Below, piece after piece: positions 1 to 34,933 of a stretch of DNA of 34,933 nt. Source of the stretch: an uncultured Aurantimicrobium sp. (GTDB lineage: Bacteria; Actinomycetota; Actinomycetes; Actinomycetales; Microbacteriaceae); the NCBI GenBank assembly GCA_964589925.1, contig CAZPVE010000001.1, positions 1 to 34,933 of the forward strand, given 5' to 3'. The position numbers and the translations under genes were made by a program. The notes under the pieces were generated by a model, which saw only the letters and a list, made by a program, of their open reading frames with translations, was not told where the DNA came from and did not search any database. Each line of letters starts with the position of its first letter. Position 1 is the stretch's first letter.

Positions 1-69
1 GTAGGTGTAACCGGTGCCAGCCGTCGAACGCAGCTTGATGATGGGACGAACGTCCTGTTGCTTTGCCAT
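1..69 (-). CDS. rpmG: 50S ribosomal protein L33, first 23 codons only (gene runs off the window start)
   Basis: Reverse translation from the ATG at 69..67 gives [23 protein letters not shown], a canonical L33 N-terminus of the Cys-less type. The ATG overlaps the rpmB stop (TAATG). Confidence 0.85.
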
Positions 70-305
70 TAGATCTTCTCCCCACGAGCGAGCAGGTCCT
101 TGACCACGGACTCGATGCCGCGAGCGTCAATAACCTTGATTCCCTTAGCCGACAGAGTCAGCGTGACATTGCGACGAAGCGACGGAACGAAGTACGTCTT
201 CTTCTGAATGTTCGGGTCGAAGCGACGCTTCGTGCGTCGGTGCGAGTGCGAAATGTTGTGACCAAAGCCGGGAGTGGCTCCTGTCACCTGACAGTTTGCT
301 GCCAT
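69..305 (-). CDS. rpmB: 50S ribosomal protein L28 (Cys-less, C-minus form), 78 aa
   Basis: Internal Met of ORF 69..434 gives [39 protein letters not shown]..., an L28 signature. GGAAGGA SD lies 6 nt upstream of the ATG at 305. There are no CxxC pairs. Confidence 0.9.
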
Positions 306-447
306 GCGTATTCCTTCCAATACCGTGTGGTCGTAATGCCACACCCAAGATCTCTTGTCTGCACACGCGAAAATTCGTGATTCCTTGCGGAACCTGAATC
401 CCCTGTGTACTGCTGAGTAAGGATTTTCACTCAACCAAGGGTCAAGT

Positions 448-834
448 CTACGTCAGCGAACAGGATGCACACAAACCGAAGACGTCGACCACGTGCTGCG
501 CTTGGGTGAATCCGTGGGCCGCGGCAACATCTTTGGCCCACGATTCGACGCGCTCGGCATCGATTTCGACTGTGGCCCCGCAGGAGCGACAGATCAGGTG
601 GTGGTGGTGCTCGCCGCTGGCACAGGCCCGGTAGAGGTTCTCGCCCTCGGGAGAAAGCAGACTGTCGGCCTGGCCTTCACCGACGAGGTCGGTCAGGGCG
701 CGATAGACGGTGGCCAGGCTGATCGTGGAGCCCTGGTCGCGCATCCCGGCAAACAGGCTTTGAGCACTGACGAATCCGTCGGTCGCACCAAGCGCGGTGA
801 CCACGGCTTCGCGTTGCCAGGTGTTGCGCTTCAC
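448..834 (-). CDS. zur: Fur-family zinc uptake regulator (Zur/FurB-like), 128 aa
   Basis: The GTG at 834 overlaps the TGA of the upstream permease (GTGA). [11 protein letters not shown] and the C-terminal GLCASC motifs, and the overall sequence, closely resemble mycobacterial Zur. The upstream part of ORF 448..1002 overlaps the permease and is rejected. Confidence 0.85.
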
Positions 835-1697
835 GAGTGTGCTCCCGCCTGAATGCGAATGAGGCCCGTGTCGAGGTTCTCGCCAGTTGCCTTGGGGCGG
901 AATCGAGCTCGAGCCGACCCTGCCGACGAGATAAGCAAGCAGATGCCGAAGATAAGTGCCGCGGTCAAGGCCACGGATGCTCCGGCGCTTATCGAGAACC
1001 ACCGCGAGACAAAGAGCCCCACGATGCCGGCTGTGACGCCGAAGATGGGAGCGACAATCACCATGCCCGTCACCGATGTGGTCACCAGTCGGGCCGCGGC
1101 AGCCGGGCCAGCGATCAAGGCGATGGCCAGAATGGCGCCCACGGCCGGCATGGCCGTGACGACCGTGAGCGTGGTGAGCACGAGCAGCAGGGCATCCATC
1201 ACCGAGGGGTCATAGCCGGCTCCGCGATAGCCCGCCGGGTCAAAGATCGAGAAGAGCAGCTGCTTGCCCGCGGCCAGCAAGAACACAACGGTGACGGCGA
1301 GCGCGCCCGCAACCACCAGAGCATCAGTGCTGGTCGACGAGAGCACCGAGCCGAATAAATAGGCGTCGACCTGAATCGGAACGGTCGGGTTGAGCGCCTG
1401 CAAAAGCACGCCGGCCGCGAACCCTCCTGCGAGCACAACTCCGGTGGCCGCCTGCACGCCCCGCCTGGGCATCCGGTCGATGAGGGTGAGCAAGACAATG
1501 ATGGATGCGCACGCCGCAATCGCTCCGACCTGAATGTTGATGCCCACCAGCGCGGCAACCACAGCGCCGGGGAACGTGGCGTGCGTCAATGCCTGGGCAA
1601 AGAGAACGCGGCGACGCAGCACGATGAAGGTGCCGACGAGGCCACTCATGGCCCCGACCAGAATCACCACGAGCAGGGCGCGATCAAAGTAACTCAT
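831..1697 (-). CDS. metal ABC transporter permease (ZnuB/TroD-like), second of two
   Basis: 288-aa polytopic membrane protein, paralogous to the upstream permease. ATGA overlap with that gene. Confidence 0.9.
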   Translation of the reverse strand: MSYFDRALLVVILVGAMSGLVGTFIVLRRRVLFAQALTHATFPGAVVAALVGINIQVGAIAACASIIVLLTLIDRMPRRGVQAATGVVLAGGFAAGVLLQALNPTVPIQVDAYLFGSVLSSTSTDALVVAGALAVTVVFLLAAGKQLLFSIFDPAGYRGAGYDPSVMDALLLVLTTLTVVTAMPAVGAILAIALIAGPAAAARLVTTSVTGMVIVAPIFGVTAGIVGLFVSRWFSISAGASVALTAALIFGICLLISSAGSARARFRPKATGENLDTGLIRIQAGAHS

Positions 1698-2560
1698 GCG
1701 TCACCTCGCGCAGCTCGCTCGGGAACCATTGCTCGAACCGCGAGTGAGACCAGATATCCGACCACGAACACGATGGCCACCGTGGCGCCACCGGGCACAG
1801 CAACATTCGCCCCGACCGAGACGGTAAAACTGGTGAGCAGGCCGATGAAGGCGGCGCCGAGAGCAAAAATGACAGCCCCAATAAAGAGGCCGCCGAGGCC
1901 GCCGGTCCACATGCGCGAAATCGCCCCGGGCACGATGATCACAGCGAGCACGAGCAGGTTGCCAACGGCAATGGATGCGGCAACGACCACACAGGCGATG
2001 GCGATGTTGAGCAGAAGCGAGAGAGCAAGGGTGTTGAATCCGGCGGCGGATGCTCCACGAGCGTCGAACGCCGAAAACACCTGCCCGCGCAGCGTCATCC
2101 CAATCAACACCAGCGCCGCGGCACAGACAGCCAGCGTGATGACGACCTCGAGGGTGGTCACCGTAAACAGGTGGCCAAAGAGCAGCTGCTCGAGCGAGGC
2201 GGTCACATCGTGAGAGCGCGACACGATGATGACACCCAGGCTGAACATCGAGGTCAAGATGATAGCAATTGCGGCATCCGAGGTGACCCTGCGATGAGAC
2301 AGCACGGTAAGCACCACGGTGGCTAACGCTGCCGCGATGATGGCGCCGTAGACAACGCCACCGGAGCCGGCAAAGGCAAACCCGGCAGCTACCCCCGGAA
2401 AGACGGCGTGGGTCAAGCCGTCGGAGAGAAACTCCAGTCCGCGCAGGTTCACGAACACCCCGATCAGGCCGGCCGCGAGCGCGAGGCCGGCCAGCACGGC
2501 AGCAGCACGCCACATGAACGGCAGCGTGAACGCCTGAGCAAGGATGTCGAACAGAGTCAT
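1694..2560 (-). CDS. metal ABC transporter permease (ZnuB/TroC-like), first of two
   Basis: 288-aa polytopic membrane protein. Starts 2 nt after the ATPase stop. Confidence 0.9.
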   Translation of the reverse strand: MTLFDILAQAFTLPFMWRAAAVLAGLALAAGLIGVFVNLRGLEFLSDGLTHAVFPGVAAGFAFAGSGGVVYGAIIAAALATVVLTVLSHRRVTSDAAIAIILTSMFSLGVIIVSRSHDVTASLEQLLFGHLFTVTTLEVVITLAVCAAALVLIGMTLRGQVFSAFDARGASAAGFNTLALSLLLNIAIACVVVAASIAVGNLLVLAVIIVPGAISRMWTGGLGGLFIGAVIFALGAAFIGLLTSFTVSVGANVAVPGGATVAIVFVVGYLVSLAVRAMVPERAARGDA

Positions 2561-2562
2561 GA

Positions 2563-3330
2563 CTAGTGGTGGTGTCCTGGCAAGACGACGGTGTGCTCAT
2601 CCACTTCAACCTGCACATCGCGGAAGGCCTGTTGCAGGTTGGCTAGCGTGAGCACTTCTTCGCGCGGACCGAATGCCACCTGCACGCCGTTGACGAGAAG
2701 CACCGAGTCACAGACTTCGCGGGCGAGTTCCAGATCGTGCGTGGTCAGCAAAATGCCCACGCCTTGCGCTTTCAGGTCTTTCAGCGTGGTGATGAGGGCG
2801 TCACGGTTGGGTTGGTCGAGGGCATTGAACGGCTCATCGAGCAACAGGAGCGACGGCTTGGTCGCGAGTGCGCGAGCCAGAAGACCGCGCTGCTGCTGGC
2901 CGCCCGACAGTGCGCCAAAACGAGTGTTCGCGCGCGAGGTAAGGCCGGTGACCTCAAGCGCTTCGGCCACAGCTTTTCGATCATCAGCGCCCGGAAAGCG
3001 GAACCACCCCAGACGGCGGTAGCGGCCCATCATGACGACCTGGCGTAGGGTGATCGGAAATTCAGAGTCGATGTCGTCGTCCTGAGGCAGGTAGCCAATA
3101 CGCCCCGATTGACCGCGACCCTTCTTGGGGCGGAACACCGTCATCTCGCCGGCGACGAGAGGAATCTCGCCGAGGACGCCCTTGAGCATGGTCGACTTGC
3201 CCGAGCCGTTGGGGCCAATGAGTGCGACGGCTTCGCCGGGGTGGATGCTCATGGTGACGTGCTCAAGAGCAACATCACCGTCGTAGGCGAACGCGACATC
3301 GCTCAGGTTGAGAAGCGGTTCGGCGGTCAT
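2563..3330 (-). CDS. znuC: metal ABC transporter ATP-binding protein
   Basis: Walker A GPNGSGKST, ABC signature LSGGQQQR, Walker B LLLLDEP. ATGA overlap with the binding-protein gene. Confidence 0.92.
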   Translation of the reverse strand: MTAEPLLNLSDVAFAYDGDVALEHVTMSIHPGEAVALIGPNGSGKSTMLKGVLGEIPLVAGEMTVFRPKKGRGQSGRIGYLPQDDDIDSEFPITLRQVVMMGRYRRLGWFRFPGADDRKAVAEALEVTGLTSRANTRFGALSGGQQQRGLLARALATKPSLLLLDEPFNALDQPNRDALITTLKDLKAQGVGILLTTHDLELAREVCDSVLLVNGVQVAFGPREEVLTLANLQQAFRDVQVEVDEHTVVLPGHHH

Positions 3331-4307
3331 GAGATCAAGTCCTTAGGTAGGGGGATGTTCGTGCCGCCCCAGGCAGACACGAGAACACGAACGTTGTGAA
3401 TGGTGGCGTCTATATAAGTAGAGCCCTGGCTGCCGGTCGGGCCGAGGGTATCGGCATAGAGCGCATCAGGCCCCGAGTAAACCTTGACCCCAGCCTCGGT
3501 GGCGATGGTCTTGGCGAGCTTGGGAGAAATGGTCGACTCGGAGAAAACCGCTTTGGCGCCGGTTGCTTTTATCTTGGCGACGAGCGCATCGATCTCCGCG
3601 GCACTGGGCTCTGCGTTGTCGTCAAAGCCAGGGATGATCGACCCTACGAAGGTGATGCCAAACTCACGCGAAAAATATGCCAGGCCGTCGTGGTTGGTCA
3701 CGAGCAGGCGGTCGGCAGCGGGAATCTGAGCCAGGTCGGCAGTTGCCCACGCCTTCAACGAGCGCAGTTTGCCCTCATAGGCGGCCGCGTTATCGACGAA
3801 GGCCTTGGCCTTGCTTGGCTCTGCCTTGGCAAGCCCGGCCGCAATCGCGGCGACCATGTGCTGGGCGTTGGTGACCGAAGTCCACACGTGTGGGTCGCCA
3901 TCAACGATGGTCACTCCGGAGGATGCGTCGATGACCGGACCTCGAAATCCCGATGCCTCAATGGCTGCCGGCAGCCAGGGCTCGATGCCTTCGCCGCTCT
4001 TGACGAGTGCGTCAGCGTGCGCGAGCTCGAGCAACACCCTGGCGGACGGGTCAAACGAGTGCGCGCTTTGATTCGCGGCGATGATGCCTTCAACCGTTCC
4101 GGCAGAGCCCACCACTTCACGGGTGAAGTCGGCCACCTGCGTGGTGGTTGCCATGACCCGAAAACCCTGCGGGGCCGGTGATGGGGCCGAGCAGCCCGAC
4201 AGCGTCGCGACCGTGCCGACCACGGCAACAACCGCAACGGCGACGCAGACCGCTTTGTTGTTGCAGCGGATGCTCGCCCACAGTCGTCGAAGCCAGGGGG
4301 ATCTCAC
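3327..4307 (-). CDS. znuA: metal ABC transporter substrate-binding lipoprotein (cluster A-I, ZnuA/TroA family)
   Basis: Signal peptide with lipobox LSGC. Metal-ligand contexts SAHSFDPS, DPHVWTS and NHDGLAYF; the third ligand is His as in Zn-type binders rather than the Glu of Mn-type PsaA/MntC. No His-rich loop. GTG start at 4307. Confidence 0.88.
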   Translation of the reverse strand: MRSPWLRRLWASIRCNNKAVCVAVAVVAVVGTVATLSGCSAPSPAPQGFRVMATTTQVADFTREVVGSAGTVEGIIAANQSAHSFDPSARVLLELAHADALVKSGEGIEPWLPAAIEASGFRGPVIDASSGVTIVDGDPHVWTSVTNAQHMVAAIAAGLAKAEPSKAKAFVDNAAAYEGKLRSLKAWATADLAQIPAADRLLVTNHDGLAYFSREFGITFVGSIIPGFDDNAEPSAAEIDALVAKIKATGAKAVFSESTISPKLAKTIATEAGVKVYSGPDALYADTLGPTGSQGSTYIDATIHNVRVLVSAWGGTNIPLPKDLIS

Positions 4308-4313
4308 TCCTCG

Positions 4314-4342
4314 ACCGTAGGCTTATTGCGAATCATTGTCAA
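4314..4342 (-). promoter_or_regulatory. candidate znuA promoter with leaderless geometry
   Basis: Minus strand reads TTGACA (4342..4337), 17-nt spacer, TACGGT (4319..4314, fits TANNNT), 6 nt, GTG at 4307. The -35 and spacer lie inside the Zur-box palindrome. Confidence 0.4.
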
Positions 4343-4344
4343 TA
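4324..4344. promoter_or_regulatory. Zur-box-like 21-bp palindrome TATTGCGAATCATTGTCAATA
   Basis: Arms TATTG-NN-AAT / ATT-NN-CAATA are symmetric around a central C. The site resembles actinobacterial Zur operators (TGAAAATGATTTTCA-type) and sits 17 nt upstream of the znuA start, in the operon that also encodes zur. Confidence 0.55.
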
Positions 4345-4380
4345 CGACCACGGCCCCTGTAGGGCCACTTCTCAGGTCGG

Positions 4381-4386
4381 TACGAT
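4381..4386 (+). promoter_or_regulatory. candidate -10 (TACGAT) for trhO, leaderless geometry
   Basis: A TANNNT hexamer lies 6 nt upstream of the GTG at 4393, with no SD in between. Confidence 0.3.
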
Positions 4387-4392
4387 TGATCC

Positions 4393-5298
4393 GTGGCTGT
4401 TCCAAAAATCCTGCTGTACTACGCATTCGCGCCGATCGCCGACCCCGAGGCCGTGCGACTGTGGCAGCGCGACCTCTGTGAGTCGCTCAACCTGCGCGGG
4501 CGCATCCTGATTTCTCGTCACGGCATCAACGGAACCGTCGGCGGAGACCTTCCCAACGTCAAGAAGTACCTGCGCAAGACGCGCGAATACGCGGGCTTCA
4601 AGAACATGGATGCCAAGTGGAGCGAGGGCACCGGTGTCGACGAGAACGGCGCAAGCCTCGACTTTCCTCGTCTGAGCGTGAAGGTGCGCGACGAAGTTGT
4701 GGCCTTCGGTGTGCCCGACGAGGTTCAGGTTGACGAGAACGGCATCGTTGGCGGCGGCATCAAGCTCAAGCCCGACGAGCTCGACGCACTGATTGCAGAG
4801 CGCGGCGACGAAGTTGTGTTCTTCGACGGACGCAACGCTTTCGAGGCCGAGATCGGTCGTTTCAAGGGCGCTGTGGTTCCCGATGTCACCACCACCCACG
4901 ATTTCGTTCGCGAACTCGAGAGCGGCAAGTACGACGACCTCAAAAACAAGCCGATCGTGACCTACTGCACCGGCGGCATTCGCTGTGAGGTGCTGACCCC
5001 ACTCATGAAGGCCCGCGGGTTCAACGAGATCTATCAGCTCGATGGCGGCATCGTTCGCTACGGCGAAGCCCGCGGCAATGACGGCCTGTGGGAAGGTTCG
5101 CTCTATGTCTTTGACGGACGCGTTGCGATGGACTTTGCCCCCGGGGCTGCACTCATCGGCACCTGCGTGCAGTGCGGCGAAGCATCCAACCGGATGCGCA
5201 ACTGCAGCGACCCGTCATGCCGCACACAACTCGTCGTCTGCGACGACTGCCCCGACCCGCGGTGTGAAGCACACGCGGTCGCAGGCGTCAACGCCTAG
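4393..5298 (+). CDS. trhO: rhodanese-domain protein, UPF0176/YceA family (tRNA U34 hydroxylase TrhO-like)
   Basis: N-terminal ILLYYAF...[13 protein letters not shown] block, rhodanese active-site loop CTGGIRCE, Cys-rich C-terminus. Confidence 0.85.
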
Positions 5299-5318
5299 CG
5301 GACGGTCAGCGCAGCGGT

Positions 5319-6101
5319 CTAGGCCGAAGCGAGCTGAGCGGCGACTACCTCGCGCACGAGCTCTTCACTGTCGATCGACAGCACCTTGTCGATGCGCACA
5401 CCGTAGGAGCGGGCGTCTTTTGCCGTGCGCTCACCAATGGCGGCAATGAGAGTGCCGGCGGGAATGTCACCGATCTGCTCGGCTACCTGCTGAGCAACCG
5501 ATCCACTGGTGACGAGAACGGTGTCGAAGCGTCCGTTGCGCGCATCGTCGATGACCTCGGAATCAACCTCGATGCCGACCGTGCGGTAGGCAACAATCGA
5601 GCGCACATCGTGACCGATGCGGATGAGTCCCTTAGTGAGAACGGGGATGGCATCTTCGGCGCGAAGGGTGAGCACGCGAAGCGGGACTACGCCACCGGTT
5701 GCTTCGTTCCACTCGGCCAGAAGACCATGGGCGGTGTTTTCATCGCTGGGGGTGAGGTCGGCGCGGTAGCCGGCGGCCTCGAGTGCGGCCGCAGTGGTGT
5801 CACCCACGGCTGCGACCTTGGTCGATGCAGGAATCTCACCGCGGTAGGCGGCGACGACATCAACGGTTGTTGCGCTGGTAAAGGTAACCCAATCGAACTT
5901 GCCGTCCGCTAGGTCAGCCAGCGCAGTGGAGAGAGAGTCGGCGTCTTCGGTAATCACGAAGTTGGTCATCGGAGCGATGACCGCGTGCGCCCCCAGGGCG
6001 CGCAAATCCGAAGCCAGAGCATTGCCCCACGGTCCACCGCGGGGAATGAGGATACGACGACCACCGAGGGGTCGGATATCCGTTGGGTTCGTAATAGTCA
6101 T
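5319..6101 (-). CDS. hemD: uroporphyrinogen-III synthase family protein (HemD-like)
   Basis: Two-lobed HemD-like sequence (RILIPRGG...LGAHAVIAPM...DWVTFTSATTV...VAAVGDTTA...). The ATG at 6101 is preferred over the TTG at 6134. The function call is by family only. Confidence 0.7.
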   Translation of the reverse strand: MTITNPTDIRPLGGRRILIPRGGPWGNALASDLRALGAHAVIAPMTNFVITEDADSLSTALADLADGKFDWVTFTSATTVDVVAAYRGEIPASTKVAAVGDTTAAALEAAGYRADLTPSDENTAHGLLAEWNEATGGVVPLRVLTLRAEDAIPVLTKGLIRIGHDVRSIVAYRTVGIEVDSEVIDDARNGRFDTVLVTSGSVAQQVAEQIGDIPAGTLIAAIGERTAKDARSYGVRIDKVLSIDSEELVREVVAAQLASA

Positions 6102-6226
6102 CTGTCGTTTCGTGCTCACCGACGAGTCGCACAAGAAAGACGAACCCGTCGAGTTGGGAAGAGTAAGGCGGGCGAAGGGATGCCTTCAGGCGCCTGTCAC
6201 GTCATCATCGACGGGAGGGGAAGAAG

Positions 6227-6526
6227 CTATTTCTTCGACGTCGCTATCTTAACCGCGATGTAGGCGGTAATGCCAACTGCCGCAACTCCGCCCAGCAGAA
6301 TGCCAGCGAGTGCGATCGGGTTGTCCTGACGCATCGTGCGCACCTGACGACGCAAACGGCGGCCGGCTTTGTCGAGCTGTCGGGGGATGTCGAACTTCAC
6401 TTCGAGCGCATCCAGGTTTGATGCCAGCTTTGCCCGAGTGTCCGCCAAGTGAGCTTCGAGCTCTTTGCGATTGAGGCCTTCCACCAGGCTCGGGGTGGCT
6501 TCGTAGTCAAAATTCTCAGGAGTCAT
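6227..6526 (-). CDS. DUF3618-like membrane-anchored protein, 99 aa
   Basis: Coiled N-terminal part plus a C-terminal TM segment (IALAGILLGGVAAVGITAYIAV). The ATG at 6526 is preceded by GGGGGAGGG and overlaps the upstream gene's end by 11 nt. Confidence 0.7.
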   Translation of the reverse strand: MTPENFDYEATPSLVEGLNRKELEAHLADTRAKLASNLDALEVKFDIPRQLDKAGRRLRRQVRTMRQDNPIALAGILLGGVAAVGITAYIAVKIATSKK

Positions 6527-6935
6527 AACGGCCCTCCCCCTTGAGTGCGGCAGCATCCTCGACGAGGCTGTCGAACGTTTCGGTGGGCAGAGGTGTGTTG
6601 TTCTTGAACAGGCGCACGGCGATAGCGCTCAGCGTAATCATGATGATCAGGATGATGCCGGCCACGGTGAGGGCGGCAGCCCAGACCGGCATGATCTGGC
6701 CCAGGCCATAGACCGCTGCGAGCACAAGCGTGCCCACGAGGAACGACCCAAGCATGATCACCGTGGCCACCAGAATGGCAGCGATGCTCACGCGCTTGAG
6801 CTTGCGAGCCATCTCTCGCTTGAAGCGCTCGAACTCTCCGCGAGCGAGGTCGAGAAACAGGCTCGGCAGCTCGCGCAGCAACGCGAAGAGCGAACGAGGG
6901 TCGTCGCCGTCGATGTCCGGCTTACGGGTTGCCAT
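6516..6935 (-). CDS. actinobacterial holin-X (holin superfamily III-like) membrane protein
   Basis: 139 aa with two long hydrophobic segments and charged termini. Typical middle member of the YtxH/holin-X/DUF3618 trio. Confidence 0.72.
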   Translation of the reverse strand: MATRKPDIDGDDPRSLFALLRELPSLFLDLARGEFERFKREMARKLKRVSIAAILVATVIMLGSFLVGTLVLAAVYGLGQIMPVWAAALTVAGIILIIMITLSAIAVRLFKNNTPLPTETFDSLVEDAAALKGEGRYDS

Positions 6936-6937
6936 GA

Positions 6938-7351
6938 CTATTCAGCTTTGGGGCTAGTCGACTTCGAGGATGCGTTCTGGCGTGAGCGAGCTGAGGGCTC
7001 AATGGTCGGGATGGGCTTCGTCACAGGAGCCGCGGTGGTCGACGAGCCCGTGGCCGGACGCTTCGTGGTTGCAGGCTTTGCTGCAGCGCGCTTGGGAGCC
7101 GGACGCTTGGCTGCAGGCTTCTCGATGTTGGGGGTCGACGCCTTGTGGATGACCTTCTTGGCACCGGCGATCGCCTTGTCCGCGACATCGCCCACTGCTT
7201 CGCGGGCCTGGGTGGCGCCCCACTGCACGGGCTCGGAATCCCAGATGTTCTGCGCGGCCAGCTTGATCTGCTCGTAGCGACGACGGCCATCACGCGTGCC
7301 CAAGACATAGCCGAGCGCAAGACCTGCAACGAAGAGAACTTTGCCCCTCAT
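6938..7351 (-). CDS. YtxH domain-containing protein
   Basis: MRGKVLFVAGLALGYVLGTRDGRRRYEQ is a YtxH-type N-terminus and the tail is basic and Ala/Pro/Lys-rich. The ATG at 7351 is preceded by GGAGGGG. Confidence 0.7.
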   Translation of the reverse strand: MRGKVLFVAGLALGYVLGTRDGRRRYEQIKLAAQNIWDSEPVQWGATQAREAVGDVADKAIAGAKKVIHKASTPNIEKPAAKRPAPKRAAAKPATTKRPATGSSTTAAPVTKPIPTIEPSARSRQNASSKSTSPKAE

Positions 7352-7403
7352 AACCCCTCCAGAGGTATATTCCGAAAAACGCATATAACGCGATTAATTC
7401 AGT

Positions 7404-8228
7404 CTACAGCCCTAAATCGATTGGGCCTACGGGAGGATTTTCGGGGTCGCTGAGCAAAGTAACCCGCGCGGCTTCTGCGGCCTCCTTGGCGTGAGGGACT
7501 TGGAGCTCCCACGCCGGGTGCTCGGCAGTAGCGGCGACATCGAGTAGCCACACGGTGGCCTTGAGCTTCTCTGCCTGCTTCGGCGTCACGCGCTGCACAG
7601 CGAAGTACTCGAGGGATGCGGCGAGCGCATCCACCAGCACCTGCGTTCCTCCGGTGATGTGAACTGACTGAGCCCAACGCGGCTCATCCGCGATGAGCTC
7701 AAGCACTCCGGCCGTGAGTGAGCCCACTCGACTCATTGCCGTCGTGAGCCCGGGTGCGATGGCCGTGACGGCGAGATTGCTCGTCTCCACTCCATACAGG
7801 CGAGCAACCTCGGGCTGCACGAGGTCACGCAGAGCTCGCGAACCAAGTCGGCGACGAACCAACCTGTCGAAGCGCTCTTCGTTTCCGATCTGCAAGAGCG
7901 GCTTGAGGCGATCGAGGTAGATGCGCCATGCTCCCGACCAGCCGAGCGCGGAACGAACGCCGGGACTGAACGGGTTGCCAGGCACGCCAGCGACGGCGAG
8001 CGCATCCGGCCCCTGGTCGATGATGTCGTAGGGCACTTTGAGGCAGTCGCAGAGCTCGGCGATGGAACTGTTGTGATGGCTGAACTCAGGAGGCAGGAAC
8101 ACCTCGCGCTTGGGATCAACAATCACCGCAACGCGAAAGCCGAAGCGAGCGCACTCCAATGCCGCGACGAAAGCTGGGGCATCCTGGCCTTCGACGACAA
8201 CGTCAAAGGCGTTTGCGCCCGCAACCAC
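7404..8228 (-). CDS. hypothetical protein with a degenerate Rossmann-like N-terminus
   Basis: 274-aa ORF. Its GTG lies 2 nt after the glyQS stop. The N-terminus DVVVEGQDAPAFVAALECARFGFRVAVI has the shape of a FAD/NAD fold but lacks GxGxxG. Confidence 0.6.
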   Translation of the reverse strand: MVAGANAFDVVVEGQDAPAFVAALECARFGFRVAVIVDPKREVFLPPEFSHHNSSIAELCDCLKVPYDIIDQGPDALAVAGVPGNPFSPGVRSALGWSGAWRIYLDRLKPLLQIGNEERFDRLVRRRLGSRALRDLVQPEVARLYGVETSNLAVTAIAPGLTTAMSRVGSLTAGVLELIADEPRWAQSVHITGGTQVLVDALAASLEYFAVQRVTPKQAEKLKATVWLLDVAATAEHPAWELQVPHAKEAAEAARVTLLSDPENPPVGPIDLGL

Positions 8229-8230
8229 GG

Positions 8231-9616
8231 TTAGGCTCCGCGGAGAGCCTGAGCGAGGAAGCCGTGCAGATCGGCAATCGCAATGCGCTCCTGCTGCATC
8301 GAGTCACGGTGACGCACGGTCACAGCCTTGTCATCGAGAGTCTCGAAGTCGATCGTGATGCAGAACGGCGTTCCGATCTCGTCTTGACGACGGTATCGGC
8401 GACCGATGGCTCCGGCATCGTCAAAGTCGACGTTCCAGTCGAGACGCAGGTCGGCCGCGATCTCTTTGGCCAGAGGCGACAGCTGCTCGTTGCGCGACAG
8501 AGGCAGGATGGCCGCCTTGATGGGCGACAGGCGCGGGTCGAGACGCAGCACTGTGCGGGTGTCGGTGCCACCCTTCGAGTTGGGCACCTCCTCCTCGTGA
8601 TACGCGTCCACGAGGAACGCCATGAGTGAACGGGTCAGACCAGCCGCAGGCTCGATGACGTAGGGAGTCCAGCGCTCGTTCTTGGTCTGGTCGAAGTACG
8701 ACAGGTCTTTGCCCGAGTGCTCCGAGTGCGTCTTGAGATCGAAGTCGGTGCGGTTAGCAATGCCCTCGAGCTCACCAAACTCGCTGCCGGTAAAGCCGAA
8801 GCGGTACTCGATGTCGACGGTGCGCTTGGAGTAGTGCGAGAGCTTCTCTTTGGCGTGCTCGTAGAGACGAAGGTTCTCGGGGTTGATGCCGAGGTTCACA
8901 TACCAAGCCAGGCGCTCGTCGATCCAGTACTGGTGCCAGGTTTCATCGGTGCCGGGCTCAACGAAGAACTCCATCTCCATCTGCTCGAACTCGCGCGTGC
9001 GGAAGATGAAGTTTCCGGGCGTGATCTCGTTGCGGAAGCTCTTGCCGATCTGGCCGATGCCGAACGGGGGCTTCATACGCGCAGCCTGAAGCACGTTGGC
9101 GAAGTTTACGAAGATGCCCTGTGCCGTCTCGGGGCGCAGGTAGTGCATCCCGGCTTCGTCGTCGACCGGGCCGAGGAAGGTCTTGAGCAGACCCGAGAAT
9201 GGCTTGGGTTCGGTCCAGGTGCCCTTGTTGCCACAGTTGGGACAAGGAACGCCGGCAACGCCACCTTCCGGGGCGCGACCCTTGCGCTCTTCGAATTCCT
9301 CGACGAGGTGGTCTTCACGAAAACGCTTGTGGCAGCTCTGGCACTCGATGAGCGGGTCACTGAAAACCTCAACGTGGCCGGATGCCTCCCACACCTTCCG
9401 AGGCAGGATGACGCTCGAGTCGAGACCCACGACGTCTTCACGGCTCTGCACCATGTGCTTCCACCACTGGCGCTTGATGTTCTCTTTGAGGGCAACACCG
9501 AGGGGGCCGTAGTCCCACGCCGAACGCGAGCCGCCGTAGATTTCTCCGGCCTGAAAAACGAATCCGCGGTGCTGCGCCAGAGCGACGACAGCGTCAAGTC
9601 GTGAGGGAGTAGCCAT
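8231..9616 (-). CDS. glyQS: glycine--tRNA ligase (dimeric class II type)
   Basis: 461 aa. The N-terminus [26 protein letters not shown] and class II motifs ([18 protein letters not shown]) are diagnostic. Confidence 0.95.
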
Positions 9617-9639
9617 TCGGCAATTCTAGCCGGGCGGCT

Positions 9640-11145
9640 TTACTTCTTCGGGCGAGGGGCGCGAAGCGCGATGACGACAGCACCCAAGACGAGCACAGCT
9701 GCCGAAACCCAAAACGCGTTGTGGATTCCTGTGACATATGAGTCCTTGGCCGTCGCAATGAGTTTGGGTGCAAGCGGGCCGAGTTTTGTGGCGGCATCGG
9801 TGTCGATCCAGGCGATTGAACTGGTCAAGAAGTCGGCAACCTTCGCCGGCAAGTTTTCGACCAACGGCTTCATGCCATCGCTGTAAGCCTGGTTGAGAAC
9901 ACTTCCGAGAACCGCAATACCGAGCGCGCTTCCCACTTCACGGGAAGTGTCGTTGACCGCCGATGCAACGCCCTGCTTCTCACGAGGCAGTGACGAAATG
10001 ATCGCGTTCGTGGCGGGCGGGCCCGCGAAACCCATGCCCGAACCAAAGAGCACGATGCCGATGAGCAGACGCCAGTACTCGAAGTCTGTTCCCATCGTCG
10101 ACATCACCAGATAACCGGAAGCCATGAGGAGCAGGCCAATCGGGGCGACGACTCCGAAGCCGCGCTTTTCAGCAATCATGGCCGAGACGCGGGAGAGCGG
10201 GATAACCACGAACGGCATCGGGAGTAGGCAGACGGCGGCCATAAGCGGGGTGAGACCACCGATGAACTGCAGATACTGCATCCCCACAAAGAAGAAGCCG
10301 AACGCCGTAAAGAACTGGAGCAGGATCGAGAGCGAGCCCGCGCTGAATCCGCGAAGTTTGAACAGGCGCGGGTCGAGCAGGGGGTGCTCCTGACGCAGCT
10401 CCCAGAACACGAAGACGATTGCACCGAGACCGCCGACAACCAGCGCTGTGATGGTGAGGGCATCATCCCAACCGCGTGAGGGTCCCTCGATGATTCCAAA
10501 GACCAGGCCACCCACCGTCAAGAGAGACAACACGGCGCCGACCACATCAAGCTTGTGGCGAGCTTCGTCGCGGTTCTTGGGCACAACGAGTGTGGCGCCG
10601 ATGAACGCAACGGTGGCCATGACCACGTTGAAGGCGAAGAACGAGCTCCAGTCAAAGAACTCGAGCAGGATGCCGGCGACAAAGAGGCCGATGATTCCAC
10701 CACCCGCAGCGATGCCGACCCACACGCCCACCGCGCGAGCCCGCTGCTCGGGTGGGAACACGGTGGTGATCACCGAGAGGGTCGTGGGCATGATGCAGGC
10801 TGCGCCTAGACCCATCACGGCACGGGTACCGATGAGTTGCTCGGGCTGGGTAGAGAAAAGTGCGAAGCCGGCCGCGACGGCAAAGATGGCCAGACCAACC
10901 TGCAGAATGCCCTTGCGCCCGAAGCGGTCACCGATGGCGCCCGAGATCAGCAGGAGGCCCGCGAAGACCACGGTGTACGCGTCGGCAATCCACTGCAACT
11001 GAGTGATTGATGCGCCGGTCGAGGTTGCCAGCGAGGGCAGAGCGGTGTTCAAACCCGACACCGCCGAGATGACGGCCAACAACGAGATGGCCATGACAGC
11101 CAAGATGGCGCGCAAGCGGCCGGGGGTGAGCTGTGTTCTATCCAT
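9640..11145 (-). CDS. MFS transporter, DHA2 (EmrB/QacA-like, about 14 TMS)
   Basis: 501 aa. Motif A-like GAIGDRFGRKGIL and many TM segments. Confidence 0.9.
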   Translation of the reverse strand: MDRTQLTPGRLRAILAVMAISLLAVISAVSGLNTALPSLATSTGASITQLQWIADAYTVVFAGLLLISGAIGDRFGRKGILQVGLAIFAVAAGFALFSTQPEQLIGTRAVMGLGAACIMPTTLSVITTVFPPEQRARAVGVWVGIAAGGGIIGLFVAGILLEFFDWSSFFAFNVVMATVAFIGATLVVPKNRDEARHKLDVVGAVLSLLTVGGLVFGIIEGPSRGWDDALTITALVVGGLGAIVFVFWELRQEHPLLDPRLFKLRGFSAGSLSILLQFFTAFGFFFVGMQYLQFIGGLTPLMAAVCLLPMPFVVIPLSRVSAMIAEKRGFGVVAPIGLLLMASGYLVMSTMGTDFEYWRLLIGIVLFGSGMGFAGPPATNAIISSLPREKQGVASAVNDTSREVGSALGIAVLGSVLNQAYSDGMKPLVENLPAKVADFLTSSIAWIDTDAATKLGPLAPKLIATAKDSYVTGIHNAFWVSAAVLVLGAVVIALRAPRPKK

Positions 11146-11173
11146 GGTGCTGTCGCCTTTCAGGCAGAGGGAA

Positions 11174-13174
11174 TTACCAGATGGTGACGCGGTCGACCGG
11201 GTCGAGCCAGAGCTCGTCGTTGGCGGTCACGCCAAACGCTTCATAAAAAGCGTCGATGTTTCGAACGATTTGATTGCAGCGGAACTCAGGTGGTGAGTGC
11301 GGGTCAATAGCAAGCAAGCGAATGGCCTCTTCTTCGCGGGCCTTCTGCTGCCATGAATTGGCCCAGCTCAAGAAGAAGCGCTCGCCGCCGGTGAGGCCAT
11401 CAATCACGGGTGGCTCCTGGCCGTCGAGGGCGATCAGGTAGGCCTTCCACGCAATAGACAGGCCACCAAGGTCGCCGATGTTCTCGCCAATGGTCAGTTC
11501 ACCGTTGACGTGGTTGCTCTCGTCGAGCCCGACCGGCACGAGTTCGTTGTACTGCGCGATGAGCTTGGCTGCGCGAGCGGTGAACTTTTCACGATCGTGC
11601 TCGGTCCACCAATCGGTCAAGAGGCCGTCGCCGTCAAACTGTGAACCCTGGTCGTCAAAGCCGTGACCAATCTCGTGACCGATAACTGCTCCGATGCTGC
11701 CGTAGTTGGCTGCGTCGTCCCACTCTGAATTGAAGAATGGGGGCTGCAAGATGGCGGCCGGAAAAACAATCTCGTTGAAGCCGGGGTTGTAATAGGCATT
11801 CACCGTCTGGGGAGTCATGAACCACTCGTCGCGGTCAATCGGCTTGCCAATCTTGCCGAGCTCACGAGCGAACTCAAACTCAGCAATATTGCGCACGTTC
11901 GCAATGAGGTCGTGTCGAGTGATCTCGAGGCTCGAGTAATCACGCCACTTGACCGGGTAGCCGACCTTGGGGGTGAACTTGTCGAGCTTCTCGAGGGCGC
12001 GCTTTTTGGTCTCGCCGCTCATCCAATCCAAGCCGGTGATCGACTGGCGGTAAGCCTCGACAAGGTTGCCGACGAGCACATCCATGTGGGCTTTCGCCTC
12101 TTCCGGGAAGTGCCGCTCGACATAAATCTGACCGATGGCCTCACCGAGCGCTGACTCCACAACCGAGACACCGCGCTTCCAACGCTCACGCTGGGTAGGG
12201 GTTCCGGTGAGGGTGCGGCCATAGAAATCGAAATTGGCCTCGACGAACTCGGCGGGCAAGAAGGGGGCAGCCGAGTGGATGACCTGCCAAGCCAACCAGT
12301 CACGCCACTGCTCGAGTCGGTGCTCGTTGAGCAGCTCGCCCAGGCCCTCGATAAAGCTTGGCTCGCGCACGACAATCTGGTCGAAGGCTCCGCTGGGGCC
12401 GGCGAGCGCGGTGCGCCACACATCGAAGTCAGCCTCACCCTTGGTCGAAAGAAGCGCACGGGTTTCGTCCCAGCTGAGCAGGTTGTAGGTAGCGATGCTG
12501 TCGCGGGTGCGCACGTTGTCCCAGTGGTGTGCGGCGAGCGCGGTGTCGAGATCAAACACGCGCTGGGCACGAATGGCCGCGGCCTCCCCCGCGTATTCGG
12601 GCAGTGCGGCATCCGTGAGTTCAAACATGCGCTGGATGTGCGAGAGGTATGCCTCGCGAATCGAAGCGAACTGCTCGTCGCGGTAGTAGCTCTCGTCGGG
12701 CAGGCTTAGCCCGCCCTGCTCGGCGAAGACCACATAGGTTTCAGGGTCGCCGGGGTCGTTGTCGACGAAGAGGTTGAGGAAGCCGCCCACGCCGTGGCGC
12801 TCAAGGCGAGCCAGGGTGTCGAGCAGCTGAGAAATGGTCGAGACGTTTCCAGCAACGGCGAGCTGACTGGCGATGGGCGCAAGGCCGATCTTCTCGATCT
12901 CGTCGGTGTTCATGAAACTCGCGAACAGGTCGCCAATCTTGCGCTGGTTCTCGCTGGTGGCCGAGGTGGCCGACTGGGCATCCTCGATGATTTCGCGCAC
13001 TGCTTTTTCTGCCTCTTCGGCGAGCACGTGAAAGCTGCCGTAGCGAGCCTTGTCTGCGGGAATCTCGGTGCGAGCCATCCACTTGCCGGTGACGTGCCGA
13101 AACAGGTCGTCTTGCGGGCGCACTGCTGGGTCGAGTTCGCTTGTGTCGATTCCGGAAACGCGGGTGTTGGCCAT
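11174..13174 (-). CDS. pepO: M13 family zinc metallopeptidase (PepO / endothelin-converting-enzyme-like)
   Basis: 666 aa. HEIGH zinc motif (VIGHEIGHGFDDQG) and GENIGDLGG (ENxADxGG-type) motif. Confidence 0.92.
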   Translation of the reverse strand: MANTRVSGIDTSELDPAVRPQDDLFRHVTGKWMARTEIPADKARYGSFHVLAEEAEKAVREIIEDAQSATSATSENQRKIGDLFASFMNTDEIEKIGLAPIASQLAVAGNVSTISQLLDTLARLERHGVGGFLNLFVDNDPGDPETYVVFAEQGGLSLPDESYYRDEQFASIREAYLSHIQRMFELTDAALPEYAGEAAAIRAQRVFDLDTALAAHHWDNVRTRDSIATYNLLSWDETRALLSTKGEADFDVWRTALAGPSGAFDQIVVREPSFIEGLGELLNEHRLEQWRDWLAWQVIHSAAPFLPAEFVEANFDFYGRTLTGTPTQRERWKRGVSVVESALGEAIGQIYVERHFPEEAKAHMDVLVGNLVEAYRQSITGLDWMSGETKKRALEKLDKFTPKVGYPVKWRDYSSLEITRHDLIANVRNIAEFEFARELGKIGKPIDRDEWFMTPQTVNAYYNPGFNEIVFPAAILQPPFFNSEWDDAANYGSIGAVIGHEIGHGFDDQGSQFDGDGLLTDWWTEHDREKFTARAAKLIAQYNELVPVGLDESNHVNGELTIGENIGDLGGLSIAWKAYLIALDGQEPPVIDGLTGGERFFLSWANSWQQKAREEEAIRLLAIDPHSPPEFRCNQIVRNIDAFYEAFGVTANDELWLDPVDRVTIW

Positions 13175-13181
13175 GTCTTCC

Positions 13182-13205
13182 AGCCTACGAGTTGTCGCCT
13201 AGCCT
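13182..13205. promoter_or_regulatory. back-to-back candidate -10 elements for divergent pepO and the HAD gene
   Basis: Minus strand: TAGGCT (13187..13182), 7 nt, ATG at 13174. Plus strand: TAGCCT (13200..13205), 7 nt, ATG at 13213. The whole spacer is 38 bp. Confidence 0.35.
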
Positions 13206-13212
13206 TAACGCC

Positions 13213-13884
13213 ATGACCGTGCAGAGCCCGCGCCCCGCTGCCGGCCAGCCGTGGCGGCCGATTCTGTTCGACATGGATGGCACGCTCATCGACTCAGCTC
13301 CGGCAATCGTTCGACGCATGCGAGAAACCTTTCACAAATTCGGCGTGACCTCCCTCGACGATGATGCCCTTCGGCTGCTCATCGGCCCGCCCACACTTTC
13401 GACGCTGCGCCGGTTCTTGCCCGCTGACCAGGTCGAGGATGCGCACGCGTTCTACCGCTCGCTCAGCCTGCGCGACGGCCTCACCGATCAGACCCCCTAT
13501 CCCGGCATCGCTCAGACGCTCTGCTCTCTGGCCTCTGCAGGTATTCCGCTCGGCGTCGCGAGCAGCAAGCCGCAAGCCGAGGTCGAACGCATCACCGACC
13601 ACTTCGAGCTCTCACAGTTCTTTGCTGGCATCGCCGGCTCTGGCCCCGAACGGCCCGACAAATCAGACGTTGTCAGCTACGCACTGTCGCTGCTCGAGTC
13701 GTCTCAAGCCGAACCCGCACTCATGGTGGGCGACCGCCGGTGGGATATCGAGGGTGCCGCCCTGGTCGGCCTGCCGACCGCGATGGTGAGCTGGGGCTAC
13801 GCCGCCCCAGAAGAGGCGGCCGGAGCAATCGCCGTCATCGACACCCAAGACCAACTCGTCTCGTTCATCATCAACAAGGACTAA
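13213..13884 (+). CDS. HAD-IA family hydrolase (phosphoglycolate-phosphatase-like)
   Basis: DMDGTLIDS motif I, SSK motif, GDRRWD motif. The ATG at 13213 is chosen because the upstream part of the ORF overlaps pepO. Confidence 0.85.
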   Translation: MTVQSPRPAAGQPWRPILFDMDGTLIDSAPAIVRRMRETFHKFGVTSLDDDALRLLIGPPTLSTLRRFLPADQVEDAHAFYRSLSLRDGLTDQTPYPGIAQTLCSLASAGIPLGVASSKPQAEVERITDHFELSQFFAGIAGSGPERPDKSDVVSYALSLLESSQAEPALMVGDRRWDIEGAALVGLPTAMVSWGYAAPEEAAGAIAVIDTQDQLVSFIINKD

Positions 13885-13887
13885 TTC

Positions 13888-14583
13888 GTGCAACTCGTCA
13901 TCGCCAAGTGTTCCGTCGACTACGCCGGGCGACTCTCTGCGCACCTGCCACTGGCCACGCGAGTGCTCATGCTCAAGCGAGACGGCAGCCTGCTGATTCA
14001 CTCCGACGGCGGTTCTTACAAACCGCTCAACTGGATGAGCCCGCCCTGCAGTCTCGTCAAAATCGAACCCGACGAACTGCAGATCGAAGCCGGCGTCACC
14101 GAGGTGTGGCAGGTGCAACACGCGAAGACCGCCGACATGCTCGTGGTGAGCATCCACGAAATTTACTCAGAGGTTGAGCATGACCTCGGTGAAGACCCCG
14201 GCCTAATTAAGGATGGCGTCGAGGCTGAGCTGCAACGCCTGCTCGCTGAGCAGATCTATCTCCTCGGTGAGGGCCACACCCTGGTGCGACGTGAGTACCC
14301 CACGGCAATCGGGCCGGTCGACATTTTGGCGCGTGACGCCAATGGCGAAGCCGTTGCCGTAGAGATCAAACGCCGTGGTGAAATCGATGGTGTGGAGCAG
14401 CTCACGCGGTACCTCGAGCTGCTCAACCGCGACCCTCACCTTGCCCCGGTTCGCGGGATTTTCGCGGCGCAAGAAATCAAACCTCAAGCACGCACGCTCG
14501 CCGAAGATCGTGGAATTTCGTGCCTGATTCTTGACTACGACGAAATGCGCGGAATCGAAGACACCTCAGGAAGACTCTTTTAA
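13888..14583 (+). CDS. nucS: endonuclease NucS (EndoMS, non-canonical mismatch repair)
   Basis: 231 aa. (M)[20 protein letters not shown]...[15 protein letters not shown]... is a characteristic NucS sequence. GTG start. Confidence 0.92.
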
Positions 14584-14602
14584 CCCCTAGGCTTACCGGG
14601 TT

Positions 14603-15271
14603 ATGAATCCTTCCGTACGACGCACCTGGTCCGCCGTCCTTTTTGACCTCGATGGAACAATCCTCGATTCCGCTCCAGGAATCACTAGTTCCCTCATCGA
14701 CACGTTCAAGCACGTAGGAATTCCCGTCCCGTCGCAGACGGAACTCATGCACTACATCGGACCGCCCCTGCTGGAGTCGCTCCAGGTGCGCGCGGGCCTC
14801 AGCCTTGAAGACGCTCAGAACACCCTGGCCATCTATCGCAACGACTACCGCAAAGATGGGGCGTTCGATGCCGCCATCTTCCCTGGAGTTATTGGTCTCC
14901 TTCAATCTTTGAAAGAAGCGGGAATCCCTGTCGCCATCGCCACGAGCAAGCCCCAGGGTCAGACGGAGCGCATCCTGGAGCACTTCGATCTCACGCAATA
15001 CTTCACCGCCGTTTCGGGCGCCGATGAAAACGAGGCTCACTCGAGCAAGGCCGCCATCGTGGCTCGCGCACTTGAGCTGCTGACCGCAGCCGGTGCCGAT
15101 ACCTCGTTGAGTGTGATGATTGGTGACCGCATTTACGACGTCGAGGGCGCGGCAGCCAACGAGGTTCCGGCAATCATCGTCGAGTGGGGTTACGGCTCCC
15201 CCGAAGAGGCAACCGGAGCAATGGCGACCGTGTACTCGGCCGACCAGCTCCGCGAGTTCTTGCTCGGCTAA
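14603..15271 (+). CDS. HAD-IA family hydrolase, paralogue of 13213..13884
   Basis: DLDGTILDS, TSKPQ and GDRIYD motifs. Collinear similarity to the upstream HAD gene throughout. Confidence 0.85.
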   Translation: MNPSVRRTWSAVLFDLDGTILDSAPGITSSLIDTFKHVGIPVPSQTELMHYIGPPLLESLQVRAGLSLEDAQNTLAIYRNDYRKDGAFDAAIFPGVIGLLQSLKEAGIPVAIATSKPQGQTERILEHFDLTQYFTAVSGADENEAHSSKAAIVARALELLTAAGADTSLSVMIGDRIYDVEGAAANEVPAIIVEWGYGSPEEATGAMATVYSADQLREFLLG

Positions 15272-15277
15272 AGCACT

Positions 15278-16237
15278 CTAAGCAGCAGCCGCACGCCGCG
15301 ACTTCGTCGACGCGATAACCACGGCGACAGCCAACACGGCAACGCCGATCAACATGCTGACGGGTTCGTAGTGCGTTCCCGGAAACAGTAGGTCGAGCAC
15401 GAGCGCCGTGGCCAACTGGCCCAGGGTGGCGCACAAGCCGAAGATGAGCACGCCAATCACGCGAACCACAATGCTGGTCGCCGCCACGAAGAAAACACCG
15501 AGCGGTCCGCCCAGGTAGAGCCACCATGCGGTGGGCAACGACTCCGGTAAGCCCATGGTGAGGCCAACCGGAATCATGACGAGAAACAGCACACCGGTGC
15601 CCACGATGAAGTTCACGAAAGTCGTGGTCACCGGAGTTTTTGTGATGGCCGTGATTCGCCCGTTTGCGGCCTGCTGCCAGGAAACCCACACGCCGATCAG
15701 CGCTGCGACCACGATGGGCCAGAGTGAGGCCGGCTGGGCGAACCTGCCGCTCGAGGCAATCACGACGGCCACGATGGCGAGCACAACGCCACCGATTCGG
15801 CGAGCGGTGAGCGCGCGCTTTCCGGCTGGACCAATGCCCCACTTATCCATGAACAAGCCGCCCAGAGTATTTCCGGCCACGAGGGCGACCGTAAAAATGG
15901 CCACACCCACGACTCCGACAAAGAGGCCCTGCGAGGCAATCATGATGGCCCCAGCAGAGCCGGCCAACGTGAACAACCAAGGCAATTTTCCGGACCGGAG
16001 GCCAGAAATCATCTCCGTCCAGCCCCGACGAGCCGAGGGCATCAGCAGAAAAATGACGATCAAACAGGTCAAGCCGATGCAGTTCGAGATGGTGCCGGCG
16101 AGCGTTCCGTTGTGGAGTGATTGACCGAGTGCCCCATTGACACGGGCCTGGCTTGCCATCGCGACACCCACGATCACCGAGAGCGCGGCAGCACCAACGA
16201 CCTGCCAAAGCGAGTGGTGCGTGGGATGTGCCGTCAC
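15278..16237 (-). CDS. DMT-superfamily membrane protein (tandem DUF606/YdcZ-like halves)
   Basis: 319 aa with about 10 TM segments and internal duplication. GTG start at 16237 with TAGACT (16249..16244) 6 nt upstream. Confidence 0.7.
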   Translation of the reverse strand: MTAHPTHHSLWQVVGAAALSVIVGVAMASQARVNGALGQSLHNGTLAGTISNCIGLTCLIVIFLLMPSARRGWTEMISGLRSGKLPWLFTLAGSAGAIMIASQGLFVGVVGVAIFTVALVAGNTLGGLFMDKWGIGPAGKRALTARRIGGVVLAIVAVVIASSGRFAQPASLWPIVVAALIGVWVSWQQAANGRITAITKTPVTTTFVNFIVGTGVLFLVMIPVGLTMGLPESLPTAWWLYLGGPLGVFFVAATSIVVRVIGVLIFGLCATLGQLATALVLDLLFPGTHYEPVSMLIGVAVLAVAVVIASTKSRRAAAA

Positions 16238-16276
16238 GCCCTCAGTCTAGGTTGGCGCTCGGAGCGTTGGACAAGC

Positions 16277-16299
16277 AAAAACCCCGACCGAAGCCGGGG
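16277..16299 (-). terminator. intrinsic terminator downstream of tRNA-Leu
   Basis: Minus-strand RNA CCCCGGC-UUCG-GUCGGGG (7-bp stem with one G.U pair, UUCG tetraloop) followed by UUUUUG. Confidence 0.6.
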
Positions 16300-16310
16300 T
16301 TTTCTTGTCG

Positions 16311-16393
16311 TGCGCGAGGCGGGACTTGAACCCGCACGCCCGTGAAGGCACTGGCACCTGAAGCCAGCGCGTCTGCCATTTCGCCACTCGCGC
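16311..16393 (-). tRNA. leuT: tRNA-Leu (anticodon CAG), 83 nt, class II with long variable arm, no encoded CCA
   Basis: Folded by hand: acceptor GCGCGAG/CTCGCGC, anticodon stem CTGGC/GCCAG with loop TTCAGGT, variable arm TGCCTTCACGGGCGT, T arm GCGGG-TTCAAGT-CCCGC, discriminator A. Confidence 0.9.
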
Positions 16394-16440
16394 GACAAGT
16401 GTTGAGGCTATCACGCAAGGCAGCCTCCACGCCATTTGAG

Positions 16441-17340
16441 CTAGTGGTAGGCGGCCCAGTTCGCCGACTCATGGCGGGCGCCGGAGGCATCCACCACCAT
16501 TCCGGCAGCTCCCACCTCGGGCAACCACGCGAGAAACTCGTCAGTCGGACGCAAGAAGCCTGACTTGGCCAGAACCTCTGCACGAGCGCCATAGGACGCG
16601 ATCACCGAGACTGTTTGCACATCGGTCACTGCGCTTCGCCCGGTTCGAGGGTCGATGAGGTGATGGGACTCACCGAAGCGCTTCTTTCGCTGGCTCGAGG
16701 TGACGACCCCGCCTTCAACCAGACGAATGACCTCGAGATGTTCCGACTCATCGAACGGGTTCTCGACGCCAAGACGCCACCCTCCAAGCTCGGGGGATTC
16801 ACCCGCAACAACGATGTCCCCGGACATGGAGACCATCACGCCTGCCGCACCCGACATCATGACGGCACCTGCGATGAGGTCGGCCGCAAAGCCTTTCCCG
16901 ATGCCGCCCGCATCGAGGGTCATCCCAGCGGGCACCTGAACGCTGCTCTCTGTGACAACGACTTGGCCCAGGCTGTCGAACGTGTGAGCCCCCGCGTCGA
17001 GCACCGTGCGCTGATCGTCGCTCACCTGAGATGTGGTGTAACCCGCTGCCAGGACGGAAGGCAGAAGCGTGGGGTTGAAGTCGCCCGAGGTCAGCTCCCA
17101 GCCCTCGACCATTTCGGCTACCAGGGCAACCGTGAGCGGGCTCACCGAGATGGCGTCACCACCCGCGCTGTTAATGCGAGAGATTTCACTGTCTGCCGTG
17201 AAGCGCGACCACCGCTGTTCACACGCACGAGCAAGTTCGCAGGCGTCGTCGAGGAGTTCTTCGGTGCCCCCTACGACGGTGATGACCGTCTCACCGCCCA
17301 TCACGCGGATGGTGCGGGTGAGAGCGGGCGAACTAGTCAT
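16441..17340 (-). CDS. apbE: FAD:protein FMN transferase (ApbE family)
   Basis: ApbE-like sequence including DAGGIGKGFAADL and HHLIDPRTG. The start is uncertain: ATG at 17340 overlaps the upstream stop by 8 nt, with alternatives at 17349, 17370 and 17379. No signal peptide or lipobox with any of these starts. Confidence 0.82.
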   Translation of the reverse strand: MTSSPALTRTIRVMGGETVITVVGGTEELLDDACELARACEQRWSRFTADSEISRINSAGGDAISVSPLTVALVAEMVEGWELTSGDFNPTLLPSVLAAGYTTSQVSDDQRTVLDAGAHTFDSLGQVVVTESSVQVPAGMTLDAGGIGKGFAADLIAGAVMMSGAAGVMVSMSGDIVVAGESPELGGWRLGVENPFDESEHLEVIRLVEGGVVTSSQRKKRFGESHHLIDPRTGRSAVTDVQTVSVIASYGARAEVLAKSGFLRPTDEFLAWLPEVGAAGMVVDASGARHESANWAAYH

Positions 17341-18019
17341 CGCCTCCATTGTCGTGGTCTTCACGTTCATCTGACTCATTTTCGTGCTCGCGCTCCGAGT
17401 GGCGACGCGTCGAATTGGCGCCTGAGGACGACCCCGAAGCGGGAGCAGGAGCAACAACACTTCCGTTCGCTGGCGCTGGCGCGGGGGCCGCAGCGGCAGA
17501 TCCTCCCGTGACACCGCTTACCACCGGAGCATTAGCGGCCGCCGAAGCGCCAGCTGCTGGTCGGGGGATTGGACGAGCTGCCGAAGAATTGGCTGAGGCC
17601 CCAGCGGATGACGTGGCAGCTCCCGCGGAATGTGCTGTGGACCCCCCGGTCGTTGCGCTTACCCCGGCGTAAGTGGAGGTACCAGTGTTCGCTGTGGCCG
17701 TTGCAGAACGGGTCGATCCAGCAGGGTTCGCAGTAGTGCTTCCAGAACCACCCGTCGAGCCGCTCATGGTCGAGGCACTCAGATTGGAGAGCTGCGGAGG
17801 AGTTTCAGGAGCCCCCGAGGGCAAGCTGGCTGCGCCAGGGGCGAGTGTCGCCGGGGTACCATCGGCAGTCAGAGTCGCTGTCTGCACGAGGGACGAGCTG
17901 GCTGCGTCGGCGAGATCGGTTCCGCCGTGCGCAAGAGTGTCGCTGTTGAGGGCCATGGCCCCGGCTGCAGACCCAAGCACTCCAACAAAAGAGAGGGCGG
18001 CGACGAAATATGACTTCAT
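17333..18019 (-). CDS. secreted low-complexity Ala/Ser/Thr/Gly-rich protein with acidic His-containing C-terminal tail
   Basis: From the ATG at 18019: MKSYFVAALSFVGVLGSAAGAMA-L is a Sec-type signal with an AxA site. About 180 aa of A/S/T/G/P follow, then RRHSEREHENESDEREDHDNGGDD. Coding status is less certain because all frames are open in this low-complexity stretch. Confidence 0.55.
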   Translation of the reverse strand: MKSYFVAALSFVGVLGSAAGAMALNSDTLAHGGTDLADAASSSLVQTATLTADGTPATLAPGAASLPSGAPETPPQLSNLSASTMSGSTGGSGSTTANPAGSTRSATATANTGTSTYAGVSATTGGSTAHSAGAATSSAGASANSSAARPIPRPAAGASAAANAPVVSGVTGGSAAAAPAPAPANGSVVAPAPASGSSSGANSTRRHSEREHENESDEREDHDNGGDD

Positions 18020-18143
18020 AGCTTCCACGTTAGGGAAGCAACTGCCAAGGCCGCGCCCTCGGACATCCAAGAAATGGACAATGTTGCCTCGGGAGACAGG
18101 AACCGTTCAGCCTCAAGGAGGTCCTGAGCGCAAGAATGGAGCA

Positions 18144-18818
18144 ATGCAGGTACTTCTCGTAGAAGACGACCCCGCTGTGGCGGCTGGCGTCCTTGATGGT
18201 CTGGGTGTTGGTTTTACCGTGACACACGTGCCCACCGGGACCGAGGCACTAGCGGCCCTTGCCGCCAAAGATGTCGATATCGTCCTGCTCGACTTAGGCC
18301 TACCCGACATGGACGGGACCGATGTGTGTCGCGAGATACGCCAGACATCCCAGGTGCCCATCATCGTCGTGAGCGCACGAGGAGACGAAATCGATCGTGT
18401 CCTGACGCTCGAGATGGGGGCAGACGACTATGTAGTCAAGCCCTTCGGCATGCGAGAAATCGTTGCTCGAATTCGCGCTGTCTCTCGGCGAACCTCAGGG
18501 GCGACGGAGGCCGAAAGCTCTGACCCCATCCGCTCTCTGCATGGTTTGAGCATCGACACTCGAACCCAACGCGTGGAGCTCAACGGGGAAGAAATTCACC
18601 TGACACCCAAGGAATTCGATCTGGTGGTGTATCTCACCCAAGATCCCGGTGCCGTTTATCGGCGCCAGGACATCTTGCACGACGTGTGGGACACCAACTG
18701 GTACGGCACCTCTAAAACCCTTGATGCACATGTGGCGGCCATCAGAAAGAAGCTTGGCTCAGCATCGTGGATTGAGTCGGTGCGAGGTGTGGGCTTTCGC
18801 TTCGGCGGTCCTGCGTGA
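18144..18818 (+). CDS. OmpR/PhoB-family response regulator
   Basis: MQVLLVEDD...LLDLGLPDMDG receiver domain plus winged-helix output (LTPKEFDLVVYL...VRGVGFRF). The ORF part upstream of 18144 is rejected. Confidence 0.9.
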   Translation: MQVLLVEDDPAVAAGVLDGLGVGFTVTHVPTGTEALAALAAKDVDIVLLDLGLPDMDGTDVCREIRQTSQVPIIVVSARGDEIDRVLTLEMGADDYVVKPFGMREIVARIRAVSRRTSGATEAESSDPIRSLHGLSIDTRTQRVELNGEEIHLTPKEFDLVVYLTQDPGAVYRRQDILHDVWDTNWYGTSKTLDAHVAAIRKKLGSASWIESVRGVGFRFGGPA

Positions 18819-20209
18819 GAAATCGTTTTATCGCCGCCATCGTCGCAGTGACTCTCTTGGTCTTGCTCGTGCAGGACGTGCCTCTTGCCATCTACATGCA
18901 CCAAAACGAAGAGAACAAGATCACCAGCACCCTGCAGCGCGATGCCCTCGTTATTGCGGCTCGAAGTCAAACCGTGCTGTGGCAGGCAACGCCTGAGAAC
19001 ACCGCTGCCCTCGCCAAGATCACCTCGTCGTATCGAAAGAATGGTGGACCACGCGTGGTCATCGTCAACACAGCCGGCACGGCGGTGCTGGTCAGCGATG
19101 ACGATCAGCTGAAGAAGATTGGGCAATCATTTGCCTCACGCCCTGAGATTATTGCCGCTCTCAAGGGTCAGATTGTTCAAGGGACTCGCTACTCCGAGAC
19201 CCTCAAACAGTCGCTGCTGTATGTGACCGTTCCAGTCTTTAACGGCAACAAGATCATTGGAGCAGTTCGCCTCACTTACCCAGAAAAAGTTGTGTCCGAC
19301 GCGGTCAACAATCAAGTCTGGGTATTGGCACTGATCGCCCTCACGACGATTGCGCTGGCCGCAATTGCAGGCTCGATTTTTGCTCGGGGAGTTACCCGGC
19401 GACTTAAAGACCTGGAGAATGCTACGGATCGCATCGCTGACGGCGACCTCACGGTTCGAGCAGACGAAGCTTCAGGTGCTCCCGAATTGCGCAATCTGGC
19501 ACGTTCGTTCAACACGATGACGAGTCGACTGGAGGTGCTACTCAGTCAACAACGTGGTTTTGCCTCCGACGCATCGCACCAGTTGCGCACCCCGCTAACC
19601 GCCCTGCGGCTTCGACTTGAGCGAGCACAAGAACTGATCAACTCGGATCCTGTCGGTGCTGCCGAGAGGCTGGAGGCCGCCCAGGCAGAGACCGACCGCC
19701 TCAGCGACATCATTGAGGGACTGCTCACGCTGAGCCGAACCGAGGCGACGTCTGCCGTCATCGAAGATGTCGATGCCGCGCGGATTGCCGCCCAACGGGT
19801 TGATCACTGGCAAGCCCTTGCAGACGAGTCCGAAGTGATGTTGCGATACGAAGGTCCGGCCTCGGCTGTAGTCAGCGCCGTTCCCACGGCCGTTGAGCAG
19901 ATCGTCGACAACTTCATCGACAACGCCCTGTCGGTGAGCCCGCCTCGCTCGCTGCTCCTCGTGCGCGTGAGCGTAGATAGCTTAGGAACATCCCTCAGCG
20001 TTCTCGATGAAGGGCCCGGTCTCAGCCCCGAGGACTGCGATCGCGCGTTTGACCGATTCTGGCGTGCGTCATCAGAAACGCCGGGCAGTGGCCTGGGGCT
20101 GTCTATCGTCGCCCAGTTGGCTCACGCAAGTGGGGCTCGAGCCGAGCTGCGTCCGCGCACACCCAAGGGCCTCGAAGCTCGAGTCATTTTCAGCCCGCCA
20201 CGGGGCTAG
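18815..20209 (+). CDS. sensor histidine kinase (2 TM, extracytoplasmic PDC/Cache-like domain, HAMP, HisKA, HATPase_c)
   Basis: The GTG overlaps the regulator stop (GTGA). H-box ASDASHQLRTPLTAL, G-boxes DEGPGL and GSGLGLSIV. Confidence 0.9.
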   Translation: MRNRFIAAIVAVTLLVLLVQDVPLAIYMHQNEENKITSTLQRDALVIAARSQTVLWQATPENTAALAKITSSYRKNGGPRVVIVNTAGTAVLVSDDDQLKKIGQSFASRPEIIAALKGQIVQGTRYSETLKQSLLYVTVPVFNGNKIIGAVRLTYPEKVVSDAVNNQVWVLALIALTTIALAAIAGSIFARGVTRRLKDLENATDRIADGDLTVRADEASGAPELRNLARSFNTMTSRLEVLLSQQRGFASDASHQLRTPLTALRLRLERAQELINSDPVGAAERLEAAQAETDRLSDIIEGLLTLSRTEATSAVIEDVDAARIAAQRVDHWQALADESEVMLRYEGPASAVVSAVPTAVEQIVDNFIDNALSVSPPRSLLLVRVSVDSLGTSLSVLDEGPGLSPEDCDRAFDRFWRASSETPGSGLGLSIVAQLAHASGARAELRPRTPKGLEARVIFSPPRG

Positions 20210-20237
20210 CTTCGGCCGTCCCCCAGGCGCCCGAGCC

Positions 20238-20243
20238 TAAAAT
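20238..20243 (+). promoter_or_regulatory. candidate -10 (TAAAAT) for the fhaA-to-STPK operon
   Basis: The only AT-rich TANNNT element in the 80-bp spacer, 46 nt upstream of the fhaA GTG. No convincing -35. Confidence 0.3.
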
Positions 20244-20289
20244 AAGGGGGGTCTTAACCCCTAAGACTTTGAGGTAGCGAGGACAACGC

Positions 20290-20967
20290 GTGGGTTTTCT
20301 TGACAAGCTCGAGCACAGTCTCGAGCGTGCCGTGAACACTGCTTTCGCCAAGACCTTCAAGTCGGGCGTGCAGCCCGTGGAACTCACCGCGGCGCTGCGG
20401 AGGGAAGTGGACACGAAGGCCTCGGTTGTTGCTCGGGATCGCATCCTGGTGCCGAACATATTCACGATTGGCCTCGCGCGCGCCGATTACGATCGCCTCG
20501 CCGGCATGGGCGCCACCCTGATTGAGGAACTCACCCGCCAGCTCACCCGTCACGCCCAGTCGCAGGGGTACCAATTTCCCGGCGCCATTCAAATAACTCT
20601 CGAGAGCATCGATGGGCTTTCCATCGGCATTGTGTCGGTGACCTCAGAGAGCGTTAGCGGCTCGGTCGCCTGGGTGGGTGTTCTCGACATCGACGGCAGG
20701 CGCCACCAACTCGCCAAGAGCCACACCGTGATTGGCCGAGGAACCGATGCCGACATCACCGTCGACGACTCCAGCATCTCGCGCAAACACATCGAGATTT
20801 TGTGGGATGGCAGCCGAGCCGAAGCCAATGACCTGGGGTCAACCAACGGCTCACTGCTCAACGGCCGCAAGCTGACGCGCGCGCCGCTGGAATCCGGCTC
20901 GACGATTGAAATGGGTGCCACCCGCGTCACGTTCCACTTGGTTCCAAAACCGGCAGGCGCCTCGTGA
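20290..20967 (+). CDS. fhaA: FhaA (DUF3662 N-terminal domain plus C-terminal FHA domain), short-linker form
   Basis: (M)GFLDKLEHSLERAVNTAFAKTFKSGVQPVE is a DUF3662 N-terminus. FHA block: IGRGTDADITVDDSSISRKH...NDLGSTNGSLLNG. GAGGA SD 7 nt before the GTG. Confidence 0.87.
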   Translation: MGFLDKLEHSLERAVNTAFAKTFKSGVQPVELTAALRREVDTKASVVARDRILVPNIFTIGLARADYDRLAGMGATLIEELTRQLTRHAQSQGYQFPGAIQITLESIDGLSIGIVSVTSESVSGSVAWVGVLDIDGRRHQLAKSHTVIGRGTDADITVDDSSISRKHIEILWDGSRAEANDLGSTNGSLLNGRKLTRAPLESGSTIEMGATRVTFHLVPKPAGAS

Positions 20968-21488
20968 GCGAACTCACCCTTCTCATCTTTCGCATCGCAT
21001 TTCTGATTGCCCTCTGGGTGTTCGTCTTCTTCGTGGTCTACGCGGTTCGAAGCGACCTGTTCGGCGAGAAGGTCAAACGCCTGATCCCCAGCAAGGCGGC
21101 TCCCGCATCCAGTGCAAAAAGCGTTTTCCTCACCTCGGCACAGACACCACTGGCTGCACCCCGGACCCCTGTGGCTGCAACCCCGGCGGCCGCGGCGGGC
21201 CCGCTGACCCTCGTCATTACTGCCGGGGCCAAGCAGGGTGAGTCGATCACCCTCACCACCAAGCCTGTGAGCATTGGTCGCTCATCCGACTCGTCCATCG
21301 TGATTCGTGACGACTACACCTCCACCCACCACGCGCGCCTCGAGTACCGCTCAGGTAAGTGGATCATCAACGATCTGGGTTCCACCAACGGCACCTTCCT
21401 TGCCGGAACCAAAGTGGCCGAGCCCACCGAGGTTCCGCTCAACACCCCGATCACCATTGGGGCGACCACGTTCGAGATTCGGGCCTGA
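20964..21488 (+). CDS. fhaB: FhaB/FipA (N-terminal TM segment plus FHA domain)
   Basis: GTGA overlap with fhaA. TM segment LLIFRIAFLIALWVFVFFVVY and FHA block IGRSSDSSIVIRDDYTSTHHARL...NDLGSTNGTFL. Confidence 0.87.
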   Translation: MSELTLLIFRIAFLIALWVFVFFVVYAVRSDLFGEKVKRLIPSKAAPASSAKSVFLTSAQTPLAAPRTPVAATPAAAAGPLTLVITAGAKQGESITLTTKPVSIGRSSDSSIVIRDDYTSTHHARLEYRSGKWIINDLGSTNGTFLAGTKVAEPTEVPLNTPITIGATTFEIRA

Positions 21489-21490
21489 CG

Positions 21491-22711
21491 ATGAGCCAGA
21501 GTGGCGCGCGCTCGGACGTTGGTCGAGTCCGCAGAACCAATCAAGATTCCGGATATGCCGGGACCTACCTTTTCGCCGTCGCGGACGGCATGGGCGGGCA
21601 TGCCGGCGGAGACGTCGCGTCGCACATCACGATCAACCACCTGAGCGAACTCGACCGCGAGTTCGACAGCACCGACTCCGCGAGCGCCGCAGTTCGCGAG
21701 CGCATGCTCGAAGCAAACGAAATGCTCATCAAGGTTGTCGACGAGTATCCCCAACTTGCCGGACTCGGGACGACCCTCAGTCTTGTCTTGCGCGTGGGAG
21801 ACCAGGCGGTCCTGGCCCACATCGGTGACTCTCGTGTCTATCGCTGGCGAGACGCCAAGCTTGAGCAGCTCACGCGAGACCACACCTTCGTTCAGCAGCT
21901 GATCGACACTGGCCAGATCACGGTCGACGAAGCGGCAACGCATCCTCGTCGTTCAGTATTGATGCGCGTTCTTGGCGATGTCGACGCGGCACCCGAGATC
22001 GACCTCACCGTCATTGACCTCACGCCGAAAGACGTTTTCCTGCTCTGCTCCGATGGTCTCACCGGTGTCGTTCACGATGCCGACCTGGCAACCGTCCTGG
22101 CCAAAGATGCTGCGCCGCAGACCCTCGCGAACGAGTTGGTAACCCGAAGCCTCGCCGAGGGCGCGCCCGACAACGTCACGGTGATTGTTGCTCGCGACCT
22201 CAAGACGACTACAGCCAAGACCACGAAGTTGATTGGTTCGGCCGAGGGCGAGAACCCCATTCACTCACTTCCGCCGACGTATTCGACCGGAACCGACATC
22301 CCCCGGGCCAAAGCGCAAAGCTTGCCCGTGCACACCGGAGGTCTTCCCATCACACCGTTGCAGGCCAACGCCGTCGAGGCCGATTTTGTCGCGCGCCGTC
22401 GACGTCGGCGGTTGCGTCTCGCCGTGGTGATTGCCCTTGTGGTGTTGGCGCTTGTCGGAGCCATCGTGGCCTTCGCGCAGTGGACACAGTCGCGCTATTA
22501 CCTCAGCGCTGGGCCATCCACCGTTCTCGTCAACCAGGGCATTCCAGAAACGCTCATCGGTATTCCTCTGTCACACGAGTTCGTCGACACCAAGATCAAC
22601 TTGTCCGACCTGACGCCCTACGTGCGCGATCAAATCACGCACACCATCTCGTTTGATTCCCTCGATGCCGCCCTAGCTGCCACAAAAGAGTTGATACCCA
22701 GTGGCAACTAA
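21491..22711 (+). CDS. pstP: PP2C-family Ser/Thr phosphatase PstP (membrane-anchored)
   Basis: RTNQDS...AVADGMGGHAGGDVAS PP2C motifs, a TM segment near residue 320 and an extracellular tail. The ATG at 21491 lies 2 nt after the fhaB stop. Confidence 0.9.
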   Translation: MSQSGARSDVGRVRRTNQDSGYAGTYLFAVADGMGGHAGGDVASHITINHLSELDREFDSTDSASAAVRERMLEANEMLIKVVDEYPQLAGLGTTLSLVLRVGDQAVLAHIGDSRVYRWRDAKLEQLTRDHTFVQQLIDTGQITVDEAATHPRRSVLMRVLGDVDAAPEIDLTVIDLTPKDVFLLCSDGLTGVVHDADLATVLAKDAAPQTLANELVTRSLAEGAPDNVTVIVARDLKTTTAKTTKLIGSAEGENPIHSLPPTYSTGTDIPRAKAQSLPVHTGGLPITPLQANAVEADFVARRRRRRLRLAVVIALVVLALVGAIVAFAQWTQSRYYLSAGPSTVLVNQGIPETLIGIPLSHEFVDTKINLSDLTPYVRDQITHTISFDSLDAALAATKELIPSGN

Positions 22712-24101
22712 CTCGGCAACCGTGGGGGCGGGAATCGATACTGGCCAGATTCCTCGTTTGCGAGCGCCCCGCGCCTCGCAGCGCATGCGCAACATCGAGC
22801 TCGCCCTGCTTGCCGGGGCGTTTGCCATCAGCGGGCTTTCGATTCTGTTCGTGCAGTTGGGCGCACTCGGACACCCCGACGCGCACCCGTTTGGCTTGTG
22901 CCTCATTTTGGTGTTCCTGATTTTGCTCCTGCACGTGGCCATGCGGTTGGTTGCCCCTCAGGCGGACGCACTCATCATGCCCATCACCGTCGTGCTCAAC
23001 GGCTTGGGTATCGCCGAGATCTACCGCATCGACCTGCACCTCAAGGCACTCGGCTGGGATGCTCTGGCCACCAAACAGATTGCCTGGTCGGCCTTGGCTA
23101 TCGGCGCCGCTTTCGCGGTCATCGTTCTCGTGCGTGATCACCGCGTGCTGCAGCGCTATACCTACACCTTCGGTCTCGTCGCGGTCGTTCTCCTTTTGCT
23201 GCCTGTGCTTCCGGGAATCGGCACATCCATCAACGGCGCTCGCGTGTGGATTCAGATTGGCTCGCTGACCTTCCAGCCGGGTGAGATCGCCAAGATTGCC
23301 CTCGCGATTTTCTTTGCCGGATACCTCGTTTCCCACCGCGAAAGCCTCTCGATGGTGGGCCGCAAATTCTTGGGGATGCGTTTTCCGCGAGGTCGCGACC
23401 TGGGACCGATCATCGTCGTCTGGCTGCTGTCGATGGGTGTCATCGTCACGCAGCATGACCTCGGCACCGGTCTACTCTTCTTCGGACTGTTTCTTGTCAT
23501 GCTCTACACCGCCACCAGCCGAGCGAGTTGGGTCATGCTCGGTGTTGGTCTGGTTGTGGTTGGCGCTGTCGCGGCCAACCAGTTCCTGGACTACGTGAAC
23601 GACCGCTTTAGGAACTGGTACGACGCGTTCAACCCCGAGCGCTACAACGTGGACGGCGGTTCGTATCAGGTTGTGCAGGGTCTCTTCGGTCTCGGACACG
23701 GCGGCCTCTTCGGCACGGGTCTCGGGCAAGGCATGCCCTACATCACCCCGGTTTCCCAAAGCGACTACATCATCGCGAGCCTGGGTGAAGAGATCGGACT
23801 TGTCGGCCTGTTCGCCGTGCTGTGTCTCTATGTGCTCCTCGTCGGCCGCGGTTTGCGCATCGGGTTTGCCGGCCACGACGACTTCGGCACGCTGCTGTCG
23901 GTAGGCCTCTCCTTTGTTATCGCGCTGCAATGCTTCCTGATCATCGGCGGCGTCACGCGAGTTCTTCCCATGACGGGTCTGACCACCCCGTTCTTGGCCG
24001 CCGGTGGTAGCTCCCTCATCGCGAACTGGATGATCATCGGCTTGCTGTTGCGCTTGTCCGACACCAACCGTCGTGAATCAGGGTTGGTGATCAGCTCGTG
24101 A
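22701..24101 (+). CDS. rodA: FtsW/RodA/SpoVE (SEDS) family peptidoglycan glycosyltransferase
   Basis: 466-aa polytopic protein with SEDS blocks (QPGEIAKIALAIFFAGYL; SDYIIASLGEEIGLVG; LPMTGLTTPFLAAGGSS). The start may instead be the Met at codon 29. Confidence 0.9.
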   Translation: MATNSATVGAGIDTGQIPRLRAPRASQRMRNIELALLAGAFAISGLSILFVQLGALGHPDAHPFGLCLILVFLILLLHVAMRLVAPQADALIMPITVVLNGLGIAEIYRIDLHLKALGWDALATKQIAWSALAIGAAFAVIVLVRDHRVLQRYTYTFGLVAVVLLLLPVLPGIGTSINGARVWIQIGSLTFQPGEIAKIALAIFFAGYLVSHRESLSMVGRKFLGMRFPRGRDLGPIIVVWLLSMGVIVTQHDLGTGLLFFGLFLVMLYTATSRASWVMLGVGLVVVGAVAANQFLDYVNDRFRNWYDAFNPERYNVDGGSYQVVQGLFGLGHGGLFGTGLGQGMPYITPVSQSDYIIASLGEEIGLVGLFAVLCLYVLLVGRGLRIGFAGHDDFGTLLSVGLSFVIALQCFLIIGGVTRVLPMTGLTTPFLAAGGSSLIANWMIIGLLLRLSDTNRRESGLVISS

Positions 24102-25555
24102 ACCGCGAACTCAAGCGCGTGACGATCGTGGTGTTTGCCATGTTCATGTCGCTCTTTGTGGCCCTGTCGATCATCCAGGTGGTTCAAGTGGATGCGCTGG
24201 CCGCTGACGGCCGTGACACCCGCATCCTCTACGACAGCTACAAAGCCCGCCGCGGGCCGATTCTGGTGCAGGGCTCGCCGATTGCAGAGTCGCGTCCGGT
24301 GTCGGATGACTACCGCTACCAGCGCACCTACCTCAACCCCTTCACCTATGCCCAGACCACCGGCTACTTTTCGCTGAACCAGGGCATCACCGGCATCGAG
24401 TCGTCGATGAACTCTTACCTCAGCGGCACGAACGGCTCCCAGTTCCTCGACCAACTCAACTCGATCCTGACCGGTCGTCCGGTCACCGGTGCCTCGGTCA
24501 CCCTCACACTCAATGCCAAAGTGCAAAAAGCCGCATGGGATGCCCTCGGTTCCTATCAGGGCGCGGTCATCGTTACCGAGGCCGACACCGGCAAGATTCT
24601 GGCGATGGTCTCGAAGCCGTCCTACGACCCCAACCTGTTGTCGTCCCATGACACGGATACGGTCATCGCCGCTTACAAGAAGCTGTTGAACGACCCAGCA
24701 AATCCTCTGATCAACCGGACTATTGATGGGCGTCTCAACCCTCCTGGCTCGACGTTCAAGCTGGTGATGGTGTCGGCCGCACTCGAGTCGGGCAAGTACA
24801 CCCCGGCCAGCACGTTCCCCAACCCGGCCCGCCTTCGCCTGCCTCAGACCGATGTCGTCATCCAAAACTCGACGGGGGAAACCTGCGGCCCGGGGCCCAC
24901 GGTAACCCTGGCCGATGCCCTTCGCCTGAGCTGCAACATCCCATTCGCCGAGCTCGGCATGCAGCTAGGCAGCAAGGCAATTCTGGAGCAAGCCGAGAAG
25001 TACGGGTTCAACAAGAGCTTCCAAATTCCGATGTACGTCGAACCGAGCGTGTTCCCGCAGTACCTCGATGAGCCCCAAACCGCGCTGTCCTCGTTTGGCC
25101 AATTTGATGACCGAGCCACCCCCCTGCAGATCGCCATGGTGTCGATGGCGATTGCTAACGGGGGCAAGCTCATGTACCCCACAGTGGTCGATTCCGTCAC
25201 CTCAGCTGACCTCAAACCCATCAAATCCTTCTCCGGTCAGGTCTACGGCCAGCCGATCAGTGCGCAAACCGCTGCGACGATTACCCAAATGATGGTGGCC
25301 GATGTCAGCAATGGTGCAGCAAGTAATGCGAGGATTAGTGGAGTAGCTGTGGCGGGTAAGACCGGCACCGCAGAAAATGGGGCAAATAATCCCTACACTC
25401 TGTGGTTCACCGGGTTTGCTCCTGCAGACGGAGCTCACAAATACGCCATCACCGTTCTCGTTGAGAACGGCGGGGGAATGGGAAAGAACGGTTTCGGCAA
25501 CCTCATTGCCGCTCCCGTTGCAAAGAAAGTCTTAGAGGCGGTGCTAAATAAATGA
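24098..25555 (+). CDS. pbpA: class B penicillin-binding protein (PbpA-type transpeptidase)
   Basis: GTGA overlap with rodA. N-terminal TM anchor, SxxK (STFK) and KTGT motifs. Confidence 0.9.
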   Translation: MNRELKRVTIVVFAMFMSLFVALSIIQVVQVDALAADGRDTRILYDSYKARRGPILVQGSPIAESRPVSDDYRYQRTYLNPFTYAQTTGYFSLNQGITGIESSMNSYLSGTNGSQFLDQLNSILTGRPVTGASVTLTLNAKVQKAAWDALGSYQGAVIVTEADTGKILAMVSKPSYDPNLLSSHDTDTVIAAYKKLLNDPANPLINRTIDGRLNPPGSTFKLVMVSAALESGKYTPASTFPNPARLRLPQTDVVIQNSTGETCGPGPTVTLADALRLSCNIPFAELGMQLGSKAILEQAEKYGFNKSFQIPMYVEPSVFPQYLDEPQTALSSFGQFDDRATPLQIAMVSMAIANGGKLMYPTVVDSVTSADLKPIKSFSGQVYGQPISAQTAATITQMMVADVSNGAASNARISGVAVAGKTGTAENGANNPYTLWFTGFAPADGAHKYAITVLVENGGGMGKNGFGNLIAAPVAKKVLEAVLNK

Positions 25556-27207
25556 GGCCAGCTGCAGGTATGAACTTCGGCGGACGATACGAACTCGAAT
25601 CGCGTATCGCCGTGGGTGGCATGGGCGAGGTGTGGGGCGCCGTTGACACCGTGATTGGTCGCCAGGTCGCGATCAAGATCTTGAAGGATGAGTACCTCGG
25701 TGACCCCGGCTTCCTCGAGCGCTTCCGTGCTGAGGCCCGTCACGCCGCCCTGGTTAACCACGAGGGCATCGCCAACGTTTACGACTACGGTGAGGAGAAC
25801 GGCAGCGCCTTCCTCGTCATGGAACTGGTTCCCGGTGAACCCCTTTCCTCGGTTCTTGAGCGCGAGCACACACTGTCGATTGACAAGGTTCTCGACGTCG
25901 TGGCCCAGACGGCCGCCGCACTGCAGGCCGCGCATGCCGCAGGTCTCGTGCACCGAGACATCAAGCCGGGCAACATGCTCATCACCCCTGAGGGTCGCGT
26001 CAAGATCACCGACTTCGGTATCGCCCGCATCGCAGACCAGGTTCCCCTCACGGCAACCGGCCAGGTCATGGGCACCGTGCAGTACCTGTCGCCCGAGCAG
26101 GCCAGCGGACAGCCGGCAAGCCCTTCCACCGACATCTACTCGCTCGGCATCGTTGCTTATGAATGCCTCGCAGGCAAGCGTCCGTTCAGTGGTGAGTCGC
26201 AGGTCGCCATCGCCATGGCACAGATCAACGATGTTCCTCCCGCTCTGCCCGAGACCATCGCCGAGCCCGTTCGCAATCTGGTCATGGCGTGTATCGCCAA
26301 GAAGCCCCAGGATCGCCCGACCTCGGCCGCTCACCTCGCTCGCGCCGCCCAAGCTCTTCGCCGGGGTGACCTTCAGGGTGCAGCCGCGTCAGTTCCGGCA
26401 GTCCTCGGCACCCACCCTGTGGATGACGCGACGATCGTCATGCCACGCACGGCCGCAACCGGTGCCACCACGATTCTGAGCATCCCCGGCGCCCCCGAAG
26501 AGGCGGCTGAGCCCAAGAAGCGCAGCCCCTGGACCTGGCCCCTGGTCGCCCTCATCGGCGTCCTCGTTATCGTCCTTATCGGCTCGATCATTGCTCTCCT
26601 CGCCGGTGGCGGGTCCAACCCCACGCCGTCGCCCACGGAGTCATCGCTCACGCCGACACCGACGCCCACACCGACGCCCACACCCACGTCGACCGGCGCC
26701 GCCATCAACCTTCAGGACTACAAGGGACAGCCGGCGGCTGACGTGGTTTCGTCACTCAAGGCAATGGGCTTCACCAACGTAACCTCGGTTGCCAAAGACA
26801 TGGCCCCCACGCCCGCGGATGCCGGCAACGTTTATGACATCAAGCCAAACGGCCCCACTGTCGTCAACTTTGCCACCCCCGTGGTTGTCACGTACTACGA
26901 CGGCATCCCCGTTCTTCCGGCCCCGGGTTCACCCACGGTTACGCCCAGCACCATTACGGGTTCGGGCGTTGTCACGGTCGACTGGAGCAACCAGAATTTC
27001 TCTAGCTTCTGCCCGACCAAACCCACAACAGGTTTGAGCGGCTTCACGGTGACCTACAAAAACGGCATCACCACGACCGTTGGAGCGACTGAGACAAGCG
27101 TGCCGATTTCGGTGAGCTCGGGACCGAGCTTCAACGTGTACCTGACCGTGCTCTGTGGAACACTCAAGTCACCGCAGTCGGCACCGGTCATCGTCACCGT
27201 CAACTAG
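25552..27207 (+). CDS. Hanks-type Ser/Thr protein kinase with all catalytic motifs intact (pknA position), TM segment, Thr-Pro linker, PASTA-like domain and a C-terminal beta-rich domain
   Basis: VGGMGEVW G-loop, VAIK, HRDIKPGN, DFG, SPE. TM segment WPLVALIGVLVIVLIGSIIALLAGG. ATGA overlap with pbpA; the Met at codon 7 is an alternative start. Confidence 0.9.
   Translation: MRPAAGMNFGGRYELESRIAVGGMGEVWGAVDTVIGRQVAIKILKDEYLGDPGFLERFRAEARHAALVNHEGIANVYDYGEENGSAFLVMELVPGEPLSSVLEREHTLSIDKVLDVVAQTAAALQAAHAAGLVHRDIKPGNMLITPEGRVKITDFGIARIADQVPLTATGQVMGTVQYLSPEQASGQPASPSTDIYSLGIVAYECLAGKRPFSGESQVAIAMAQINDVPPALPETIAEPVRNLVMACIAKKPQDRPTSAAHLARAAQALRRGDLQGAAASVPAVLGTHPVDDATIVMPRTAATGATTILSIPGAPEEAAEPKKRSPWTWPLVALIGVLVIVLIGSIIALLAGGGSNPTPSPTESSLTPTPTPTPTPTPTSTGAAINLQDYKGQPAADVVSSLKAMGFTNVTSVAKDMAPTPADAGNVYDIKPNGPTVVNFATPVVVTYYDGIPVLPAPGSPTVTPSTITGSGVVTVDWSNQNFSSFCPTKPTTGLSGFTVTYKNGITTTVGATETSVPISVSSGPSFNVYLTVLCGTLKSPQSAPVIVTVN
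26650..26688 (+). repeat. in-frame tandem repeat encoding (Thr-Pro)6, with the 12-nt unit ACACCGACGCCC present twice perfectly
   Basis: Read directly: acgccg acaccgacgccc acaccgacgccc acacccacg. Confidence 0.8.
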
Positions 27208-27216
27208 TTCGAGTCC

Positions 27217-28962
27217 GTGACCACGTCAGGGAGTCTCTTTGCCCAGCGCTACCGCGTTGGCTCAGAGCGCCCTGACCTGGCATTTGTCGACAGCCTGACC
27301 GCTGTTGACGAAAAGCTCAACCGTCAGGTTGTGGTGACCCGCATCAAAGAGCGGTTCGCAAGCAACCAACCGTTCGTCGACAAGTTCGTTCGACATGGGC
27401 GCAGCGGGCTTGGGGTCGTGCACCCCGCGCTGGCGCGGACCTACGACGTTGGAGTGGACGACGCCACGGGCGAGACCTACCTGGTCAGCGAACTGCCCGC
27501 GGGTGAAACCCTGCACGAGATTCTCAAGCGCGGGGCCCTGGAAAACGAGCGTGCTGCCAAAGTCCTGCGGCAGGTCGCACAAGGTCTCGCGTTCGCGGCC
27601 GAGCGCGGGCTGCACCATCTCGGACTGACCCCGAAGAACATCTGGGTCACGGCCGATGACCGCGCCCTTGTCACCGGTCTCGCAGTTGCTGCCCTCGCCG
27701 CAGAAACGGCACCAACCGCAGACTTCCTCGCGTCCGCACTTGGCACCTCGGGCTATCTGGCGCCCGAACAAATCGTGAGAGAGCCCACGACCGAAGGCAC
27801 CGACGTCTATGCCCTTGGGTTGATTCTGAGTCAGGCCCTGTGCGGCCGACCCACCTGGGACCGAAACCTCCGCGGAGTAGCCCTCACTGAGCGAGCTGCG
27901 CAACGTGCGGTTCTCCCCGGAACCGTGATTCCCACTGTGCCCGCCGACCTCGACGCACTGATCAGCGAGGCAACCGAAGTCCGTCCAGCCGATCGCACCC
28001 TGACCCTCAGCATGATCGCGGATCGACTCGAGTCCTATGTAGCCCCGACGCACGAAATTGGTGAGGTCCCTGCGGCAGTCCTCCCGCCGACCGAACCGTT
28101 TGTCGTCGTGCCACCAGCCAGTGTGGCTGCCCCCGCAGCGCCGACGGTCGCCCCGGGCATCAACCCGTCGCTCGCCAAGGTTTTTCCCGCGCGCAGCTTG
28201 AGCACTCGAGAGTTTTCCACCGCCGAATTCAACGCGGGTCGCACACCGCAAGCCTTCCGATCTCTGTTGACGATTGCCGTCGGTTCGGTTGTCGGACTCG
28301 CCGCGCTCATCCTGATCGTGGTCAGTGCAATGCCGGCCAACGTTATTCCCTCGACGAGTCGCCCGATTCCGAATGTCGTGGGCTACACCTACGACCAGGC
28401 GGCAACGGCAATCACCGACGCAGGCCTCAAACCTGTTCGTCAGGACAAGACGGATGAGACGGTTCCTGCCGGAACTGTAATTTCGGTCTCCCCTGGGGTC
28501 GGCACCAAGGTTGAGATCGGCTCGAAGGTAGGAGTTACAGTCTCACTCGGCGCCAAGACAGGCGTGATTCCTAACGTCGTAGGAACGGCACTCGCCTCGG
28601 CTCAAAAGATTTTGCAAGATGCCGGTTTCGTCGTAGGCGTCGTCACTGAGGTGCCAAACGGATCCGTCGTTAAGGGCGCGGTTGCTGCCACCGACCCCGT
28701 CGGCGGCCAGACACTTCCGGCTGGTTCAACCATTAATCTTTCGGTGGCCAACGGCAAGGTCACTATCCCGAATCTTGTCGGCAAGACCGTGACCGAGGCA
28801 ACGACAATTCTTGGGGGCCCCACGATTGGAATCACCCCGAAGCTCGCAGCCGATACCGGATGCGCCGCCAGCTCTCCGGTCGCGGTGAGCGCCCAATCTG
28901 CCGGCCCCGGCGATGTTGCGCGCGCGACGGGCATCACTCTGACCTACTGCACCGGTCGTTAG
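27217..28962 (+). CDS. PASTA-domain receptor with a degenerate kinase domain (predicted pseudokinase) in the pknB position
   Basis: Kinase-like fold with YLAPEQ retained but no G-loop. VAIK Lys is replaced by Thr, HRD by HLG, DFG by TGL. A TM segment and three PASTA repeats (PNVVGYTYDQA..., PNVVGTALASA..., PNLVGKTVTEA...) follow. GTG start. Confidence 0.85.
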   Translation: MTTSGSLFAQRYRVGSERPDLAFVDSLTAVDEKLNRQVVVTRIKERFASNQPFVDKFVRHGRSGLGVVHPALARTYDVGVDDATGETYLVSELPAGETLHEILKRGALENERAAKVLRQVAQGLAFAAERGLHHLGLTPKNIWVTADDRALVTGLAVAALAAETAPTADFLASALGTSGYLAPEQIVREPTTEGTDVYALGLILSQALCGRPTWDRNLRGVALTERAAQRAVLPGTVIPTVPADLDALISEATEVRPADRTLTLSMIADRLESYVAPTHEIGEVPAAVLPPTEPFVVVPPASVAAPAAPTVAPGINPSLAKVFPARSLSTREFSTAEFNAGRTPQAFRSLLTIAVGSVVGLAALILIVVSAMPANVIPSTSRPIPNVVGYTYDQAATAITDAGLKPVRQDKTDETVPAGTVISVSPGVGTKVEIGSKVGVTVSLGAKTGVIPNVVGTALASAQKILQDAGFVVGVVTEVPNGSVVKGAVAATDPVGGQTLPAGSTINLSVANGKVTIPNLVGKTVTEATTILGGPTIGITPKLAADTGCAASSPVAVSAQSAGPGDVARATGITLTYCTGR

Positions 28963-28992
28963 AAGACTCGACCCCGGGGCCGAACCTCACGA

Positions 28993-29634
28993 CTACGCCG
29001 TGTGCGTGATGAGCGGGCTCTTGGTCAAAGCAAGCTCTGCCGCACCCTTAACGCCAACTTCTTCAAGCCAGTTGCCGAGCATCGTGTAGCCACCCTCGGT
29101 GAGAACCGACTCCGGGTGGAACTGCACACCGAAAATGGGAGCCGTTGCGTGACGCAATCCCATGATGACGCCACCAGCCGTGCTGCTGGTGACTACCAGC
29201 TCGTCGGGAACGGTTCCGTTGACAACCGCTAGTGAGTGGTAGCGGGTGGCCGTGAACGGCTGAGGGACGTTCGTGTAGAACGAGCTGTTGTCGTGGGTGA
29301 CCTGCGACGTCTTGCCGTGCATGAGCTCTTCGGCGTTGGTGACGGTCGCTCCGAAAGCCTCACCAATGGCTTGATGTCCCAGGCACACACCCAGAAGTGG
29401 GATGTTCAACCGAGCCGCCGCCTTAACTGCGGGAATCGAGATGCCGGCATCCGCGGGCGCTCCCGGACCGGGCGAAACCAAAATGCCGTCGTACTGCTTG
29501 AGGGTCTCGTCGAGATCGGCGAGCGCAATGTCATCATTGCGAACAACAGTCGTTTGCGCCCCGAGCTCCTGAAGGTAGCCGTTGAGCGTGTAGACAAAAC
29601 TGTCGTAATTGTCGATGACGAGGATGCGCTTCAC
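28993..29634 (-). CDS. trpG: glutamine amidotransferase, anthranilate/aminodeoxychorismate synthase component II
   Basis: (V)KRILVIDNYDSFVYTL..., catalytic GVCLGHQ, FHPES. The GTG at 29634 overlaps the stop of the small upstream ORF (GTGA). Confidence 0.88.
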   Translation of the reverse strand: MKRILVIDNYDSFVYTLNGYLQELGAQTTVVRNDDIALADLDETLKQYDGILVSPGPGAPADAGISIPAVKAAARLNIPLLGVCLGHQAIGEAFGATVTNAEELMHGKTSQVTHDNSSFYTNVPQPFTATRYHSLAVVNGTVPDELVVTSSTAGGVIMGLRHATAPIFGVQFHPESVLTEGGYTMLGNWLEEVGVKGAAELALTKSPLITHTA

Positions 29635-29789
29635 TGTCCGACCGCCGGGTCCGTGCTTGAGATGATCTCGTCGACGACGGGAAAGACGAACATCATCAGG
29701 AGGGTCACAACGACAACAGCTCCTGCGACAAGCATAGTTACCCGTGCCCACGTCGGGCCCGGCAGGATTCTCCACAACGCTGCGTACAT
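29631..29789 (-). CDS. 52-aa single-TM small membrane protein
   Basis: MYAALWRILPGPTWARVTMLVAGAVVVVTLLMMFVFPVVDEIISSTDPAVGQ. Its ATG overlaps the sortase stop (TAATG) and its stop overlaps the trpG start, which argues for real translation. Confidence 0.55.
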   Translation of the reverse strand: MYAALWRILPGPTWARVTMLVAGAVVVVTLLMMFVFPVVDEIISSTDPAVGQ

Positions 29790-30535
29790 TAGCTCTTCTT
29801 CATGAGGGGGGCGAGGTCGGCGAAGGGCCCAGCCTTGAGCGGTCGCCAAGAATCGAGCACCGCATAGGTGACGATACGCTCAGCGTTGCCGTTTTGCGGG
29901 CTACAGGTCGTAATGGTGAGCAGGCTTTGCCCGGCTGGCGCTGTGGAGGTCGTCCCGGGCGCACCGATGGTGGTGCCCGGAACCGCGGCGAGAACATCCA
30001 CCGAGGTGGGCTTCACATACTCGATGTTGCGAACCGTATAGCCGTAATAGCCCGCGGGCGTAGCGAGGTAAATCCGGTCTCCGGTGCGGATGAGCTGCGC
30101 CTGCTTGAACCCGGTTCCCCAGCCCGAGCGATGCACCGCCAACGCGAAGTTGCCGGCCTCACCCGGCCATGCTGTTTGGGCGTAGTGGCCGAAGTATCCG
30201 TGGTTCAGGGAGAGCTTTGGAGTCACGCTTTCCGCAACGCGGCGCGTGGAGTCGATACCGAGCCTCGGTACATACAGATTGCCGATGATCTGTCCGGCCG
30301 AGACCTTGGGCAGCACGGGAGCCGGACCAAAGTCTTCCTGGGCGACCAGGCTCGGGTCAGGGGTAGGAACAGTCCACGACTCCGCATCGTGCTGCACCTG
30401 CGTCTGATTGGATGCTGCCGTGATGGAGTCGTTGACCCACAATTGCCAGGCCAGGAAGAGAAGCACGAGCACACCCGCGGTGATCAGTAACTCACCGATG
30501 ATGTTGATCACGGAGAGAGTTCTGCGGGCCGACAT
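29789..30535 (-). CDS. srtE: class E sortase
   Basis: N-terminal TM anchor, conserved His region (ALAVHRSGWG), catalytic TITTCSP (TLxTC-type). Confidence 0.85.
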   Translation of the reverse strand: MSARRTLSVINIIGELLITAGVLVLLFLAWQLWVNDSITAASNQTQVQHDAESWTVPTPDPSLVAQEDFGPAPVLPKVSAGQIIGNLYVPRLGIDSTRRVAESVTPKLSLNHGYFGHYAQTAWPGEAGNFALAVHRSGWGTGFKQAQLIRTGDRIYLATPAGYYGYTVRNIEYVKPTSVDVLAAVPGTTIGAPGTTSTAPAGQSLLTITTCSPQNGNAERIVTYAVLDSWRPLKAGPFADLAPLMKKS

Positions 30536-30596
30536 AGTTCTGCGAGTCTACCTTTTCGTCGGCAACCTCGACTGGGCGCGGGCTGAGCGTCCTCGC

Positions 30597-30602
30597 TATA
30601 CT
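30597..30602 (+). promoter_or_regulatory. candidate -10 (TATACT) for crgA, near-leaderless
   Basis: TANNNT lies 9 nt upstream of the ATG at 30612, with no SD. A mirror TAGACT (30550..30545) lies 9 nt upstream of the divergent sortase ATG. Confidence 0.3.
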
Positions 30603-30611
30603 TGACCCACT

Positions 30612-30848
30612 ATGGCCAAGACCAAACCCCCGCGCGTTCGCGCCACGAAGTCCGACGATTCGCAGGCTCCCAACCCCGCTTGGTTCAAGCCGGTGATGTT
30701 CGGATTCATGCTTCTCGGGCTCGCCTGGATCATCGTTTTCTACATCAGCCAGGCAACGCTGCCTGTGGCTGCCTTAGGTCAGTGGAACATCCTGGTCGGC
30801 TTCGGCATCGCCTTCATTGGCTTCCTGATGACCACAAAGTGGCGCTAA
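30612..30848 (+). CDS. crgA: cell division protein CrgA
   Basis: 78 aa. NPAWFKPVMFGFMLLGLAWIIVFY plus a second TM segment and C-terminal TTKWR, typical of CrgA. Confidence 0.9.
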   Translation: MAKTKPPRVRATKSDDSQAPNPAWFKPVMFGFMLLGLAWIIVFYISQATLPVAALGQWNILVGFGIAFIGFLMTTKWR

Positions 30849-30870
30849 CCCCCACTCACTTCATAAATTA

Positions 30871-30894
30871 CACAGGTGTAATTCTCCACCTGTG
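30871..30894. terminator. 8-bp inverted repeat CACAGGTG-N8-CACCTGTG in the convergent spacer
   Basis: Perfect arms. On the minus strand the hairpin is followed by TAATTTAT, so it could terminate the ppiA-rhomboid transcript. There is no U-tract on the plus strand. Confidence 0.35.
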
Positions 30895-30912
30895 GACAAA
30901 GCCTGTGGATAA
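30891..30912 (-). promoter_or_regulatory. two direct DnaA-box matches, TGTGGACAA and TGTGGATAA (reverse complements TTGTCCACA and TTATCCACA)
   Basis: Perfect 9/9 matches to the actinobacterial and E. coli DnaA-box consensus, 13 nt start to start. A weaker inverted box, TTCTCCACC, abuts at 30882..30890. Confidence 0.45.
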
Positions 30913-30930
30913 GTCTCTCCGTCGCGCCCG

Positions 30931-31659
30931 CTAGCCGACGATAAAGGGCGCGTGCGACAGTGCCATCGCAACCAACAGTGCGGCAAAACCCGCGGTCAAC
31001 CAGTTCTGTGTGCGTCGTGGATGCGTGCCCCAACGCAGGGTGTAGATAACCCCCACCACGGCCCCGCCGATGAGGCCTCCCACGTGGGCCTGCCAAGAAA
31101 TACCCGATCCGGGCATGAATCCAATCACCAGGTTGATGGCGATGAGCACCAACAGCTGCGAGGTGTCGGCCCCAAGCTTGCGCTGAATCACCAGGAATGC
31201 CGCCATGAGTCCAAAAATCGCTCCCGACGCGCCAATCATTGCATTGGGGATTGTGCTCGGGTTGAGAATGGCCCAAACGAACACTCCAATGGATCCGGCG
31301 AGACCGGAAAGCATGTAGAGAACGAAAAAACGCGCCCGGCCGATCATCGTTTCAAGCACTTGGCCGAACATCCAGAGCGTGAACATGTTGAAGAGCAAGT
31401 GCAAGGGAAGGCTGCCCACGAGCGAACCGCTGCCCACAGAATGAGCAAACATCGCAGTGATCATGCGCCACGGCTCGTAGGGGACACCCTGCGAGGCAAA
31501 CTCACCGAACGAGTAGAGCGGCGAATAGAGCAGGGCATCCGTTGCATTCAGCCCCGGGATGGACTGCAACACGTAGACAAAAACGCACACCCCCATGATC
31601 GACAGGGTGACCACAGGGGTGTTCGTTCCGCGAATGCGGAACGAGAAGCGCTTAGCCAA
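30931..31659 (-). CDS. rhomboid family intramembrane serine protease
   Basis: GASGAIFGL (GxSG) catalytic motif and downstream His (AHVGGLIGG); 6-7 TM segments. Confidence 0.88.
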   Translation of the reverse strand: MAKRFSFRIRGTNTPVVTLSIMGVCVFVYVLQSIPGLNATDALLYSPLYSFGEFASQGVPYEPWRMITAMFAHSVGSGSLVGSLPLHLLFNMFTLWMFGQVLETMIGRARFFVLYMLSGLAGSIGVFVWAILNPSTIPNAMIGASGAIFGLMAAFLVIQRKLGADTSQLLVLIAINLVIGFMPGSGISWQAHVGGLIGGAVVGVIYTLRWGTHPRRTQNWLTAGFAALLVAMALSHAPFIVG

Positions 31660-31661
31660 AG

Positions 31662-32201
31662 TTAGACAGCTGCGATCGCAATGGTTTCGATCACGACGGG
31701 CTCGAGCGGACGGTCGCCGGGTGCCGTGGGCACCGAGGCGATGGCGTCAACAACGGCCTTGCTCTCGTCATCTGCAACGGCACCGAAAACGGTGTGCTTG
31801 CCCCACAGGTACTGAGTGGGGGCAACGGTGATGAAGAACTGCGAACCGTTCGTTCCCTTTCCGCCGCGGATACCAGCGTTTGCCATCGCCAACACGTAAG
31901 GCTCGTTGAACGTGAGCTCCGAGTTGGGCTCGTCGTCAAAGTTGTAACCCGGGCCGCCGATGCCCTGACCGAGGGGGTCGCCACCCTGAATCATGAATCC
32001 GTCGATGACGCGGTGGAAAATGGTGCCGTCGTAGAGAGGGGCGTTGGTCTTATCGCCGGTGGCCGGGTGGGTCCACTCGATGGACCCGGTGGCCAGGCCC
32101 TCAAAGTTTGCAACGGTCTGCGGTGCGTGGTTGCCGAACAGGTTGACCTTGATGGTGCCCTTGTTCGTCTTGATGGTGGCAACAGAAGTGTGTGTAGTCA
32201 T
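31662..32201 (-). CDS. ppiA: peptidyl-prolyl cis-trans isomerase, cyclophilin type
   Basis: FHRVIDGFMIQGGDP...GTNGSQFFIT...HTVFG cyclophilin signature. Confidence 0.93.
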   Translation of the reverse strand: MTTHTSVATIKTNKGTIKVNLFGNHAPQTVANFEGLATGSIEWTHPATGDKTNAPLYDGTIFHRVIDGFMIQGGDPLGQGIGGPGYNFDDEPNSELTFNEPYVLAMANAGIRGGKGTNGSQFFITVAPTQYLWGKHTVFGAVADDESKAVVDAIASVPTAPGDRPLEPVVIETIAIAAV

Positions 32202-32281
32202 GCCTCAATCTTTTCACAGTCGATACTCATCCCGTACCGTGCGAGGATGGAGACGAAGACTTACCAACAGGGAGGGCCGAC

Positions 32282-32743
32282 ATGGGCAAGAAAAAGGTCA
32301 GCGAAGCCGAGCGACTGCGTATTGAAGGCGAGCGCCTTCTGCACGAGCAGCGCGAGGTCTTGGCGCACGCCGGCTCAGTTGTCCGCGATGCGAGCCGCGA
32401 GCTTGGTCGTTACGCTCACGACGAGGCCTACCCCCGCGTAGCCGCTGGCACCCGCCAGGCCGCAGCGGCGACGCGTCACAAGATTGTCGATGAGGTGTTG
32501 CCGAGTGTGGCCAGCGTCATCGGATCAACTCTCGCTGCCGTTGAGTCGGCTCGCTCCAAGGGCGCCGGCAAGGGCTCCAAGGTTGCCTCGGCTGCAGTAG
32601 CTGCCGCACTCAGCAAGGCACCGAAAAAGAATGGTGCGGGCAAGGCCATCGGCTTCGGTCTGGTGTTCGCGGTTGCCGTCGGTGTTGGGTATGTGCTGTG
32701 GCAGACCTTCCGTGCCGACGATGAGCTCTGGATCGACGAATAA
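32282..32743 (+). CDS. hypothetical tail-anchored membrane protein (same position and architecture as CwsA/Rv0008c)
   Basis: 153 aa: helical charged N-terminal part, Lys/Ala/Gly-rich linker, single C-terminal TM segment (AIGFGLVFAVAVGVGYVLW). GGGAGGG SD 5 nt before the ATG. Divergent from ppiA. Confidence 0.6.
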   Translation: MGKKKVSEAERLRIEGERLLHEQREVLAHAGSVVRDASRELGRYAHDEAYPRVAAGTRQAAAATRHKIVDEVLPSVASVIGSTLAAVESARSKGAGKGSKVASAAVAAALSKAPKKNGAGKAIGFGLVFAVAVGVGYVLWQTFRADDELWIDE

Positions 32744-32768
32744 ACCGAGTTCCGGGCGCCTTCGCCCA

Positions 32769-32774
32769 TAGGGT
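32769..32774 (+). promoter_or_regulatory. candidate -10 (TAGGGT) for the acyltransferase gene, leaderless geometry
   Basis: TANNNT, 7 nt, ATG at 32782, no SD. Preceded by a small GGGCG-CCTT-CGCCC hairpin (32754..32767). Confidence 0.3.
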
Positions 32775-32781
32775 TTAACTC

Positions 32782-34824
32782 ATGAGTGACGCCCGCCGCC
32801 CCAGTTCCTCGGCGCCGGCGGAACACTTTGTTGCTCACATTCAGGGCCTTCGCGCCATTGCGGTGCTGCTCGTCGTCGTCTTCCATTTTTGGCCCGGACG
32901 ACTGACCGGTGGCTACATCGGCGTTGACGTCTTCTTTGTCATTTCAGGCTTTTTGATCACGGGTCAACTGGTGCGTGAGCTGCGCGCTACCAACCGGATA
33001 GGTCTGGCCGGCTTCTGGGCCAAGCGCATCCGTCGACTGATGCCGGCCGCGCTCCTTGTGCTGCTCGTCAGTGCGTTGGCAACGGCTTTCATCATGCCGC
33101 TGTCGTATTTGGTGAGCTCGCTCACCGACATCTCGGCCAGCCTGCTCTACGTTGAAAACTGGCATTTGGTCGTCAACTCGGCCGACTATCTCAACAGTGT
33201 TAACAGCACGATCGCCGAGCACTACTGGTCGCTATCCGTCGAGGAGCAGTTCTACGTGGTGTGGCCGCTGCTGTTGCTGGGTGCTTTCGCTCTGGGGGCC
33301 AGGTTCACGGTTCAGCGGCGGTGGCGCCTCCTTCTGGTTGCCGTCGTAGTGATTGTTGCCCTCTCGTTCCTTGCCTCTGTGTTCTACACTCGCACCAATC
33401 CCGCCCAGGCCTACTTCGTTCTCTTCACGCGCATGTGGGAGTTCGGGGCTGGTGCGTTGCTAGCCTTCCTTCCCCGGCTGAGGCCCCAGTCGTTCTGGCT
33501 GAGCAATCTGCTTGGTCTGGTCGGGCTGGCCATCCTTGCGTATGGCGGCTACAAGCTGACCCAGGCCACCCCCTTCCCGAGTTACTGGGCACTCATCCCG
33601 GTGATTGGCACTGCGTTGATCATCGTCATCAAGCCCGGTGGTCGCTGGTGGAACATGGGCCGACTGCTCTCCATCTGGCCGATGAGATTCTTGGGCGATA
33701 TTTCGTACTCGCTCTACCTGTGGCACTGGCCGCTCATTTTCGTCGCGCCGTTCATCATCGGGTGGGGCCTCGGGACGGCTAACCGCCTGGCACTGTTTGC
33801 TGGCACCTTCGTTCTTGCTTGGCTCACGAAAAAGTTTGTTGAAGACCCGATGCGCCGTTTGCCTGCACTGGTCTCACGAAAGCCCCGCTATACATTCGGC
33901 TGGCTTGCCGTCTCGTTCGGGGTCATGGCGCTCATTCTCGGCAGCATCTACGGTGTGCAGAACGTGAAGTTCCAGGCCGCCCAGGCGCAGCTCATCCAAG
34001 TTCAAGACAATCCGCCGGCCTGTTTTGGTGCAGAGGTTGCAACCGGATGCTCCAACCCGGCTCTCGCCGATCAGATCATCCCCGACCCGGGGTTTGGCAA
34101 CGCTGACGAGCCGACCAATCCCGAATGCTTCGTGCAGCTCAACGATGCCCGGTTAGCTCCCTGCACGTTTGGTTCAACGGCGGAGTCGGCCCCACGAGTA
34201 GCTTTGGTCGGGGACTCTCACGGATACCAATATCTGCCGGCGTTCATCCGCTTGGCCAAGCAGAATGGCTGGGCGCTCACCACGTACTTCAAAGGTGCGT
34301 GCCCGTGGACGACCGCTGGGGTTGGCGGTGCCGACCCGGGCTTTGTCGCATCCTGTACGCAGTATCGATCGGCCCTCGCGACAGAGTTGGCGCAGCAAAA
34401 GTTTGACGTGATTGTCACGGCCGCGTTCAGCAAGACCGAATACGTTGGCGATCTGACGACCACACAGGTAGCCGACGGTTTCGCCGATGCGTGGGCAACT
34501 CAGAACGGTGGCGCGACCGTGATTGCGGTTGCTGATAACCCCTCGTTCGAGAGTGACCCGAACAAGTGCTTGCGGAGCAAGCCTGCTGCTGAGTGCACCG
34601 AGGCCCGAGGGGCCGCGCTCGTGAAGGATGACCCGCTCATGCTGGCGGCGAAGAAGCTGAACCTGCCATCGGTAGATCTGCGCAACACGTTCTGCTCAGT
34701 CGCCGAATGTTTCGCGGTTATCGGCGGAGCTGATGTCTATCGAGACCAAGACCACTTGACCGCTACGTTCGCCACCTCGATGGGCTTCGCATTTCACTCG
34801 ACAGTGGGGGCCGCCCTGAAATAG
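32782..34824 (+). CDS. acyltransferase family 3 membrane protein with C-terminal SGNH/extracytoplasmic domain (OafA/YrhL-type O-acyltransferase)
   Basis: 680 aa. N-terminal motif LRAIAVLLVVVFH, about 10-11 TM segments, then a soluble domain containing VALVGDSHG. Confidence 0.88.
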   Translation: MSDARRPSSSAPAEHFVAHIQGLRAIAVLLVVVFHFWPGRLTGGYIGVDVFFVISGFLITGQLVRELRATNRIGLAGFWAKRIRRLMPAALLVLLVSALATAFIMPLSYLVSSLTDISASLLYVENWHLVVNSADYLNSVNSTIAEHYWSLSVEEQFYVVWPLLLLGAFALGARFTVQRRWRLLLVAVVVIVALSFLASVFYTRTNPAQAYFVLFTRMWEFGAGALLAFLPRLRPQSFWLSNLLGLVGLAILAYGGYKLTQATPFPSYWALIPVIGTALIIVIKPGGRWWNMGRLLSIWPMRFLGDISYSLYLWHWPLIFVAPFIIGWGLGTANRLALFAGTFVLAWLTKKFVEDPMRRLPALVSRKPRYTFGWLAVSFGVMALILGSIYGVQNVKFQAAQAQLIQVQDNPPACFGAEVATGCSNPALADQIIPDPGFGNADEPTNPECFVQLNDARLAPCTFGSTAESAPRVALVGDSHGYQYLPAFIRLAKQNGWALTTYFKGACPWTTAGVGGADPGFVASCTQYRSALATELAQQKFDVIVTAAFSKTEYVGDLTTTQVADGFADAWATQNGGATVIAVADNPSFESDPNKCLRSKPAAECTEARGAALVKDDPLMLAAKKLNLPSVDLRNTFCSVAECFAVIGGADVYRDQDHLTATFATSMGFAFHSTVGAALK

Positions 34825-34845
34825 CTGTCTCCGAGACTTGGGAAC

Positions 34846-34882
34846 AAAAAGAACCCTCCCGAATGGGGAGGGTTCTTCGTTT
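34846..34882. terminator. bidirectional intrinsic terminator
   Basis: 10-bp stem GAACCCTCCC/GGGAGGGTTC with a 5-nt loop, flanked by an A-run upstream and TTCGTTTG downstream. It therefore has U-tracts on both strands, between the acyltransferase gene and tRNA-Ala. Confidence 0.65.
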
Positions 34883-34883
34883 G

Positions 34884-34933
34884 TGGAGCCTAGGAGAATC
34901 GAACTCCTAACCCCCTGCTTGCAAAGCAGGTGC
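34884..34933 (-). tRNA. alaT: tRNA-Ala (anticodon TGC), 3' two-thirds only (truncated by the window end)
   Basis: Minus strand: anticodon arm CCTGC-TTTGCAA-GCAGG, T arm AGGAG-TTCGATT-CTCCT, 3' acceptor AGGCTCC with U70 (G3:U70 alanine identity), discriminator A, no encoded CCA. Confidence 0.8.

Follow-up and report, generated by a model that had tools for sequence, protein, structure and literature searches.

PASTA kinases such as PknB, StkP, PrkC and IreK are key regulators in Gram-positive bacteria, governing growth, division and tolerance of beta-lactams. The mechanism by which they are activated is still disputed (PMC13434768). The window analyzed here, a 34,933-nucleotide stretch of the forward strand of contig CAZPVE010000001.1 (assembly GCA_964589925.1) from an uncultured Aurantimicrobium sp., raises a question about these receptors: what can a PknB orthologue contribute once the catalytic residues of its kinase domain are gone? 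The initial annotation, made from the DNA letters alone, had called the product of the gene at 27217-28962 a pseudokinase on the grounds that the G-loop, the lysine, the glutamate, the HRD aspartate and the DFG motif were all substituted. The analysis below strongly supports that call.

A PASTA membrane protein occupies the pknB slot

The gene (27217..28962, + strand; GTG start, 581 aa from the ORF and its translation) encodes a membrane protein and occupies the pknB slot of an fhaA-fhaB-pstP-rodA-pbpA-pknA-pknB operon. The preceding genes, likewise on the + strand, are fhaA (20290-20967, Pfam FhaA_N/FHA), fhaB (20964-21488, Pfam FHA), pstP (about 21491-22711, Pfam PP2C), rodA (22701-24101, Pfam FTSW_RODA_SPOVE) and pbpA (24098-25555, Pfam PBP_dimer_2/Transpeptidase), followed by a 551-aa Hanks kinase (25552..27207, + strand) that lies 9 nt from the pseudokinase gene. 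Motif inspection and Pfam bear out the earlier observation that this upstream kinase retains all of its motifs. It also carries a single degenerate PASTA-like repeat (aa 388-448, 26713..26895, + strand) that scores below the Pfam cut-off (18.4 bits, E 0.002, profile positions 4-62 of 64), and a weak PASTA match is present in its Aurantimicrobium and Agromyces orthologues as well. The upstream kinase is therefore not sensor-less and, with a PASTA-like repeat of its own, could do without a separate sensor.

Pfam Pkinase matches the 27217-28962 product over residues 32-261 with 70 bits, leaving profile positions 1-20, including the G-loop, unaligned. PASTA (Pfam PF03793) scores 107.9 bits in two stretches, and the full-length PASTA kinase model PknB_PASTA_kin (NCBIfam NF033483) gives 251.6 bits, which does not reach its cut-off of 450 bits. 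In public annotation at least one member of the orthologue family described below goes by 'Stk1 family Ser/Thr kinase', the name of an active enzyme. The protein begins with the pseudokinase domain (aa 1-272, 27217..28032, + strand), which retains the kinase fold and has lost all catalytic elements. A disordered, fast-evolving linker (aa 273-312, 28033..28152, + strand) and a conserved juxtamembrane motif (aa 313-343, 28153..28245, + strand; GINPSLAKVFPARSLSTREFSTAEFNAGR) lead into a single transmembrane helix (aa 344-370, 28246..28326, + strand), supported by the hydrophobic sequence and by a helix in the AF2 model. The ectodomain had been described as three intact PASTA repeats. This holds for repeats 1 and 2 (aa 381-446 and 447-512, 28357..28752, + strand), which exceed the PF03793 threshold and form alpha/beta units in the AF2 model, but not for the divergent PASTA-like repeat 3 (aa 513-581, 28753..28959, + strand), which reaches 16.5 bits against a Pfam cut-off of 23.2. 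AF2 predicts an alpha/beta unit like those of repeats 1 and 2 for this third repeat as well; it contains a conserved Cys pair, C549/C578, and 18 of its 69 columns are invariant in the family.

Every catalytic element has been replaced

The core of the protein was aligned to Mycobacterium tuberculosis PknA and PknB using phmmer, and a MAFFT alignment with intact orthologues agrees with the result. The phmmer alignment contains only small loop gaps, none of them between motif positions, so that no catalytic residue is rescued by a register shift. The G-loop equivalent (aa 16-26, SERPDLAFVDS; 27262..27294, + strand) is glycine-free, with P19-D-L21-A22 at the GxGG positions. In beta3, VAVK has become VVV-T41 (27337..27339, + strand), and His60 (27394..27396, + strand) takes the place of the alphaC Glu. 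The HRDxKxxN catalytic loop of active kinases reads H134-L-G136-L-T138-P-K-N141 (27616..27639, + strand), in which G136 replaces the HRD Asp and T138 the catalytic-loop Lys. In these four elements the residues named by the initial annotation are the ones that align. Its fifth assignment, DFG as TGL, is off by one residue: the aligned triplet is GLA (G154-L155-A156; 27676..27684, + strand).

We then compared the motif columns of 19 family members with those of 100 intact PASTA kinases. In the intact set the Lys, Glu, Asp, Lys, Asn and Asp of the active site are each present in 100/100, as are the second and third glycines of the G-loop, the first position being Ala in 97. The beta3 Lys, the HRD Asp, the catalytic-loop Lys and the DFG Asp, by contrast, each occur in 0/19 family members. 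Their positions are taken by Thr (17/19) or Ser (2/19) in beta3, by Gly in all 19 sequences at HRD, by Ser, Thr or Asn in the catalytic loop, and by Gly (18/19) or Asn (1/19) at DFG. The three G-loop positions are P/x, F/V/L/P and A, the alphaC Glu position holds His in 13 sequences, Gln in three, Glu in two and Asn in one, and the catalytic-loop Asn is retained in just 6/19.

Candidate replacements for the lost residues were considered in turn. K44 of the 'TRIK' stretch cannot stand in for the beta3 Lys because it is not conserved across the family, and D147/D148 and N141 fail as compensating residues for the same reason. No conserved replacement Lys or Asp was found near the lost sites in beta2, beta3 or the catalytic loop of the 19 sequences. 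Judged by its motif columns, the protein should be a class-1 type pseudokinase, expected to bind neither nucleotide nor metal.

The pseudokinase is maintained by purifying selection

At least 19 orthologues, all metagenomic and with identities ranging from 93% down to 41%, share the substitutions and the synteny; the survey of orthologues that had been proposed as a check comes out in favor of the pseudokinase call. A further orthologue beyond these 19 lies at locus L086, and the ORF is intact in all of them. A scan of genome contigs placed the family in only three species representatives, a scan of metagenome contigs added one locus, and in a profile search of 1.84 billion representatives few 50%-identity clusters fall in the family among the matches listed. 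The best matches of that search are dominated by giant multi-PASTA proteins; P0328, discussed below, was found there.

The dN/dS of the pseudokinase domain is 0.12 (dS 0.35, unsaturated) and 0.087 in two comparisons. Values for the juxtamembrane motif with the transmembrane helix (0.06) and for the PASTA ectodomain (0.07-0.10) are similarly low, while the linker reaches 0.3-0.5. None of the family members has a truncated or missing pseudokinase domain. Substitutions shared by 19 or more intact orthologues, together with a dN/dS of about 0.1, exclude a pseudogene, strain-specific decay and sequencing error as explanations, and the gene is maintained by purifying selection. The pseudokinase domain is nonetheless the fastest-evolving part of the operon, at 41-50% identity where the kinase domain of its neighbor is at 90-98%. 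A protein that had to bind a hardly changing partner tightly would not normally evolve this fast at the interface, and this counts against the partnering proposed below.

Within the clade the upstream kinase domain is 90-100% identical, and its identity to other Microbacteriaceae is 86-91%; the dN/dS is 0.014. Operon gene order is the same in L002, L003, L081 and L086, and a live kinase lies directly upstream at every locus with sufficient upstream sequence, namely the window and these four loci. Four changes in the upstream kinase domain define the clade (T31V, E/D83N, Y87F and T107S), three of them in the N-lobe, in a domain whose variable columns number 13 in the N-lobe versus 50 in the C-lobe. 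This N-lobe bias hints, faintly, at partnering with the pseudokinase.

A PknB-like fold with remodeled surfaces

The AF2 model has a pLDDT of ~80-95 across nearly the whole pseudokinase domain, and its best Foldseek matches are the kinase domains of M. tuberculosis PknB and PknA (E ~1e-19; target-normalized TM-score 0.76-0.88). A preserved PknB-like kinase fold is thus confidently predicted, and with the Pkinase match and the transmembrane helix it agrees with the initial view that fold-level features are kept. The HRD His, APE Glu, alphaF Asp and alphaH-alphaI Arg are each found in 19/19 family members.

Three further invariant residues, R11, L34 and D77, correspond to the N-lobe back-to-back residues R10, L33 and D76 of M. 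tuberculosis PknB; R10, the counterpart of R11, presumably takes part in that dimer. L33D and D76A are published mutations that disrupt the PknB back-to-back dimer (PMC13434768; PDB titles). Both PknD and PknB are allosterically activated through N-lobe dimerization (reviewed in PMC3601408). R11, L34 and D77 are near-invariant in ordinary kinases too, and their retention could be partly structural.

Three other cytoplasmic regions have been remodeled and afterwards conserved. The activation segment with its P+1/APE region (aa 158-187, 27688..27777, + strand; ..TAPTADFLASALGTSGYLAPEQI) has 6/23 and 3/7 invariant columns, respectively, and AF2 predicts helices at 155-164 and 168-175 with a pLDDT of ~90. 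The family-specific alphaF-alphaG loop and alphaG motif (aa 209-228, 27841..27900, + strand; CGRPTWDRNLRGVALTERAA) has 9 invariant columns out of 19, the highest density in the pseudokinase domain; it aligns to V222/A225 in PknB alphaG, which belong to the front-to-front face (title of PDB 3F61; PMC13434768). In the juxtamembrane motif 11 of 31 columns are invariant, and intact orthologues have no more than a short 'LF' core of it in common with the family. The intervening linker has a pLDDT below 50 and zero invariant columns. S178, T213 (within RPTWD) and S329 are invariant, T213 being the sole invariant Thr. Constraint on the cytoplasmic side is therefore strongest in the juxtamembrane motif, the activation segment and the alphaF-alphaG face and is not confined to the N-lobe, which leaves room for substrate, scaffold or inhibitory roles. 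The constraint on the C-lobe front face and the juxtamembrane region fits N-lobe allostery no better than it fits a role as substrate, scaffold or pseudosubstrate.

Descent from an intact PknB

An intact PknB occupies the same operon slot in the cultured Microbacteriaceae Aurantimicrobium and Agromyces, and its ectodomain has three repeats, a Cys pair and an 'LTYCxG' end, as does that of the pseudokinase. Because PknB is intact in these more distant cultured relatives, the catalytic loss is a lineage-specific event. The locus context, fhaA...pknA-pknB followed by GATase-sortase-crgA-rhomboid-ppiA, is common to the family and its relatives. Dead and intact orthologues are 33-44% identical in the ectodomain and 27-32% in the kinase domain. 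Neighbor-joining (NJ) trees recover the family as monophyletic in 100/100 bootstraps; it had a single origin, among uncultured Microbacteriaceae that probably live in freshwater.

A second clade (P0020 and P0328; locus L087), in which HRD has become HQG, has the same operon position and ectodomain, likewise with a live kinase directly upstream in L087. It has the derived H-x-G-[IL]-T-P loop in common with the family and retains both the beta3 Lys and the DxG Asp; residues are deleted from its activation loop and close to alphaG. This HQG clade is the probable sister of the pseudokinase family, with 91/100 NJ bootstraps when all columns are used; support falls to 29 when only the kinase domain is used and to 27 with only the ectodomain, and the grouping may reflect long-branch attraction. 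Since the beta3 Lys and DxG Asp are kept, nucleotide binding may persist in the HQG clade, which suggests stepwise decay of PknB catalysis, probably with the catalytic loop lost first and the ATP site afterwards.

A likely non-catalytic partner of the upstream kinase

Motif loss, fold, selection, synteny and ancestry together lead us to regard the protein as a catalytically dead, conserved descendant of Microbacteriaceae PknB that likely serves the upstream kinase as a sensor or regulatory partner without catalysis of its own, a reading to which we assign a probability of roughly 60%. A protein that has lost its catalytic residues and is still selected beside an active kinase probably signals without phosphorylating. 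The ectodomain would still read, or localize to, peptidoglycan or lipid II, and the dead kinase domain would relay the signal by protein-protein contacts with the active kinase encoded 9 nt upstream, which would carry out all phosphorylation. The contact surface could be the retained N-lobe back-to-back surface, the remodeled activation-segment/alphaG face, or both. Motif loss, fold retention, conservation, selection, synteny and ancestry are direct results of the analysis, whereas we infer the loss of ATP binding, the interaction of the two proteins, the interface used and the sign of regulation. The role of allosteric partner or scaffold put forward at the outset is a candidate consistent with these findings; the partner reading fits the invariant R11/L34/D77, the constant pairing with a live kinase and the new conserved cytoplasmic motifs. 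For PknD, a catalytically dead partner is reported to be able to activate a wild-type kinase domain. More tentatively, the pair may form a naturally split PASTA receptor kinase, in which PknB is a pure sensor subunit that steers the adjacent kinase only through contacts of its kinase domain.

The same constrained surfaces can be accommodated by other roles. Rather unlikely, in our judgment, is a phospho-scaffold or substrate like MviN, which the neighbor would phosphorylate in trans on the dead domain or the juxtamembrane motif and which would then recruit FhaA/FhaB or other proteins to wall synthesis. The M. tuberculosis MviN pseudokinase is phosphorylated by PknB and binds FhaA (PMC12599244; PMC3601408), fhaA and fhaB share the operon with the pseudokinase, and the invariant S178, T213 and S329 lie within the activation segment, alphaG face and juxtamembrane motif; in the front-to-front dimer of PknB that face is turned toward a partner kinase. 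FHA domains, however, require pThr, and only T213 is an invariant Thr; the Thr positions of the activation loop and juxtamembrane region vary (T/S/other), and AF2 predicts ordered helices rather than an accessible loop for the activation segment. These helices resemble inactive-state kinases and could fill the active site of a partner, as would be expected if the dead domain held its neighbor inactive, as heterodimer or pseudosubstrate, until a PASTA ligand relieved the block. The structural evidence for such an inhibitory partner is identical to that for the sensor or regulatory partner, positive and negative regulation looking alike in sequence, but the known N-lobe dimers of PknB and PknD activate rather than inhibit, and we consider inhibition very unlikely.

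That the ectodomain is better conserved between dead and intact proteins than the kinase domain, is itself under selection and evolves more slowly than the pseudokinase domain is what one would expect if the role were extracellular only, with the PASTA repeats localizing to wall enzymes such as PBPs and hydrolases, or organizing them, and the cytoplasmic domain serving as a folded anchor without signaling. Yet a passive anchor has no need of new invariant RPTWD-alphaG, activation-segment and juxtamembrane motifs, purifying selection on the pseudokinase domain is still clear, and no family member has dispensed with it; this account therefore seems improbable. An atypical kinase, or an enzyme with another activity such as AMPylation through different residues, has precedents among so-called pseudokinases in WNK and SelO (PMC12599244), and the HRD His is invariant in the family. 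With the G-loop glycines, the Lys, both Asp and the metal-binding Asn lost or unconstrained, and with no compensating conserved charge in the 19 sequences, a non-canonical enzyme is hard to credit at all.

Retention of a PknB orthologue without catalytic residues across many genus-level divergences shows that receptor function is selectable without the receptor's own kinase activity. The surfaces implicated in this kinase-independent function are the R/L/D residues of the N-lobe, the alphaG and juxtamembrane motifs and the activation segment. Were the split-receptor reading true, phosphotransfer by the receptor itself would be dispensable for PASTA signaling, and the clade would be a natural experiment separating dimer allostery from autophosphorylation and from kinase-independent PASTA roles. 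The HQG sister clade would then preserve an intermediate with a dead catalytic loop and an ATP site still present, and the split receptor would be a bacterial counterpart of HER3/HER2.

Comparison with known systems

In operon slot and domain architecture the pseudokinase matches the PknB/Stk1-family PASTA kinases, the 'KAPD' family of the bacterial STK atlas. It has their single transmembrane helix, extracellular PASTA repeats and last-gene operon position, but lacks their catalytic Lys, HRD Asp, DFG Asp and Gly-rich loop. Its closest structures are M. tuberculosis PknB and PknA, with the N-lobe dimer residues of PknB retained, and it shares with intact Aurantimicrobium/Agromyces PknB the juxtamembrane region, transmembrane helix, three PASTA-like repeats and terminal Cys pair. 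It differs from PASTA kinases in its replaced catalytic and ATP-binding residues (251.6 versus 450 bits), its remodeled activation segment and alphaG, its new juxtamembrane motif and the faster evolution of its kinase fold. A kinase fold that has lost the VAIK Lys, HRD Asp and DFG Asp in 19/19 members corresponds to the definition of a pseudokinase, for which the absence of any one of these three residues is enough.

The bacterial STK atlas describes seven pseudokinase families (ActPs1, ActPs2, ActPs3, GLW, CP1, DYD and DLHK), PASTA in none of them, and counts PASTA kinases as canonical. In the literature searched we found no earlier description of a PASTA pseudokinase, and the present family adds a PASTA-linked type to this short list; it differs from the seven in belonging to the PASTA-kinase lineage and in having an extracellular PASTA sensor. 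Loss of the entire catalytic triad is shared with ActPs1-3. MviN (Rv3910)/ActPs3 is likewise an actinobacterial, membrane-associated, non-catalytic kinase fold involved in cell-wall synthesis and the PknB/FHA pathway, but its hallmark is a deletion of ~40 residues in the activation loop with several smaller deletions, whereas our protein has an activation segment of full or slightly greater length that can be aligned to PknA/PknB. ActPs1 is related to Act1 and ~60% of its members have no G-helix; going by that description the pseudokinase stands apart, with a predicted, highly conserved alphaG helix at 220-226 and with PASTA kinases, not Act1, as its nearest relatives. ActPs2 has Arg for the beta3 Lys, Asn for the HRD Asp, a DFG deletion and large insertions, in contrast to Thr/Ser, Gly, DFG positions present as GLA and no large insertions here.

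Among eukaryotes, receptor pseudokinases paired with a live kinase are known in HER3/ErbB3 with HER2/EGFR and in plant receptor-like pseudokinases. By analogy, HER3-type receptors resemble the present protein in combining a ligand-binding ectodomain with a dead kinase domain, and the likeness would extend to an output that depends on an active paralogue. The two differ in having unrelated lineages, sensor domains and candidate dimer interfaces, and the candidate partner of the PASTA pseudokinase is encoded by the adjacent gene.

Operon setting of the pknB-position gene

The gene is an uninterrupted open reading frame at 27217–28962 (+), with a GTG start and a 581-residue product; 9 nt separate it from the stop codon of the upstream kinase gene. 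Pfam assignments reveal that it closes a canonical actinobacterial cell-wall operon, following fhaA (20290–20967), fhaB (20964–21488), pstP (ending at 22711), rodA (22701–24101), pbpA (24098–25555) and the neighbouring Hanks kinase (25552–27207; kinase domain 25552–26376), all on the + strand. The longest pstP frame (21359–22711, 450 aa) runs 130 nt into fhaB; as orthologues have 406–408 residues and begin directly after fhaB, its start is probably near 21491. Downstream, on the opposite strand, are genes for a GATase (trpG/pabA-like), a sortase, a rhomboid protein and a cyclophilin, and in one relative gyrA lies farther along the same region. Other actinobacteria have this layout in the pknB region near oriC, which makes the gene the pknB by position. 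Gene order is identical at four other loci of the pseudokinase clade (L002, L003, L081 and L086).

Two further features of the region were noted. A 153-residue frame adjoining ppiA (32282–32743, +) has no Pfam match, and a counterpart of equal size and position is found in L081, L082, L003 and Aurantimicrobium (L083). Between tRNA-Leu(CAG) and fhaA lies a block of ~3.8 kb (~16441–20209) encoding ApbE (16441–17514, −), a response regulator (ending at 18818) and a HAMP/HisKA histidine kinase (18815–20209). The block is cleanly missing from L081, the 93%-identical relative, where the flanks meet directly (L081 2900–3068). Since the regulator-kinase pair also precedes fhaA in L002 and L003, and Aurantimicrobium has at least the histidine kinase, the block was probably lost in L081.

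Loss of catalytic motifs and conservation of the family

The Pfam kinase domain scores 70 bits in the pknB-position protein versus 169 bits in its neighbour, and the PASTA match scores 108 bits; the NCBIfam model PknB_PASTA_kin reaches 251.6 bits, where its cut-off is 450. A phmmer search of the PDB aligned residues 6–270 to Mycobacterium tuberculosis PknB and residues 28–260 to PknA, with small loop gaps only and none between motif positions. In this alignment the G-loop GFGG reads P19-D-L-A22, VAVK reads VVV-T41, the αC Glu is H60, HRDVKPxN reads H134-L-G136-L-T138-P-K-N141 and DFG reads G154-L155-A156. The initial annotation, which had predicted a pseudokinase from such substitutions, is borne out, and its list of replaced motifs is correct apart from DFG, which it had read as TGL, one residue out of register. 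Structural hallmarks are retained, namely the HRD His, the APE motif (P183-E184), the αF Asp196 and the αH–αI Arg260. The upstream gene does keep every motif, as had been claimed (AVGGMGEV, VAIK, αC Glu, HRDIKPGN, DFG and SPEQ).

A search of 5.8 billion proteins returned 19 family clusters, all from metagenomes or MAGs, at 93–42% identity and 433–1152 bits, followed by a sharp cliff to ordinary PASTA kinases, none of which exceeds 211 bits. All aligned family members have substitutions of the same class. We compared the family (n=19) column by column with intact PASTA kinases (n=100). The β3 Lys, the HRD and DFG aspartates and the catalytic-loop Lys, each present in 100/100 intact kinases, are found in 0/19 family members; for the second and third G-loop Gly, the αC Glu and the catalytic-loop Asn (100/100 each in intact kinases) the family counts are 0/19, 1/19, 2/19 and 6/19. 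The HRD His and APE Glu (intact, 100/100 each) and the αF Asp and αH–αI Arg (intact, 99/100 each) are kept in 19/19.

Nei-Gojobori dN/dS values were calculated against L081, the closest relative (93% amino acid identity, dS 0.35). They are 0.12 for the pseudokinase domain, 0.06 for the juxtamembrane motif and TM helix, 0.10 for the PASTA region and 0.52 for the disordered linker, compared with 0.014 for the neighbour's kinase domain, 0.023 for rodA and 0.011 for pbpA. With L082 (78% identity) as the reference, the value for the pseudokinase domain is 0.087. These values indicate clear purifying selection on the pseudokinase, ~5–10x weaker than on its operon neighbours. The protein is a conserved PknB-derived receptor under selection that always adjoins an intact kinase.

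A pseudogene or an assembly error was considered and is ruled out by this purifying selection together with the substitutions common to the 19 clusters.

Origin and related clades

Among 185,579 species representatives the family was found in 3 MAGs only, one labelled 'uncultured Microbacteriaceae'. The closest cultured relatives of the neighbouring kinase are from Aurantimicrobium minutum (66–76%) and Agromyces (about 64%), and both carry in the same slot an intact PknB with GxGG, VAIK, Glu, HRDIKPxN and DFG. The ectodomain of these intact proteins is that of the pseudokinase: three repeats, the last ending ADTSC...LTYCxG, with two Cys. Dead and intact proteins share 27–32% identity in the kinase fold and 33–44% in the ectodomain. 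In a neighbour-joining tree the family is monophyletic (100/100 bootstraps) on a long stem.

The same operon slot is occupied in a second group, P0020 and P0328 (L087 904–2709), in which HQG takes the place of HRD and Thr that of the catalytic-loop Lys (HQGITPNN), the β3 Lys and the 'DVG' Asp are retained, and small deletions occur in the activation loop and near αG. With all columns used, 91/100 bootstraps place this group as sister to the family; support is weak on either protein half alone, and long-branch attraction is a possible alternative cause of the placement. The derived H-x-G-[IL]-T-P loop common to both groups suggests stepwise decay, in which the catalytic loop would have been lost before the ATP site. 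The P0020/P0328 group may be an ATP-binding pseudokinase, possibly an intermediate stage.

Catalytic-loop changes also occur elsewhere. An otherwise intact PknB orthologue (L085 5720–7558) has the loop HRDVTSKN, in which Thr stands in for the usual Lys at D+2 and position D+4 is Lys, and P0376 shows a comparable loop, HRDITPGN. In this bacterial group, kinases at the PknB position seem to tend towards drift of the catalytic loop. The representative search also returned giant proteins (P0241–P0255; 1,000–3,400 aa, with ≤23 separate PASTA-like stretches), which in the profile search scored above genuine members of the family.

Predicted structure and conserved surfaces

AF2 modelling from the 19-sequence family alignment gave a mean pLDDT of 80.8. 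The kinase fold (residues 11–270) is predicted at pLDDT ~80–95, with a dip around 236–238, and is followed by a disordered linker (278–308), a TM helix (344–370) and three α/β PASTA-like units. The activation segment forms two ordered helices (155–164 and 168–175, pLDDT ~90). The best Foldseek matches in the PDB are the kinase domains of M. tuberculosis PknB and PknA (target-normalised TM-score 0.76–0.88, E ~1e-19).

Invariant columns are densest in five stretches: the αF–αG loop and αG, 'C[AG]RPTWD..L..G..L..RA' (9/19); the juxtamembrane motif 'GINPxLAKxFPAxSLSxxxFxxxEFxAGR' (11/31); the activation segment 'TAPxADFLASAxxTSGY' (6/23); P+1/APE (3/7); and αF (5/15). The αG motif aligns over PknB V222/A225, the residues mutated to break the front-to-front dimer (PDB 3F61 title; PMC13434768). 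Three N-lobe residues, R11, L34 and D77, do not vary in the family and correspond to PknB R10, L33 and D76. A role for R10 was reportedly described by Lombana et al. in 2010. L33D and D76A are published back-to-back interface mutations of PknB (PMC13434768; PDB 3ORI and 3ORM titles), and N-lobe dimerisation is an allosteric activation mechanism of PknD and PknB (review PMC3601408).

The neighbouring kinase as a possible partner

No other element of the operon comes close in conservation to the neighbour's kinase domain, which shares 100/97/97/90% identity with L081/L002/L086/L003 and 86–91% with Aurantimicrobium, Agromyces and L085. The neighbour's ectodomain is only 34–56% identical, except in L081 (99%). 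This ectodomain contains a sub-threshold Pfam PASTA match (26713–26895, +; 18.4 bits, E 0.002) of nearly full profile length, C-terminal to which is a β-rich region with two Cys (FCP...LCG); weak PASTA matches also occur in orthologues elsewhere. Hence the live kinase does not lack a sensor of its own, and the earlier picture of a dead PASTA receptor beside it has to be toned down.

Comparing neighbour kinases of the pseudokinase clade (n=14) with others (n=107) identified four clade-defining changes in the kinase domain, T31V, E/D83N, Y87F and T107S; V31, N83 and F87 are encoded at 25642–25644, 25798–25800 and 25810–25812. Position 31 is V in 13/14 clade members and T in 107/107 others. Three of the four changes lie in the N-lobe, against 13 N-lobe to 50 C-lobe variable columns (P ~0.03, hand calculation), in the β2–β3 and β4–β5 regions where the equivalents of PknB L33/D76 also sit. 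This bias is a weak hint of co-adaptation.

From its sequence, the pseudokinase is predicted to be unable to bind ATP, and it most likely serves the neighbouring kinase as a sensor or regulatory subunit, which would signal through contacts with that kinase. Next in rank we place a phospho-scaffold for FhaA/FhaB in the manner of MviN, and third a role confined to the extracellular PASTA repeats. Inhibition of the neighbouring kinase by its partner is less probable again, and non-canonical catalysis is the least likely of the five readings. The initial interpretation is thus supported in part: the pseudokinase call is solid, given the motifs lost across the family and the purifying selection, and the orthologues share the substitutions across all 19 clusters; the allosteric partner or scaffold it proposed is a plausible mechanism.

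Comparison with known pseudokinases

That a PknB orthologue is kept without its catalytic residues is a real surprise to specialists, and the lineage offers a natural handle on the debate over PASTA-kinase activation; interest is limited by the uncultured organisms, the small clade and the inferred mechanism. No account of a PASTA pseudokinase emerged from full-text searches that paired PASTA with pseudokinase, although an earlier mention in a large survey is possible. Bacterial Ser/Thr kinases have recently been covered by an atlas and a companion review, which recognise seven pseudokinase families (ActPs1-3, GLW, CP1, DYD and DLHK), ascribe PASTA domains to none of them and class PASTA kinases ('KAPD') as a canonical family. 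The hallmarks of ActPs1-3, namely G-helix loss, a K-to-R/D-to-N pattern with insertions and deletion of the activation loop, are absent from the protein described here, which is instead a descendant of a PASTA receptor kinase.
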